Below, piece by piece: positions 1 to 64,000 of a DNA stretch of 64,000 bases. A program made the position numbers and the translations under genes. Under the pieces are notes generated by a model. The model did no database searches, had not been told where the DNA came from, and saw only the letters and a list, made by a program, of their open reading frames with translations. Within the stretch, counting starts at the first letter, position 1. Every line of letters begins with the position of its first letter. The DNA is from Candidatus Woesearchaeota archaeon (lineage in GTDB: Archaea > Nanobdellota > Nanobdellia > Woesearchaeales > JAZDKJ01), in contig JAZDKJ010000012.1 in assembly GCA_043803105.1 (NCBI GenBank), forward strand, positions 23,337 through 87,336, given 5' to 3'.

Positions 1-1
1 T

Positions 2-610
2 GTCATTACTGCTGCCAAAGTAAAGACTTTTGGCGAGACAATAGGCACAAAATGCCCAAGGCACGAGCTTACCCTCACTTTGAAAGATGCAACAGTCGGA
101 ACATCAATTAACGCAGATGCAATTAAGGAAAAGATTGCTGAAGAGATGAGGACATGCTATTACAAAATGTCTGGAAAACAGCAGCTTAATCCTTATGCTG
201 AGAGCAAGATGCCTTTTGAAAAACAGAATATCTGCCTGGTCTGCTCAGAGATATCTTTTGCCCCTGACCTTCAGAAAAAGCTTCCGGAAATCAATAACTT
301 TGGTGCTTTCCTGAAGGATTCTAACTATTCATTCATGCAGGTCAAGACAGCAAATGTCCTATGGGCTATTTTTCCAACAACCAAGCAGTACAAAACTACT
401 GAGCTTGGCACAGATTCATTTTCCACAAAGAATGCTTACTACTTGATTTACAATACCGAATCCCCTGATTGGTGGAGGTCAGATAATCTTTTTAACAGGG
501 CACTTCGTGTTGCTCTTGGAGATTTTGCCGTCAGTGACTCTTATTCAGTGATGCTGCTCATGCCCTCTTCTGACATTGGCACTTTGCAGTGCACATCTTA
601 TATAGGCTAG
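2..610 (+). CDS. hypothetical protein, 5' end truncated by window edge (reading frame is open from position 2; listed ATG at 80 is internal)
   Basis: No stop codon upstream in frame to window start; no recognisable motifs. Confidence 0.45.
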   Translation, partial: VITAAKVKTFGETIGTKCPRHELTLTLKDATVGTSINADAIKEKIAEEMRTCYYKMSGKQQLNPYAESKMPFEKQNICLVCSEISFAPDLQKKLPEINNFGAFLKDSNYSFMQVKTANVLWAIFPTTKQYKTTELGTDSFSTKNAYYLIYNTESPDWWRSDNLFNRALRVALGDFAVSDSYSVMLLMPSSDIGTLQCTSYIG

Positions 611-614
611 CACA

Positions 615-1472
615 ATGAAGAAAGCTGAGCTCAAACTGATTGTCATCTTGGTACTTATGCTTGTTTGCATTTCAGTTATGATTTTATTTGAAGGTTCTGT
701 GTCCAAACTTTTTGCAAGTAGCATTGATTCTACTGGCTGCAAGGCTAATGTCATTGAGCATGCTGCTGCCCACCTTAAGATTGTTGACCTGTCCTCAGAC
801 ATTACCTGCCCTGCAGAGAACATCACCCTAAGATCCCAGGACCCAAAAGCCCAGCTTGCTGACTCAATGTACAAGTGCTGGGATAATTGGGGCAAGGGCA
901 AGCTTGACCTTTTTGCTAATGATGGTGTTTATTGTGTGGTCTGTTCCTGGGTTAAATCCAAGGATAAGTCCATGACCCTTACCGGTTTTGACAACTATCT
1001 GTCTACAACAATAATTCCCGGAAGAGGTATAACCTATCTTGATTTTCTTAATGGTTACGAAACTCCAAGGGGAAAAGAGGTTGTTGGCAACCTTCTCGAA
1101 AAGCAATCACAGAATCCCTCTGTCATTTTCGGTGACAAGACCTATTCAGTGATTTTTGTTTACGCGCGCGGTGATGAATTTATCAAGAAATTGTTGGTAA
1201 CCTCTGCCAGCACTGTGGGCCTTCCTGTGATTATTGCTGGCGGCATAATGGTTGTTGCAGGTTTATCAGGGGTTGGTATCCCTTTTGTGTTGTCTGCAGG
1301 AGCCTTGACCGTTGCAGGGTCAGGGACAGCACTCCTTGGAGGTATAGAAGCGTGGTATGAAGCAAAGTTAAGGATGGAAAGGCCTGACCACGTTGCCTTT
1401 GTTGCCTTAAGGGAGTACAATTCCGGCCAGTTGGATGAGCTCGGCTGCAAATCCCTGCCTGCAAAACAGTAA
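615..1472 (+). CDS. membrane/secreted protein with pilin-like N-terminus (MKKA-ELKLIVILVLMLV) and Gly/Ala-rich C-terminal TM segments
   Basis: Short basic n-region + A + long hydrophobic helix, same pattern as neighbours; ORF track. Confidence 0.55.
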   Translation: MKKAELKLIVILVLMLVCISVMILFEGSVSKLFASSIDSTGCKANVIEHAAAHLKIVDLSSDITCPAENITLRSQDPKAQLADSMYKCWDNWGKGKLDLFANDGVYCVVCSWVKSKDKSMTLTGFDNYLSTTIIPGRGITYLDFLNGYETPRGKEVVGNLLEKQSQNPSVIFGDKTYSVIFVYARGDEFIKKLLVTSASTVGLPVIIAGGIMVVAGLSGVGIPFVLSAGALTVAGSGTALLGGIEAWYEAKLRMERPDHVAFVALREYNSGQLDELGCKSLPAKQ

Positions 1473-1653
1473 CTTTTTTATAATGGTCTTTCCAGGTTTT
1501 ATTGATGTTTAATAGGAAGGCTATGGAAAAAAAGGTAATGGAATGGATTGTACTCCTCGCGCTTCTTGGCATTCTTTTGGGAATCATCTTTTACAAGGCC
1601 TATCCTGCCCTGATGTCAAATATCAAGCTTCCGGGCCTATCCTAGGTGAAAAT

Positions 1654-2181
1654 GTGAAGAAAGCAAGTATCTTGTGGGAGCCAATAATGAAGTGGATTAT
1701 TGTTCTAGTTGTAGTTGCATTTGTTTTCATTTTCTTGCTGCCAAAAGTTTTGTACGGTGCAGACAAGGTCTTGTCCTTAATTGGGGTTTCAGGCTCAAAA
1801 TGCTCTTTTACTGCTGCAAAATGCGCAAACTGTCTTTCAATAACCTCTTCTGTGCCCTCAACAATAGAGTTCAGAAAGTCTGACAATTATGCTTCAACCT
1901 CTTGTGAGATTTCTTCATCAACTCTTGCTTTATCCTTTAATGAGAACTTGAAATCACAGAAGGTGGACATCCTGTCCTGTTGCGGCAAAGCCCCAAAAAT
2001 CAAAACAGATTGGACAGGCTCAGCAAAACAGCTTACAATATCTTTGGACAAGAATTCTCTCAAATTCTCAGGCCTGACTTCTAACTGTTATTATCGCCTT
2101 TCTTTCGGCAAAGATTTAATAAGCGAGACCGGCAAGAATATAAGCACTGACCAGGAGGTTATTGTTTTCAAGACAAAATGA
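1654..2181 (+). CDS. secreted Cys-containing protein with class III-like signal; start reassigned to in-frame GTG giving MKKASILWEPIMKWIIVLVVVAF
   Basis: GTG at 1654 restores the MKKA motif shared by adjacent genes; listed ATG 1543 gives an N-extension with no hydrophobic start. Confidence 0.45.
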   Translation: MKKASILWEPIMKWIIVLVVVAFVFIFLLPKVLYGADKVLSLIGVSGSKCSFTAAKCANCLSITSSVPSTIEFRKSDNYASTSCEISSSTLALSFNENLKSQKVDILSCCGKAPKIKTDWTGSAKQLTISLDKNSLKFSGLTSNCYYRLSFGKDLISETGKNISTDQEVIVFKTK

Positions 2182-2456
2182 AGAAGGCTGACCTTTCCAT
2201 GAACATGATTATTCTTGCAGTGCTTGGCATAATCCTTTTGATTGTCCTAGTTGCGTTGTTCACTGGCAAGATTAGGATTTTCAGCAGTAATGTGCTTGGC
2301 TCCTGCGCAGAGCAGGGAGGCACCTGTGCACAACAAGGTAAATGTGATGAAGGCAAGTATATTGCCTGGGCTACTGGCTGCAGTTGTTATCCTCCTGATG
2401 ACAAGGATTGCAAAGACAAAAAGCTCGGCCAATGCTGTCTGCAGGCTCTAAAATGA
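2178..2456 (+). CDS. small secreted cysteine-rich protein (8 Cys) with pilin-like N-terminus MKKADLSMNMIILAVLGIILLIV...LFTGKI
   Basis: ORF; N-terminal basic+hydrophobic helix; Cys-rich C-terminal 50 aa; 4-nt overlap (ATGA) with next gene. Confidence 0.55.
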   Translation: MKKADLSMNMIILAVLGIILLIVLVALFTGKIRIFSSNVLGSCAEQGGTCAQQGKCDEGKYIAWATGCSCYPPDDKDCKDKKLGQCCLQALK

Positions 2457-2683
2457 AAAAAGCTATGGAAATGCTTGGCACAATAATAACTTCGGTACTT
2501 GTGATTGTGGCTATTTTTGTCATGATATTGCTTTTCACAGGAAAGATTGGTATAACAAAAGAGAATCTTTCAAGCTGCACTACAAAGAATGGAGAGTGTG
2601 TGAAGACAGCTGAAGAATGTTCAGGAGGCACTGCCTTGTTCGATTGCCCGTCTTCAAAGCCTGTATGTTGCATTAAACCTTAG
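2453..2683 (+). CDS. small secreted cysteine-rich protein, paralog of the preceding gene (MKKAMEMLGTIITSVLVIVAIFVMILLFTGKI)
   Basis: Internal ATG at 2453 gives MKKA start; shares the LFTGKI motif and Cys-rich tail with 2178..2456. Confidence 0.55.
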   Translation: MKKAMEMLGTIITSVLVIVAIFVMILLFTGKIGITKENLSSCTTKNGECVKTAEECSGGTALFDCPSSKPVCCIKP

Positions 2684-2688
2684 CAGGA

Positions 2689-3135
2689 GTGATAACCGTG
2701 TTTGGAAAAAAAGGTGATGGTGTACTCTGGGAACAAATACTGTATGCTGTGCTTGTAGTTGTAGCGATTGCTGTGATGTTGTATATTTTTGGACCTAACG
2801 CAGCCAGAGCCAGCACCAGCTTTAATAAATACTTTAATCAGGCTGAGCTTACGCAATGTGCTTTGAAAGGTAGCAATGATAAAGATAGGATTGAGCTATA
2901 CTGCAATCCAAACAATAAGGATTATCCGTATCCTGTTAGCTGCGATCCGTGCCTTGGCGCAACAAACACATACGACATGGATGGTGATGGTATGCCTGAC
3001 CAGTGCGAAAAAGACAAAGGCCAGGATGTTAAAAAGACAGAATGCCTGCATGTCAACAAAGCCAAAAAAACACAATGCTGCATGACCACAACTCCCTGCA
3101 ATAATCTTAAAGCAGTAACCATTACCTGCACCTAA
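2689..3135 (+). CDS. secreted cysteine-rich protein (KKG-DGVLWEQILYAVLVVVAIAV class III-like N-terminus; GTG start)
   Basis: SD-like GGAGTG immediately upstream; hydrophobic helix; 11 Cys in C-terminal domain. Confidence 0.5.
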   Translation: MITVFGKKGDGVLWEQILYAVLVVVAIAVMLYIFGPNAARASTSFNKYFNQAELTQCALKGSNDKDRIELYCNPNNKDYPYPVSCDPCLGATNTYDMDGDGMPDQCEKDKGQDVKKTECLHVNKAKKTQCCMTTTPCNNLKAVTITCT

Positions 3136-3136
3136 G

Positions 3137-5152
3137 ATGCCTCTTTACAAGAAAGCCTTCAGTTCTGTGATGATGGAGGTTGTTGTCCTTATCCTGGTGG
3201 TAGTTGTCATCCTAGCTTCCGGAAAATGGACTTATTCTATGGCATCCTCTCTGTTTGGCAACAAGCAAGGCACTGTGGAGAGCTTTGAGATTGTCTCAAA
3301 GAGTATGCAGGCTCTTGCCAATAGTCAGACTGTTTTTGCCTCTGACAATGCAAACCTCATGATTTTGCAGGATAGTTATGTGATTGTTGGTTTTGACAAA
3401 ACTGAGCAAAAGTCTGTGAGTTCCTGCGAGAGCCGCGAGGCCCAAAAGCCTCCTGTCTGTGCTGGTAGCGCCTGCATCTGCCTTTTCAAATTTGATGCAC
3501 TTGATAAGCCTGTGCAGTGCACAATCCTCTATAATGTTGACCGGGTCTTCACAATCAATTATGATTCTGATTACAGCAGCCGTTTTAAGGTTCCTGAAGC
3601 CTATAGCTTCAACTCCCTAGGCTCACAAGCATACATTTTCAATGACAACTACAAATCATCTTTTTCCTCCACAATTCAAGGAGTGTCAAATCCTGCAGTT
3701 AGCTATTCGCATCTTTTCCTCTTTGGCAATTGCCCGAATGAGCATATTTCCAGAAGTTTTGCAGCCCATAACTTTTACATTGAGAAGTTTGTCGACGCCA
3801 CGCAGAAGAAGACCTATTTCCTTGTTGCCTATGCTGATGAATTTACCATTGCGCACTCTGAGGAGATAAGAAAGAAGTTCGGCTCAAAGAGTCCTGCCGA
3901 GTACGAAAAGCTGATTTCCGAGCTTCTTGCGTCAAAAAATCCTGAGCAGGCTGTTGCAAAGTTCTCTGAGTTCAAGGCAGCTTATCCGCTCGCAAATCTT
4001 TCAAATGCAACTTACCAAAAGCTTTTGCAGTACCTTCTTCCAAAGACCTCAAAAGAGGAGTTGGCCATAGCCTTGCAGATTGTTGATGATTATCTCAAGT
4101 TCTTTCCTAATGATGACAAGACTCAGGAGATGCTCTATAATCAGGGCTTGTTTAACATGCTTCTTGATGATGTTGATGCAGCTAAGGAGTCATTTGACAA
4201 GGTTATTGAGACTAATGCCAAGTCTGAACTGGCAAAAAAGGCTGAAGACATGCTGGACGCTGTCTCAATCATAAAAGAAGATCCCGGCCTCACAGGCGAG
4301 TCAAGCCAGGCTACAATTAAGAGGTTAACTGAGGAGATTTCATCAGAAAAGGATGATTCCAAGCTCGGCGAGCTCCATTATGGGCTTGGTGTTGCTTACC
4401 TTGTCGCAAATATTAGGTCACGCTCAACCATTTATCCAAGAGATCTTGCAGTAAACGAGTTTGCTACAGTAATCTCAAAATATCCTGTAAGCGAGTATGC
4501 TGATGTTTCTTGCTACAATCTCGGCCTTGTCTACAGCTCTTTGGCTGAACAAAATGAAAAAGACCATCAAAAGGCTTGTGAATATTTCGCTAAAGTTTAC
4601 CAGGATTACCCCTTTGGCAAGTCTGTCTTTAATGAGGACTTGAGCACTCTTGCTGCTGACAAAATCAAAAGGTTTGACTGCAATGTGGACGAGTATGATA
4701 CATTTGATTCTTCTTCATATACAGAACCTGCTCCTTCTGACGTTTCAACTGATGTCTTAGACCCAAAACTTCAAGGCCTCACTCCTGAGACTGTTGAGGA
4801 CGTCAAGAAATTGCAGACTGCATTGAATGCTAAGTTTGTTATTCATGAGGGCTACGCAACCACCGGCCATCTGCCTGGCTCACTTCATTATGTAGGCAAG
4901 GCAGTTGACTTTCACATCACTGGAACAAGCCTAACATATCTCGAGCAGATCGATGCAATGAATCAAGCACTCATTGGTTTAAAAATTGCAGACAACGGCT
5001 TTGGTATCTATCCTGATTGGCGTAATCCTGGCTTTCACTTCGATACCCGTGGCAAGGTTGCAAGATGGGGCTGGCTCAGCAAGCATGAGGTCTCTTATCA
5101 GGCTGCTCTGGATTACGCAAAGGCGCATGCACCAGCAACTGCTGTTGGCTAG
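3137..5152 (+). CDS. membrane-anchored protein with central TPR-like helical repeats and a C-terminal peptidase M15 (YcbK/MepK-like, Peptidase_M15_3) domain
   Basis: C-terminus HEGYATTGHLPGSLHYVGKAVDFH ... NGFGIYPDWRNPGFHFDTRG matches the zinc-binding SxHxxGxAxD and GxGxY...FxHxDxR motifs of M15A/M15_3 peptidases; N-terminus MPLYKKAFSSVMMEVVVLILVVVVIL. Confidence 0.65.
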   Translation: MPLYKKAFSSVMMEVVVLILVVVVILASGKWTYSMASSLFGNKQGTVESFEIVSKSMQALANSQTVFASDNANLMILQDSYVIVGFDKTEQKSVSSCESREAQKPPVCAGSACICLFKFDALDKPVQCTILYNVDRVFTINYDSDYSSRFKVPEAYSFNSLGSQAYIFNDNYKSSFSSTIQGVSNPAVSYSHLFLFGNCPNEHISRSFAAHNFYIEKFVDATQKKTYFLVAYADEFTIAHSEEIRKKFGSKSPAEYEKLISELLASKNPEQAVAKFSEFKAAYPLANLSNATYQKLLQYLLPKTSKEELAIALQIVDDYLKFFPNDDKTQEMLYNQGLFNMLLDDVDAAKESFDKVIETNAKSELAKKAEDMLDAVSIIKEDPGLTGESSQATIKRLTEEISSEKDDSKLGELHYGLGVAYLVANIRSRSTIYPRDLAVNEFATVISKYPVSEYADVSCYNLGLVYSSLAEQNEKDHQKACEYFAKVYQDYPFGKSVFNEDLSTLAADKIKRFDCNVDEYDTFDSSSYTEPAPSDVSTDVLDPKLQGLTPETVEDVKKLQTALNAKFVIHEGYATTGHLPGSLHYVGKAVDFHITGTSLTYLEQIDAMNQALIGLKIADNGFGIYPDWRNPGFHFDTRGKVARWGWLSKHEVSYQAALDYAKAHAPATAVG

Positions 5153-5194
5153 ACCAAAAGCTTTAATAAATGCGCTTTCTGTTTCTTGCCTTAA

Positions 5195-6253
5195 ATGAAA
5201 AAAAGAGGTTTTGGTCTTAGAGCCAGTCTTGACCCTACTCACCATCTTTATCTTGTGTTATTTGAGTTGTTTCTGGTTGCAATAGTCTTCATTGCCTTGA
5301 TGTCTTATGTCAAGTCTTTGCAGGAAAATACATTGCTTGAGAAGAGCTATCTTTCAAAAGACCTGGCCTTGCTCTCAACTGCAATCTACTCCAGTCCCGG
5401 TGATGTTTTTTACGTCTACACTCATCCAAAGATTGGCTTGCAGCGCTACAATTTCATTTTCCAGCAGGGCTCTGTAATAGTTTCTGATGCATCTTCCTAC
5501 AAGATTTCTTATCCTTATGGCCTAAGCCCTAAGATAAAGGCTTCTTCAATCAGCATTGACAAGCCGATTGGCATCCTTTTCTCTCTTTCCGATTCTAATC
5601 TTTACATCACTGCCTCAACCCTTGAACAAACCATCTCATGCCCTGATGTGGAAACTAAGGCTTCTGGAGATAGGATTGTTGCTATAGATCCTGGCCATGG
5701 AGTTGACACAAGGCTCTCTAGTCCGACCTCAGCCTCAGGTGCAGGCTCTGTCTTTGGCACTTTAATCGAGCAGGACTTGACCAAAAATATTGGCTCAGCC
5801 CTCTCTTACCAGCTCAATCAGGCCGGTGTTAAAACCATCGTTACTAGTTCAGGTGACAGTTTTGTTTCAATGCAGGAGAGGCTTTCCACTGTTTCCAGGG
5901 ATGATGTTTCGTTGGTCATTAGCCTGCATACAGGCAATGAATTGCCTCCATTCAACGGGATTCGCGCCTTCATCTATTCATCCTCTTCCAAGTCATTGCA
6001 GAGCGAAAAGCTTGCCTGCCTTGTTTTGAAGCAGTTTGCCCTCAAATTTCCAGCGATTACCTCTATTGAGTTGAACAGGCTCGATGCCTCAGCACTTGAA
6101 GGTATCGATAATCCAATGCTTGTTTTGTATGGCGATAAGCCTTCTGTGCTGATCGAGATAGGTAATCTCCAGCTTGAATCAGGCTTGTTGAAAGAACAAT
6201 CACCTTCGATTGCAGAGCCTATTGTGAAGGCTATCCAGAGTTACTATGAATAA
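5195..6253 (+). CDS. N-acetylmuramoyl-L-alanine amidase (Amidase_3 family) domain protein with N-terminal membrane anchor
   Basis: IVAIDPGHGVDTR ... VSLVISLHTGN ... GIRAFIYS ... PSVLIEIGNLQLESG follow the Amidase_3 pattern (DxGHGG...DLFxSIHAN...E.Y...VLVELGFxSN). Confidence 0.7.
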   Translation: MKKRGFGLRASLDPTHHLYLVLFELFLVAIVFIALMSYVKSLQENTLLEKSYLSKDLALLSTAIYSSPGDVFYVYTHPKIGLQRYNFIFQQGSVIVSDASSYKISYPYGLSPKIKASSISIDKPIGILFSLSDSNLYITASTLEQTISCPDVETKASGDRIVAIDPGHGVDTRLSSPTSASGAGSVFGTLIEQDLTKNIGSALSYQLNQAGVKTIVTSSGDSFVSMQERLSTVSRDDVSLVISLHTGNELPPFNGIRAFIYSSSSKSLQSEKLACLVLKQFALKFPAITSIELNRLDASALEGIDNPMLVLYGDKPSVLIEIGNLQLESGLLKEQSPSIAEPIVKAIQSYYE

Positions 6254-6881
6254 GAAGAGTGAGATTTCAGATTACATGATTGCCTTTGTTCCTAGGTTTC
6301 TCTTTCTTGTTGTGATGCTTGTCAGCATTTATTTTCTTGTGCACACATATGTAAAGACTGAAGTTGACACCTTTGATGCAGAGTCTGCTCTGTTTGTTGA
6401 CCGCCTGATTTACTCAAGGGATGGGTTATGCCAGATGTCCCAGGGCCAGGTTACTCCAGGAATTATTGATGCTTCAAGGCTTCAATACCTTGAATCCAAC
6501 CTGACCAAAAATATTGTCTATCCTGATTCACGGCACATTGCTGCAAAAGTTTCGATTAAGGATATGGGCTCTGCTGAGCTTTTTTCTTTTTATTACAACA
6601 AGGATTGGTTTGATAGGTGGATTGTGCTCTCAAAGTACTCAGGCAGCAGCGCATCCACTGTTTCCAGGAGGAGCCTTTACTTCCTGTTGAAAGGAAAATC
6701 TGAGCTTGATAAGCTCTTGTTGAAGAACCAGATTTCCGGGCTTCAGTCCGACCCGTTGTTTGCCTCAAGCCAAGAGCTTGTGCCATTGCAGAAGCAGCTT
6801 GATGAGCTTTCCAAAAAGCCTAAAGATGATGCTATCATTCCAGTTTGGCTGGAAATTATTGTGGTGATGCCAAATAGTTAA
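6246..6881 (+). CDS. hypothetical membrane-anchored protein (MNKKS-EISDYMIAFVPRFLFLVVMLV)
   Basis: ORF track; pilin-like N-terminus; overlaps the preceding gene by 8 nt. Confidence 0.5.
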   Translation: MNKKSEISDYMIAFVPRFLFLVVMLVSIYFLVHTYVKTEVDTFDAESALFVDRLIYSRDGLCQMSQGQVTPGIIDASRLQYLESNLTKNIVYPDSRHIAAKVSIKDMGSAELFSFYYNKDWFDRWIVLSKYSGSSASTVSRRSLYFLLKGKSELDKLLLKNQISGLQSDPLFASSQELVPLQKQLDELSKKPKDDAIIPVWLEIIVVMPNS

Positions 6882-7394
6882 GAGAGCTCTTCTTTCACCA
6901 AATCTTCTTGATTTTTATGCATACATAGCTTTCTGCGTAGTCCTGATCATTTTTTTCCTCCTGTTTTCAATAAGTCCGACCAAATCCATTGAAAGCATTT
7001 CCTCAAAACAGATTTCAACAGATTCTGGCCTTATCCTGATTAATCTGCTGAAGACTCCTGCCTCTCAGAGTAGCAGCGTCTCTGATATTCTGCTCACCGC
7101 GTCAGATTCTGATGATTTTAAGTCATTTGCATCATACGCAAAGCCTGTTATTGAGCAATTTGTTGCGTCTAACTTCGATGATTGCTGCTATGAGTTATCG
7201 GTTGTTAAGGCAGGCTCAGCGATTTTTGTGCTGACCACGGAAAATTGTGAGCTTTCAAAATTAAATGAGGTCTCTGCGTCAGTCAGTGTTCCGCCGAAAG
7301 ACCCGAAAAAGGCAGGCCTTGATGTTGTGCTAACCCTTTACAGGTCTTACCTTGTTGGCGGAAACATTGGTGCTACAAGGATGCAGAGTTCAGT

Positions 7395-9572
7395 TTGCAA
7401 GTACAAAAAATGAAAAAAGCCTTTGTTTTCAACATCAGCTTGGTTTTCATAACTACTATTGTGTTAATGTCCATCTTCCTTGTCCTCCAGTCCAAGAGAA
7501 GCTCTCTTGAGCTTGACAATCTTGGTTCAAGGCCTCTTGACCTTATCAGTTCTTATGAGTCAGGGGAGTCTATTAGGTTTTTCATAGAGCAGTCCTTAAG
7601 GAATAGCTTTGGACAGTCTGTTTTTGATCTGGCTTCAAACGGTGGTTTTGTAGAGTATAGCAAGTGCGGCTCTTATCTTGGTTATCAGCTCTGGCAGCCA
7701 GAATGTTTTCCAAATCTTGATTCAGAGTTCAATAAGCGTTTGCAGCTTGTTTTTGGAGACTTCTTGCTCACTTACAAGCAGGAGTTGCCTCTCTCGTATT
7801 CTTCAGCCATCGAATCTAAAGACCCCCTCAAGGTTTCTGCCTTCCCTAACACGCCAATCACCATTGATGTCTTCACTAAGAAGCTCACCTCAGTGAAGCC
7901 TGGTTTTTGGGCTAAGCTTGTTGCAAAAATATCTGGCGCAACTTTGCCTGAGCCTTCTGATTTGAGCAAAGCCCCCAAGTTTGTTTCAAAGAATAGCAAA
8001 GGAGTAATGAACAATATCTATATTTTATACAGCAGCTCTCTTTCAAGGTACACAATTGATTATCCTCAGGTGTCAAAGTCATTGATCGCAGGCGTGATTG
8101 CTCAGGAGTCTAAAGGAGACCCATTTGCTATTGGCACTCTTGGCACCAGTGCAGGCCTGACCCAATTTGAGCTTGCAACAGCCAAAGGTTTTCCACAGGT
8201 TTTCAAGAAATTGACTGATTGTGCGTGTTCCGGCTCTAAGTGTAAGCTTAGTGCCTTGTGCAACCCTTCTAATGATGACAGGTTAAATCCAGATATTTCA
8301 ATAAAGGGTTCTTTTGTTTACTATGCATCGCTATTAAATAGCTTTTCAAAGTTCTCTTCAGCCACAGAGTTTGCAGTTGCTTCTTACAATGGAGGAGAGT
8401 CTGTCATCAGGAAGGCCATTTCATCAACAGGCTTGTCCAATCCTTCATGGCCACAGGTTTCTGCTGCTTTGCGGCCTGAGCTCATTACATATATATCATC
8501 TGAGTCTGCAAGGCTTCGTAAAGTCGAGATTATAAGGAACTATGTTAAGGCAGTAATGGCCTATAAATCAGAATATGAGTTGCTTGACCAGGCTCAAAAG
8601 CAGCAGGCTTACGAAGAGAAAAAAAAGGACCTTGCTAAGACTCATGATTGCTGTTTCTGCTCGCAAAAGTGCGGTTTTGATTGCTCTCTTGTTCCTGTCC
8701 CAGAATCTCAGGCCTGTGGCCCCCTTTCTATTGGCATTGGTGTTAATTGTGATGTATCTTCTTGTTCCCTTCCGCAGACCTCCACTTCAACATACCAATT
8801 TAGGCCTGTAGTGGCTGCCTCGTCAAATTATAATCTGACAACCTACCAGCGCATCCAATACCTTCTTACCTCAAATAACGGACTCCTTGCCAATCTTGCA
8901 ACCTGTTCTTCTGCCAAGCCTTTGGCAGTTTGCCTCGCTCCCTTGTCATCAGTTATGTCAGAAAAAGACCCTAGCCTAAAGTGGGGTTTTGACCTTGATT
9001 GTGATTCAAATGCAGAGATGGTTTTTGACAGGTTTGCTGAAAATCTTCTTTTGTGTTCAATGTCCGCTACAGATAATTGTGTATGTAATCTTGCAATGGA
9101 CATTGGTAAGCAGATGGTCCCTGACGGCACTTTTGAAATCAAGCTCTCAAATTCTGGCTCAACCACTGTTCTGCAGTCAGACAAGGTTAAGGACTTCACT
9201 GTACCTGTTTTATCAAGCATTTTCCTGAGGTCCATGACATCATCTGAAAAAGCAGATTTCAAATATGACATAAACTACAGGAAGGGTGTTTTCTACAAGG
9301 CAAGCCTTAACACTGCAAATTATGTTTCTGTTTTGGGCAAAAATGTGAGGATTGTGAAGCAGGGAAAGGCCTTGACATTTGTTGATGATGAGGTTTTTGC
9401 TGCATCATTTGCCTCAATGCCCTCTTGCACTGTTCAGAAGGATACTCTACGAGTTTGCGTCTCAAGGCTTATTTCAGGCAAGCCTGAGCAGGTTTATGCA
9501 TTCAACCCATTGACAGGCAAGGTCGAGCCTCGTAACCTGGTGTATAGGTTTGCGATTAAAGCCTCTGTTTGA
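7395..9572 (+). CDS. large secreted protein with lytic transglycosylase (SLT/GH23 lysozyme-like) domain
   Basis: VIAQESKGDPFAIGTLGTSAGLTQFELATAKGF and VASYNGGESVIRKAI match SLT catalytic motifs (E-S ... GLMQ ... AYNAG); N-terminus MKKAFVFNISLVFITTIVLMSIFLVL. Confidence 0.65.
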   Translation: MQVQKMKKAFVFNISLVFITTIVLMSIFLVLQSKRSSLELDNLGSRPLDLISSYESGESIRFFIEQSLRNSFGQSVFDLASNGGFVEYSKCGSYLGYQLWQPECFPNLDSEFNKRLQLVFGDFLLTYKQELPLSYSSAIESKDPLKVSAFPNTPITIDVFTKKLTSVKPGFWAKLVAKISGATLPEPSDLSKAPKFVSKNSKGVMNNIYILYSSSLSRYTIDYPQVSKSLIAGVIAQESKGDPFAIGTLGTSAGLTQFELATAKGFPQVFKKLTDCACSGSKCKLSALCNPSNDDRLNPDISIKGSFVYYASLLNSFSKFSSATEFAVASYNGGESVIRKAISSTGLSNPSWPQVSAALRPELITYISSESARLRKVEIIRNYVKAVMAYKSEYELLDQAQKQQAYEEKKKDLAKTHDCCFCSQKCGFDCSLVPVPESQACGPLSIGIGVNCDVSSCSLPQTSTSTYQFRPVVAASSNYNLTTYQRIQYLLTSNNGLLANLATCSSAKPLAVCLAPLSSVMSEKDPSLKWGFDLDCDSNAEMVFDRFAENLLLCSMSATDNCVCNLAMDIGKQMVPDGTFEIKLSNSGSTTVLQSDKVKDFTVPVLSSIFLRSMTSSEKADFKYDINYRKGVFYKASLNTANYVSVLGKNVRIVKQGKALTFVDDEVFAASFASMPSCTVQKDTLRVCVSRLISGKPEQVYAFNPLTGKVEPRNLVYRFAIKASV

Positions 9573-9614
9573 TTATACAAAATTATATAAATGTCTCAAT
9601 AACCCTTCACTCTT

Positions 9615-10616
9615 ATGATTCAGATTCCGCTGGCAGATGTTTTGTCAAAGATCAAGGAGAAGACCGGTCTTTCTGATGAAGAGATTAATTCCAGGATTGC
9701 ATTGAAGCTAAAACAGCTCTCAGGCCTTATCTCCAGGGAGGGAGCTGCCCACATTGTTGCAAATGAGCTCGGCGTCAAGCTTTTTGAGAATCTTTCAGGT
9801 AAGCTTCAGATAAAGAACATTCTTGCTGGCATGCGCGATGTTGAGACCATTGGCAAGGTTCTTTTTGTGAACGAGCCTCGTGAGTTCCAGTCAGAGAACC
9901 GCTCTGGCAAGGTTGGTTCCATTGTTATAGGAGATGAGACTGGTACTATTAGGATTGTCTGCTGGGGCAATCAGGCAGACAAGATGTCTTCTGTTGTTCA
10001 GGATAACATTGTCAAGATTAAGGGTGGCTATGTGCGAGAGAATAATGGCATAAAAGAGGTTCATCTTAATGACCGTGGCCTGTTGATGGTCAACCCCAAG
10101 GGTGAGACTGTTGGCGAGGTTAAATCTCAAGCTCTTGAGAAGCCTGCCAGAAAGACAATAAAGGAACTGCAGGAGAACGATAATAATGTTGAGGTCCTCG
10201 GTACAATTGTCCAGGCCTTTGAGCCGAAGTTCTATGAGGTCTGCCCTCAGTGCAACAAGCGCCTGAAGCAGTCTGATTCAGGTTTTGTATGTGACCAGCA
10301 TAGCTCTGTTGTTCCAAGTTATGCCTATGTTCTTAACCTCTTTCTTGACGACGGTACAGAGAACATTCGCGTTGTTTTCTTCCGCGACCAGGTTGAAAAG
10401 CTTGTCAGCAAGTCAAAGGAGCTGATGCTCTCAATGCGCGACAAACCCGAAGAGTTTGAGACTTTGAAGACAGAGCTTCTTGGGAACATCATTAAGGTCT
10501 CCGGCAGGGTTACAAAGAACCAGATGTTTGACCGCCTTGAGCTTGTCGCAAGGTCTGTTGACCCTTCCCCTAATCCTCAGGAAGAGATAGATCGCCTTAA
10601 GCCAAATGATGGCTAG
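9615..10616 (+). CDS. rpa: replication factor A (RPA, ssDNA-binding protein) with OB folds and zinc ribbon
   Basis: N-terminus MIQIPLADVLSKIKEKTGLSDEEINSRIALKLKQLSGLISREGAAHIVANELGV typical of archaeal RPA; CPQC...C..H zinc finger. Confidence 0.75.
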   Translation: MIQIPLADVLSKIKEKTGLSDEEINSRIALKLKQLSGLISREGAAHIVANELGVKLFENLSGKLQIKNILAGMRDVETIGKVLFVNEPREFQSENRSGKVGSIVIGDETGTIRIVCWGNQADKMSSVVQDNIVKIKGGYVRENNGIKEVHLNDRGLLMVNPKGETVGEVKSQALEKPARKTIKELQENDNNVEVLGTIVQAFEPKFYEVCPQCNKRLKQSDSGFVCDQHSSVVPSYAYVLNLFLDDGTENIRVVFFRDQVEKLVSKSKELMLSMRDKPEEFETLKTELLGNIIKVSGRVTKNQMFDRLELVARSVDPSPNPQEEIDRLKPNDG

Positions 10617-11070
10617 GACCCACGCTGCCTTCGGCCTTTTGTGTGCCTTGTGTGCCTTGTTTTTCATCAGTTTCTTCAGTAAGGACATGATCATTCCAGT
10701 AGTTGCTGTCATCTTTGCTTTGGTGCCTGACATCGACACTCCAAAGTCTTTTGTTGGCAGGCGCCTCGGCCCAATTTCTTATGTCATCAATTTCCTGTTC
10801 GGTCACCGCAGGCTTTTTCATGCTGTTTGGCTCCCCACATTGCTTTTTGTTGTGTTTGCAAGATTCAATCTGTCTGTGGCTATTGGTATTGCCATTGGTT
10901 ATCTTTCCCACCTTGTGCTTGACTTGTCTAATGACCGAGGCATTCAGCCCTTATATCCATTAAGATTTCACATAAGCGGACCATTTAAAACCGGAGGCTT
11001 TTTCGAGGTTTTGATTTTTATTGTAATTGTATCTTCTGATTTTCTCATTTTATTGAGAATCTTTGGCTAA
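10606..11070 (+). CDS. membrane-bound metal-dependent hydrolase-like protein (YdjM/DUF457-like)
   Basis: Multi-TM protein with conserved His (HRRLFH, SHLVLD); weak family assignment. Confidence 0.4.
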   Translation: MMARTHAAFGLLCALCALFFISFFSKDMIIPVVAVIFALVPDIDTPKSFVGRRLGPISYVINFLFGHRRLFHAVWLPTLLFVVFARFNLSVAIGIAIGYLSHLVLDLSNDRGIQPLYPLRFHISGPFKTGGFFEVLIFIVIVSSDFLILLRIFG

Positions 11071-11104
11071 TCTTTATAAGATATTATTAGCATGCCAACT
11101 TATT

Positions 11105-11851
11105 ATGAAAGGTTTAATAGTTGCTGTTGGTGAAAAGGACTCTATCAGCAGAGACAGGACATCCGAAATTAGGGGGTTATCAGAGTACGCCAGTATGCCT
11201 GTTGTTAAGCATATTCTGATGAGCTTTGACAAGATAGGCGTGAATGAGACACTTTTGCTTGTGAATCCAAATCACAAAAGGCAGTATGAACAGGCACTGT
11301 CTGGCTATAATGGTGTAAGACTAGAGGAAACAAGAATCCCTTCATCTGATGTAACCTTTTCTTATATTGATGGTTTCGGTCGCTTAGGTACAGGAGACCA
11401 CATTATTGCATCTCCTGATGATTGCCTTTTTACGTTTTCTCTTGAAGGTTTGATGAGCAGGTTCAATGGCATTGCAGATACTGGCATGGGTGTTATGGCA
11501 GTAAGAAATAAAGTTCATATTCAAGATGATAATTTTGCAGAATCTAATTACGGTTGGTGCACTGTTGACAAAGCGGGCAGGTTTACTGAAGTCAAATCTT
11601 CTTTTCATGACAAGAACAAGCCTTGGCCAGAGAACCGCGCTTTTGTGACTCTTGACCTCAGCATAATCCATAAGGATATGATATGCTCTTTGCTGAAAGA
11701 TATCCAGAAACCCAACATCCAGGGCGAGCAGCTTATCAGGAAATACTCAACACAGTTCTATGCTTGGGTAATTAACGAAGGTGCGTGGTTTGACATCGGC
11801 AAGCCCAGCTCAAGAAAGAAAGCTGAAGAGTACTTTTCTTCTTTACATTAG
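11105..11851 (+). CDS. nucleotidyltransferase-fold protein (degenerate sugar-nucleotidyltransferase-like)
   Basis: MKGLIVAVGEK...VVKHILMSF..GVNETLLLVN resembles the N-terminus of NTP-transferases but lacks GxGTRL; start moved to internal ATG. Confidence 0.35.
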   Translation: MKGLIVAVGEKDSISRDRTSEIRGLSEYASMPVVKHILMSFDKIGVNETLLLVNPNHKRQYEQALSGYNGVRLEETRIPSSDVTFSYIDGFGRLGTGDHIIASPDDCLFTFSLEGLMSRFNGIADTGMGVMAVRNKVHIQDDNFAESNYGWCTVDKAGRFTEVKSSFHDKNKPWPENRAFVTLDLSIIHKDMICSLLKDIQKPNIQGEQLIRKYSTQFYAWVINEGAWFDIGKPSSRKKAEEYFSSLH

Positions 11852-11961
11852 TTGCCACTTATCCACTGGACATTCACGCGTAGCCTATTTAAGCCATTTC
11901 CTTCTGTTATATTGCATTGACTCCAGCCCCTGGGGCCCTAGTAGCTCATAACTAAGGGGGT

Positions 11962-12273
11962 TTGAAACAAAACGCGAAAGCAATGGAGATTAAAATGAAA
12001 CAAGAAAATAAGGTGGGGCCTGAAAAAAGGTTTAGTGCTGGTGCAGTTAACGCCAACATCTGGAGAAATGAGGTCCCTAACAAGACCGCAGGAACTTCTG
12101 GGTATTATACAATAAGCTTGCAGCGAAGCTATAAGGACAAGGCTGGCAAATGGCAGAACTCTAGTTCTATGCGCATAAACGACCTGCCAAAGGCTGCTTT
12201 AGTCCTTAGTAGGTCTTACGAGTACCTGGTTCTTAAGGAGAACCAGGAAGATACTGCGGATTCTGCGTATTAG
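11962..12273 (+). CDS. hypothetical protein
   Basis: ORF track only. Confidence 0.35.
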   Translation: MKQNAKAMEIKMKQENKVGPEKRFSAGAVNANIWRNEVPNKTAGTSGYYTISLQRSYKDKAGKWQNSSSMRINDLPKAALVLSRSYEYLVLKENQEDTADSAY

Positions 12274-12275
12274 AG

Positions 12276-13310
12276 GTGAAAAAAATGACAAAAGCTTTAT
12301 TAATCGCCAAGACTATCAGGCAGGAAGGTGAAGTGATGGTAAAGAATGATCGCAAGGAATTGTCTGTTGAAGACTTGCCCGGTGTTGGCCAGACCACAGC
12401 AGAGAAATTAAGGGAGACTGGTTACACAAGTCTTATTGCTGTTGCTGTTGCCTCTCCTGCTGAACTTGCAGAGACAGCTGGTGTAACCGACGCTGCAGCA
12501 AGAAAGATGATTGCCTTTGCACGCTCTTCTATGAGGATGGGTTTTGAATCAGGCACTGACCTGTTGAAGAAGCGTGAGCTGGTAATTAAAATCCCTACTG
12601 GCTCTGCAGAATTTGACAGATTGATGGGTGGTGGCTTTGAAACTGGAGCAATTACAGAATGCTTTGGTGAGTTCGGCTCAGGCAAGACGCAAATTGCCCA
12701 CATGTTGTGTGTTAATTGCCAAAAGCAGGACCCTGAATCTTATGCAGTATATATTGATACAGAGAACACTTTCCGCCCTGAGCGAATAATTGAGCTTGCC
12801 AAGGGCGCTGGCCTTGATGAGCATCAGGTTCTGAGCCATATCAAGGTTGCAAGGGCTTATAATTCAGACCATCAGATGCTCCTGGCAGAAAAGGTTGAGG
12901 ATATTATCACAAATCAGAAGCTCAATGTCAAGGTTGTCATTGTTGATTCCCTTACCGCACATTTTAGGGCTGAGTTTATTGGTCGTGGTACCTTAGCTGA
13001 AAGGCAACAAAAGCTCAATCGCCACATGCATGTTTTATTGAAGCTTGCAGATGTGAACAACACTTGCGTTTACGTAACTAATCAAGTCATGGCAAGGCCC
13101 GACGTATTTTTCGGCGACCCGACCCAGGCCATTGGCGGTCATATTGTGGCCCATGCCTCTACCTTTAGGATTTATTTAAGGAAAGGCAAGAAAGGCTCAA
13201 GGGTTGCAAAGCTTGTTGATGCTCCTAATCTGCCTGACGGCGAAGTTGGCTTCTATGTTACAGAAGGCGGCCTAAAGGAGCTTTCGGTAACAAAGCTTGC
13301 AGAAGAATAA
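12276..13310 (+). CDS. radA: DNA repair and recombination protein RadA
   Basis: N-terminal HhH (LPGVGQTTAEKLRETGYTSL), Walker A GEFGSGKTQIAHMLCVN, RecA-fold core; an alternative start at 12336 is preceded by GGTGA. Confidence 0.9.
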   Translation: MKKMTKALLIAKTIRQEGEVMVKNDRKELSVEDLPGVGQTTAEKLRETGYTSLIAVAVASPAELAETAGVTDAAARKMIAFARSSMRMGFESGTDLLKKRELVIKIPTGSAEFDRLMGGGFETGAITECFGEFGSGKTQIAHMLCVNCQKQDPESYAVYIDTENTFRPERIIELAKGAGLDEHQVLSHIKVARAYNSDHQMLLAEKVEDIITNQKLNVKVVIVDSLTAHFRAEFIGRGTLAERQQKLNRHMHVLLKLADVNNTCVYVTNQVMARPDVFFGDPTQAIGGHIVAHASTFRIYLRKGKKGSRVAKLVDAPNLPDGEVGFYVTEGGLKELSVTKLAEE

Positions 13311-13331
13311 TTTTTTTTTATTTGTAATGCC

Positions 13332-13360
13332 AAGCGGTTATTGCAACCGCTTTTCTTTCT
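13332..13360 (+). terminator. stem-loop (AAGCGGTT-ATTGC-AACCGCTT) followed by a T-rich tract just downstream of radA
   Basis: Seen directly in sequence; archaeal termination at oligo-T after a hairpin. Confidence 0.4.
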
Positions 13361-13491
13361 TATTTCTTGACAAATCAGGTATAATGCTATTTAAACCCGT
13401 GGCTTCTCACCCAAAACCATCATATTTAAATATCCTTAATGCAATTCTCCACCTGTTGCACATTAGATGCATCAGAAAGGTGAAATAAAAT

Positions 13492-13893
13492 ATGAATAGA
13501 AGTTTTAACAGGAATGAAGGTAGTCATGGGCCACGAGAATTTAGGGGCGGTATGGACGATGGTGTCCGGCCTGTGAATGTTGGAGAGGAGTTGACCGTTA
13601 AGATTGAGGCTGTCGGCGAGAAGGGCGACGGTATCGCAAAAAAGGATGGTTTCGTCCTGTTTGTGCCTAACACCTCAGCCGGCGACGAAGTCAAGGTAAG
13701 GGTCACAAAGGTTTTGCGCAGGGTTGGTTTTGCAGAAGTGATTGGTAGCGCAGAGCCGTCAAAGCAGGCAAAGAAGGAAGAAGCCCCTGAAGACACTGAG
13801 GACTTTGGTGAAGAAAGTGGAGAATCTTCGGAAGACGTTCAAGAAGAATCTGAAGAAAAGGACGTTGAGGAAGAAGAGTCTGATAAGCAATAA
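13492..13893 (+). CDS. TRAM domain protein with acidic C-terminal tail
   Basis: VGEELTVKIEAVGEKGDGIAKKDGFVLFVPNTSAGDEVKVRVTKV matches the TRAM beta-barrel pattern. Confidence 0.7.
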   Translation: MNRSFNRNEGSHGPREFRGGMDDGVRPVNVGEELTVKIEAVGEKGDGIAKKDGFVLFVPNTSAGDEVKVRVTKVLRRVGFAEVIGSAEPSKQAKKEEAPEDTEDFGEESGESSEDVQEESEEKDVEEEESDKQ

Positions 13894-13934
13894 TTTTTTC
13901 TTTTTGTCAGCCCTGATTTATCAGGGTTATTAAT

Positions 13935-14465
13935 ATGAGGTTGTTCATAGCTCTGGACTTTGTTGAGCATAAAGATTATTTTATTAAGCTACAAGAGGAG
14001 TTCAGTAAGCCTGGAAGATACAGCCTCCCCAAATCTTTTCATTTGACCCTGAAATTTCTTGGCGAGGTGCCGGATTCAAACATTTCCCAAATCAAGGATG
14101 CTCTTTCCAAGGTTTCATTCAAGCCCTTTAGCCTAAGATTGAATAGGTTGGGTGTTTTTCCGAGCCTTAGTTATGTTCGTGTTCTTTGGGTTGATGTCCT
14201 TCCCTTGGAAGAGGTTTCAACCCTTCAAAGGTCAATCGATGCTGCTTTGCGTGGATGGTTTGCTCCTGACAATAGGTTTCATCCTCATATTACACTAGCA
14301 AGGGTTAAGTCCATTGCTGACAAACAGAAATTTGATGAGCTGCTCAATAATCAGGTTGAGGTAAAGACTGTTGTCATTGAATCTTTTAACCTGATTAGAA
14401 GCGTTCTGTCTTCGAAAGGTCCTTCCTATGAGTTGGTTGATGGTTTTCGAGCGCAAGATATTTAA
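13935..14465 (+). CDS. thpR: RNA 2',3'-cyclic phosphodiesterase (ThpR/LigT, 2H family)
   Basis: Two H-x-T/S-x motifs: HLTLKFLG and HITLARV. Confidence 0.8.
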   Translation: MRLFIALDFVEHKDYFIKLQEEFSKPGRYSLPKSFHLTLKFLGEVPDSNISQIKDALSKVSFKPFSLRLNRLGVFPSLSYVRVLWVDVLPLEEVSTLQRSIDAALRGWFAPDNRFHPHITLARVKSIADKQKFDELLNNQVEVKTVVIESFNLIRSVLSSKGPSYELVDGFRAQDI

Positions 14466-14489
14466 GCGCAGTTTCTCTAAACTTAATAA

Positions 14490-16040
14490 ATGGTTTCAAA
14501 AAGGGGTGATTCTTACACTGTTCTTTATGGTGTTCTTGTTGTTTTGGTTGGCTTGATTGTGATTTTTGGCTTTCGTTCGATTGTTCAGTTGAACCAGAGT
14601 GCTCAGGATGTAAAGGTTTTGCAGTTCATTACAAGTTTGGATGAGGATGCACAGACTATGTCTTCTAAGGTTGGCTCTCTAACTCAATCAACCTACTCTC
14701 TTCCTATGGTTGTTAACGAGGTCTGTTTTGCTGATTTACAGACTTCACCTGAAAGTATTGGTAGTGCTCTTATCGGGAAATACTCTTTCATTAAACGCTC
14801 TGTCGAATCTGGTTCTGGTAAGAATGTTTTTTTGGTTGGTGACAAGTTTTTTGATTCGTATTCTGTTCCCAGCCTGCATTTAGATGATGGAGTCATGTTT
14901 GCTTGCCTGAATCCTGAGGCTAAGGTTTTGTCTCTTGACCTTAAGGGTTCTGCTAAAGGTGCTGTGCTTGTTAAGGGTTGGAGGGTTGAGCGCACTCTCT
15001 CTACCTCTGCGACTACTGATATTGTTTCTGCTGATAGTTCAGCATTAATGTCTGTTCCTGCCGGCGCTTCTGCCTCTCCAACACTTTCTGTTGAGGTTAT
15101 CTCTCATCCAGGCTACGATTTCTTGAGTGAGGCCTATAAGTTTGGTCCATCAGGAACAGTTTTTGATCCGGCTGCAACCATTTCAATCTCCTTCAATCCC
15201 GCTGAGATAACAGTCTGTCCGCCTGGCAGGGCACAATTTGTCTTCAAGCTGTACGATGACAATAATCAATTCATTGAGGACCTTCAGTATGATTCTGTTG
15301 ATTGTGTTAGTCATGTTATGACTTTCAGGCTTGACCATTTCAGTTGGGGAGGCATTGCTGCTGTCCAGGCGACACAATATACGCTCAACGTTGTTATTAA
15401 CAATGAGGGGACTGTAATAGCCAAGGTTGGTGGAAATATAGTTCCTTTACCGCTTACTGCTGACTTCGGAGCTGTGGTTCACCTTGTGGCTGGTCCGAAT
15501 TTTGTTGGGTGGAGTACCATTCCAGCTGTTGCGCCTTTTAGTTCAGCTAACACTCTCTATCAAACGTTGACTGCGACAGGTACGATTTACGCCAATTTCC
15601 GTGCTAGTGGTCTTACGGGCAAATGGGCTAGTGTTTTAGCCAATGGATACAAGTGCAATGTCAAAAACACGTACATCGGAATTGGCTATCACGAGAGGGG
15701 AATACCGGGGGCCATAGATGTTGCCCCCAATCAAATAACCTACTTCATTATTGATCCAACCGGATACACTGGACTTGATTATAGCGGCAGAAACATTGTC
15801 GTTAGGGCACTTGACTACGATCAAAGTAATACAGGCACGTCAAAAGATACGGTATCCAAAGCCAGATTGATTGTAGTGGATCGCAATGGCAATGAAATTG
15901 TAATTTATAATCTTGGTGGAGAAAATAACAATTTTGTTGGCACTGTTCAATGTGATGCCACCACCAAAGATAGGATTTATATTGTTGAGCACAAGCAGGG
16001 AGATTTAAGAGGAGCTCAGATATCCTCCTGGTGGCCGTAA
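14490..16040 (+). CDS. surface protein paralog 1 (class III-like signal KRG-DSYTVLYGVLVVLVGLIVIF; conserved N-module, InlB-B-repeat-like middle module, variable C-terminus ending GDLRGAQISSWWP)
   Basis: ORF; near-identical 5' 280 bp to paralog 2; preceded by TATA-like ATATTTAAG about 26 bp upstream of the ATG. Confidence 0.7.
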   Translation: MVSKRGDSYTVLYGVLVVLVGLIVIFGFRSIVQLNQSAQDVKVLQFITSLDEDAQTMSSKVGSLTQSTYSLPMVVNEVCFADLQTSPESIGSALIGKYSFIKRSVESGSGKNVFLVGDKFFDSYSVPSLHLDDGVMFACLNPEAKVLSLDLKGSAKGAVLVKGWRVERTLSTSATTDIVSADSSALMSVPAGASASPTLSVEVISHPGYDFLSEAYKFGPSGTVFDPAATISISFNPAEITVCPPGRAQFVFKLYDDNNQFIEDLQYDSVDCVSHVMTFRLDHFSWGGIAAVQATQYTLNVVINNEGTVIAKVGGNIVPLPLTADFGAVVHLVAGPNFVGWSTIPAVAPFSSANTLYQTLTATGTIYANFRASGLTGKWASVLANGYKCNVKNTYIGIGYHERGIPGAIDVAPNQITYFIIDPTGYTGLDYSGRNIVVRALDYDQSNTGTSKDTVSKARLIVVDRNGNEIVIYNLGGENNNFVGTVQCDATTKDRIYIVEHKQGDLRGAQISSWWP

Positions 16041-16185
16041 AAAGAACGGCGGACAGCAGTTGACCAATTAAAATTAACGAGGGCAGATTTCCCAAACACA
16101 ATTTTTTACTTTTTCTGGAATGTTATATTCGAAGTTCTGTCCTCGGCAGGGCCTTCGTATGAGTTAATCGAAGGTTTTCGAGCGG

Positions 16186-16200
16186 AAGATATTTAAACGC
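16186..16200 (+). promoter_or_regulatory. BRE/TATA-like element (GATATTTAAAC) about 26 bp upstream of the paralog-2 ATG, implying a leaderless transcript; equivalent elements at about 14456, 18037 and 19758
   Basis: Conserved in all four repeat units. Confidence 0.4.
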
Positions 16201-16220
16201 AATTTCCCCCAACTTAATAA

Positions 16221-17855
16221 ATGGTTTCAAAAAGGGGTGATTCTTACACTGTTCTTTATTGTGCTGTTGTTGTTTTGGTTGGCTTGATTGTGATTTTTGG
16301 CTTTCGTTCGATTGTTCAGTTGAACCAGAGTGCTCAGGATGTAAAGGTTTTGCAGTTCATTACAAGTTTGGATGAGGATGCACAGACTATGTCTGCTAAG
16401 CTTGGCGCTCTAATGCAATCAACCTACTCTCTTCCTGGTGTGGTTAAGGAAGTTTGTTTTGCTGATTTGTTGGCTTCTCCGGAATCTATTGGAAGCGTTG
16501 ATATTGGGAATTATCCTTTCATCAAGCGTTCTGTCGAATCTGGCTCTGGCAAGAATGTCTTCTTGGTTGGTGACAAGTTTTTTGGTTCGTATTCTGTTCC
16601 TAGCCTTAATTTGGGTGATGGTGTTATGTTTGCTTGCCTGAATGCTGAAGGCAAGGTTTTGTCTGTTGCTTTGAGGGATTCTGCCAAAGGCACTGTGCTT
16701 GTTAAGGGTTGGAGGGTTGAGCGCAATTTATCCTCCTCTGCAAATACTGATATTGTCTCTGCCGATGGATCTGCAACCTTATCTGTTCTTGCTGGCTCCT
16801 CTGCCTCTCCCACCCTCTCTATTGAGGTTATCCCGCATCCAGGCTACAATTTCTTGAGTGAGGCTTACAGGTTCGGCCCTTCTGGGACTGTTTTCACAGA
16901 CCATGTCATTCTGGCTGTAAATTTTGACCCGACCATCTGTCCACCTGGTCCAGATGAGTATGTTTTCAGGCTTTTTGATGACAACAACCAGTTTGTAGAA
17001 GATATCAAATATGATTCTGTTGATTGTGTTAATCATGTTATGACTTTCAAGCTTGACCATTTCAGTTGGGGTGCAATTGCTGCTGTTCAGGAGGCACAAT
17101 ACACTTTCAACGTTGTCATTAACAATGGAGGGACTGTTATGGCCACGGTTGGTGGAAATATAGTCCCTTTACCGCTTACTGCTGACTTCGGAACTGTGGT
17201 TCACCTTGTGGCTGGTCCGAATTTTGTTGGGTGGAGTACCATTCCAGCTGGTGCGCCTTTTAGTTCAGCTAATACTTTCTATCAGACGTTGACTGCGACA
17301 GGTACGATTTACGCCAATTTCCGTGCTAGTCAAACTGTTCAGCCGCAGAAAGGCGAGTGGTATGGCATAATGCAGTCTGCCTACAAGATGGACCAGGATG
17401 TGCAGATAAGGGCTCCTGATGGCACGTGGGCGGCTGCCGGCCAGGGCTTTGGATATGGCTGCCACCCTACTCCGGGAATATGCTCTCCTGACATGGTCTG
17501 GATATATCCCGGTCAGACTTTGTACTTCCTTATAGACATCAATTATTCAAAATCCTGGTCTTGGAATCCAGACTATTGGAAATACTGCGAGGGCAACTAT
17601 GTCACGGTAAATATTTATGATTATAACCAGCGTCACACTGCAGGCTACTATGGCGTCGATTTGATTGCGGTTGACGTTTACGGAAGCGAAATTCCCCTTC
17701 CATACAAGCCTTACTTTGGAAGCGCTGGGAATGGCGTATTCCAGGGGTATATCGGAACATCACAGCACTCCTCCGGAAGGCTGTACATCCTTAAAATCCA
17801 TTCTTTGCTCAATGAACAGGCGCTGCTGAGGGTCAACTGGAGGTGCGGGAGATAA
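16221..17855 (+). CDS. surface protein paralog 2 (same N- and middle modules; distinct C-terminal domain ending LRVNWRCGR)
   Basis: ORF; sequence comparison with 14490..16040. Confidence 0.7.
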   Translation: MVSKRGDSYTVLYCAVVVLVGLIVIFGFRSIVQLNQSAQDVKVLQFITSLDEDAQTMSAKLGALMQSTYSLPGVVKEVCFADLLASPESIGSVDIGNYPFIKRSVESGSGKNVFLVGDKFFGSYSVPSLNLGDGVMFACLNAEGKVLSVALRDSAKGTVLVKGWRVERNLSSSANTDIVSADGSATLSVLAGSSASPTLSIEVIPHPGYNFLSEAYRFGPSGTVFTDHVILAVNFDPTICPPGPDEYVFRLFDDNNQFVEDIKYDSVDCVNHVMTFKLDHFSWGAIAAVQEAQYTFNVVINNGGTVMATVGGNIVPLPLTADFGTVVHLVAGPNFVGWSTIPAGAPFSSANTFYQTLTATGTIYANFRASQTVQPQKGEWYGIMQSAYKMDQDVQIRAPDGTWAAAGQGFGYGCHPTPGICSPDMVWIYPGQTLYFLIDINYSKSWSWNPDYWKYCEGNYVTVNIYDYNQRHTAGYYGVDLIAVDVYGSEIPLPYKPYFGSAGNGVFQGYIGTSQHSSGRLYILKIHSLLNEQALLRVNWRCGR

Positions 17856-18065
17856 ATATCTCCCGGGACAAATATCTTCGATGAAATTTGCGTTTGGTTT
17901 TATTATTGGCAATTTATGCCTCATTTTTCTCTCGAATTCTGCACTGGCTCAGTCCCTTTCTGGCATATTATATTCGAAGTTCTGTCCTCGGCAGGGCCTT
18001 CGTATGAGTTAATCGAAGGTTTTCGAGCGCAAGATATTTAAACGCAATTTCTCCCAACTTAATAA

Positions 18066-19586
18066 ATGGTTTCAAAAAGTGGTGATTCTCATATTCTTCT
18101 TTACGGCGCCCTTGTTGTTGTAGTTGGTTTGATAGTTATTGTTGGTTTTCGTTCGATTGTTCAGTTGAACCAGAGTGCTCAGGATGCAGAGGTTCTGCAG
18201 TTCATAACAAGTTTGGATCAAGATGCACAAACTTTGTCTGCTAAGCTTGGCTCTTTAACGCAATCAACCTACTCTCTTCCTGGTGCGGTCAAGGAAGTTT
18301 GTTTTGCCGATCTAAAGGCCTCTCGAGAATCTATTGGTGGGGTTGCTATTAGGAATTATCCTTTTATTGAGCGTTCTGTTGATTCTGGTGCTGACAAGAA
18401 TGTTTTTTTGGTTGGTGATAATTTCTTTGAATCGTATTCTGTTGCCAGCTTAAACTTAGATGACGGTGTTATGTTCGCCTGCATAAATACCGAAGGTAAG
18501 GTTTTACCTCTTGCCTTAAAAGGCTCTACAAAGGGTACTGTGCTTGTTAAGGATTGGAGGGTTGAGCGTGTTTTGGCTTCTTCTGCGACTACTGATATTG
18601 TTTCTGCTGATGGTTCTGCAACACTGTCTGTTCCTGCTGGTGCGTCTGTCTCTCCCACACTTTCTGTTGAGGTTATCTCTCATCCAGGCTACGATTTCTT
18701 GAGTGAGGCCTATAAGTTTGGTCCATCAGGAACAGTTTTTGATCCGGCTGCAACCCTTTCAATCTCCTTCAATCCCGCTGAGATAACAGTCTGTCCGCCT
18801 GATAGGGCACAATTTGTCTTCAAGCTGTACGATGACAATAATCAATTCATTGAGGACCTTCATTATGATTCTGTTGATTGTGTGAATCATGTTATGGCTT
18901 TTAGGCTTGACCATTTTAGTTGGGGTGGGATTGCTGCTGTCCAGCCTGTGCAGGTTGTTGTTGCTGTGGAAAATTTGCCTAGCGGGGGGAGTGTTACAGC
19001 TAATGGGGTGGCCTGTCCAGCGACGTTATCGGTTCAACCAAACACCGTGGTGTATCTGGTTGCTGCTCCGGCGACTGCTTTTAGTGGGTGGAGTATCGGG
19101 TCAAGCCCAGTGAGAGCAACTGCGAGTTATTATTATACTGCAACCTCAACAGTTATGATCACTGCTAGGTTTGCCCCTAGGGTCGTCTCAGGCCATGGAA
19201 GCGGGACATTCGCCGATCCGTATAAACTAGACACGCTTACGTCTACTGGCTATTCGTATTATACCTCCAGTCCCAAGGCAGAATTCGCCTTGCCTTCCGG
19301 CAAGATATATTATGAGGTTGACCCGTCAGCATATAGTAGTAATAAGAATTTCCAGTTTGTCCTAAAAGGATACAATAACCCTTTCATTAATGGTGTAACA
19401 TTAACTGTTAGGAACAAAGCCACTGGCCAGGATATTTTAACAGAACAATATGTTTCCTCTGGCTGGACTGCAATATATGATAGGACAGATTCGTCTGCCT
19501 TTCCGTTTAGCACATACAAGTTTATTATGGGCATCAGCAACACCGGACCATCTGAACTGGCAGCTGTCTGGTGGTGGGCATACTAA
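18066..19586 (+). CDS. surface protein paralog 3 (conserved N-module; middle module replaced by a divergent B-repeat-like module; distinct C-terminus ending AAVWWWAY)
   Basis: ORF; sequence comparison. Confidence 0.7.
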   Translation: MVSKSGDSHILLYGALVVVVGLIVIVGFRSIVQLNQSAQDAEVLQFITSLDQDAQTLSAKLGSLTQSTYSLPGAVKEVCFADLKASRESIGGVAIRNYPFIERSVDSGADKNVFLVGDNFFESYSVASLNLDDGVMFACINTEGKVLPLALKGSTKGTVLVKDWRVERVLASSATTDIVSADGSATLSVPAGASVSPTLSVEVISHPGYDFLSEAYKFGPSGTVFDPAATLSISFNPAEITVCPPDRAQFVFKLYDDNNQFIEDLHYDSVDCVNHVMAFRLDHFSWGGIAAVQPVQVVVAVENLPSGGSVTANGVACPATLSVQPNTVVYLVAAPATAFSGWSIGSSPVRATASYYYTATSTVMITARFAPRVVSGHGSGTFADPYKLDTLTSTGYSYYTSSPKAEFALPSGKIYYEVDPSAYSSNKNFQFVLKGYNNPFINGVTLTVRNKATGQDILTEQYVSSGWTAIYDRTDSSAFPFSTYKFIMGISNTGPSELAAVWWWAY

Positions 19587-19787
19587 TGAAAAAGCGGGAA
19601 AGGCAAAACGGGATGCTTTTCTGGTAGTCCTCCGTTTTTTTGATATGGCGCATTCTCCGGAAGCAGTTTTTCTTGCTTGTTAATCAAGTCGAACAGTTTA
19701 GCGAGTTCTTCATCAAGGCCCTTCATATGATTTGATTGATAGTTTTCCGACGAAAGATATTTAAGCGCAATTTCTCCCAATCATTGT

Positions 19788-21359
19788 ATGACATTAAAAA
19801 GGGGCGATTCTCATACTGTTTTTTATGGTGCTCTTGTTGTTGTGGTTGGCTTGATTGTGATTTTTGGCTTTCGTTCAATTGCTCAGATGAGCCGGAGTGC
19901 TCAGGATGCAAAGGTTCTCCAGTTCATTACAAGTTTGGATGAGGATGCACAGACTATGTCTTCTAAGGTTGGCTCTCTAACTCAATCAACCTACTCTCTT
20001 CCCGGTGCTGTTAACGAAGTTTGTTTTGTTGATTTGCATGCTTCACCTGAAAGTATTGGTAGTGCTCTTATCGGGAAATACCCTTTTATTGAGCGTTCTG
20101 TTGATTCTGGTTCTGGCAAGAATGTTTTTCTGTTAGGTGACAAGTTTTTGGAATCATATTCTATTCCCAACCTCAACCTGGACGATAATATTATGTTCGC
20201 TTGCGTGAATCCTGAGGCTAAGGTTTTATCTCTTGACCTTAAGGGTTCTGCTAAAGGTGCTGTGCTTGTTAAGGATTGGAGGGTTGAGCGCGCTTTGGCT
20301 TCTTTGGCAACTACTGATATTGTCTCTGCCGATGGATCTGCAACCTTATCTGTTCCTGCTGGCTCCTCTGCCTCTCCCATGCTCTCTATTGAGGTCATTG
20401 CTCATCCGGGTCAGGATTTTTTGAGTGAGGCGTACAGGTTTGGTCCTTCTGGTGCTGTTTTCAGCCAGCCCGTCACCCTTTCAGTCAGTTTTGACTCAGC
20501 TGTCTGCCCGCCAGCTAGGGATGAGTATATTTTCAAGCTTTTTGACGATAACAATCAGCTTATTGAAGACTTGCAGTATGATTCTGTTGATTGTGTGAAT
20601 CATGTTATGACTTTCAGGCTTGATCATTTTAGTTGGGGAGGCATTGCTGCTGTCCAGACTCCGGTTTCTGCCGCTCAGGTGGCGATAAACACTCTCAACG
20701 TTGTCATTAACAATGGTGGGGTTGTTATGGCCGCGGTTGGTGGAAATGCAGTTGATTTGCCGTACACTGGTGACTTCGGAACTGTGGTTCACCTTGTGGC
20801 TGGTCCAAGTTTTGTTGGGTGGAGTAACAGTCCAGCTGGTGCGCCTTTTAGTTCAGCTAACTCTCTCTATCAGACGTTGACTTCGACAGGTACGATTTAT
20901 GCCAATTTCCGTGCTAGTGGTCTTACGGGCACGTGGGCTAGTGTCTTGGCTACTGGCTATAAAGACAATACCCGCTTTACCAGGGGCGGCATTCCGATAG
21001 GTGGATGGGGATATTATTTAGATGCGACCCCATCTCAAGTCCCTGTTGCGGCGGGTGGAACGATATACTTTGTCATTGATCCCAATGCATACACTGGACT
21101 GGACTGGACAGGGAGAGCGATTCGTGTCCGCGCAGTTGATTATGACCAGACCAATTCCGGTTCGTCCATCGAGAAGCAGACAAACGCCCGTTTGATTACT
21201 GTAGACAGAGATGGTAATGAGTTATCTGCCCAAACTTTGGCAGGTGATAGGTATCAGTTTTCAGGGACAGTCTATTACACCAGACCTAGCAAGATTTACA
21301 TCATCGAAGTGACACAGGGGGATTTGAGAGGAGCTTATTTTTCTTCTTGGTGGCCGTAA
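19788..21359 (+). CDS. surface protein paralog 4 (C-terminus related to paralog 1, ending GDLRGAYFSSWWP)
   Basis: ORF; shares the 3' flank (AAAGAACGGCGGACAGCAGTTGAC...) with paralog 1. Confidence 0.7.
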   Translation: MTLKRGDSHTVFYGALVVVVGLIVIFGFRSIAQMSRSAQDAKVLQFITSLDEDAQTMSSKVGSLTQSTYSLPGAVNEVCFVDLHASPESIGSALIGKYPFIERSVDSGSGKNVFLLGDKFLESYSIPNLNLDDNIMFACVNPEAKVLSLDLKGSAKGAVLVKDWRVERALASLATTDIVSADGSATLSVPAGSSASPMLSIEVIAHPGQDFLSEAYRFGPSGAVFSQPVTLSVSFDSAVCPPARDEYIFKLFDDNNQLIEDLQYDSVDCVNHVMTFRLDHFSWGGIAAVQTPVSAAQVAINTLNVVINNGGVVMAAVGGNAVDLPYTGDFGTVVHLVAGPSFVGWSNSPAGAPFSSANSLYQTLTSTGTIYANFRASGLTGTWASVLATGYKDNTRFTRGGIPIGGWGYYLDATPSQVPVAAGGTIYFVIDPNAYTGLDWTGRAIRVRAVDYDQTNSGSSIEKQTNARLITVDRDGNELSAQTLAGDRYQFSGTVYYTRPSKIYIIEVTQGDLRGAYFSSWWP

Positions 21360-21680
21360 AAAGAACGGCGGACAGCAGTTGACAAATTAAAATTAACGAG
21401 GGCAGATTTCCCAAACACAATTTTTTACCATTTCTGGAAATTTATATTCGAAGTTCTGTCCTCAAAAGGTCCTTTAATTCACTGTACTGATTCAGAGCCA
21501 GACCCTTTTTGTTTAGCATTAGCCAACCGGTGATAACTGAAGTATTTTGGATTATGATTGGTATAGATTGACGTGCACATTGAACAGTTAACTTTTTAAA
21601 CCTCCTGATATTCTCCGTTTTCATTACCGAAGCTGCTGAGGTGAAAAACAAGCAGGTCACTTCTGGTTTGTTCGGTAAGG

Positions 21681-22286
21681 TTGAATATGGCTGACGAGAA
21701 ACTATTGGTTGCCCAGGAAGTTTACCTGAAGTCAGGGATACATATAGGTACCAAGTTCCGCACAAAGTATATGGAGCAGTTCATCTACAAGACAAGGCCT
21801 GACGGCCTTTCTGTTCTAAACCTTCAGAAGATTGATGAGCGCATCAAGCTTGCTGCTAACCTGCTTTCAACTTATGATCCAAAAGATATCTTGATCGTTA
21901 GCCGCAGGGAGAACGGTTGGAAGGCTTCCAAGATGTTTGGTGTTGCAACATCTGCTAAGGTGCTTGCAGGCAGGTATCCCCCGGGAATACTTACTAATCC
22001 TGAGCTAAAGGAATATACTGAGCCAAAGATTATCATGGTTACAGATGCTTGGCCTGATAGGAATGCTGTTCAGGATGCAATACTTATTGGAGTTCCGATA
22101 ATAGCTTTATGTGACACGAATAATCAATCAAATAACATTGACCTTGTTGTTCCCTGCAACAACAAAGGGAAAAAGAGCCTTGGATTGCTCTTTTACATAC
22201 TTGCAAAAGAATTCTTGGTCATGAAGGGTCTGTTGAAGTCTGATGAGGAATTCAAATACTCGCTTGATGACTTTAGCGAGGAATGA
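21681..22286 (+). CDS. rps2: 30S ribosomal protein S2 (uS2)
   Basis: LVAQEVYLKSGIHIGTKFRTKYMEQFIYKTRPDGLSVLNLQKIDERIKLAA matches archaeal S2. Confidence 0.85.
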   Translation: MNMADEKLLVAQEVYLKSGIHIGTKFRTKYMEQFIYKTRPDGLSVLNLQKIDERIKLAANLLSTYDPKDILIVSRRENGWKASKMFGVATSAKVLAGRYPPGILTNPELKEYTEPKIIMVTDAWPDRNAVQDAILIGVPIIALCDTNNQSNNIDLVVPCNNKGKKSLGLLFYILAKEFLVMKGLLKSDEEFKYSLDDFSEE

Positions 22287-22947
22287 TTTCTATTCCACTG
22301 GCAGTTATCTTGTAGTCAATAATCTTTTCGCCTATTGACCTGTGTTTCTTTAATATCAACTTATGCACATTCTTGAAGTTCTGCAGTTCAATTACACATT
22401 TGCTTGCATAGTTTAGTATGTCTCCACCAACGATTTTGATGTCATTTCCTCCGTTCATAGGTGAATATACCTGGCTTGTCAGGATAACCGGTATGTTTTT
22501 TTTGCGAGCAAGGTCTGAGAGGTTTGATATTTGTAGCCCTAGGTCTCGATTCAGCTCATAAGAGTCAAATTTATTTCTCTGCACTCTGTAAAGCATCACT
22601 ATTGTGTCCACTATCACCAGGCCTATATTATCAAAATTCAATTTCTTGATTTCCAATAAGACTTTTTTCTGCTCCTCGAATGAAGCTGGCTTGAATATCA
22701 TCATGTTTTCCAGGATTTTTTCGTGGTCAGGTGATATCTGCTTGAGTCTTTCTATGGAAAAGCTACTCTCTGTGTCTACAAATATGACCTTTTTTCCCAT
22801 CCTGCTGGCTGACACTGCGCACAGAAGACAAAGGTTTGACTTTCCAGATCCGGCAGGCCCGTATATTGTTGTGATTATCTCTTTCTCATAACCTCCTTCA
22901 AGCGCCTTGTCAAGCTCCTCATTCCCAGTGGTTATCTTTTCTTCCAT
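22273..22947 (-). CDS. radB: DNA repair protein RadB (RecA-superfamily ATPase)
   Basis: Walker A GPAGSGKSN, KaiC/RadB-like core, about 220 aa. Confidence 0.8.
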   Translation of the reverse strand: MEEKITTGNEELDKALEGGYEKEIITTIYGPAGSGKSNLCLLCAVSASRMGKKVIFVDTESSFSIERLKQISPDHEKILENMMIFKPASFEEQKKVLLEIKKLNFDNIGLVIVDTIVMLYRVQRNKFDSYELNRDLGLQISNLSDLARKKNIPVILTSQVYSPMNGGNDIKIVGGDILNYASKCVIELQNFKNVHKLILKKHRSIGEKIIDYKITASGIEIIPR

Positions 22948-23059
22948 TTGTATGCCAGAACCTTTTGTGCTTATAAAAAAGTTTGGAAAATGACCGGTTC
23001 TGTAATTATTTAGTTGAAATGAAACATTAGAATTGTTATTGTAGAACTCCTATTATAGT

Positions 23060-23572
23060 TCATTTGAACTTTGCCGAGACTCCTTCATAAGCTTCAAACG
23101 CTTTGAATGCTAGCGTTCTCAACAATGGGAATGTGTTGACTTTTGTTAGCCCTACCTTTGTGACCCACTTATAATTTGTTAGTTCCTCCTTTTGTAAACT
23201 AATCTTTTCTGGGTTTAGTGCAACAGCGACATAGTCGATCATGAGTTCCCTTTTCTTGATTGATGAGTGCATAGAAAAAGGAATCGGTTCTGGTCTTAAA
23301 TTCTTTTTTACGAAAACATTTGTAATACCACAATCCACAATTTTGACTTCTAGGTTAGTTTCTTCTCTGATTTCCCTTGTCAATGCCTCAGAAGGTAACT
23401 CCCCCGATTCAACATGTCCTCCGACATGCAACCATTTCTTTAATTTCTTATGAAAAACCATCAACAACTTGTTCTTATAGAAAATGAAAGCAGTCACGGT
23501 GGTTCTCATGAAAATCGTTGGCCTCCTGAACCTTAAATAGTTTTTGGAAAACATTAAATACTCCCCTTCCAA
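23060..23572 (-). CDS. NUDIX hydrolase
   Basis: Nudix box GGHVESGELPSEALTREIREETNLEV. Confidence 0.75.
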   Translation of the reverse strand: MEGEYLMFSKNYLRFRRPTIFMRTTVTAFIFYKNKLLMVFHKKLKKWLHVGGHVESGELPSEALTREIREETNLEVKIVDCGITNVFVKKNLRPEPIPFSMHSSIKKRELMIDYVAVALNPEKISLQKEELTNYKWVTKVGLTKVNTFPLLRTLAFKAFEAYEGVSAKFK

Positions 23573-23582
23573 AATCTTTCAG

Positions 23583-24503
23583 ATGCAAAAAAGGGGTCAG
23601 ATAACCATTATTCTGGTTCTAGTCGTTTTCATCGTCATCATCCTCTCTATTGTCATTTACCTGAATTCAGTCAAGAGTCAGAGGGGCATTGAGACCTCAA
23701 CCTACAAGGCAGTTGGCTCGCCGCTTGATGCAACTCCCATAAAGTTATATCTGGATTCTGTGTTCGCCCAGACTGTGGAGCACTCCCTTGCCACAATCGG
23801 AGTCAATGGTGGCTACATCAGCATTAACGTTAATGAATCATATAATGAGACAGGCTTCCCAGATTATGTCATCTACGAAGGTAGCAAGATTCCTTACTAC
23901 ACTAGGGATTGGGATTTGAGTGGTAGCGTGACACCGAATGAGGTACGTTTTCTTCCGCTTCAGAATATCACTGACAGGTTGAGGCGTTATGTGCTTTTTT
24001 GGGTTGGAAACCAGTCCAATTTCTCTTTTTTCAGGGAGCACAGCTACATCGTTTATGCACCAAATATTTCCTTTCAGGCAATCTCCTATAATCTTACCAA
24101 GGCAAGCCTTAGCTATACAAAAGCTAGACTCAATCTTTCAGTAAACGCGAATGATGAGGATGTTGCCTTTATGCTTTCTTACCCTATTATAGTCTTAAAA
24201 CGGGAGGGCTCTACCGAACTGGTTGACTTCACAGACATTGTTCCTTATCCTTTGAAGGATGTTTACCAGAATATCAGCTTCCTGTTGAACGAGATAGTTT
24301 CGGAACAACCCCTACCTTACGACCTTGCAGCTAATTGCAACAAGTACACTGCTGTTAATGACATAAGGCTCACTGACCTTGGGGCAAGCGGGCTCATTGT
24401 TAACTTTTCCAGGATCATATCTCCGGATTACAATTACACCTTTAGGTTTGGGCTCCGGGATGTTTCAGTTACAGGCGAGTGCAGAAGCATCCGCACATCC
24501 TAA
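23583..24503 (+). CDS. secreted, sequon-rich (N-x-S/T) probable glycoprotein with archaeal pilin-like signal MQKRG-QITIILVLVVFIVIIL
   Basis: KRG-Q class III-like motif; at least 8 N-x-S/T sequons (NVNESYNETGF, NQSNFSF, NLTK, NLSV, NISF, NFSR, NYTF). Confidence 0.55.
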   Translation: MQKRGQITIILVLVVFIVIILSIVIYLNSVKSQRGIETSTYKAVGSPLDATPIKLYLDSVFAQTVEHSLATIGVNGGYISINVNESYNETGFPDYVIYEGSKIPYYTRDWDLSGSVTPNEVRFLPLQNITDRLRRYVLFWVGNQSNFSFFREHSYIVYAPNISFQAISYNLTKASLSYTKARLNLSVNANDEDVAFMLSYPIIVLKREGSTELVDFTDIVPYPLKDVYQNISFLLNEIVSEQPLPYDLAANCNKYTAVNDIRLTDLGASGLIVNFSRIISPDYNYTFRFGLRDVSVTGECRSIRTS

Positions 24504-24537
24504 ATGTTTATATATTCTCTTCTTATCTTTTCTTCCA

Positions 24538-26037
24538 ATGAAAAGGACTTACCTGGTGCTAGCTTTGATTTTCGCTTTTTCTGTAGCCCTCAGGCTTTTC
24601 TTTGCTTTGAGTGTGCAAAACTTCAGCGATAATGAGGCATATTTTGTTCTTCGCCAGGTTGAGAGCATCAGGCAGACAGGTCTGCCCTTGTATCATGATC
24701 CGCTGAGCTATGATGGTAAGCAGCAGATTTTTCTTCCGCTCTATTATTATTCCCTTTCCATCTTCAGTTTTTTCCTGCCTGTACAGCTCGTGCTAAAGAT
24801 TATTCCCAATCTCTTTGCGTCCTGTCTTGTTTTCGTGGTCTATGCCATAACCTTACACATCACTCGCAACCCTGCCGCTAGTTTATGGGCTGCTTCGGTC
24901 TCGGCAGTTATCCCGGTGTTCACAAGCCTTACAGCAAATTCTGCATCAATATACACATTTGTTGTGCCATTGTTGTTTCTAATCTTGTATTTTTTCATGC
25001 GTGCTGCCCAGGAAAAGGCTTTTGTATGGTTTTTTGTTATCAGTTTTTTTACCCTTGCCTTCACAAGCGCGATTGCGGCCCTTGTCGCATTGGGTTTTGT
25101 GTTCTATCTGTTGATCGCAAAACTTGAGGGTTTGCGCACCACCAAGGCAGAACTGGAGGTCACCATTTTTTCAGTGCTTTTCATTCTTTGGTTGTATGTT
25201 TTGGTTTTCAAGAAAATTTTGTTGACATACGGTGCCTCTGTACTTTTCCAGAACATTCCCTCTGCTCTTATGTCACAGTATTTCCGAAATATCACAATTG
25301 TTGGTGCTGTCAATCAGGTAGGTCTTTTGCCATTGTTCGTTGGGACAGTCATGCTCTACCACTATCTCTTCCGGATAAAGAGCAAGTCCATCTATATGCT
25401 TATAGGGTTTACCTTTGCTGTCTTCCTGCTCTTATGGCTGAAGGTTTTATCTTTCGGCGGTGGCCTAATGGTGCTTGGCTCTGCCTTCACAATCCTTTTT
25501 GGCAAGTCCTTGGCATCCTTCCTTGACTACATCGAGAAGACCAATCTTCTTCGCTTCAAGATGTATTTTGCAGCTGGTGCTGTGATCTTGTTGGTTGCAT
25601 CCTCTTTAGGTCCTACCCTGTTCTATTATAACCAAGAGTCTAAGAAGGCTTTCAATGCAGATGAAATAGATGCACTCCAGTGGTTGGCAAACAATAGTGA
25701 GCCACAATCTGTTGTGCTCTCAACCTTGCAGGAGGGTAATCTTGTCACAGGCATTGCTCATAGGGCAGACGTGATGGACCAGAATTTCTTGCTTGTGCCC
25801 AACATTGACCAGCGCCTGTCAGACCTCGATACAATTTTTTCTACCTCCTCGGAAATCGAAGCTGTCGATCTTCTCACAAAGTTCCATGTTGATTACATTT
25901 TTTTTTCTGACTATGCTAAGCTGAAGTACAAGAGGACTTCCCTTGGTTACACAGATGATTTCAACTGTTTTCAATTGGTGTACGATAAGCAGGTCCAGAT
26001 TTATCGTACAAGGTGTAAACTGGAGACTATAACATGA
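24538..26037 (+). CDS. multi-TM GT-C-fold glycosyltransferase-like protein (STT3/PMT/ArnT-like; degenerate C-terminal motif)
   Basis: About 11 TM helices; first-loop motif DNEAYFVLRQVESIRQTGLPLY; C-terminal VVLSTLQEGNLVTGIAHRADVMD aligns to the STT3 WWDYG region without the WWD residues. Confidence 0.45.
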   Translation: MKRTYLVLALIFAFSVALRLFFALSVQNFSDNEAYFVLRQVESIRQTGLPLYHDPLSYDGKQQIFLPLYYYSLSIFSFFLPVQLVLKIIPNLFASCLVFVVYAITLHITRNPAASLWAASVSAVIPVFTSLTANSASIYTFVVPLLFLILYFFMRAAQEKAFVWFFVISFFTLAFTSAIAALVALGFVFYLLIAKLEGLRTTKAELEVTIFSVLFILWLYVLVFKKILLTYGASVLFQNIPSALMSQYFRNITIVGAVNQVGLLPLFVGTVMLYHYLFRIKSKSIYMLIGFTFAVFLLLWLKVLSFGGGLMVLGSAFTILFGKSLASFLDYIEKTNLLRFKMYFAAGAVILLVASSLGPTLFYYNQESKKAFNADEIDALQWLANNSEPQSVVLSTLQEGNLVTGIAHRADVMDQNFLLVPNIDQRLSDLDTIFSTSSEIEAVDLLTKFHVDYIFFSDYAKLKYKRTSLGYTDDFNCFQLVYDKQVQIYRTRCKLETIT

Positions 26038-27404
26038 GAAGATACCTTGTCTATGTTGCATCATTGCTTGCTGTTTTTTCCTTGCTATTGCCCTTCTATT
26101 TGAGGTATGTTGAATCCCAGCCTCTAGTTTTCGCTGGCGAGTCATATTATAATCTTAGGATTGCATCTCTTATACAGAAGTCTGGTATTCCACATTATGA
26201 CTTAATGTTGTGGCAACCTAGGCCTTACCTGATTAACCCTTATCATCTGGTATTGGCAGGTTTTTTTCTTCTATTTACCCATATCCAGACCTCGATACTA
26301 TTTCCTGTTCTCTTAGGAGCTCTCTCATTTGTCATTTTTGGCATGCTGCTTAAGAGCTTCTCTGTTTCCTCTCATGTCACTCTGGCATCCCTAGTTATGC
26401 TTGCCTTCAGCCCGCCATTTGTGCACACCTTCACTGTGTCATCACCAATTGCCCTTTCTGCAACTATAGTCCTCCTTGGTTTGTACCTTCTGTGTTCAGA
26501 GCAAGCCTTCGCTAAGTGGCTCGGTATCCTTTCCTTGTCTATAGTTCCTTTTTTCAGTTTTTCTTTCGCTGTTGTCTCAATAGTGGTCCTGCTTTCTGTG
26601 GAAAAGTACAGGAAGAATGCAATTGCCGTGCTTCCGGTTATTGTTCTTACGCTTGTCTCTCTTGTTCTGCAGCTGCCCACAGTTCATATTCCACAGATTC
26701 ATCTGTTTTTTTCTGACCTGGGCAGCCAGTTCGGGTTCGGCCTGTTTAATGTCATTCTTTGCTTCCTCGGGCTGATTCTTGCATGGCCCAAGAAGTCTGG
26801 CTTGCTGTCATGGTTTGTGGTTGGGCTGTCAATTATCTCTGTCTCATTCCTTGATCTTGGATCTCTCGTCCTCCTCAATTACCTTGTTTCCGTGGCCGCA
26901 GCCTTTGCCTTTGTTCGTTTATTGAAAATGCGCTGGGATCTTCTGCAGATAAGGTTTATGTCCATTACTCTCATTGTCTGTGGTCTGCTTTTTTCCTTTG
27001 TAACTTTTGAGACCTCTCTCGCCTCCTCTGCTCCAACAGAAGGTCTGGAGCAAGCTCTCTCTTGGCTGTCTACGCAAGAGACTTCAGCGGTTTTTAGCCA
27101 CCCATCTTTGGGTTTCTTCATTCAGGCTGATGCAGGGAAAAAAGTGCTTGCTGATGATCTAACTATAGATCAAAAAATACTTAATGACTCCAATACATTG
27201 TTTTACTCCAGGAGCCTGCAGAAGACCAAGGAGATCTTGTCAAAATACAATATATCGCATATTCTTATCTCTCCAGAGATGAAGGTTGGTTTGGTTTGGA
27301 ATGAACCAGAACAAGGTCTCCTATTCTTACTCCGGAATAACGAAACATTTAAAAGTGTTTACAACAAGTCTCAAGTCCTGGTTGTTTCGTACTCTGGTGG
27401 TTAG
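26034..27404 (+). CDS. multi-TM GT-C-like membrane protein, paralog of 24538..26037
   Basis: Shared N-terminal loop motif (GESYYNLRIASLIQKSGIPHYD) and topology. Confidence 0.45.
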   Translation: MRRYLVYVASLLAVFSLLLPFYLRYVESQPLVFAGESYYNLRIASLIQKSGIPHYDLMLWQPRPYLINPYHLVLAGFFLLFTHIQTSILFPVLLGALSFVIFGMLLKSFSVSSHVTLASLVMLAFSPPFVHTFTVSSPIALSATIVLLGLYLLCSEQAFAKWLGILSLSIVPFFSFSFAVVSIVVLLSVEKYRKNAIAVLPVIVLTLVSLVLQLPTVHIPQIHLFFSDLGSQFGFGLFNVILCFLGLILAWPKKSGLLSWFVVGLSIISVSFLDLGSLVLLNYLVSVAAAFAFVRLLKMRWDLLQIRFMSITLIVCGLLFSFVTFETSLASSAPTEGLEQALSWLSTQETSAVFSHPSLGFFIQADAGKKVLADDLTIDQKILNDSNTLFYSRSLQKTKEILSKYNISHILISPEMKVGLVWNEPEQGLLFLLRNNETFKSVYNKSQVLVVSYSGG

Positions 27405-28635
27405 ATGATAAGATATATACTTTGGGGTGTCTCATTTATCACCCTTTATGTTTCTCTGGTCTGGCTTAGCTTCATGTACTTGAATCCATTTCAGCACAAG
27501 CGACTTTTTTCATATCCCAGCATTACTGTTGTAATACCTGCTTATAATGAAGAGCGCACTGTTGTCGATACAATTAAATCTGTTGCTTCTGCCTCTTATC
27601 CAAAAGGAAAGCTTAGTCTGGTTGTGGTTAATGATGGCAGCACTGATCATACTTCAGCTGTTGCCAAAGAATATATCCGGTCCGCCAGGATTAAGAACGC
27701 AATTGTCATAGATAAACCACAATCGGGCAAGGCAGCCGCACTTAATACTGCCCTCAAAAGCACTTCGACTGAATTGTTTGCCTGCGTGGATGCAGATTCT
27801 TTGATTGACAAACATGCCTTGCTGCAATTAATGCACCACTTCGAAGACCCAAAGAATGCTGCTGTGATAACTGCCTTGAAGGTGTATAAGCCCAAGAAGC
27901 TCTTGGAAAAGGTACAGCATTTTGAATACCTGTTGGGCATTATTACCCGGAAGATTCGTTCCTCAATCAATACCCTGGCAATGACCCCCTGGCGTTTTGA
28001 GCGTTTACAGAACTAATTTACTACAAGATCTCGGGGGTTTTGATGAGCATAATATTACCGAGGATTTTGAGATTGCCATGCGACTGAAGTTTCATGGTTA
28101 TAACATTCAGCTCGAGACTAAAAGCATCACGTACACTAATGTACCCGACACGTTCCGCGCGCTAAAGAGGCAACGCGTTAGATGGTTCAGGGGCTATATC
28201 TTCAACCACATAAAATATAAGAGTATGTTCTTTGATCGGAATAATAAGTTCATGGGGTATTTCCAGCTACCCTTGAACATCATCTCTATTGGTATACTCC
28301 TCCTCAGCACAACACTCATAGGGTATGGGACCTTTACGACTGTGAGGGAGCTCATCCAACGGGCTCTCTTGATTAAGGGGTATATCCCCAGCCTGTTTTA
28401 CATACCTCCCCTAAAAGAGATAATCCTTGGCCATGACATTCAGATCATGTTTCCAATATATATAGGCGCAATTGGAGGTTTTTACCTTTTCTATGTTGCT
28501 CACAAGGAGACAAACGAAAAGTTTAAGCACCCTCTCTCGATTTGGCTTTATTTCACAATCTTTCCCTTGCTTAATTTTTATTATTGGGTTTGCTCACTGG
28601 TGCAGGAGGTCTTTAGGTCCAAGAGAAAATGGTGA
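27405..28635 (+). pseudogene. GT2 family processive glycosyltransferase (DAD and Q-R-V-R-W motifs) interrupted by a +1 frameshift in a C5 run at 27985-27989
   Basis: Two ORFs (27405..28016, 27997..28635) whose conceptual fusion after removing one C reads ...TLAMTPGVLSVYRTNLLQDLGGFDE..., a canonical GT2 sequence; VVIPAYNEE, CVDADS, QRVRWFRG. Confidence 0.6.
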
Positions 28636-29273
28636 AGCGCTTTGCAAAGCATGTTTTTGTAGTCACATTGGTACTTCTGGTTGTCGTTTTTGTCACCGGC
28701 CTGCTCTTTGGTAGGTCTCTTGGCACTTCAAGGGAGGTTGAAATCACAAGGTTGATTCAGCGTAATGAGCTTAATGCAGAGAGCTTCTTGATTGAGCAGG
28801 ACCTGTTCAAGAACCTTGACAAGAGCAATTGTGAGCTTGTCAGGATAAGGCTTACTGACATGTCTAATGAGCTTGGAAAGACTGGACGAGTGCTTGTCCA
28901 GAACAATTCAAGAAGCTCACTTGGCGCTGAAGAATTTGCTTTTCTCAAGCTAAAGTATCACTTGATGCAGGTAAGGTCTTACCTGTTGTTTGAGCGCCTC
29001 AAGGATAAGTGCAATATCACATCAAACGTGATTTTGTACTACTATGGCATCAATGATAAGGACTCTGCCGAACAGGGCAAGATACTTGACCAGGTGGTAA
29101 AGGATTACCCTGTGTCTGTTTTTGCTATTGAGTACAATTATTCCCCCCAGCTCAGGTTCCTTGAGGCTTTCTATAATGTGACTGCCACTCCGACCATTGT
29201 TCTGGATTTTGGTCGCATCCACATGGGATTGGCTGATTACGATACCATCACCAGTGAATTGACAAAGCCATAA
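28629..29273 (+). CDS. membrane-anchored hypothetical protein (module shared with the next gene)
   Basis: ORF; homology to the N-terminal 200 aa of 29273..31357. Confidence 0.5.
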   Translation: MVKRFAKHVFVVTLVLLVVVFVTGLLFGRSLGTSREVEITRLIQRNELNAESFLIEQDLFKNLDKSNCELVRIRLTDMSNELGKTGRVLVQNNSRSSLGAEEFAFLKLKYHLMQVRSYLLFERLKDKCNITSNVILYYYGINDKDSAEQGKILDQVVKDYPVSVFAIEYNYSPQLRFLEAFYNVTATPTIVLDFGRIHMGLADYDTITSELTKP

Positions 29274-31357
29274 TGCAGCGCGCTTATCAAAAGCACATTT
29301 TCTTGACAAGCCTACTTTTGACTCTTTCAATTTTTACGATGGGGATCATTATTAGTTACTTCATGGATTTCGTAAGGATTGCCGAGATTACCAAGGTCAT
29401 AGAGAAGAATGAACTTGACAGTGAGGCTTATTTTCTTCAGCAGGATTTTCTTGCAGTCTCTGGTGCCAATCAATGTGCTCAAATAGAGCAGCGCCTGACC
29501 AGTCTGAAGGAGGAGGTAAGGAAGGTTGGTATTGACCTTTCCAATTATGGTAGCAAGGGTTTTTTCAAGAAAAAAGATTATGATTACCTTAAGCGCAAGT
29601 ATTTTCTTTTGGAGTTGCAGTTTCTCACGCTTGTGAACGGTGTTAACGACCGCTGTGGCAGCACCTACATCCCGATCATTTTTTTCTACAAGATTGATGA
29701 TGCCTTAAGTGAGCGTCAGGGCTATGTGCTTGATGACATCAATGAGGCTTACCCTGCCCAAGTTGTAGTTGTTTCTCTTGACAAGGATTATGTCGATGAG
29801 CCCATTGTGAGTTATTTGGTCAAAAAGTACAATGTTACGAAAGCGCCCACTGTTATTATTGACAACAACATCAAGCAAGAGAGACTCCTGTACACAGGCG
29901 AGCTTAACGCCACAATTTTAAGATTGCTGCGCAGGACTGATGAGTATTCCAAGGGCACAAATTTTGATTTTGTCATTGATGCTACAAAGACAAATAAGTC
30001 CCTTCTCATGCTAAGATATAAGCAGCTTGTTGAGATCAACATCTCTCCCTTCGCAAAGGGTGATATTCTTCTTGCTCTTGGCAGACTTTCCAACAATGAG
30101 TCCTTGAAGTGCCTTGCCTTGCGATATTATGATGAGTATAAGCCGCAGCAACCAGAGGAGAGAGCTTTGTTGTTTGAAACCTATGCTTCGATTGGCTGCG
30201 GTCGAAACAGAAAGGCTTTTCTCCTTGAAGCCTCCAGGATCTGGAAAGCCTTAGGGAATAATGCTCGCTCTGAAATCGAGGAGAGGTTATCACAAAGAGA
30301 AGAACCTCTGCTGGTTTTTGAACCAAGCAGGCTCAATGCCACAAGAATCCCTCGTTTCTCCAAGGTTACTATTGGACGGACGGGTTTTTCCATTACCAAG
30401 TCCGATGTCCTGGTTTCGCAGGTTGACCGGGTGAATCGAGATTGGTTATCTGGCCAGCTTAATTCCTCCCCGTTCTCACAAAATCTCCTCACAGTGTTCT
30501 CTGAGAGATATACTCTTCCAGAGTTCGAACTCTTGCCAGATATTGGTTGGCACGAAGGTGCAAGGATAAAGGAGATACAAAAGATTGGTCTGAAGCGCTA
30601 TACTGCCACCGGAACTCTTGTAGCCAAGCGCAATGGAACATGGTTTGCCCCTGATGAAAAAGGGATTTTCCGCTTTGAGGTGCCCCTTGATAAAGTCCTC
30701 TATCCTACAACCAGGTTCTTGTCAGAAGACCTTGCTGTGATTGTTGATACCCATGGCGTAAACATGCTTGTTGAACAAGCCTTAAGATTGAACGCAAGTG
30801 TTGTGATCGGTTGTTGTGACAATCCCTCAAAGGTTGCTGCAGCAAAATACCTTGCGGGCAAGGGCATCAAGGTCGTTTGTTTCACAGATAAGTATCTCCC
30901 CCTTATTCTAGGCTCAAACCTTTCAATACTTGGCAGCCCCCCTATGTTGAGGAATGGTAACTCTGTCTTGCTTGGCAGCCAGCCTGTCTCGATACTCTCC
31001 TCAGATGTGCTGCTTGTTGAGGATGTGGCAAACTATTCACAGGTCCAGAGCTATTATGATACGCCTGCGCGCTATTTCAGTCAGCTTAACGCTTCTCTTG
31101 ATGTTCATTACTTTGGGCTTTCTGCCTCAAGTGGTCCAGAAGATTTCATCGATGCTGCCGTTAAGCTTAACGCGAATGTGGTTGCTGCCAGGGTTTATTC
31201 GCTTGAGGACTATCTGGCCATTAGCTCCTGGCTCCGAGAAGACATGCATCACAGGGCAATCCTGTTTCACTCAGCGCCATATCCTTTTGGGTTAATCATT
31301 TATGAAGAATTCAGGGACCAAACGTCTTTTGATGATATTCATCCGGAGTTTTCATGA
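29273..31357 (+). CDS. large membrane-anchored hypothetical protein (N-terminal module paralogous to 28629..29273)
   Basis: ORF; AEITKVIEKNELDSEAYFLQQDF... parallels VEITRLIQRNELNAESFLIEQDLF... Confidence 0.5.
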   Translation: MQRAYQKHIFLTSLLLTLSIFTMGIIISYFMDFVRIAEITKVIEKNELDSEAYFLQQDFLAVSGANQCAQIEQRLTSLKEEVRKVGIDLSNYGSKGFFKKKDYDYLKRKYFLLELQFLTLVNGVNDRCGSTYIPIIFFYKIDDALSERQGYVLDDINEAYPAQVVVVSLDKDYVDEPIVSYLVKKYNVTKAPTVIIDNNIKQERLLYTGELNATILRLLRRTDEYSKGTNFDFVIDATKTNKSLLMLRYKQLVEINISPFAKGDILLALGRLSNNESLKCLALRYYDEYKPQQPEERALLFETYASIGCGRNRKAFLLEASRIWKALGNNARSEIEERLSQREEPLLVFEPSRLNATRIPRFSKVTIGRTGFSITKSDVLVSQVDRVNRDWLSGQLNSSPFSQNLLTVFSERYTLPEFELLPDIGWHEGARIKEIQKIGLKRYTATGTLVAKRNGTWFAPDEKGIFRFEVPLDKVLYPTTRFLSEDLAVIVDTHGVNMLVEQALRLNASVVIGCCDNPSKVAAAKYLAGKGIKVVCFTDKYLPLILGSNLSILGSPPMLRNGNSVLLGSQPVSILSSDVLLVEDVANYSQVQSYYDTPARYFSQLNASLDVHYFGLSASSGPEDFIDAAVKLNANVVAARVYSLEDYLAISSWLREDMHHRAILFHSAPYPFGLIIYEEFRDQTSFDDIHPEFS

Positions 31358-32748
31358 GGAAGCCCTACCTGCCGATCGTTATTGTTCTGTTTGTTTCGCT
31401 TGTCGTAAGGCTTTACTTCTTTTTTTCTTATCACGACATGTGGTGGGATGCCGCAGTCTACATTGGCATGGGCAAATACATGCTTACTCTTGGCCATCTT
31501 GGTTTGTGGGAGCCGATTAGGCCTGTCTTCTGGCCGCTGATTCTGGGATTGTTGTGGTCTACAAGATTGAATGTTGTTGTGCTTGGCAATTTGGTTCAGC
31601 TTTTAATGAGCATAGGTATAATCTATCTTGTTTATGCCATTGCAGCAAATGCCTTTGATAGGAGGACAGCTGTCTTGGCTGCGGCAATTTTTTCTTTTGG
31701 TTCGATTTTTTTCATTTTAGGTTATCATTTGTATACTGAAATTCCCGCCACTTTTTTTCTGCTTCTTGCGCTATTTTTTCTTTTCAGGCAATCTTTTTTC
31801 ACGTCCGGGTTATTTTTTGCCTTCTCAGTTTTGACCAAGTTTACAATGATGGTTTTTATTGTTCCTATCATCATTTTTTTGTTCTTTAATCCTCGTTTTA
31901 GGTCATTTATGTTTTTTGGTTTAGGTGCCCTTGTACCCTTAGTGCCAGCTCTTGCAGTCAATCTTTGGTTTTACAGCTCTCCATTTTTTCCATTTCTCGA
32001 AGCCAATCGCGTAATCAATCAGGTTCTCGGCTGCAATGTCCTGAGTTTCAAGCCATGGTATTTTTATTTGCGGATGATGATATCTGAGAGTGCGCTTTAC
32101 GTCCTTTTGCCAATTGGTTTTCTTATTTCCCTTCGCAGGCGAAAGCGCGAAGATTTGTTGATTTGTGTCTCCCTTGTGTTGCCTCTAGTGTATTTGTCAA
32201 CCCTCCATTGTCGTGATTACCGCTATCTTCTGGCCTTTCTGCCTTTCGCTTCAATGCTTGTTGGCCTCGCGCTTGCTTTTATGCTTGCTAGGCTCCCTGA
32301 AAGGTTTTTCTTGCTGCTTGTTATAATGATTGCCATTACTGGATTTGTTTCTGCTTTCTCTTTTTACAGGCTTAATGAGCCGTCTTCAGAGCCCGCTGTT
32401 GCAAGAGACTTTTACAGGTTTTTGGAGAACCGCACTGCAGAACACGAGATTTGGGTTAGTAATCCTATTGTGGCCCTTTATGCAGATAAGAAGGTAAACC
32501 TGGTCTATTATCCTGTCTTTGACTCCAACCTCATCTTTAGTTTCAATCAGTACATTCGTCATCATTTGGCAAATGTAAGCTATGTTTTCCTTGACAGTTG
32601 CGGTGGAGGTATCATCTGCCCACCCAAGGACACTGCATGTCTATCAGAATCCGATGATCTGGTTCGTTTTCTTTACAATAATTCCAGGTTGGTGTATTAC
32701 TCCAGCTCTGCAGGATGCGCCGATTATGTTTTCTTTAACCAAGCTTGA
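31354..32748 (+). CDS. multi-TM GT-C-fold glycosyltransferase-like protein (PMT/ArnT-like)
   Basis: HDMWWDAAVYIGMGKYMLTLGHLGLWEPIRPVFWPL matches the first-loop motif of ArnT/PMT family (D/E..Y...A..M...G.W...KPPL..W). Confidence 0.5.
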   Translation: MRKPYLPIVIVLFVSLVVRLYFFFSYHDMWWDAAVYIGMGKYMLTLGHLGLWEPIRPVFWPLILGLLWSTRLNVVVLGNLVQLLMSIGIIYLVYAIAANAFDRRTAVLAAAIFSFGSIFFILGYHLYTEIPATFFLLLALFFLFRQSFFTSGLFFAFSVLTKFTMMVFIVPIIIFLFFNPRFRSFMFFGLGALVPLVPALAVNLWFYSSPFFPFLEANRVINQVLGCNVLSFKPWYFYLRMMISESALYVLLPIGFLISLRRRKREDLLICVSLVLPLVYLSTLHCRDYRYLLAFLPFASMLVGLALAFMLARLPERFFLLLVIMIAITGFVSAFSFYRLNEPSSEPAVARDFYRFLENRTAEHEIWVSNPIVALYADKKVNLVYYPVFDSNLIFSFNQYIRHHLANVSYVFLDSCGGGIICPPKDTACLSESDDLVRFLYNNSRLVYYSSSAGCADYVFFNQA

Positions 32749-33181
32749 TGAGGTCTCCCACAGTTAGACCTTCTGCTGCTTTCGGCTTGGCCTGATTGCT
32801 GTTTTCCTTGTATTCTTCAACAAGCTTGATTTTTAAGAATCTTTCTATTTTTCGTGCTAGCTCGATTGGTGGTTGGTACCTTCCTGATTCTATGTTGTGT
32901 ATTAAGGAAGTTTTTTCGCTTATTTTATTTGCAAATTCCTCCTGCTTTAGCCCTAATGCCTCTCGCGCCTGTTTTACTAGCACCGCATAGTTGCCCACTA
33001 CAATTTCTTGTGCAGGCTCTTCCCTCTGCCGCTCAGGTTTTTTGCTTGGTACAACCAGTGATGCAGGCTTGTTTGGCAGAAGCTTTCCGTACTTAGAACA
33101 TTTTTCGCAGACCATCAGTTCTATCCCTTCTACTGATGTCCTCAGGAGCGCCTCTTCCTTGCCACAGAGCTCGCATTGCAT
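32735..33181 (-). CDS. mbf1: archaeal multiprotein bridging factor 1 (zinc ribbon + XRE HTH)
   Basis: MQCELCGKE...CEKC zinc ribbon; C-terminal HTH LGLKQEEFANKISEKTSLIHNIESGR. Confidence 0.75.
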   Translation of the reverse strand: MQCELCGKEEALLRTSVEGIELMVCEKCSKYGKLLPNKPASLVVPSKKPERQREEPAQEIVVGNYAVLVKQAREALGLKQEEFANKISEKTSLIHNIESGRYQPPIELARKIERFLKIKLVEEYKENSNQAKPKAAEGLTVGDLIKLG

Positions 33182-33331
33182 TTTTTAGCACCCCATCTTC
33201 TTTGTCTTTGTCGTCCATTTTTGGACATCTCACGTAAAGTGTGACAGATATAAAAATCTTTGCTGCTTACATAATTTTGTCCTCTGATAAATCCGTTAAG
33301 TTTAAATAATCACCTCAAATTAGCTTGGGCT

Positions 33332-34471
33332 ATGAAGCATGCCTCTCCAAACAGGGAAATCTCCCTTAATGAGCAAAGTGAGATTGCCAACTATGTTGAT
33401 AAGGCTCGATTGCGAGGCTATGCTGACAAGAGAATCCTTAAGAGTCTTTCTTCTGCAGGCTGGCCGGAAAATATTGTTCTTTCGATAATGCAAGAGTGTG
33501 ATTCCAAGCCTGGCAATAGCATCATCAAGTGTGTTAATCTGACTAAGCGTTTTGGAGATAATGTTGTGCTTGATTCAATCTCCCTTGAGATACCAGAGGG
33601 AGGCATTTTCGGAATCATTGGTCTGAGCGGCTCTGGAAAGACCACGCTGCTCAATTCTATGATAGGGTTTCTGCAGCCTGATGAAGGTGAGGTTTTCTTT
33701 CACAAGCCTCGTTCCTCAGAATACCTTTCTGTTTCTGAGAGGCTGATGGACGTAAAGAGGCTTTTTGGTTTTGCCACCCAAGAGCCTTCCTTTTACAACA
33801 AGCTCACCACTGAAGAGAATCTTGACCATTTTGGCTCATTGTATAATCTGCCCACCAATGTGCGCAAAGCTAATGTGAGCCTGTTGCTCGAGCTCATGGG
33901 GCTGACTGAGTCAAAGAATACCCTTGCTGAGAACCTTTCCGGGGGCATGCAGCGCCGACTAGGTATTGCCTGCTCTCTCATCCATGATCCAAAGATATTG
34001 ATACTTGATGAGCCGACTGCAGACCTCGATCCTCTTCTGCGCCGAGAGATGTGGAACCTTATAAGTAAGATAAACCAGCAGGGCACCACAGTAATCCTCT
34101 CCTCGCACTTCTTGAGTGAAATCGAGGAATTGTGCACAAATGTGGCTATCCTCCATAACAGGAAGATTGTTGACGTAGGGACCCCTAATGAGCTAAGAAA
34201 GAAGCTCTCTACCAACGAGGAGATTCACCTGCGGACAGCATCTGCTAACTATGAGAAGCTCATACGCGAGCTTCAGAAGGAGAACCTTTTTATCGAACAG
34301 CTTATAGAGAAGGACCATAAGCTAGTGATAGTGACCCCTCACGCAGAACGGATCCTTCATGCCTTGATACACGTCGTTGAAAGGAACAAGGAGTCCATCG
34401 TTGACCTCGATGTGGTTGACAAGCCTAGCCTCTTTGAGGTTTTCGAGCATTTGGTTATGAATAGTCATTAA
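33332..34471 (+). CDS. ABC transporter ATP-binding protein
   Basis: Walker A GLSGSGKTT, signature LSGGMQRRL, Walker B ILILDEP. Confidence 0.85.
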   Translation: MKHASPNREISLNEQSEIANYVDKARLRGYADKRILKSLSSAGWPENIVLSIMQECDSKPGNSIIKCVNLTKRFGDNVVLDSISLEIPEGGIFGIIGLSGSGKTTLLNSMIGFLQPDEGEVFFHKPRSSEYLSVSERLMDVKRLFGFATQEPSFYNKLTTEENLDHFGSLYNLPTNVRKANVSLLLELMGLTESKNTLAENLSGGMQRRLGIACSLIHDPKILILDEPTADLDPLLRREMWNLISKINQQGTTVILSSHFLSEIEELCTNVAILHNRKIVDVGTPNELRKKLSTNEEIHLRTASANYEKLIRELQKENLFIEQLIEKDHKLVIVTPHAERILHALIHVVERNKESIVDLDVVDKPSLFEVFEHLVMNSH

Positions 34472-34485
34472 AAGGAGGTGTATTT

Positions 34486-36222
34486 TTGGGTACTATACTC
34501 AAGGTTATCAAGAAGAATATCAAGCTCTTGATACGCTCCAAGGGTTCAGCCCTCATAGTCATTTTTGGCCCGCTCCTTGTCATTTTTCTTGTTGGCATTG
34601 CCTTTGACAACAGCAATGCCTATATGGTTAAGATTGGTGCCTATTCCGAAAAGTTTAGCGATTTTTCGAACAGCATTGTGAACCAGCTTAACGATAAGGA
34701 TTTCAGGGTCTCGATTTTTTCTTCTAAGGAGGCTTGCATTGAGGCTATAAAGCAAGGTGAGGTTCACGTCTGCATGTTCTTTTCCAAGGATTTCACTATC
34801 GGCAAGGACATGAATAATGAGATCGCCTTTTACATTGACTATTCCAAGATAAATCTGGTCTGGATGATCCTTGACACCTTGTCAGATGAGGTTCAATCAA
34901 AATCCTCGCAGGTTAGCATGGACCTGACGAACGTGCTGCTCACCAAGCTTGAGGACACCAGAAAAGAGGTGTCTTCAGACAAGGCCTTGGTTATCAAGCT
35001 TATCGATGGATCGGGCAAGGAGTCTGCGGATGTGTCTGCAATGCAGTCTTCGCTTCAGGGATTGAATCTCAATATGGACCTAGACAATTTCCCGGTCAAG
35101 GCCGTGGTCAATAGAACTGATCTTGTCAAGAAGCTCTCCGCAGACATTGCGAAGACGACCAATGATTATATGTTGGACTTAAGGAAACAGCTGCGCAAGA
35201 TGAATGTTACAGTCGCTGACATAGACAAGGTTATTGTGATCCTTGATGGCACAAAGTCTAAGCTTGATAACATGACCAAGAGGATGAACAGTAACACATC
35301 TGACCTTGCCTCTTTAGCATCCACTTTGCAGGAAAGCATTAGTTCTGTCAAGAGCCAGATTGACGCTGCTGGTTCTGTGAGAAGGGATATCCTTGTCAAG
35401 CTTTCTGACTTGAAGAATCTCTTGGAATCTGACCTTGCAACCATAATGTCTATCCAGAGTTCATTCAATAAGATCGAGAGCAACATTCAAGGAATCCAGG
35501 TAAAGAATGCAGAGAGCATAGTGAGTCCTATCAAGACAACCATCAACCCAGTAACTTCAAAGAAGACGCATCTGAATTACATTTTTCCAAGCCTTATTGT
35601 TCTCGTTGTGATGTTTGTGAGTCTCTTGCTCTCATCTACTCTGGTTGTAATGGAAAAAAGCTCAAAAGCCTATTTTCGCAACTTTATCACACCAACCAGG
35701 GACATTGTTTTCATTGTTGCCACTTACCTTACCAGTCTTTTGTTGCTTTTTGTCCAGGTTGTGGTTATACTGATAGTTGCTGCTTTCTTTTTCAAGTCGC
35801 AGCTCATTTCATCTTTGCCGAACACAATCCTCACCCTGTTCATAGCAGGGACCTTTTTCATTCTTGTTGGAATGGCTGTCGGTTACCTATTCAATTCTGA
35901 AGAGACATCAACCCTTGCTGCGATCTCCCTTGGCAGCGTTTTCCTTTTCCTTTCAAGTGTTATCCTGCCGCTCGAGAGCATGCCGCAGTATGTTATGCGG
36001 ATTGCAGAATTTAACCCCTTCGTTGTCTCAGAGAATGCTCTGCGCCAGGCCTTGCTGTTCCAGTATCCATTAAGGTTAATTGGTTACGAGCTTCTTCTGC
36101 TCTTGGGATACTCTGCTTTATTATTCGGGCTTACTCTGGTTATCCAAAAGGTTATGAAAAAACATTTTGTCACCAAATACGCGCGGCGCTTTGCCCCCGT
36201 CAAGATGAAGAAAAAAGAATGA
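34486..36222 (+). CDS. ABC-2 type transporter permease with large coiled-coil extracytoplasmic domain (YhgE/Pip-like)
   Basis: N-terminal TM, about 330-aa soluble coiled-coil domain, C-terminal 5-6 TM bundle; follows the ABC ATPase. Confidence 0.6.
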   Translation: MGTILKVIKKNIKLLIRSKGSALIVIFGPLLVIFLVGIAFDNSNAYMVKIGAYSEKFSDFSNSIVNQLNDKDFRVSIFSSKEACIEAIKQGEVHVCMFFSKDFTIGKDMNNEIAFYIDYSKINLVWMILDTLSDEVQSKSSQVSMDLTNVLLTKLEDTRKEVSSDKALVIKLIDGSGKESADVSAMQSSLQGLNLNMDLDNFPVKAVVNRTDLVKKLSADIAKTTNDYMLDLRKQLRKMNVTVADIDKVIVILDGTKSKLDNMTKRMNSNTSDLASLASTLQESISSVKSQIDAAGSVRRDILVKLSDLKNLLESDLATIMSIQSSFNKIESNIQGIQVKNAESIVSPIKTTINPVTSKKTHLNYIFPSLIVLVVMFVSLLLSSTLVVMEKSSKAYFRNFITPTRDIVFIVATYLTSLLLLFVQVVVILIVAAFFFKSQLISSLPNTILTLFIAGTFFILVGMAVGYLFNSEETSTLAAISLGSVFLFLSSVILPLESMPQYVMRIAEFNPFVVSENALRQALLFQYPLRLIGYELLLLLGYSALLFGLTLVIQKVMKKHFVTKYARRFAPVKMKKKE

Positions 36223-36229
36223 TCTTGCC

Positions 36230-36730
36230 ATGACTGTTATCCTGGTGTCCGGAACCCCTGGCACTGGTAAGACAACTCTTGCGAAGCTCATCTCTGAACG
36301 CTTTGGCTATCACCTGTTGGATGTAAACAAGCTGATTAAGAGAAGGAATCTTGCAGAAGGTTATGACAAGTTGCGTGATTCGTTAATTGTTGATGTGAAC
36401 AAACTCTCAAAGGTTCTGGTGAAGATGATCTCACGTTCTCATGATGTTGTTGTTGATTCTCATCTTTCTCATTACCTTCCTCCATCCTGCGCTGATGCAT
36501 GCCTTGTTACCAAATGCACTTTGAAGGAGCTTAAGCGAAGGTTAGAAGAACGATATAGTCAGGCAAAAGTGCGTGAAAATCTTGATGCAGAGGTCTTTGA
36601 CATAATCAGAAACGAGGCGGTTGAGCTTGGTCACAGAGTCTACATTGTTAGGACAACGCACGGCATCAATTTGAAAAGGGTTAAGTCCATTCTAAGCAAG
36701 GTGAGTCATGACAGACAAAACCATTCTTGA
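36230..36730 (+). CDS. adenylate kinase-like NTPase (Fap7/AK6 family)
   Basis: MTVILVSGTPGTGKTT P-loop; VVDSHLSHYL motif; about 165 aa. Confidence 0.6.
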   Translation: MTVILVSGTPGTGKTTLAKLISERFGYHLLDVNKLIKRRNLAEGYDKLRDSLIVDVNKLSKVLVKMISRSHDVVVDSHLSHYLPPSCADACLVTKCTLKELKRRLEERYSQAKVRENLDAEVFDIIRNEAVELGHRVYIVRTTHGINLKRVKSILSKVSHDRQNHS

Positions 36731-37346
36731 TTATGCGAGAAAGGCAGCAGCCATTGGAGCTGCAAAGAGCGTGGTTAAGGCTCGCTTGCTGTCTGCTGGT
36801 TGGCCAGAGCAGGATGTTTCAAGAGCGATCTCTTCAGCGTATTCAAAAAAGCATAAGCTTATGTTGCCCTTGCTAATGCTCCTTTTGCTTTGCCTTGCTT
36901 TGGTTGTCTTGTTTTACAATACCCAGACCTCCGCTTCATCGATCATGCTAAATTTTCAGGTGCCAAAATCTGTCTACAAGGTTGGAGAACCTTTTTCCGG
37001 ATCATTGAGCTTCCATCATTCCTTCTTAACCTTTAGGTCTGTGCTCTTGCTGTCTTACCAAGAGCAGGACTTCCCTTCAAACTCCACTCTAACGGCATCT
37101 GTTGTTGAACCCTTAAGCTTTCGCGACCAGTCGTTACCTCTTGCTGCGTTTTCCTTGCATGATAATGCCTTGGAGTTCTCTGATTCATTTGCTAGGCGCG
37201 GGATGTATTCATTTTATGTCTCTGTTTTTTCGTGTGCGGTGCTGGAAAAGAAGCTGCATAAGTCATGCAGTGAAATAACAAAGGAAGACATAAGCACGTT
37301 ATTGCCGCTGCTCACTAGCATGGTAAAGGTTGTCGTTGTAAGTTAG
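36708..37346 (+). CDS. hypothetical single-TM protein
   Basis: ORF track. Confidence 0.4.
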   Translation: MTDKTILDYARKAAAIGAAKSVVKARLLSAGWPEQDVSRAISSAYSKKHKLMLPLLMLLLLCLALVVLFYNTQTSASSIMLNFQVPKSVYKVGEPFSGSLSFHHSFLTFRSVLLLSYQEQDFPSNSTLTASVVEPLSFRDQSLPLAAFSLHDNALEFSDSFARRGMYSFYVSVFSCAVLEKKLHKSCSEITKEDISTLLPLLTSMVKVVVVS

Positions 37347-37666
37347 AAGTAATGCGGGGAGTAGGATTTTCATGCTGACTTGCAATCTTGAACCCACGTA
37401 GGCACTAAGCCAATAGATGGCCCACAGAGCATTTCATCGGCGTTAGCCTCATCACTCGATGACTTGAGTTTGGATTTTTCGTACCCACATACCGAAAAAC
37501 TATCCCGTTTGGCTTAGACCGACCAAGGTCGGTCTATTTGGCCACTCCGGCATCCCCGCAAACTTGAGTTTTGTGGGCCTTAGACAATGTCTGATTTGCC
37601 CGCAAATGCCCTTCAGATTTTATCTGGTGAGCACGCACAAAAAGAATGGTTGTATGTTTATAAATC

Positions 37667-38026
37667 TTATTTAAGCCTCTCAAGTTTGCTCTCGAGTTCA
37701 AGCAGCTCTTGCTCTAGTTTGTCTATTGCTGAGCTGTTGTTCACGCTTTGCTTGACAGGTATTGTCCTGGCAACCTCGACCGGTTTTGGGAGTGATTTGA
37801 GGTTTGCTTTCGGGATTGCTGCCCTTAGTCTTGTGTTGAGCATGTTAATCTCTTCAAATAGCCTTTTCAGTTTGGCAACAAGCTCTCCCTTTTCTGCCCG
37901 CCTTGACTTGTTTGTTTCGTACAGTCGCAGGTTGTGTATTATGTCTTTTGAGCAGCCAAGTATGGATCGTCTCATCTGGACAGGCTCTTGAATTCCCACA
38001 AAGAATATCTCTTTTTGCTCGTTCAT
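37667..38026 (-). CDS. coiled-coil hypothetical protein
   Basis: ORF; heptad-like C-terminus; first of a 3-gene minus-strand operon. Confidence 0.45.
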   Translation of the reverse strand: MNEQKEIFFVGIQEPVQMRRSILGCSKDIIHNLRLYETNKSRRAEKGELVAKLKRLFEEINMLNTRLRAAIPKANLKSLPKPVEVARTIPVKQSVNNSSAIDKLEQELLELESKLERLK

Positions 38027-38028
38027 CT

Positions 38029-38268
38029 TCAGAATGGCTCGGTCTCAAAAAGTGTCTTGTCTATATAGCTGATCTTTCTCTCGATTTCGTCAAGCTGTGT
38101 TTTCCATTGCTCAAGGGTGGCGTCCTCTTCATTCTTTATCTCGCTCAATCTGCCCATGACAGATCTGGTCTCTGCAATCTTCGTCTTTAGAAGGCCCATA
38201 AGATCAAGTATGTCTTTGTATTCATCTATCCTAACAAAGATTGGCATTTCTTTTCTTGTCTCCATCAT
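38029..38268 (-). CDS. hypothetical protein (domain paralogous to the C-terminus of 38275..38793)
   Basis: MPIFVRIDEYKDILD...NEEDATLEQWKTQLDEIERKISYIDK parallels KPLFVRVDDYREIID...NEEDKEFEKWRLELEDMQRKLMYVDR. Confidence 0.45.
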   Translation of the reverse strand: MMETRKEMPIFVRIDEYKDILDLMGLLKTKIAETRSVMGRLSEIKNEEDATLEQWKTQLDEIERKISYIDKTLFETEPF

Positions 38269-38274
38269 GCACCC

Positions 38275-38793
38275 CTAGCTTGACACGATCCTGTCCACGT
38301 ACATGAGCTTTCGCTGCATGTCCTCGAGCTCAAGCCTCCATTTCTCGAATTCCTTGTCCTCCTCGTTCTTGAGTTCATTCATCCTGACTACTATATCGCT
38401 TGCCTCTTTCAGGTTGTTTCTGATTTCGGCTGCTCCATCGATTATTTCCCTATAATCATCCACCCTCACGAAAAGTGGTTTTTGCATCCCGATTGCCTTG
38501 AGTATCCTTTCCCTTGAGATTTCTGGTTGTGCTGCCTCTGTCACCCTCGGTTTTATTAGGTGTTCTATAGGTATCTCGATTTTCTCTGGTTGCATCAAAA
38601 CTTCTGGTTTTGGTGAGAATGCCTCTGGCTGTGGTATGGGTAATGGTTCATGCCTTTGTGTCTCCACTTTAGGTCTTGCCTTTGGATAAACTGGTGGCGG
38701 GGGCAGATCTAGGTCATCCACTGCAGGTATCTCAGGCAAGGTAATCTCTGAGTTAGAAGCCTGCTCCCTACCAAACAACCCTAAAAAACCCAT
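38275..38793 (-). CDS. hypothetical protein with Pro-rich N-terminal region and the same C-terminal domain
   Basis: ORF; paralogy as above. Confidence 0.45.
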   Translation of the reverse strand: MGFLGLFGREQASNSEITLPEIPAVDDLDLPPPPVYPKARPKVETQRHEPLPIPQPEAFSPKPEVLMQPEKIEIPIEHLIKPRVTEAAQPEISRERILKAIGMQKPLFVRVDDYREIIDGAAEIRNNLKEASDIVVRMNELKNEEDKEFEKWRLELEDMQRKLMYVDRIVSS

Positions 38794-39087
38794 CTCATCA
38801 CCCCTTTGCTTGGCTTTCTATTGGCTTGCCATATTAAAAGTTTTTGTGAGTATTTTTAGATAGTGAAAATATTTCTTGCACACTTTTATACTCCCTTGGC
38901 TATCCTGTATTTTGAAGAGATATTGACAGAAAATGATTATTGTATCATGATAAACCTTATAAACTACCTTCAATACTACAATTTCAGTTGTTGGCGTGTC
39001 GCCTCAAATTTTTATCGCACTCCTCAAGTTTTTTTGGCGACCAGCGTTCATTTTGACAGAACTTACATTCATAAAAAAGGGTGAGTC

Positions 39088-39348
39088 TTGGGCGGGGATT
39101 TGGCATTCGGAAGGTTTGCTGACTCTCCGCCTCTCTCTTTTCTTTCTGATTATTTTGCCTCCAGGAATATTGACTTGGTTGTGAACATTCCAAAAACCTT
39201 TAATAGGGAGGAGCTTACCAACGATTATCAGATTCGGAGGTTGGCTGTCGATTTTGGTGTTTTCCTAATAACCAATGCAGAGAATGCAAAGTTGTTCTTT
39301 GAGTCTCTTGCCGAGTATTCGATTGACAGCCTTGAGATTAAGTCTTGA
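39088..39348 (+). pseudogene. carB: remnant of carbamoyl-phosphate synthase large subunit C-terminal MGS-like domain
   Basis: IDLVVNIPKTFNREELTNDYQIRRLAVDFGVFLITNAENA matches the CarB MGS-like domain (INTxSG...D...IRR.A......T...A); no upstream CarB coding sequence. Confidence 0.45.
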
Positions 39349-39359
39349 GATGAATTCAA

Positions 39360-40301
39360 ATGAGCATTTTCATTGGTAATGGGATGGTTTTCACTAACGG
39401 CAGGCTCGAAAGGCTGAACCTTGTGATTGATGATAGAGTAATTTCCGACCTCACAACAGACCGCGTCACCTGTGAGCGCTACATTGATGCCAGGGGCAAG
39501 CTTATTCTTCCTGGAGTGATATGCTCCCACGTTCTCCACGATTTTTCCTCTGCTGCGGAAAATGGGGTTACTACAGTCCTTGCTGCCGAGGATTCTCTTT
39601 TGAATGATCATGTCAATTATGGGTTTCATTCAGATTCTTTGGAAATGCCAGCTGCCTCTGTTCTTATGGATATTTGTGATCCCTTAAAGTCTGGGCCTTC
39701 AAAACTTGTCTCAATCAGGTCAGACAATTTTTCCACTTTCTTCCCTATCCTGAAAAATACCAAGAACCGTATCTACCTTCGCGGCATGGGCACTGCCGAT
39801 CTCTCGCTTCTAAGGAAGTATATGAAAGGAAAGGTCTTTGCCGAATTGTCTCTTGATGCCCTTAATTCAGAGGACTCATGGAAATCACTCGAGCGTGTAG
39901 ATACATTGTCTGCAGACCCGGGTTTTTTTGGTTTGCAGTTCTTGCTTGATTCTGTCAACAAGAAGCGTCTGAGCCTAGAGAAGGCAGTCTCTCTCTTGTC
40001 AGAAAGCCCTGCCTCGATATTTGGTCTTGTTGGCAAGGGCTTCTTGCGCAAGGGTTTTGACGCTGATTTGGTCTTGGTTGACATGTTTCCATCTTTGCAG
40101 GTTGCTAACACTAGAAGCCACTTTAATGGCTTGCTCCTGAAGGGCTGGCCTGTTATGACTATAGTCAATGGCAAGGTTGCTTTCGAGGATAAGGCCTTGT
40201 TTGGCCATTGTGGCAGGCCTGTTTCATACAGGTGGGACCACTTGGAAGAGGAAAATGAATCTATTGAAGAATTGTCTGCCGAGGAGCCTCAGCCGAAATA
40301 G
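39360..40301 (+). CDS. dihydroorotase-like amidohydrolase, truncated/degenerate (likely non-catalytic)
   Basis: IDARGKLILPGVICSHVLH replaces the canonical PGxIDxHVH metal site; C-terminal GFDADLVLVD amidohydrolase motif; only 313 aa. Confidence 0.5.
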   Translation: MSIFIGNGMVFTNGRLERLNLVIDDRVISDLTTDRVTCERYIDARGKLILPGVICSHVLHDFSSAAENGVTTVLAAEDSLLNDHVNYGFHSDSLEMPAASVLMDICDPLKSGPSKLVSIRSDNFSTFFPILKNTKNRIYLRGMGTADLSLLRKYMKGKVFAELSLDALNSEDSWKSLERVDTLSADPGFFGLQFLLDSVNKKRLSLEKAVSLLSESPASIFGLVGKGFLRKGFDADLVLVDMFPSLQVANTRSHFNGLLLKGWPVMTIVNGKVAFEDKALFGHCGRPVSYRWDHLEEENESIEELSAEEPQPK

Positions 40302-40696
40302 GCTGGCTTGACAGTTGGGCCTTCTTTGAATTCTTTTTCCCGTGCTTTCTTGCCAGGCTTCTTGATTTGGCCATACATCTTTTCGTGTTGCTTTATCCTT
40401 TCTGCCAGGAGTTCATGCAGCACCTTTGCCAGTGGTGCACTCATTATTATTGCATTATGCCTTATTGTGATTGATGTTTGCTGTTCTGCTGATTCCAAAG
40501 ACATTGGGTCAAATCTTGGAGAGGTCTGCTTAAAGTCGAATACAAACCTCTCTTCATTATCTGCAATTGTGATTGAATCAGTGAAAAAGGCATCCCCATG
40601 GTTAACACTGACGTTCACGCTTTTCTGTTTATCCATTTGCATCACCCCTGGCTCGATAAGTCCCATAGGTTTAAAAAGTTTGTGTCGATGAATCAT
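40289..40696 (-). CDS. hypothetical protein
   Basis: ORF track. Confidence 0.4.
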   Translation of the reverse strand: MIHRHKLFKPMGLIEPGVMQMDKQKSVNVSVNHGDAFFTDSITIADNEERFVFDFKQTSPRFDPMSLESAEQQTSITIRHNAIIMSAPLAKVLHELLAERIKQHEKMYGQIKKPGKKAREKEFKEGPTVKPAYFG

Positions 40697-40751
40697 TGTT
40701 TTCTGACGCTGTTTCGATACATTTTTAAATTATGTAAAATCTTGTCTGTCC

Positions 40752-41330
40752 ATGGCTAAAGTTAATGATAACCCAGGCCAGGTTCTGGCTAGGTTGATTG
40801 TCGAAATGATCGGTACTCCCAAGGATCACCTGGAGCATACTCTTACAGATTTTATTAAGATGCTCAAGGATGATTCTGAACTTAAGGTTGTTGCCGAGGA
40901 TTATGCAGAGCCGGTAGAGAAAGGTAAGATGTTCAGCACTTTTGTTGAGTTGGAAATCTGGTTTAAGAACGTACCGCGTTTGCTCAATTTCTGTTTTGAG
41001 GCAATGCCCTCAAGCGTCGAGATACTTGAGCCTGTTTCTTTAGGGTTGAACGCAGGCGAGTTTTCTGGTTACCTGAATGACTTGCAGGCAAGGCTTCATA
41101 CTGTTGATATGGCGATAAAAGAGCTTGAAGCCAAGAAGATGATTCTTGAGCGCAATGCTGAGGCTTTGTTAAAGAACCTCATCACCTTGTCTGTGAAGGA
41201 TTCTCCCAAGGAGTTGAGTGTTCTTTCTGATGATGTTGGGATTAACACCGAGGATCTTAAGCCCTTGGTGGATCATCTTGTTGATAAGGGTTATCTCAAA
41301 AATTCCGATGGTGTTTATAGCCGAGCGTGA
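40752..41330 (+). CDS. hypothetical protein co-transcribed with scpB (possible divergent ScpA-like partner)
   Basis: 4-nt overlap with scpB start; C-terminal winged-helix-like LVDHLVDKGYLKNSDGVY. Confidence 0.4.
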   Translation: MAKVNDNPGQVLARLIVEMIGTPKDHLEHTLTDFIKMLKDDSELKVVAEDYAEPVEKGKMFSTFVELEIWFKNVPRLLNFCFEAMPSSVEILEPVSLGLNAGEFSGYLNDLQARLHTVDMAIKELEAKKMILERNAEALLKNLITLSVKDSPKELSVLSDDVGINTEDLKPLVDHLVDKGYLKNSDGVYSRA

Positions 41331-42358
41331 CGATGTCTGAAGAGCTTATATCAAAGGTTGAAAGCGTCCTGTTCTCCTCTGGAAGGAGCATGCAGGTGGA
41401 TGAGCTTGCTAAGCTTTGCAGTTCTTCGCACGAGCAAGTGCGCAAAGCACTCGTGGAATTGAAAAAACATTATGATGAGAAGAATGGATCTCTCATGTGT
41501 GTAGATGAAGGCAATTCTTGGAAGCTTGCCGTTCGTGAGAGGTTCCTTCCTATAGTCCAGAAGATTGTAACCAATACTGAGCTTCCCAAGAGTGTCATTG
41601 AGACACTTGCAGTTATAGCCTTCAAGCATCCTATACTCCAGTCCGAAGTGGTCAAGATTAGGACCAACAAGGCTTATGAACATTTGGAAACCCTTGAGGC
41701 CTCTGGCTATATCACAAGAGAGAAGCATGGTAGGACAAGAAAGGTCAAGCTTGCCCAGAAGTTTTTCGATTATTTTGATCTCCCGCCTGGAAGGGAAAAG
41801 GAGGCCTTTGCTGGTTTTGATAAGGTTGAAAGGGCGATAAGAGAGCACGAGCTTGCTGTTGAAAAGCTGCAGCCCAAGCATGCAAAGACTGCGGTCTTGG
41901 AGGTATACGAGACCTCTGAGGAAAATGTGAATTCTGAAGAAAAAAATCCTGACGAAAACACTGATAGCAACCTTGATAGCAACCTTGATAGCAACCTTGA
42001 TGACAGTCTTGCCCGTGAGGAAATCCAACTTCCCGCTACTGATTCTGAACCTAAAGACAGAGAGCCAGAACCAGAAATCTTGTACGCAGATGAGGTTAAT
42101 GATTCCAAGATTAGCATTTTTCTTGGTAATAAGGAGACTGAGTCTGAACCTGAAGAGTTGCCTGGTGAGTCAGTTCACGAAGATTCTGATGATGATTCTC
42201 CTGAAGGCCGTATTTCGAGGATTATTGAGAGGAAGGCCGACGCTATATTTCATCCTAAGGATGAGAAAAAAAAGGAAGACTCCAAGGGCTCGCTCAATGA
42301 TATCTATGAAGAGATAGAAAAGGATAAGAAAGAGCTGGAAAAGAAGGATGACCTCTAA
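41327..42358 (+). CDS. scpB: segregation and condensation protein B (ScpB) with acidic C-terminal extension containing a (DSNL)x3 repeat
   Basis: VESVLFSSGRSMQVDELAKL...TLAVIAFKHPILQSEVVKIRTNKAYEHLETLEASGYI matches tandem winged-helix ScpB. Confidence 0.7.
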   Translation: MTMSEELISKVESVLFSSGRSMQVDELAKLCSSSHEQVRKALVELKKHYDEKNGSLMCVDEGNSWKLAVRERFLPIVQKIVTNTELPKSVIETLAVIAFKHPILQSEVVKIRTNKAYEHLETLEASGYITREKHGRTRKVKLAQKFFDYFDLPPGREKEAFAGFDKVERAIREHELAVEKLQPKHAKTAVLEVYETSEENVNSEEKNPDENTDSNLDSNLDSNLDDSLAREEIQLPATDSEPKDREPEPEILYADEVNDSKISIFLGNKETESEPEELPGESVHEDSDDDSPEGRISRIIERKADAIFHPKDEKKKEDSKGSLNDIYEEIEKDKKELEKKDDL

Positions 42359-42500
42359 GTTCTATCTTTTGCGCTGCCCATTCTGTAAGAACTGCATGAA
42401 GTATCATTCAGACAATATAAGCAAAAAAAGGAAAGCCTGTGTCTATTGCGGCAAGTCTTTTGCAGTATTGCCTTCAATTATTAAGAAGATAGATAGTTGA
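42348..42500 (+). CDS. small zinc-ribbon protein (50 aa; CPFC...CVYC), not in ORF track (below length cut-off)
   Basis: MTSKFYLLRCPFCKNCMKYHSDNISKKRKACVYCGKSFAVLPSIIKKIDS; two CxxC pairs. Confidence 0.35.
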   Translation: MTSKFYLLRCPFCKNCMKYHSDNISKKRKACVYCGKSFAVLPSIIKKIDS

Positions 42501-42629
42501 ATGTCACATTATTTTCTATATAGAAAATAATCATGCGATAATTCGTAGATTTTTCGCATATCTGTGCTTTTTTACCGACGACAAAACACCACCAAAAGGC
42601 TTATAAAAGGACAAAAATTCTGTCTTACC

Positions 42630-45065
42630 ATGGAAGACGTTGTAAATCCAGAGCGTATAGTGCAAAAGGAAATAGAAGATGAGATGAGGCAGAGCTATCT
42701 GGATTATTCTATGTCTGTTATTGTGGGAAGGGCGCTTCCAGATGTTCGCGACGGCTTAAAGCCCGTGCATCGGAGGATTCTTTTTGCCATGTATGACCTT
42801 GGCATGCTCCACAACAAGCCTTTCAAGAAGTGTGCAAGGATTGTTGGTGAGGTTCTTGGTAAATATCATCCCCACGGAGATATTGCAGTTTATGATGCCT
42901 TGGTGAGGATGGTCCAGGATTTCTCGCTAAGGTATCCCCTGATTATTGGCCAGGGCAACTTTGGCAGTATTGACGGTGACAATGCTGCTGCTAGGAGATA
43001 TACCGAGGCCAAGCTTCATGAACTGTCTGAGGAACTTTTGAAGGACATTGAAAAGGATACAGTTCTCTTCAATCCTAATTTTGACAATACCTTAAAAGAG
43101 CCTGTTGTGCTTCCGTCAAGGCTTCCAAATCTTCTGGTTAACGGCAGTTCTGGGATTGCTGTTGGCATGGCAACCAATATCCCGCCGCATAACCTGCGTG
43201 AAGTCTGCTTGGCAGTCAATGCTTTTGTCGATGATCCAACAATCAGCTCTGCGAAACTGCAGGAGCATCTGTTGGGTCCTGATTTTCCTACTGGTGGGAT
43301 TATCTGCGGCACTTCCGGGATAAGGGAAGCTTATCATACTGGCAAGGGAAAGGTTACTGTGCGCTCAAAGACCTCAATTGAGAGGAAGGGCAATCATGAC
43401 AACATTATAGTTAACGAAATCCCTTACATGGTGAACAAGGCGATGCTAATCGAGCAGATTGCAGAACTTGTCAAGGAGAAGACCATAAGTGGCATTGACG
43501 ATTTGAGGGATGAGTCTGACAGGGAGGGTATTAGGGTCGTCATCGAATTGAAGCCAGGAGCTAACTCAGAGGTTGTCTTAAACCAATTATTTGTTCACTC
43601 TCGTCTTGAGTCCACATTTGGCATCATCATGCTTGCACTTGTCGATAACCAGCCTAAGGTCCTCAACCTTGCAGAACTTATTCAGTACTTTGTTTCCCAC
43701 AGGCAGTCTGTTGTTAGGAGAAGGACTACATTTGACCTCGAAAAGGCAAAGGAAAAAGCGCATCTGCTTGAGGGAATAATCATTGCCTTGAACAATATCG
43801 ATGAGATCATCCAGAAGATTAAGCGGTCCAAGGATACGGTTTCTGCAATGGCTATCCTTTCGCGTGACTATAATTTATCAGAAAAGCAGTCTAAGGCTAT
43901 ACTTGAGATGCGCCTGCAGAGGCTCTCCTCACTTGAGCAGCAGAAGGTCAGAGACGAGCATTCTTCTTTGATCAAACTCATTGCTGAGCTTGCAGCCATC
44001 CTTGCTGACGAATCAAGGATCCTTGCCATAATACGGCAGGAAACCTCTGACCTCCTGCAAAAATATTCTGATGCGCGGCGCACCCAGATTTTGGAGATTG
44101 AGACAGACACAGGGCTTGAAGACCTCATAAAGCCCGAAGAGGTTATTGTGACCATGACTCACTTAGGTTATGTCAAGCGGCAGCCAATTGATGTCTACAG
44201 GCAGCAGCGTCGTGGCGGCCGCGGCATCATCGCAGCCTCTGCTCATGAGGAAGACTTTATTGAGGAAATTTTTACAGCAAATACCCACGATTATATCCTG
44301 CTTTTCACAAACCATGGCCAGGTACACTGGCTTAAGGTCTATTCACTGCCTGACGCATCAAGGATTGCAAAAGGCACTGCTGTGGCCAATCTCTTGAGCC
44401 TGGGCACGGATGAGAAGGTCACAGCATTTGTTCCTGTGCATACCTTTGATAGTGGTTTTCTTTTCATGTGCACAAAGAAAGGTATTGTCAAAAAGACTGC
44501 TCTTGAGTTGTTCTCCAGACCCAGGCGGGGAGGAATTATTGCTCTCACACTTGACGATAATGATGAGCTCATTGGTGTTCGCTTGACTGATGGCAATAAG
44601 CAGATAATCCTTGCAACGCGTAATGGGCTTGCAGCAAGATTCTTAGAAAATGATGTAAGGGACATTGGAAGGACTGGCAGGGGCGTTCGCGGAATTAGGT
44701 TAAAGAATGATGATTGTGTTGTAAGTCTTGTTGTTGCTGATGATTCATTGTCTTTGCTCTCAATTACCGAGAACGGTTATGGCAAGCGTACAACGGTGCC
44801 CGAATACCGTCTTATTGGTCGTGGTGGAAGTGGTGTGATAAACATCCAGTGTTCAGATCGGAATGGAAAGGTTGTCTCAGTTATCCCGGTTTCAGACAAC
44901 GAGGAACTGATGCTCATTAGCGAAAAGGGCATTGCCATCAGGATGCCTGTTGGGACCATTTCTAAAATTGGTAGGAACACTCAAGGTGTGCGCTTGATGA
45001 AACTCGAACAAGACGACCTCGTAGTTTCTGCGACAAAGACTCTTCCGGAAAACAACAGCGTTTAA
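42630..45065 (+). CDS. gyrA: DNA gyrase subunit A
   Basis: ERIVQKEIEDEMRQSYLDYSMSVIVGRALPDVRDGLKPVHRRILFAM (active-site Tyr region) and C-terminal beta-pinwheel repeats; start moved to ATG at 42630. Confidence 0.9.
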   Translation: MEDVVNPERIVQKEIEDEMRQSYLDYSMSVIVGRALPDVRDGLKPVHRRILFAMYDLGMLHNKPFKKCARIVGEVLGKYHPHGDIAVYDALVRMVQDFSLRYPLIIGQGNFGSIDGDNAAARRYTEAKLHELSEELLKDIEKDTVLFNPNFDNTLKEPVVLPSRLPNLLVNGSSGIAVGMATNIPPHNLREVCLAVNAFVDDPTISSAKLQEHLLGPDFPTGGIICGTSGIREAYHTGKGKVTVRSKTSIERKGNHDNIIVNEIPYMVNKAMLIEQIAELVKEKTISGIDDLRDESDREGIRVVIELKPGANSEVVLNQLFVHSRLESTFGIIMLALVDNQPKVLNLAELIQYFVSHRQSVVRRRTTFDLEKAKEKAHLLEGIIIALNNIDEIIQKIKRSKDTVSAMAILSRDYNLSEKQSKAILEMRLQRLSSLEQQKVRDEHSSLIKLIAELAAILADESRILAIIRQETSDLLQKYSDARRTQILEIETDTGLEDLIKPEEVIVTMTHLGYVKRQPIDVYRQQRRGGRGIIAASAHEEDFIEEIFTANTHDYILLFTNHGQVHWLKVYSLPDASRIAKGTAVANLLSLGTDEKVTAFVPVHTFDSGFLFMCTKKGIVKKTALELFSRPRRGGIIALTLDDNDELIGVRLTDGNKQIILATRNGLAARFLENDVRDIGRTGRGVRGIRLKNDDCVVSLVVADDSLSLLSITENGYGKRTTVPEYRLIGRGGSGVINIQCSDRNGKVVSVIPVSDNEELMLISEKGIAIRMPVGTISKIGRNTQGVRLMKLEQDDLVVSATKTLPENNSV

Positions 45066-45090
45066 ATACTGATTCTCCTTTGTTATTTTT

Positions 45091-46179
45091 ATGAAAGCCT
45101 TGGCCTGGACTAATAAGGGAATCGAATTCTTGGCTGCGCAAGAGCTGAAACTCTTGAAGATTAACCAGATTGAGACCAAAGGTCAATTGCTTTTGTTTGA
45201 CATTCCCTCTTATGATAACCTTGCAATGCTCTGCTATTGTGCCCGTTCTATTCGTGGTGTCATTCTTCTTCTGGGCTCGGCAAATAATGATGACCTGCTT
45301 ACAGCAATAAATAAGGCTTCATTTCCCGTTTGGTTCAACAGTAAAACAAGCTTTGCTGCCCGCTGCCATGGCCTCGATTCATCCCCTGCCTTATCTGAAG
45401 CTGAGGTAGGTAATCTAGTTAACGAGAAAACAGGCTCCAAAGTGGACTTGACTAATCCACAAGTGACTTTCCTTGTGATTTCCCAGGATAACCTTTGTTA
45501 TTTTGGTGTTGATTTTGCAGGCACTGACCTTGGCAAGCGCGATTACAAGGTTTTTTCCACCAGGCAGTCACTCAAGGGTAATGTTGCGTTCTCCATGCTT
45601 CTCTTAGCTGGTTTTAAGCCATCCCAGGTCCTGCTCGACCCATTTGGTCGTGACGGGATTATTGGCATTGAGGCAGCCCTTTTTTCTTTGGCCAAAAGTC
45701 CGCATTTCTTCAACAGGGAGAAATTTGCTTTTGTTAAGCTGTCTCTTGGCTTGGACAAATTCTCTGCGTGGGACAAGTCTATTTCAAAGCCTTCTGACAT
45801 ACGTATTTATGACTCGCTCTTCCACAATGTTGCGGCAATAAAGAAGAATGCAAGGATTGCCGGGGTGGACAAGACGATCGCTGTTTCACGTATTGATGTG
45901 GATTGGCTCGATGTCAAGATGGGCAGGGAGTCTGTTGATGCTATTGTATCTTATCCGCCACAGCTTACTTTGAGGAGTGATGCCAAGGCAATCGCAAAAC
46001 TTTATGGTGAGCTCTTTCATCAGGCAGAGTTTGTGTTAAAGAAGAACTGCAGGATGGTGTTGGCAATGCACTCCATTGATGTCTTGAATGGGATAAAGAC
46101 ATCCCTTAAGCAGGAAAAGCCGATTGCTGCCTATCAGGGTGATGCTGTTCTCTTCTTGGTTGTTCTACAAAAGCTTTAA
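45091..46179 (+). CDS. THUMP-domain RNA methyltransferase (tRNA m2G methyltransferase Trm14/TrmN-like)
   Basis: LLDPFGRDGIIGIEAAL SAM-binding motif and SYPPQ (DPPY-like) motif. Confidence 0.6.
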   Translation: MKALAWTNKGIEFLAAQELKLLKINQIETKGQLLLFDIPSYDNLAMLCYCARSIRGVILLLGSANNDDLLTAINKASFPVWFNSKTSFAARCHGLDSSPALSEAEVGNLVNEKTGSKVDLTNPQVTFLVISQDNLCYFGVDFAGTDLGKRDYKVFSTRQSLKGNVAFSMLLLAGFKPSQVLLDPFGRDGIIGIEAALFSLAKSPHFFNREKFAFVKLSLGLDKFSAWDKSISKPSDIRIYDSLFHNVAAIKKNARIAGVDKTIAVSRIDVDWLDVKMGRESVDAIVSYPPQLTLRSDAKAIAKLYGELFHQAEFVLKKNCRMVLAMHSIDVLNGIKTSLKQEKPIAAYQGDAVLFLVVLQKL

Positions 46180-46206
46180 AAACTAGCCAATCCTTCTCTG
46201 TTTTGT

Positions 46207-46551
46207 GGTAGGATAGGAGCTTAGCTCTCGCAAAATTGTGAGGAAAGTCCGCCCACACATAGCAAAGGTTGCGGATTTCGTGACCCTCGCTAGGAACTGG
46301 CCACTCTTCGGAGGTCCCGAAAGGGGCGGCTACTGAACAGAAACGAAACGGCCCATTGCACTGGAATGAGGCAGAAAACGTCCTGGTGACAGGATCGAGC
46401 TAACCTGCCGACGACGCTTTGGGATTCGGTGGAACGGCAAGCCCTGGCTTGTGCAAGTCGAAAAGACGCTTAGTTGAATGCTAAGACAGACCATCGCTTT
46501 GTTTTTCGCAAAGTTTGGGTCTGACAGAAGGCGGCTTATTTCTATCCTACC
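46207..46551 (+). ncRNA. rnpB: RNase P RNA
   Basis: GAGGAAAGUCCGCCCACAC (P4 region), ACAGAAACGAAACGG motif, terminal P1 helix GGUAGGAUAG...CUAUCCUACC. Confidence 0.75.
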
Positions 46552-46589
46552 CAAAATTTTTTAAGCAAGTTAGTATTTTATGATAGAAA

Positions 46590-46766
46590 ATGGCGCAAGA
46601 CAAGATAACAATGCCGACGAGTACAGCCGGTATTACAAGGTATTTTGACGACTATAAGAGCAAGATTGAGTTTAAGCCAGGCCACATCATCATCCTCTGT
46701 ATCATAGTGATTATTCTCTCGTTGGCTCTGCAGGCTTATGGTTCCTCTCTTCTTAGCATCCCATGA
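46590..46766 (+). CDS. secG: preprotein translocase subunit Sec61-beta (SecG), 58 aa, not in ORF track
   Basis: MAQDKITMPTSTAGITRYFDDYKSKIEFKPGHIIILCIIVIILSLAL matches archaeal Sec-beta (SSGAGLxRYF + C-terminal TM); ATGA overlap with the next gene. Confidence 0.6.
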   Translation: MAQDKITMPTSTAGITRYFDDYKSKIEFKPGHIIILCIIVIILSLALQAYGSSLLSIP

Positions 46767-47095
46767 ACCTAAACAACAGGCAGATTCAGCACGCAATGAA
46801 GCGTATGGGCATTGCCCAAGTTGATATTCCGGCAACCGAGGTTATTATTAGGACCGCTGATTCTGAGATTGTAATTTCGGATCCTCAGGTTGCAAAGGTA
46901 AACATGATGGGCCAGACGACCTTCCAGGTTTCAGGAAATATCTCAGAAAGGCCGATTTCTTCAGAGCCAGAAATCAATGAGGAAGACATTGCCACAGTAA
47001 TGGACCAGACTGGCGCAACAAAAGAGAAAGCCCTCTCAGCAATCAAGGCTGCAAAAGGCGACCTTGCCCAGGCGATTCTTGACCTTAAATCTTGA
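46763..47095 (+). CDS. nac: nascent polypeptide-associated complex protein (NAC alpha) with UBA-like C-terminus
   Basis: NNRQIQHAMKRMGIA...VIIRTADSEIVISDPQVAKV...GQTTFQVSG...EEDIATVMDQTGATKEKALSAIKAAKGDLAQAI. Confidence 0.75.
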   Translation: MNLNNRQIQHAMKRMGIAQVDIPATEVIIRTADSEIVISDPQVAKVNMMGQTTFQVSGNISERPISSEPEINEEDIATVMDQTGATKEKALSAIKAAKGDLAQAILDLKS

Positions 47096-47807
47096 TAAGA
47101 GTAAGAAACAAGCCATCTTCGTCTTTTTTTGGGAGTCTAAAGCCAGCGCTCTTATAAAGTTCGTTGATATCTTTTTCTTGAAACCTGACCTTTTCGCTGC
47201 TTTCGCTTGCGATAACCTTGTCTGCAAGTTGTACATGTAGCACATAGTAATTCTTAGTAAAACTGTCCTCCCCCAACCAAACTAATGATTGCCTGTAAAA
47301 TAGTCCATCTCCAATTGGGAGCACTAACTCCTGATCATGTTCTTGATGTATATTTACTGCAAACACCCCGTTATCTCTCAGATGCATGTTTACTCTTTTT
47401 AGTGCTTTCGCCACTTCCCAAATGTCCTCCAGGTATGTTTCCACCAGAGGCTTGTCTTTTATATGCCATATGAAGCCCCCATGCGAGATGATTGCATCGT
47501 AGGTTTTTCCAGTGTCCATCTCCATAATATTTTGCTCATAGATTGGCAGGTTTAAGTTCTGCTCAATAATCTTCTTTCTGGCAATCTCTATCATTGCTCT
47601 TGAGCAGTCTACTCCCTCCACTCTGTAGCCTAGTTTCGCAAGTTCTATTCCAATAATTGCTGTTCCGATTGAAACCTCAAGTACATCCTTTTTGTCTCCA
47701 AGAATTTTCTCCAGACTGCTGATTGCCTTTTTATAGTCGCAATACCCGCCTAATGCGATTCTGTCATAGAACTCAGCGATTCCATCATAGAAGTTGTTCC
47801 TTTGCAT
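47085..47807 (-). CDS. class I SAM-dependent methyltransferase
   Basis: VLEVSIGTAIIGIELAKLGYRVEGVDCS motif I. Confidence 0.65.
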   Translation of the reverse strand: MQRNNFYDGIAEFYDRIALGGYCDYKKAISSLEKILGDKKDVLEVSIGTAIIGIELAKLGYRVEGVDCSRAMIEIARKKIIEQNLNLPIYEQNIMEMDTGKTYDAIISHGGFIWHIKDKPLVETYLEDIWEVAKALKRVNMHLRDNGVFAVNIHQEHDQELVLPIGDGLFYRQSLVWLGEDSFTKNYYVLHVQLADKVIASESSEKVRFQEKDINELYKSAGFRLPKKDEDGLFLTLIKI

Positions 47808-47851
47808 AAAGAAGAAATGTTATGATATTTCTTAAAGCTTTACTTCAGAAA

Positions 47852-48679
47852 TTAAGCAGCAAAAGCTTGTTCACAGGGTTGGTACTCAACCTTGCTTCCA
47901 TATTTCTGTACCAGCATCTCGTTTAAGGCTTGGATCTTTTGGTTCTTCACTTCCACCATCTTGCCATCTACCCGTTGCCTGTAAATTCCTTGCAGTGCAT
48001 TGTATTGTTTGTTGTACACAAAATGCAGGTCTTCCACTAGGCCATCCTTATCAAAATGTGATAGTCTGCCGATTCCAGCACCTACAGGTGTTTCCTGCAA
48101 TAGGATTGTGTCCACATCTCCTCCTAAGTTCAGTTTATTCACTAGCGCTGGTGTGAGCACAGCAGCCCATGTTTTTGTTCCTGCATATTGTACGGGGATG
48201 TGCCCGTCAAGTGACAGGAAATCCTTTGAGAGCCTTCTTTCGAGGTTCTCATCTACAGGAAAATCAGGGTGCCAGTTCTTGAATTCTCCTCTCATTGAAT
48301 ACATTAGTTCACCCTGTGAATTGTAAAGAAGCTTAATGTCCCTTTTGTCGTTCGCGACTAGGTATTGCTTAAATCCTTCTTTTCCATCTACTTTCACTGG
48401 CTCGCCAATTGCGTTCGGCCTGCCCATAACCTCAGATGCCTTCGCTAGAATCTTTTCCCCATCAAAAGCCATGATGAGCCCGTTATAATAAGGGTTCTCA
48501 AAGTCAGGGCCTTCTCCCAGGATTTTTCCATCAAGGCCAATCACCCTTCCTTCTTTGTGGTCTAGATGTGGAATAACCTTAGGCAGGATTCTTTCATAAA
48601 CATATTCGGTCATCCATTCAAATGGTTTGCTCAGCATACGCATAATATACTTTTTACTATATTTATACCTTATTACCAC
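47852..48679 (-). CDS. conserved hypothetical protein
   Basis: ORF track; no family recognised with confidence. Confidence 0.4.
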   Translation of the reverse strand: MVIRYKYSKKYIMRMLSKPFEWMTEYVYERILPKVIPHLDHKEGRVIGLDGKILGEGPDFENPYYNGLIMAFDGEKILAKASEVMGRPNAIGEPVKVDGKEGFKQYLVANDKRDIKLLYNSQGELMYSMRGEFKNWHPDFPVDENLERRLSKDFLSLDGHIPVQYAGTKTWAAVLTPALVNKLNLGGDVDTILLQETPVGAGIGRLSHFDKDGLVEDLHFVYNKQYNALQGIYRQRVDGKMVEVKNQKIQALNEMLVQKYGSKVEYQPCEQAFAA

Positions 48680-48745
48680 ATATTTTTTATTTTTGTATAA
48701 AACAAAGGCAAGATTTATAAATTAATAAAGAACAAGTTACATAAA

Positions 48746-49726
48746 ATGCAAAATATTGACCGAGACCTGATATTTCTTTACTCTGAGAACCTGAGGCAAA
48801 GGCTGACAGACCTTTCCTCTTTGCTAAAAAAAAGCCCTCAGAGGCTGAGGTATTCCTTGAAAACATTTGAGGATGAGCGTTTTCTGCACAACCCGCATTG
48901 TATTTTTGACTATTCTTATTTTGGCCTTATCCTCTTCAGGGTCTACTTTAAGGGAGGTTACATAAGCGAAAAAGACAAGACGGGCATCATCAAGGAGCTC
49001 ACCCTTAGCCCTTATGTTGTTTCTGTTTACGAGCTCAGCGGTGAGTTTGATTTGTCTATCGAGTTAATAGCCCCCAATCCCTCCAAGTTCAACAAGGAAT
49101 TTAAGAAATTGACTTATCTTATTCCCACACTAAATAATTACAAGGTCCTGCTCAATGTCGTCACTCACATCTATCCTAGGTTCTACCTGACAAAGAATAA
49201 TCTCATAAGGCAGAGGGTCCAGCACGAAATAATTGTTGGCGGTGATAGGACTGTTGTCTCTTTCAAAGAGTCAGAATTAGAGTTGATAAAACATATCCTC
49301 TTTAATCCAAAGGCAAGGATGACCTCGCTTGCTAAGGATGCATCTCTCAACAGGACTACCGCCCTTTCTGTTTTCAAGAAATTGATAAGAAAGCGAATAA
49401 TCAAGGGTTTTAAGTATTTTGTAAATACCAATGCTCTGGGTATCTTTCGTTTTCGGCTTTTTCTCAAGCTGCACAATCTTAGCCAGGAGCGTGAGACAGA
49501 GTTTATGGCTTATCTTTCTAAGGTAGATGAGGTGGTGCAGGTAAATAAGACAGTTGGGGATTGGGACATTGAGATTGACATCGAAAGCTTTAGCAAGGCC
49601 ACAGTGCGTTCGATTATCATCGGGCTTCGTGAGCAATTTAGCGACTTGATCGAGACTTTCAACAGCATTGAATTCTATCAATCATACAAGAAAGCATTTC
49701 TTCCCACCTATTTGTTTGAATCATGA
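48746..49726 (+). CDS. fused tandem Lrp/AsnC-like protein (two HTH + RAM-domain modules)
   Basis: Two successive segments each with an N-terminal HTH-like region and a RAM-like beta-alpha-beta region (LILFRVYFKGG...VYELSGEFDLSIELIA; ALGIFRFRLFLKLHN...VGDWDIEIDIES). Confidence 0.45.
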   Translation: MQNIDRDLIFLYSENLRQRLTDLSSLLKKSPQRLRYSLKTFEDERFLHNPHCIFDYSYFGLILFRVYFKGGYISEKDKTGIIKELTLSPYVVSVYELSGEFDLSIELIAPNPSKFNKEFKKLTYLIPTLNNYKVLLNVVTHIYPRFYLTKNNLIRQRVQHEIIVGGDRTVVSFKESELELIKHILFNPKARMTSLAKDASLNRTTALSVFKKLIRKRIIKGFKYFVNTNALGIFRFRLFLKLHNLSQERETEFMAYLSKVDEVVQVNKTVGDWDIEIDIESFSKATVRSIIIGLREQFSDLIETFNSIEFYQSYKKAFLPTYLFES

Positions 49727-50229
49727 CAACATTTTTAAACTCTTTTTGCCTTATAGTGCCCATGGAAAAGTTTGAGGATTCTTTTCTTAAGGCAAAGCGT
49801 CACCTGCAGATCGCTGACCACATGGTTTACGTGACCTATGGCTTGGTGAAAGACCCCAGGCTTTTGCTCTCAGTTCTTGACAATGTTTTTCTCGCCTTCA
49901 CCAATTCCATGTCCTCCATTCTGCACTATGAAAACTTATTTAAACGAGTGCCTCCTTTTCCTGATAACTTTGAGGCAAAGTTTGCCTTGTTTAGGGAATC
50001 CTGCCTCTCAAGGTACAACATACATAAGGACTATCTTCCCTTGATGCGCGAGCTTAAGGGATTGATTGTTGCGCACAAGAAAAGCCCTGTCGAGTTCGCG
50101 AGAAATGATCGCTTTGTCATCTGTTCGGATGATTACCGGATGCAGGTCATTTCTGTCGAGCAAATCAAGTGTTATGTTGCCCAGGCAAAATTGTTTATCC
50201 AGGATATAAGCGTGATTATCAAAAGATGA
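49723..50229 (+). CDS. hypothetical protein, paralog A of a tandem pair
   Basis: KAKRHLQIADHMVYVTYGL parallels P2 KRADHLIYVSLKY. Confidence 0.45.
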   Translation: MTTFLNSFCLIVPMEKFEDSFLKAKRHLQIADHMVYVTYGLVKDPRLLLSVLDNVFLAFTNSMSSILHYENLFKRVPPFPDNFEAKFALFRESCLSRYNIHKDYLPLMRELKGLIVAHKKSPVEFARNDRFVICSDDYRMQVISVEQIKCYVAQAKLFIQDISVIIKR

Positions 50230-50678
50230 GAGAAGTTTTGGGCGAAGCTAACGAGGAGTTGAAGCGGGCTGACCATCTTATTTATGTTAGCCTAAAGTAT
50301 ACGAGAAGTGTTGATGTAATTAAGAGTGTGTTTGAGCGTCTTATCAATGCATATAGCATAGTCTTTCGAGGTCTTCTTGTCAAAGCCAAGGAGAAAAAAC
50401 TTCTTGCACAGATTCCTACCTCTCCCGGTAGCCAATGTGACTTGGTAAGGGAAATTTACAGGGATGATCTGGAGCTGCTTGATTATATCAAGTTTTATCT
50501 TCTCCTGCGCAAGATGGATCAAGGAAAATTCACTCGGGCGCATGAGTTTCGGCGAAATGTGACTATGACAGTCACTGTGGACAATAAGCAGATGGAAGTC
50601 AACATAGACATTGTCACTGAATATTATAAGCGTTCACTGAAATTTTTGGAATATGCAAAGGAGCGTTTCCTCAGGTAG
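50226..50678 (+). CDS. hypothetical protein, paralog B (start at internal ATG MREVLGE)
   Basis: Paralogy to 49723..50229; 4-nt overlap arrangement. Confidence 0.45.
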   Translation: MREVLGEANEELKRADHLIYVSLKYTRSVDVIKSVFERLINAYSIVFRGLLVKAKEKKLLAQIPTSPGSQCDLVREIYRDDLELLDYIKFYLLLRKMDQGKFTRAHEFRRNVTMTVTVDNKQMEVNIDIVTEYYKRSLKFLEYAKERFLR

Positions 50679-50681
50679 ACA

Positions 50682-51128
50682 ATGCAAAATCGTCTGCGGC
50701 GAAAGGGTTGGTCATCAACTGATCTTGCCAAATTGGATAAATATTCTGTCAAGCGCCTGCATTTGTTTTGGATTGTAATTATTTCTGCAGTTCTGGTTAA
50801 CATGGTTTTGGCCTTTGTTTTTATCCCTGTGTTTCTGGGTCTAAAGAATGTCCCAATGTTTGCTCTGGTTATTGCAACTGGTGTCTGCTTTGGCCTTTTG
50901 TTCTTCAACCTCTTGAGGAATGTCGATGTGTTTACTTATCGTCATCATCTCGCTGTCGCGATTGTGCCAGCATTTGCTGCAGTCTCAATTTTCTTCTCGA
51001 GCGAGATCGCCAATTCAGTTGCGCCACTTCTGCATAGCATCCGCCATTCATCTGTTATGCTCGGTTTGTTGTACGCCTTTAGCTTTGAGCTGCCCATTTT
51101 CATTGGCTTTCTTTACATCAAGGATTGA
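50682..51128 (+). CDS. hypothetical 4-TM membrane protein
   Basis: ORF track; hydrophobic. Confidence 0.45.
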   Translation: MQNRLRRKGWSSTDLAKLDKYSVKRLHLFWIVIISAVLVNMVLAFVFIPVFLGLKNVPMFALVIATGVCFGLLFFNLLRNVDVFTYRHHLAVAIVPAFAAVSIFFSSEIANSVAPLLHSIRHSSVMLGLLYAFSFELPIFIGFLYIKD

Positions 51129-51159
51129 GCGCAATCTTTATAATCTGTTTTGTTTCTCG

Positions 51160-51375
51160 AGTCCTTTGTGGCGGCCATGGTGTATCCCGGCAGCATAAGG
51201 GACTGTGGCGCTTTGCATAGACATCCCTTGGAGCGGGTTCAAAGGAGCTGAAAAGTCAGCTCGCACCTTCGTTCCACCTTCGGTGGAGTTGCCTGTTAGG
51301 CAACAGAGGTTGCAGAGCTTTTCAGATGTGAAAATCCCGCTGGCCGCCCTCTTTACCACAACCTTTTTAAAGGAC
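51160..51375 (+). ncRNA. candidate structured RNA of unknown class (long imperfect hairpin with two apical stem-loops), strand uncertain
   Basis: GC-rich, ORF-poor island; GUGGCGGCC...GGCCGCC, AGCGGG...CCCGCU, CUGAAAAG...CUUUUCAG pairings; apical CCACC-UUC-GGUGG and GUUGCC-UGUUA-GGCAAC hairpins. Confidence 0.3.
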
Positions 51376-51463
51376 TGCCAGTTTTTTCAGGTTATAAGCC
51401 CGAGTGCAGTTGTCTGTGCGTCCTTAGGGCAAGCGTGATAGCTTGTTCTCGGCACTTTTGATA

Positions 51464-51949
51464 ATGGAACCCAACTTCAAGCACATTGTCCGTATCATCA
51501 ATACTGACCTTAATGGCAACAAGCAGATTTTGTATGCCTTAAGGAAAATCAAGGGTGTTAATACTGTCATGGCCAACGCAATTCTTTTTGCCGCAGGTAT
51601 TGCCAAAGACAAGCGCACTGGTTTGTTAAGCGATATGGAGATTCGTACTATTGATGACGTCTTGAAAAATCCGGCAAAGCACAATCTTCCAAGCTGGCTC
51701 TACAATCGAAGAAAGGACCCTGAGACTGGTAATGACCGGTATCTTGTTGGTACTGATGTTGCTTTTGTCAAGGATAATGATATAAAGAAGATGAAGATGA
51801 TTCGCTGTTACAAGGGCTTCCGCCATATGGCTGGTTTGCCTGCAAGGGGTCAGCGCACCAAGGCCAATTTCAGAAGGACTAAAAGCAGGGGCAAGGGCGG
51901 TAGTCTTGGTGTTGTGAAGCGCGCTGGCGCAAAGCAAGGTCGTGGTTGA
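51464..51949 (+). CDS. rps13: 30S ribosomal protein S13 (uS13)
   Basis: FKHIVRIINTDLNGNKQILYALRKIKGVN... Confidence 0.9.
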   Translation: MEPNFKHIVRIINTDLNGNKQILYALRKIKGVNTVMANAILFAAGIAKDKRTGLLSDMEIRTIDDVLKNPAKHNLPSWLYNRRKDPETGNDRYLVGTDVAFVKDNDIKKMKMIRCYKGFRHMAGLPARGQRTKANFRRTKSRGKGGSLGVVKRAGAKQGRG

Positions 51950-52536
51950 AAATGGGAGACATAAAAAAGCAAAGGAAGAAGTTTGACAAGCCATTTCATC
52001 CCTGGCAGAAAGCCCGCCTTGATACTGAATCTGTTGTTGTCAAGGAGTATGCCTTGAAGAACAAGAAGGAGTTGTGGAAGATGCAGTCTAGGCTCAAGCA
52101 TTTCACAAGTCAGGCAAAGAAGCTTACCCCTGGTTTGAGGGGGGAGACTGAAAGGAATCTTCTCTTGTCAAGCTTAAGAAACCTTGGTGTGGTCAGCGAC
52201 TCCGCAACCATAGATGATGTCCTGAACCTTACGCTCAAGGATATTTTGGAAAAGAGGTTGCAGACATTTGTCTTTCGTAAGGGCTTTTCTCGTTCGATGA
52301 AACAAGCACGCCAATTCATTGTGCACAAGCATGTAATGGTTGGCTCAAAGGTTGTTGGCGTGCCTTCCTATCTGGTCTTGAAATCAGAAGAGTCTGCGAT
52401 TAGCTTCAGGGAATCCTCTGCACTCGCTTCAGTTGACCATCCAGAGCGCGTCGCAAAGACCGAGCCTAAAGAGAAAAAGGTCCAGCCTAAAAAGGAGCCT
52501 GTAAAGAGAAAGCCGAGGCAGGAGAAGAAACAATGA
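51946..52536 (+). CDS. rps4: 30S ribosomal protein S4 (uS4)
   Basis: [43 protein letters not shown]. Confidence 0.9.
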
Positions 52537-52931
52537 GAACAGACAGTACTCGATGGGGTGTAGCTCACATTTATTCATCTTTCAATAATACTATTATCCA
52601 TATTACTGATATTACAGGTACAGAAACCATAGCCAAGGCATCTGGCGGCATGATGGTTAAGGCTGACAGGATGGAATCAAGCCCTACCGCTGCAATGATG
52701 GCTGCAAAAAAGGCTGCTGAGGCTGCTCTTGAGAAAGGAATCAACGGAATTCATGTGAAGATTCGCGCTCCAGGAGGCCATAACGGCCCAAGCAGCCCAG
52801 GACCTGGTGCTCAAGCTGCGATCAGGGCGCTGTCTCGAATGGGTCTTCGCATTGGCACTATTGAGGATGTAACCACAATTCCTCATGATGGCTGTCGCAA
52901 GAAAGGGGGAAAAAGGGGGAGGAGAGTATGA
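52533..52931 (+). CDS. rps11: 30S ribosomal protein S11 (uS11)
   Basis: [37 protein letters not shown]. Confidence 0.9.
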
Positions 52932-53728
52932 TTGACATCTCTTTGCTTGATTATGACAAGAAGAATGAGAAATGCTCTTTTTTGATTAAGGGAGCTGATT
53001 TTTCATTTGTTAACTCCATTAGGCGCTGCATTGTTGATTTTGTTCCCACCATGGCAATAGAGGACGTTGAGTTTCACAAGAATAGTTCTGTGCTGTATGA
53101 TGAGATTATTGCGCACAGGCTTGGGCTAATTCCCTTGGAGACTGATCTTAAGACTTATAATCTGCCAAGCAAGTGCAAGTGCAACGGCGCAGGATGTGCC
53201 AGGTGTACTCTAAAGCTTTCGCTTAAGGCAAAAGGCCCGGGTATCGCTGATGCCTCTCTATTGAAGTCCAAGGACCCTAAGGTCAAGCCTGTCTTTTCCG
53301 CCACCCCAATTGTCAAGCTGCTCAAAGGCCAGGAGCTTGAGTTTGAAGCAACTGCAGTCCTTGGTTTTGGAAAAGAGCATGCCAAGTGGTCTCCAGGTTT
53401 GGCTTACTACAAGAACAAGCCTGTCATCGAGATGTTGAAGAAGTGCGATAAGTGCGATATCTGTGTCAAGGATTGCCCGCAAAAGATTTTCGAGGTGAAG
53501 GGCAATAGCGTTGAATTGAACAAGGATAATGTTAACAAGTGTGACCTTTGTGGTGCGTGTTTTGAGCACTGCCCGAAGGGTGTCATACGCATTGGTGAAA
53601 AAGAGGATGAGTACATTTTTAACATCGAGTCTTGGGGTCAGCTCTCCTGCAAGGAGATTGTCAAGGAAGCTGCCGACTGTTTTGACAGCCTGCTCGATGA
53701 TTTGCTTGATAAACTAAAAGAGATGTAG
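52928..53728 (+). CDS. rpoD: DNA-directed RNA polymerase subunit D (Rpo3) with two 4Fe-4S cysteine motifs
   Basis: Position after S11; [12 protein letters not shown] and [12 protein letters not shown]. Confidence 0.85.
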
Positions 53729-53731
53729 TTT

Positions 53732-53829
53732 GCGAGGGTGCCGGAGTGGCCAAACGGGCTAGGTTGAGGTTTGGTTAGCAAAAGCCTAGTGGCTTAGTGC
53801 CTGCGCGAGTTCGAACCTCGTCCCTCGCA
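53732..53829 (+). tRNA. tRNA-Leu (anticodon GAG) with about 14-nt intron adjacent to the anticodon loop and long variable arm
   Basis: Acceptor GCGAGGG/CCCUCGC + A73; D stem CCG/CGG; anticodon stem CUAGG/CCUAG enclosing UUGAGG...; T arm GCGAG-UUCGAAC-CUCGU. Confidence 0.75.
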
Positions 53830-53925
53830 TAATGGGTGTTTCGCCTGGGGCGAAGCGGCCACTGAAAGTGGCCTGAAGGTGTCAACGGACTTGGCCGTTG
53901 GTTCCCGAACCTCGTCCCTCGCATA
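53812..53925 (+). repeat. direct repeat of the tRNA-Leu 3' end (CGAACCTCGTCCCTCGCATA at 53812-53831 and 53906-53925) flanking a 75-nt hairpin-rich spacer
   Basis: Exact 20-nt duplication seen in sequence; spacer contains three hairpins (UUCGCC/GGCGAA, GGCCAC/GUGGCC, CAACGG/CCGUUG). Confidence 0.6.
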
Positions 53926-53930
53926 GCAAG

Positions 53931-54473
53931 ATGGAAATCGTTTTGAAACCGAATGTCACGAAAATATTGGTGTGGAGTATAATGAAAACCTTGAGCGGAA
54001 CAATTGTGATTGTTGGTCTGGTTGCCTTAGTTGTCTACATGGGAGGCTTTGGTTTCCCTGCAGCAATAGAATACCTAAGCTCCAGCATTGGACTCTCAAA
54101 GCTAGTTCAAGGTCTAGTGCTTGCATTCTCATTGGTTACCATTTTGATTATTGCGCTTACCTTTCTTGGTCTTCCAACCAGGAAGGTTATTGCTTCTGAT
54201 GTTAAGCTCAAGGCTGACAATCGTGACGTGCCTTACGATAATGTGGCAAGGATCAACTTTGACAGGACGAATCTTCTTGATCAGCTTCTTGGCACAGGAC
54301 GCGTGGTTTTTGAATTGACAGGCTTTGACAGGCAGAAGATTGAGGTTGGTTTTGTTGACAATCCAAAGGACCTTACCATAAAGATTCAGCAGTTGTTGAA
54401 CATTTTCAAGATGAGAAAGTTTGCCCAGTTTGCAGACCAGCAAAGGATTGAGAGGATAGTGCAAGACTTTTAA
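53931..54473 (+). CDS. membrane protein (bacterial PH-domain/YdbS-like), apparently inserted between tRNA-Leu and L18e
   Basis: Two N-terminal TM helices then soluble domain; start moved to ATG 53931. Confidence 0.45.
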   Translation: MEIVLKPNVTKILVWSIMKTLSGTIVIVGLVALVVYMGGFGFPAAIEYLSSSIGLSKLVQGLVLAFSLVTILIIALTFLGLPTRKVIASDVKLKADNRDVPYDNVARINFDRTNLLDQLLGTGRVVFELTGFDRQKIEVGFVDNPKDLTIKIQQLLNIFKMRKFAQFADQQRIERIVQDF

Positions 54474-54474
54474 C

Positions 54475-54837
54475 ATGAAACGTACCGGACCTTCAAACCC
54501 TGAACTGCAGAAGCTTATCATAGACTTGAGAAGGATTTCCCACAAGGAGAATTCTGATATATGGACTAGGATTGCCTCTGACCTTCAGAAGTCCACAAGG
54601 TCAAGGCGTGTTGTAAATCTCTCCCGTATTAACCGCTATTCATCTGACAATGATACTGTCATTGTTCCTGGCAAGGTGCTTTCTTCAGGCAGCTTAAGCC
54701 ACAAAGTGCATGTTGCAGCCTTTTCTTTTTCAGCCGCAGCCCGCGAGTCCATATTGTCTAGCAAGGGCTCTGCCTTGTCTATCCAGGAACTGATCAAGCA
54801 GAATCCCAAGGGCAAGAATGTGAGGATTATAGGATGA
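54475..54837 (+). CDS. rpl18e: 50S ribosomal protein L18e (eL18)
   Basis: MKRTGPSNPELQKLIIDLRRISHKENSDIWTRIASDLQKSTRSRRVVNLSRINRY. Confidence 0.8.
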   Translation: MKRTGPSNPELQKLIIDLRRISHKENSDIWTRIASDLQKSTRSRRVVNLSRINRYSSDNDTVIVPGKVLSSGSLSHKVHVAAFSFSAAARESILSSKGSALSIQELIKQNPKGKNVRIIG

Positions 54838-55247
54838 AGATCGACGCAGAAAATCTCTTGCTGGGAAGGTTTGCCGCACGTGCTGCAAAGTCTGCCTTGC
54901 TCGGAGAGGATGTGCAGATAATTAACTGCGACAAGGCAGTGGTGAGCGGCCGCAGGCTTTACGTGTTCCAGCAATACTTGAGGAGAAAAAGGATGGGAAC
55001 TCACAGGAAAGGCCCATTTTACTTCACAGCTCCTGACCGGTTTGTCAAGAGGACCATTAGGGGAATGCTACCTCATCGTCAGGAAAAAGGCAGGCTTGCC
55101 TTAAAGCGAATAATGTGCTATTCAGGCGTTCCAGTCTCTATGAAGAAGGAAGATTTTCATGCTGTTAAATCTGCCCACGTGGCTAAGCTTAACAGCACTA
55201 AGTTTGTGTCTGTCAGGCAGATATGCTCTGCCATGGGTGGAAAATGA
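54834..55247 (+). CDS. rpl13: 50S ribosomal protein L13 (uL13)
   Basis: MKIDAENLLLGRFAARAAKSALLGEDVQIINCDKAVVSG. Confidence 0.85.
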   Translation: MKIDAENLLLGRFAARAAKSALLGEDVQIINCDKAVVSGRRLYVFQQYLRRKRMGTHRKGPFYFTAPDRFVKRTIRGMLPHRQEKGRLALKRIMCYSGVPVSMKKEDFHAVKSAHVAKLNSTKFVSVRQICSAMGGK

Positions 55248-55639
55248 AGACTATTCATGTTTCAGGCAAAAGGAAGAGCGCAATCGCGCGCGCAACATTG
55301 AACGAAGGCAATGGCTCTGTCAGGGTCAACCACCTGATGGTTGATGTGTTCGAGCCTGAAGTCTGCAGGATGAAGCTCTTTGAGCCCTTGCTGCTTGCCG
55401 GCGACACTGTAAAGAAGGTCAATATTGATGTTGTTGTCTTTGGTGGAGGCATGACAAGTCAGGCTGAGGCAGCGCGCCTTGCCATTGCCCGTGCACTGTC
55501 AGCTTATGACAAGAAGTTAGAGGATGTGTTCTCGAAATATGACAGGCATCTTCTGGTTGCTGATGTCAGGAGAAAGGAGACCCACAAGCCTAATCGTCAT
55601 GGCAAGGCTCGTGCAAAGACCCAGAAGTCTTACCGTTAA
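55244..55639 (+). CDS. rps9: 30S ribosomal protein S9 (uS9)
   Basis: MKTIHVSGKRKSAIARA...RRKETHKPNRHGKARAKTQKSYR; ATGA overlap with L13. Confidence 0.85.
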   Translation: MKTIHVSGKRKSAIARATLNEGNGSVRVNHLMVDVFEPEVCRMKLFEPLLLAGDTVKKVNIDVVVFGGGMTSQAEAARLAIARALSAYDKKLEDVFSKYDRHLLVADVRRKETHKPNRHGKARAKTQKSYR

Positions 55640-55660
55640 TCAATAACTATAAAAACACAG

Positions 55661-57019
55661 ATGCCTCTTGTGCCTCTGATGAAGGTAAGCGATTTAACAA
55701 CTAATCCTAGGAAGGCCCTGTTGATTCTTAGCTGGCCAATTGTTGTCAGTATGCTTATCCAGGTTATGTACAACATTGTTGATACTGCTTTTGTTGGCCG
55801 CCTTGGTTCTGATGCAATCGCTGCCTTGACATTTGCCTTTCCTCTTTTCATACTGATGGTTGCCATTACCTCAGGTCTTGGTGCTGGCTACAATGCATTG
55901 ATTTCTCGCTTTGTAGGCTCAAAGAAAGTCAAGAGCGCTCAGAATGCTGCTTTGCATGCATTGCTTATTTCTATTGTAGCTTCCATCATTTTCGCTTTCT
56001 TAGGCCTTATTTTTTTGCGGCCGTTGTTCATGTTTTTTGGTGCAAAGGGTAATGTTCTCGAGCTAGGTATTGCCTTTATGAGCATCATATTTGCTTTTAG
56101 CCCGCTGATGTTTGTTTCCTACGCGATTACATCTTTTTTCACTGCTGTCGGTGATACAAAGACCTCCATGAAGATTCAGGTCACCTCCCTTGTTGTAAAT
56201 ATTATCCTTGACCCAATTCTTATCTTTGGCCTTCACCTTGGTGTCAGGGGTGCAGCCCTTGCCACAGCTGCAGCTTACCTGGTGTCTCTGGGCCTTGGGA
56301 TCTATTTTTCCTACTGCAAGTCCTGCAAGGAAAAGAATCTTGTGAGGCTACGCGTTGCCAGCTGGAGTTTCTCCCCATCAATTCTGAAAAGTATTTTTAT
56401 TGTCGGCTTTCCCGCCACGCTGATGAACTTTATCCTTTCTGTCTATGTTGTCATTATCAACATGTTCATGTCGCATTTTGGCACTGATTATGTTGCAGCC
56501 TTTGGTCTTGGCTCAAGGCTTGAGAGTCTTGCTGTTCTTCCATTTGTTGGTGTCAGTTTTTCCATGCTTACACTTGTTGCAATGTTTATTGGTGCTAAGA
56601 AGCATAAGGAGCTCAAGAATTTTGTGTGGTATGGGATTCGCATCTCAGTGATTCTTTCTTCTGCGATAGGTGTTGTCTTCTTTTTTTTATCTGGCTTCTT
56701 TTTCAGGATTTTTACCTCTGATCCAGTGCTTATCTCCCTCTCCACTGCTTACATGCGAATTGACGTCCTGACCTTTCCACTCATGGCCATTGGCTTCACA
56801 GTTGCTAGGATTATTCAGGCTATGGGTGACGGTTTTGCAGGCTTGGTTGTAACCTTGACCCGGGTCTTGTTTGTTTTTGTGCCCGTTTCCTACTTTTTTG
56901 TTTTTGTGCTAGGTTATGGGTTCTTGAGCGTAGCCTTCTCTATGGTGATAGGAGGTATTGTCTCAAATATTGTTGGTCTTATTTGGTTAAGGAAGAAGAT
57001 GAAGGGTTTTGACCATTAG
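55661..57019 (+). CDS. MATE family efflux transporter
   Basis: 12 TM helices, 452 aa, MATE N-terminus ([29 protein letters not shown]). Confidence 0.75.
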
Positions 57020-57770
57020 CCTTGTAAGCTATGAGGAACCAGTCCCACATCTTGTTCTCTCCTGGAAAGTCGTCGTGGCTGCTTATCTCCTGTCCCCATG
57101 GGTAAAGCACCTTTCGAAATTTTATTTTCGAGAATCCTGCTTTTTTCAATAGATAAATCAATTCGAACTTGTAGAAGTATTTTTGCTCTTGGTTTGGCTC
57201 TTCAGCGTAGATGCCTCTTATGAAGTCATATTTTTGCTCCTCAAATATCTCTCCAGTTTTTTTTCGTGCAGCCTTCTCCCCCATGCTTCCTAGTTCCCTG
57301 TTCATTATGAGCATTGACAGGTATATGAGTGACTCCATTGACGGGAATATTGCCACAAGGTAGCCTCCTTTTTTTAGTGAGTTGTACACCTGTGCAAGCA
57401 TTTGTCTTACGTCGCTCACTGATGGCCCGAGTATTGAGTTGATTGCAACAACCACATCAAACTGTTCCTCACACCCTGACAGGTTTTTCATATCCTTGCT
57501 TGCAAACACTATGTTCTCCTGCTGGTTGTTTTTCCTTGCTATCTCAAGCATCTTGCTCGAGAAATCTATTGCGTGCACCTGTTTGAAATTCTCTGACAAA
57601 AAGCCCAGTTGTTCTCCTGTCCCGCATCCAAGGTCTGCTATCACCTTGTTTTTTGTCTCAGGTATGCTGAGAAGAATGCCCTTTATCGGGTTCTTTACCC
57701 CTTCCTGGAATGGGCTTATGATCTCTTCATGGTATTTTGAAGCCACCTTGTCCCATTCTCTGCGAAGCAT
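56979..57770 (-). CDS. class I SAM-dependent methyltransferase
   Basis: [16 protein letters not shown] motif I; [10 protein letters not shown] motif. Confidence 0.7.
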
Positions 57771-57875
57771 TATTGCAACTGAAACGGCATCATATAAATC
57801 TCTTTCCTTTAATTACTGTTGTTTTGTTGTGGACTCGTAACCTTTATAAACCCGCCACCAATCCTGTGCTCTGTA

Positions 57876-58073
57876 ATGATTATACCCATTAGATGCTGGA
57901 GTTGCGGTAAGCCTGTAGCACATCTTTGGGAGATCTACAAGGAGCGTGTCGCAAAGGGTGAGGAAAGAAAGAAGGTTCTTGATGATCTTGGCCTTGAGCG
58001 TTATTGCTGCAGGGCAACCTTCCTTGGCCAGATTGACTTGATTGATACTGCAGCCCAGTTCAAGAAGTTTTGA
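57876..58073 (+). CDS. rpoN: DNA-directed RNA polymerase subunit N (Rpo10)
   Basis: MIIPIRCWSCGKPVAHLWEIY...YCCRATFLGQIDL with CxxC and CC zinc motifs; 65 aa from internal ATG. Confidence 0.8.
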   Translation: MIIPIRCWSCGKPVAHLWEIYKERVAKGEERKKVLDDLGLERYCCRATFLGQIDLIDTAAQFKKF

Positions 58074-58282
58074 AAATGAGCAATCACGTTTTTATCAGGG
58101 ATTTTCAGAGGGGTGGCTCAAGAAGCGAGCACACTCCAAGAGGAAGGGCATCCAGGCCAAAGACTTTCAAGACTGAGGATGCAGCAAATAAGTGGGCAGA
58201 GCAAAAAGGCTTGAAGAATTTTACACTTGTTAACCTAAAGAATGAGGAATCCTCAACCAAGGAGATCAAGGTTGTTTCCTGA
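58070..58282 (+). CDS. small basic hypothetical protein (occupies the position where RpoK is usually found)
   Basis: ORF track; no match to RpoK. Confidence 0.3.
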   Translation: MKMSNHVFIRDFQRGGSRSEHTPRGRASRPKTFKTEDAANKWAEQKGLKNFTLVNLKNEESSTKEIKVVS

Positions 58283-58352
58283 TCATCTCTTTCTTCTCTA
58301 TAAATACTTTTGTAAGACAACTTTTAAAAATCCTTGTCAATTATCCTCTCTT

Positions 58353-60989
58353 ATGCCTGACTTTAACTCTATTGCCGCAAAGTGGCAGAGGAAATGGGAA
58401 GAATCAAAGGTCTTTCAGGTAAAGGAGGATCCAAAGAAAAAAAAGTACTATGTCTTGGAGATGTATCCTTATCCGAGCGCTTCAGGCCTTCATCTAGGCC
58501 ATTCACGGAACTACGTTATTGGTGATGTCTTTGCCCGTTTTAAGCGGATGAATGGTTTCAATGTTCTTTATCCGATGGGTTATGATAGTTTTGGCCTCCC
58601 TGCAGAGAATGCTGCAATAAATGCGAGGTCTCATCCAAAGGTCTTCACTGATACTGCCATAAAGAATTATATTCGCCAGCAGCACGAGCTCGGCTGTAGC
58701 TATGATTGGTCAAGGGTGCTTATGTCCCATGATCCTAATTATTATAAGTGGGACCAATGGATTTTTCTCAAGATGTTTGAGAAAGGTCTTGTCTACAAGA
58801 AAAAGTCTGCTGTGAACTGGTGCCCCAAGTGTAAGACTGTTTTGGCAAATGAGCAGGTTCATTCTGGAAAGTGTTGGCGCCATACTGATACTGATGTTGA
58901 GCTTAAGGACCTTGAGCAGTGGTTCATCAAGATAACCAATTATGCTGAGGAGCTCTTGAATGATATTGACAAACTTACTGAATGGCCCGAGGATGTCAAG
59001 ATCATGCAGCGAAACTGGATAGGAAAGAGCATGGGCACTCTGATTGATTTCAAGATTGAAAGTTCTGACAAAGTGCTCACTGTTTTTACCACCCGGCCAG
59101 ATACCCTATTTGGTATCACCTATCTTGTCTATGCCCCAGAGCATCCTGATGTTTTGGATCTTGTCAAGGGAACCAAGCTTGAAGAGCCTGTCAAAAAATT
59201 CATCAAGAAGGTTGTTCAGGAAGACAGATTTACTCGTACTGCTGAGGACAAGGAAAAGGAAGGACTATTCATCGGAAGATACGCAATCCATCCTGTCACA
59301 AATGATAAGATTCCCATATACATTGCAAACTTTGTGCTTTATGAATATGGCACTGGAGCGATTATCGCAGTTCCCGCTCATGACCAACGCGACTTTGATT
59401 TTGCCAAGAAGTTCAAGATTCCAATAAAAGTTGTGATAAATCCTCCTGATTTTGATTTATCTGTAGATAAGATGTCTCGTGCATATGTTAGCGATGGTAC
59501 AATGGTCAATTCTGGTGATTTCAACGGTACGAATAACCGTGATGCGATCGGGGAAATTACCCTTTTCCTGGAAAAGATTGGTCATGGCAGAAAGACTGTC
59601 CAGTATAAATTGCGTGACTGGCTCATTTCAAGGCAACGGTTCTGGGGTTGTCCTATACCTCTCATTTATTGCGACAAGCATGGTGTTGTGCCTGTGCCTG
59701 AAAAGGACTTGCCTGTGATTTTACCTGAGGATTTCAAATTTACCATTGGTGAAGGAAATCCCCTTGAGCACTGCGAGGAGTTCGTGCACACAAAATGCCC
59801 GAAGTGCGGTTCTCCTGCCCAGCGCGAAACAGATACCATGGACACTTTCATGGACTCTTCCTGGTATTTCCTTCGCTTTTGTGACCCTCATAGTGATAAG
59901 TTGCCATTTGACCCAAAAAAGTCTGCCTACTGGATGCCTATTGATGCCTATATTGGCGGTAGGGAGCATGCCACTATGCACCTAATCTACTTTAGGTTTG
60001 TTACAAAGTTCTTGCGTGATATAGGCTTGTGTAGCTTTGACGAGCCTGCCAAGAGGCTTTTCAATCAGGGCATGCTCCATAAGGGAGGCTCTGTCATGAG
60101 CAAGAGTAAGGGCAATGTTGTGACTCAGGAGGAGATTGCCAAGAGGTTTGGCATCGATACTGCAAGGTTTTTCATGATGTTTGTTGCCTCGCCAGATAAG
60201 GACATGGAGTGGGACGACAAGGGTGTTGAAGGCTCCTTCCGCTTTTTGAACAAGCTTTATTTCCTTGTTGCAGAAAAAGCTTCCGTGCCTGATGCTTTTA
60301 AAAACCAGGAAAGCACGCTTCACAAGACCATAAAGGACGTGACTTATTGTATCGAAAATTTCAGGTACAACCAAGCTCTCATCGCACTGATGCAATTGAC
60401 TAATTATCTTGCGTCGCAAGAAAAGGTAAGTAAGAATGCCTTAGAAAAGCTTATCATAATGCTGTCTCCATTTGTGCCGCATATTTGCGAAGAGCTCTGG
60501 GAGCATTTGGGCAATAAGCCTTTTGTCTCGCTCGAAAAGTGGCCTTCCTATGATGAGTCCAAGATTGACCTTGAATTAGAGGCTCAAGAGTCCATGGTTG
60601 AGCAGACTGTCAAGGATGTGTTGGCTGTTCTTGAGCTTGCAAAGATTTCTGAGCCGAAAAGCATCACTCTTTTTGTTGCAGAGAAGTGGAAGTTCGATTT
60701 TTTCAAGAGGTTAAAGTCCGAGCTGGAAAAGACCCATGATGTAAGTGCCTTGATAAAGGCAGTCATGGACAAGTCTCATTCCAAGGAGATAAGTCAGCTT
60801 GTTCCTCGCATTGTCAAGGATTTGGGCAAGATGCCTGCCTTGGTCCTTGATCAGAAAACTGAGATTTATGCGCTCGCAGGATTAGAATCCAGGTTTAAGG
60901 CTCCTGTACAGGTTGTTGCAGCAGACAACTCAACAGAGAATAAGGCGCGTCAGGCATTGCCTGGAAAGCCCGCAATTATTGTTCATTAG
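58353..60989 (+). CDS. leuS: leucyl-tRNA synthetase, bacterial-type
   Basis: HLGHSRNYVIGDVFARFKRMNGFNVLYPMGYDSFGLPAENAA (HIGH region with bacterial-style GLPAE), VMSKSKGN (KMSKS); start moved to ATG 58353. Confidence 0.9.
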   Translation: MPDFNSIAAKWQRKWEESKVFQVKEDPKKKKYYVLEMYPYPSASGLHLGHSRNYVIGDVFARFKRMNGFNVLYPMGYDSFGLPAENAAINARSHPKVFTDTAIKNYIRQQHELGCSYDWSRVLMSHDPNYYKWDQWIFLKMFEKGLVYKKKSAVNWCPKCKTVLANEQVHSGKCWRHTDTDVELKDLEQWFIKITNYAEELLNDIDKLTEWPEDVKIMQRNWIGKSMGTLIDFKIESSDKVLTVFTTRPDTLFGITYLVYAPEHPDVLDLVKGTKLEEPVKKFIKKVVQEDRFTRTAEDKEKEGLFIGRYAIHPVTNDKIPIYIANFVLYEYGTGAIIAVPAHDQRDFDFAKKFKIPIKVVINPPDFDLSVDKMSRAYVSDGTMVNSGDFNGTNNRDAIGEITLFLEKIGHGRKTVQYKLRDWLISRQRFWGCPIPLIYCDKHGVVPVPEKDLPVILPEDFKFTIGEGNPLEHCEEFVHTKCPKCGSPAQRETDTMDTFMDSSWYFLRFCDPHSDKLPFDPKKSAYWMPIDAYIGGREHATMHLIYFRFVTKFLRDIGLCSFDEPAKRLFNQGMLHKGGSVMSKSKGNVVTQEEIAKRFGIDTARFFMMFVASPDKDMEWDDKGVEGSFRFLNKLYFLVAEKASVPDAFKNQESTLHKTIKDVTYCIENFRYNQALIALMQLTNYLASQEKVSKNALEKLIIMLSPFVPHICEELWEHLGNKPFVSLEKWPSYDESKIDLELEAQESMVEQTVKDVLAVLELAKISEPKSITLFVAEKWKFDFFKRLKSELEKTHDVSALIKAVMDKSHSKEISQLVPRIVKDLGKMPALVLDQKTEIYALAGLESRFKAPVQVVAADNSTENKARQALPGKPAIIVH

Positions 60990-61380
60990 TTGAGTGTTCT
61001 TTGTTGCTCTTTTCTACTACCACCACTTTTCCCTTGTAGTCCACGAATATTATGTTGTCCCCTTCTGTTATCTGTTCCAAGAGCATTGGTTCGCACTCAG
61101 CATCCAGCATCTCATACGTATGTGAGTCCATTATCTGCACTCTGTCCTGCAATTTTGCTATCACTGATGCAACTTTTTTTCTTGCCTCGACTATCTCTAC
61201 CTTGTCGTTATGAGCTAACGTTATGATTTTTTCTCCTCCGCCAAAGAGAGGTTTCACAAAGAATTTCATTTTTGTGTGCGAGTGCGTGCCTACAGCAACT
61301 AATTCTTTTCTTACCACTTTGAGTGTCTCTCCCTTGTACTCGAATGTGCTTCCCCTATCAAGGTCTGATGCTGATGCCAT
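60976..61380 (-). CDS. eif5a: translation initiation factor 5A (aIF-5A)
   Basis: GSTFEYKGETLKVVRKELVAVGTHSHTKMKF aligns to the hypusine loop (K-T-G-K-H-G-x-A-K) region; about 130 aa with C-terminal OB domain. Confidence 0.75.
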   Translation of the reverse strand: MASASDLDRGSTFEYKGETLKVVRKELVAVGTHSHTKMKFFVKPLFGGGEKIITLAHNDKVEIVEARKKVASVIAKLQDRVQIMDSHTYEMLDAECEPMLLEQITEGDNIIFVDYKGKVVVVEKSNKEHSTNEQ

Positions 61381-61457
61381 GCCTTTTGCCTTTTCTGGTC
61401 TGTATAAAAAGGTTTCTACATGGAATCTGTTATGCTCCAGAAATTGCGACCAGATGA

Positions 61458-61859
61458 TTAATCATACCTTTCAGGCCTGTACACATCGCTTCCCGGTTGG
61501 AATGGTATGAAGGACTTTGGACTGTTGTCCATGCAGGAAATCTGTTTCTTAATTATTTCTTTGATGTCATACATGATTGCCCTTGTTGCCTTATTAGCGT
61601 GTTCTCCTTTGGCTGCCACATAAATTTCACTCCTGCCATCGACTGCAAACATCATTCTGGTTGAAAGCTCTTCGTCGTGGACATGGGCGAGAAACCATGG
61701 ACCTACATACTCATAATCCCTTTTCTTGAAATTACCAGTTATCTCAGCAATAACGCACTTCAGCGCATCCTTCGGTAAATCAGTTACTAGCCAGCATATT
61801 GAAGATGGCTTACTTCCAACCTTTTGTATAAAAGCATTTTCGACTTCTGGTTCAAGCAT
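61458..61859 (-). CDS. hypothetical protein adjacent to aIF5A
   Basis: ORF track; no confident family. Confidence 0.4.
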   Translation of the reverse strand: MLEPEVENAFIQKVGSKPSSICWLVTDLPKDALKCVIAEITGNFKKRDYEYVGPWFLAHVHDEELSTRMMFAVDGRSEIYVAAKGEHANKATRAIMYDIKEIIKKQISCMDNSPKSFIPFQPGSDVYRPERYD

Positions 61860-61951
61860 TTCATGTCCCTCCGGTTTTTACAAAAATATTATATAGTTGA
61901 TATTAATACCTATTGTTATAAAAATAACAAACTGTTATTGAATCTGTTACC

Positions 61952-62599
61952 ATGGTTAACATCAGTCATCTTGTCCGGGAATTTGTTGACCGCCAGCCCC
62001 TCCTGCAGGAGGCAATTATTGAGGGCATAGTCAATTTTGGTGCTCTTGCAGACCAGCTCAAGCCCAGGATTGAGAAGGAACTTTCCAGGAAGGTTAAGCA
62101 TTCTGCTGTTGTAATGGCCCTGCACAGGTATTCTGAAACATTGAAAAAGCCCTTTCCCAAAAAGTTTGACTATCGCTCCGAGATTATCATCAAGACCGGA
62201 ATATGCGACCTAATCCTTGTGAAGAGCCCTGAGCTTTTTGAGCGCCTGAAAAAGGCTTATGACCTTGTTGACTATAACAAGGGTGATACCCTGAACATTG
62301 TCCTTGGCAATTATGAGGTCTCCCTTGTTGTGAGCGAGCGTATTCTGGCCAGCCTGACTTCTTTGTTGCGTGATGTCAAGGTTATAAGTATAGAGCATGA
62401 CCTTGTTTCCATTGCCTTGCGTTTCAACGAAAAGTTTGTTACAACCCCTGGTGTTATTGCCAACATCACAAGAAAACTTAGTTGGAACAATGTGAATATT
62501 GTTGAGATTGTCTCTACGATGACTGAGCTAAGCGTAATAATTCATGAGAGAAATCTTACCCGCGCCTATAAAGTCCTCCAGGAATTAATAAGTGGGTAG
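61952..62599 (+). CDS. ACT-domain-containing putative regulatory protein
   Basis: Two beta-alpha-beta-beta-alpha-beta-like segments (IVLGNYEVSLVVSE; IVEIVSTMTELSVIIHE); weak. Confidence 0.4.
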   Translation: MVNISHLVREFVDRQPLLQEAIIEGIVNFGALADQLKPRIEKELSRKVKHSAVVMALHRYSETLKKPFPKKFDYRSEIIIKTGICDLILVKSPELFERLKKAYDLVDYNKGDTLNIVLGNYEVSLVVSERILASLTSLLRDVKVISIEHDLVSIALRFNEKFVTTPGVIANITRKLSWNNVNIVEIVSTMTELSVIIHERNLTRAYKVLQELISG

Positions 62600-62872
62600 G
62601 CATGCCCAAGAGTGGTTAGTTGCCTTATGCAAAAGTTTCCTTGATGCCTCCTCTGTTCCGCTACCCTTCAAGCACCAGTGTTAAAGGTTAAGGCTGCTAT
62701 GTTCCCATCCTGACCTAGTTCCCTAGATCACCAGCCCTGCAGGACAGAACATCACTGTCCGCGCCAAGACTCCTGCATATGACAGCTATCGCTTCCAAGG
62801 CTTCGGCCCCGCCATGAAGCCCGTGTGCGGTGACAGGAAAGGGCTAACTTCCCAGCCTAGCCTACCCATGGC
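62592..62872 (-). ncRNA. ffs: signal recognition particle RNA (7S/SRP RNA)
   Basis: On the minus strand: CUAGGUCAGGAUG-GGAA-CAUAGCAGCCUUAACC reproduces the helix-8 signature (GGUCAGG ... GNRA tetraloop ... AGCAGCC); closing terminal helix GGGUAGGC/GCCUACCC; 300-nt ORF-free GC-rich intergenic region. Confidence 0.55.
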
Positions 62873-62902
62873 AAAAGATGCTACTTTTGCTTTTAAAAGT
62901 TA

Positions 62903-63466
62903 CTATTCAACCTGCTTTAGAAGTGAGTTTATCTGTTCTAGTGGCAGCCCCATGATATTTGTGTAAGAGCCTTCTACTGACTCAACAAAGCTTGAAAAGT
63001 TTGGGTCAGAGATATTGTACGCTCCAGCCTTTCCTTCGTAACTTCCTGCACTGATATATTCCGTTAATATTTCTTTGCTTACCCTGTTAAGTTTGACTCT
63101 GGAGACTTCATAAGACTTTGCTGTCTTGCCAGACTTTGTGTTGATAAGGTATAGTCCTGTGTGCACTTCATGCACCTCTCCAAGCAGGCTTTTTATCATC
63201 TTTTCTGCTTCCTCTGCATCTTTTGGCTGCCCTATTATCTTTTCTTTGAAGTATACTGCAGTGTCTGCAGCGATTATTACACTGTCTTTATGCTTTGCCG
63301 CTGCTTTCTCTGCCTTTCCCCTAGCTATTTGCATCACAAGCCTCTTGACATCGTGCTCTCTAATCTCGCTCTCCTCAAAATTGCTTGCATCAACAATGAA
63401 CTCGTATCCAAGTCTCTCAAGTATCTCTTTCCTTCTCGGTGATTTTGATGCTAAAACAAGTTTCAT
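62903..63466 (-). CDS. maf: Maf-like nucleoside triphosphate pyrophosphatase
   Basis: MKLVLASKSPRRKEILERLGYEFIV N-terminus and overall Maf pattern. Confidence 0.8.
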   Translation of the reverse strand: MKLVLASKSPRRKEILERLGYEFIVDASNFEESEIREHDVKRLVMQIARGKAEKAAAKHKDSVIIAADTAVYFKEKIIGQPKDAEEAEKMIKSLLGEVHEVHTGLYLINTKSGKTAKSYEVSRVKLNRVSKEILTEYISAGSYEGKAGAYNISDPNFSSFVESVEGSYTNIMGLPLEQINSLLKQVE

Positions 63467-63553
63467 GAAGCATTTGTGGCTTGCTTGGCATTTAATAGGT
63501 TTTCTGTTAATCGCATCGAAACCTTTATTAAATCAGTAGTCTATTGGTCCATT

Positions 63554-64000
63554 GTGGCTGAGCCGGCAATCATCTTTCTCGGTACAGGTGGGGATTCTGT
63601 TGTAGTTGGTAAGCAGTTAAGGGGCTCTGGCGGCATTATCCTGCACGTTAATGATTATCAATTTCACATTGATCCTGGCCCTGGAGCTCTTGTTAGGGCC
63701 TTGCAGTTTGGTGTTAATGTCCGGGAAAACACTGCAGTCCTTGTCTCTCATGCCCATACAAATCATTGCAATGACGTTAATGCAGTCCTTTCAGCAATGA
63801 CTTATAACGGCCTTGATATCAAGGGTGTTCTTGTTGCAAACGACACTCTTGTTAATGGCCTAGAGAACGAGCCTCCATTCCTCACAAAATTTCACAGGGA
63901 AATGGTGGAGAGGATTATTAACATTAAGCACGGACAGAAGATTGGCATTGAGGACATTGAGATTCATGCCTTGAAGGCACGCCACACTGACCCAAACTCC
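63554..64000 (+). CDS. metallo-beta-lactamase-fold hydrolase, 3' end truncated by window edge (GTG start; not in ORF track)
   Basis: FLGTGG...HIDPGPG...VSHAHTNHCND (HxHxxH variant of the MBL metal motif); open to window end. Confidence 0.5.
   Translation, partial: MAEPAIIFLGTGGDSVVVGKQLRGSGGIILHVNDYQFHIDPGPGALVRALQFGVNVRENTAVLVSHAHTNHCNDVNAVLSAMTYNGLDIKGVLVANDTLVNGLENEPPFLTKFHREMVERIINIKHGQKIGIEDIEIHALKARHTDPNS

Follow-up and report, generated by a model that had tools for sequence, protein, structure and literature searches.

An apparent inverted copy of a tRNA-His-type T-loop intron between duplicated tRNA-Leu 3' ends in a Woesearchaeota archaeon

Results

The tRNA-Leu gene and its duplicated 3' end

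The locus lies in a 64-kb stretch of Woesearchaeota (DPANN) DNA, called the window below, and its gene order is S13-S4-S11-RpoD-[tRNA-Leu]-[membrane protein]-L18e-L13-S9, followed by MatE, a methyltransferase and RpoN. Between RpoD and L18e we find the following features:

53732-53829, plus strand: tRNA-Leu(GAG) gene, complete, its 3' end being the proximal repeat copy
53770-53783, plus strand: canonical 14-nt intron of tRNA-Leu at position 37/38, with a relaxed BHB motif
53812-53831, plus strand: DR1, the proximal repeat copy, from T-loop nt 56 to the discriminator base plus 2 trailer nt
53832-53905, plus strand: spacer X, an inverted copy of a tRNA-His-type T-loop intron (reverse-complement colinearity, covariance-model match, covariation)
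53840-53854, 53857-53873 and 53883-53900, plus strand: hairpins 1, 2 and 3 of X
53874-53881, plus strand: motif TGAAGGTG of X
53906-53925, plus strand: DR2, the distal repeat copy, a second 3' exon shifted away from the tRNA, with the original flank resuming behind it
53931-54473, plus strand: membrane-protein gene, 180 aa, outside the insertion, a conserved operon member in the subclade

The tRNA-Leu gene scored 42 bits at 53732-53829 in a local scan with the Rfam tRNA model, and ARAGORN called the same segment tRNA-Leu(GAG) when the 14-nt intron had been removed in silico. In the BHB motif of this intron the central helix is paired at 3 of 4 positions and the outer helix has 6 bp. The tRNA-Leu of the related locus L083 is without the 14-nt intron, and its mature loop reads TTGAGGG there. 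Default ARAGORN and whole-window Rfam scans did not detect the tRNA-Leu gene, and with the whole-window Rfam scan in E-value mode tRNA-Leu and the tRNA-His gene of the window (see below) were both still undetected. Standard tRNA finders miss both tRNA genes in the window.

Within the 64 kb of the window, CGAACCTCGTCCCTCGCATA has exactly two occurrences, 53812-53831 and 53906-53925, whose starts are 94 nt apart, and 100 dinucleotide shuffles contained no match to this 20-mer even with up to 3 mismatches allowed. The preliminary description, made from the sequence alone, had noticed this exact recurrence of the tRNA 3' end, and it is confirmed here; the intervening spacer measures 74 nt rather than the 75 nt given there. 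DR1 consists of the final 18 nt of tRNA-Leu and 2 trailer nt. Because these 2 nt beyond the discriminator base are included in the repeat, it is a DNA duplication and not tRNA mimicry alone. As in an att-type duplication, the direct repeat corresponds to the 3' part of a tRNA, and an intact tRNA stands at one border.

Spacer X and the T-loop intron of tRNA-His

The 74 nt of unique sequence that make up X hold the three short hairpins that had been recognised earlier, and the fold of X by itself is unexceptional (z -1.4). The earlier statement that no second tRNA can be folded from the spacer also held, as X gave no Rfam match and showed no significant similarity to the tRNA body (z <= 1.4); with neither an Rfam nor an ARAGORN match, a second tRNA or a decayed tRNA copy was ruled out. 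A comparison of X with the curated Rfam 15 families, C/D box sRNA included, returned only a chance-level match to YrlA (13.8 bits, E 6.9). Three further candidates were rejected: a C/D box or K-turn in the CTGAAAG...GAAGGTG region, the boxes of which vary among four units and which has no Rfam match; the 3' half of a split tRNA, the T arm being incomplete in the window; and a tRNA-like minihelix at this locus, for which the X:DR2 duplex gave a chance value (z 0.08). Throughout the window family, X pairs with the distal copy no better than expected by chance; this family consists of the window itself (WIN), L082, L141 and L165.

A tRNA-His gene upstream in the same window carries the resident copy of the element family to which X belongs:

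51170-51349, plus strand: tRNA-His(GUG) gene with two introns
51209-51222, plus strand: canonical 14-nt intron of tRNA-His, BHB with central helix 4/4 and outer helix 7 bp
51244-51334, plus strand: 91-nt T-loop intron of tRNA-His, spliced after nt 59, with a relaxed BHB; homologous to X in the opposite orientation

ARAGORN and Rfam did not detect this gene in the window; it was recognised by BLAST matches to the tRNA-His genes of relatives, and ARAGORN called tRNA-His(GUG) once the introns had been spliced in silico. The BHB of its T-loop intron is a perfect relaxed motif (TTCA/TGAA, 4/4 paired, with bulges AAG and AAT and an outer helix of 6 bp).

The reverse complement of X is colinear with the family of tRNA-His T-loop introns over nearly its full length. 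Compared with the orthologous intron of L001 it reached a local score of 54, against a null of 17.3 +/- 3.5 (z 10.4, equalled in 0/500 shuffles), and compared with the window's own tRNA-His intron it gave z 4.8, whereas in sense orientation X showed no signal against the tRNA-His introns of either L001 (z 1.1) or the window (z 0.0). Hairpin 2, GAAGGTG and hairpin 3 make up a conserved 3' module in the flank units of tRNA-Leu, and from this module alone a covariance model was built. It matched X at 53859-53905 with 51.8 bits, and a strong match outside the training set lay in the tRNA-His intron, at 51241-51286 on the minus strand (46.4 bits, E 3e-9). In addition, the first 29 nt of the window's tRNA-His intron are 100% identical to the reverse complement of the tRNA-Leu unit of L141 (29/29), despite the fact that the RpoD of L141 is only ~56% identical to that of the window, an incongruence that supports mobility.

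Covariation was assessed in an alignment of seven sequences (five tRNA-Leu flank elements and two reverse-complemented His introns), and for hairpin 3 also separately among the tRNA-Leu flank copies. For hairpins 2 and 3 of the seven-sequence alignment, 91% of the cells are paired, two-sided changes occur in six pairs (13 cells), and the covariation score is 0.495 compared with 0.158 after shuffling, with 0/500 shuffles as high, indicating that both hairpins of X are maintained by compensatory changes across homologous copies. When introns and units were compared all against all by BLAST, the only X-type links were those of the tRNA-His intron, L141 and L082_U3; homology to introns was seen in the window family and not in other repeat-bounded units. 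At the level of sequence comparison, these results show X as a reverse-complement copy of the family of hairpin-rich BHB introns that resides in the T-loop of the neighbouring tRNA-His. The suggestion that the spacer may be a small structured RNA is upheld as far as its conserved hairpins are concerned, but these are an inheritance from a tRNA intron of which X is the inverted copy.

Splicing competence and alternative pairing

The 94-nt repeat-bounded segment of tRNA-Leu has no usable BHB at any of its 21 equivalent splice positions. In the best candidates either the T stem accompanies 2/4 central pairs or the central helix is 4/4 paired and has no flanking helix, compared with 3-4/4 central pairs and helices of 5-7 bp in the control introns. 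A repeat-bounded BHB intron was likewise rejected as a general explanation, since no consistent motif emerged when every equivalent splice position was scanned in the window and in 10 further loci. Splice motifs are absent from both ends of the inverted element, and removal of an intron is not needed for a functional tRNA-Leu, since the proximal copy already completes the tRNA. True T-loop introns, placed after nt 59 and with a relaxed BHB, are present in the tRNA-Leu of L012/L088, L020, L089, L108, L118 and L166; because such introns recur at this site, the T-loop is an insertion hot spot in the lineage. The same genes are found in two states across lineages, with either a spliceable T-loop intron or a flank insertion with a duplicated exon.

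X differs from L082_U2 by ~35-40%, whereas the distal copy is 20/20 identical to the proximal one, and this combination needs recent insertion, homogenisation or selection. When the distal copy replaced the proximal copy in the acceptor and T stems, the predicted energy was -82.2 vs -77.0 kcal/mol. Given this alternative acceptor/T-stem fold the distal copy may not be inert; co-transcriptional folding would favour the proximal copy.

Related loci and the membrane-protein gene

All related loci come from Woesearchaeota or Nanoarchaeia MAGs. A tRNA-Leu(GAG) between rpoD and L18e is conserved in most of 160 related loci, and introns are frequent in it. An exact protein look-up for strain-level variants returned no record for RpoD, L18e or P0001. 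The membrane protein (NCBI V1837_07495), which was first given as 181 aa and is encoded by an ORF of 180 aa, has no Pfam match, and its ORF starts 5 nt past the second repeat copy. In all four closest relatives (RpoD 71-77% identical) a homologue of this gene lies directly 3' of the tRNA, and homologues between tRNA-Leu and L18e were found in L081, L082, L083, L001, L025/L115, L030, L006, L085/L086, L165, L166 and L169. The majority of the loci with such a homologue have no duplication. The preliminary description had regarded the membrane-protein gene as cargo delivered into the operon, and had itself counted conservation across the lineage against that view. Judging from these comparisons, the gene is an older operon member and not cargo of the repeat: it lies outside the repeats and holds the same position in relatives without the duplication.

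Precise empty sites are present in L081, L001 and L083, where the sequence following the tRNA aligns with that behind the second copy of the window; relative to these three loci, the window has gained exactly X and one repeat copy. L082 has two tandem units; the tRNA-proximal one closes with 21 nt that repeat the tRNA 3' end perfectly, and the copy that closes the distal unit is decayed. In L165 the trailer is homologous and rich in hairpins, with only ~9 nt of the repeat left.

Recurrence of duplicated tRNA ends

A tRNA 3'-end copy was defined as 12 nt with at most 1 mismatch within 200 nt. By this definition, 13 of the 111 operon tRNA-Leu genes of related Woesearchaeota have a copy of their own 3' end 58-121 nt downstream. 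The 13 loci have differing tRNA sequences, and their repeat often takes in trailer sequence as well, up to 12 nt of it. Such copies within 200 nt were also found at 9/50 other tRNAs of the related loci, mostly tRNA-His, and mirror-image duplications of the 5' end stand upstream of tRNA-Leu in L022/L111, L097, L124 and L128. Comparable repeat-bounded units are all 37-105 nt long. In other lineages, a segment of the unit is complementary to the copied end and gives a long hairpin resembling the acceptor/T stem; this unit:copy complementarity is significant in L079, L145 and L149 and in the tRNA-His units of L028, L035 and L071, and covariation is present in the long-hairpin tRNA-His units.

Discussion

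The most probable explanation of the locus, to which we give a probability of about 60%, is that an intron-type hairpin element was copied as DNA and in inverted orientation into the T-loop/3' region of tRNA-Leu, whereby the 3' exon was duplicated, the intact tRNA came to stand upstream, and the spacer and the distal copy became its trailer. The element would have arrived by DNA-level template switching or recombination seeded at the T-loop, where the sequence GTTCGAAC would be suited to this role, being common to tRNAs and self-reverse-complementary. A palindromic T-loop sequence shared among tRNAs would account for both the choice of target and the inversion. Duplication of the 3' exon would result from a re-entry upstream of the point of exit, with the left edge of the duplication in the T-loop and a right edge that varies within the trailer, which would match the pattern across loci. 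Because an inverted intron is unspliceable, only those events that keep an intact copy of the tRNA would survive. Repeated entry into the intact gene would also fit the gradient in L082, where the putatively newest unit, with its perfect repeat, adjoins the tRNA; a perfect repeat on the tRNA side and a decayed distal one are what is expected if new insertions enter the intact tRNA. Against this mechanism, the junctions are without clean microhomology, and the right junction reads GTTCC, then CGAAC. With the mechanism of transfer that we infer, movement from tRNA-His to tRNA-Leu, movement in the reverse direction and a third copy as the source are all compatible. As for the RNA, RNase P and tRNase Z would excise tRNA-Leu from the operon transcript at the proximal copy, and the splicing endonuclease would remove its 14-nt intron. 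X and the distal copy would then be left as a 3' trailer and as the 5' leader of the downstream mRNA, and no function of their own would be required.

We consider it rather unlikely that X and the distal copy instead form a functional cis-acting RNA, in which the hairpins would shield the 5' end of the downstream mRNA after excision of the tRNA, and the distal 3' end, as a second tRNA-like site processed by tRNase Z or RNase P, would give the membrane-protein mRNA, which is without a Shine-Dalgarno sequence, a leader of 7 nt. Compensatory changes do maintain the hairpins in the tRNA-Leu flank copies, and the covariation of hairpins 2 and 3 among these copies also fits a function of the trailer. 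The sense strand contains G-U pairs, the distance from a tRNA 3' end, or from its copy, to the start codon is 7-10 nt in WIN, L081 and L082, and the distal copy is able to pair with the 5' strands of the tRNA; the acceptor/T-stem-like hairpins of L079, L145, L149 and the tRNA-His units of L028, L035 and L071 would agree with a processing site as well. However, the same module is a discarded intron in the opposite orientation, the unit is patchily distributed and missing from the closest relatives L081, L001 and L083, and the distal copy is decayed or almost lost in L082_U3, L031 and L165. Complementarity of X and the distal copy in the window family is no better than chance (z 0.08), and a short leader is expected from any model of insertion plus duplication. 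A former intron in tRNA-Leu itself is a very unlikely source: the gene would once have held the element in its T-loop, and either a tandem duplication of intron and 3' exon or break repair from an intronless allele would have put a fresh 3' exon upstream, turning the old intron and exon into the trailer. The two states known for the same genes in different lineages, the left edge of the repeat in the T-loop and its variable extension into the trailer are consistent with such a history, but X is inverted relative to the spliceable tRNA-His copy, so that an additional inversion step would be needed, and among 171 loci there is no tRNA-Leu that has an X-type element as an intron.

In archaea, integration is classically bordered by direct repeats that run from the T-loop past the 3' end of the tRNA (PMC3293823, PMC9897764), and the preliminary description had read the two copies as attL and attR of an integrase-mediated insertion. 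That the duplicated end brackets inserted DNA is borne out by the precise empty sites in relatives, which, together with the position of the newest L082 unit nearest to the tRNA, would also suit a virus or plasmid that integrated into tRNA-Leu and was later deleted down to the spacer. We regard this integrase origin as very doubtful, as only 74 nt are enclosed, and repeated independent deletions are unlikely to have produced comparable units of 37-105 nt. DNA circles of 58-121 bp are too small as recombination substrates. The spacer is homologous to a tRNA intron and not to an arm or an integrase gene of an element, and a Pfam scan of the 14 neighbouring ORFs (49723-58073) found no integrase or recombinase domain; 11 of these ORFs encode ribosomal proteins, RNA polymerase subunits, MatE or a methyltransferase, and the other 3 (49723-51125) are without a Pfam match. 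Searches of IMG/VR, phages and plasmids revealed neither an attP nor a spacer that matched: the repeat gave only chance matches in unrelated high-GC coding DNA of IMG/VR, and X and the intron module were absent from the IMG/VR, phage and plasmid collections, where DPANN mobile elements are sparse. It seems highly improbable, finally, that the distal copy is the real 3' exon and that 53812-53905, or an equivalent 94 nt, is a spliced T-loop intron. The lineage does have true T-loop introns of 30-91 nt, the unit periods of 91-98 nt resemble the 91-nt intron of tRNA-His, and the long-range fold through the distal copy is slightly more stable; nevertheless, a BHB is absent at all 21 equivalent positions, and with the proximal copy, which precedes the distal one in transcription and has a normal tRNase Z site, the tRNA is already complete.

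Several known systems resemble the inverted, exon-duplicating insertion proposed here. Fujishima and co-workers reportedly described in 2010 a transposition of tRNA introns in Thermoproteales, with short, highly similar BHB introns in evolutionarily distinct tRNA genes and the use of non-canonical positions. Here, too, similar intron sequence is found in two tRNA genes, tRNA-His and tRNA-Leu, and a non-canonical position in the T-loop is used; unlike in Thermoproteales, the window copy is inverted, lies outside the functional tRNA, does not re-form a BHB and is bordered by a duplicated 3' exon, and its lineage is Woesearchaeota (DPANN). For the tyrT locus of E. coli, Egan and Landy are said to have described in 1978 repeats of 178 bp, each of them finishing with 19 bp from the 3' end of tRNA-Tyr. 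The downstream units of the present loci likewise end in a tRNA 3' copy and are sometimes tandem (L082, L128), whereas those of tyrT are bacterial, longer and unrelated to introns. Non-canonical T-loop introns of archaea, with their relaxed BHB, have counterparts after nt 59 in the window's tRNA-His and in several related tRNA-Leu genes, and X is homologous to one of them, but splicing of X is neither needed nor possible. Duplications of tRNA fragments at the borders of integrated elements have been linked to the gain of introns (Sugahara et al., PMC3293823), and partial tRNA genes have been found 9-23 kb away from the complete gene, with integrated DNA in between (PMC9897764). As at the borders left by SSV-type and pNOB8-type integration, the proximal copy in the window restores the gene and the original flank resumes behind the distal copy; those elements enclose 1.8-23 kb and a recombinase, while the window has 74 nt of apparently intron-derived sequence and no recombinase. 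Our literature searches found no description of inverted intron-derived units bounded by duplicated tRNA ends. An inverted, intron-derived insert of 74 nt that lies outside the functional tRNA, duplicates an exon and has no recombinase is different from both of the closest known systems, the intron transposition of Thermoproteales and the tRNA fragments at integration borders.

The transposition of archaeal BHB introns between tRNA genes has so far been inferred from sequence similarity alone, and a mechanism has been lacking. An inverted T-loop intron copy that duplicates an exon argues for a DNA-level route over reverse splicing and points to the palindromic T-loop as the site of entry, and the locus offers testable intermediates among intronless, intron-containing and fragmented tRNA genes. 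Because tRNA finders miss both tRNA genes of the window, duplicated tRNA 3' ends in DPANN genomes should not automatically be taken as prophage borders. We speculate, as a tentative generalisation, that the short duplicated-end units across Woesearchaeota may be frozen by-products of the mobility of BHB introns. Introns might spread as DNA when template switching or recombination takes place at the palindromic T-loop (or D-loop), and might insert in either orientation. Spliceable copies would survive as introns, and unspliceable ones as flank insertions that a duplication of the neighbouring exon makes tolerable. If true, late intron gain would have a concrete mechanism, and so would the formation of tRNA gene fragments and of split tRNAs.

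Duplicated tRNA ends and a tandem repeat in related loci

Units bounded by a tRNA end and its duplicate copy were also found at other tRNA genes and on the opposite side of tRNA-Leu in related loci from Woesearchaeota or Nanoarchaeia metagenome-assembled genomes (L-numbers). Homologous units (45-80 nt) lie downstream of tRNA-His in eight loci (L144, L064, L145, L028, L033, L035, L066 and L071), where each unit terminates in a perfect repeat of the 3' end of its cognate tRNA-His, lineage-specific changes of the tRNA-His are mirrored in this copied end, and the inner hairpin (..AAC CGCA GTT..) shows covariation. Mirror-image units were observed upstream of tRNA-Leu in L022/L111 (about 4861-4935), L097, L124 and L128; here 12-23 nt of the tRNA-Leu 5' end and its leader are copied 58-116 nt upstream of the gene, and the 5'-end copy is followed by a hairpin and then by a sequence nearly identical to the 3' strand of the tRNA. 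An exact tandem repeat with a 66-nt period, with up to 110 nt repeated, is located between rpoD and tRNA-Leu in L025 (about 4823-4933) and L115.

Introns of the tRNA-Leu and tRNA-His genes

True T-loop introns of 30-89 nt, inserted after nt 59 with a relaxed bulge-helix-bulge motif, were found in the tRNA-Leu genes of L012/L088, L020, L089, L108, L118 and L166, and D-loop introns are also present in those of L083/L169, L166 and L128. The canonical introns of L001 (101 nt) and L082 (roughly 140 nt) are hairpin-rich and homologous to each other. Canonical tRNA-Leu introns of L113/L114 and L014, which belong to different lineages, share 21 nt that are 100% identical in inverted orientation; they may represent another orientation-flipped intron module.

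The tRNA-His gene of the window, which was detected neither by ARAGORN (intron mode on or off) nor by Rfam, has its own TATA-like box (CTTTATAAT) upstream, and this promoter lies immediately downstream of a block of three ORFs, none of which had a Pfam match.

49723-51128, three neighbouring ORFs: two that overlap (168-169 aa) and one that encodes a membrane protein of 148 aa
51170-51349, + strand, tRNA-His(GUG) gene, containing a 14-nt intron at 37/38 and a second, 91-nt intron in the T-loop

Interruptions of the ribosomal-protein operon and other RNA genes

The membrane-protein gene after tRNA-Leu (P0001, 53931-54473) is annotated by NCBI as 163 aa, but we favour the upstream ATG at 53931, which gives 180 aa, because the N-terminus MEI.IKPN..K is kept among the homologues. 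No Pfam entry matches this family, which is limited to a subset of Woesearchaeota and always located in the tRNA-Leu/L18e interval. A transporter and methyltransferase pair between S9 and RpoN is a second break in the conserved operon, and two further RNA genes were identified.

55661-57770, MatE transporter (+ strand) and SAM-dependent methyltransferase (- strand)
62594-62867, - strand, SRP RNA (137.5 bits)
46209-46549, + strand, archaeal RNase P RNA (117.5 bits; compared with the model it contains large insertions)

The window thus carries an RNase P RNA gene, and RNase P is therefore available in this organism for tRNA 5' processing.
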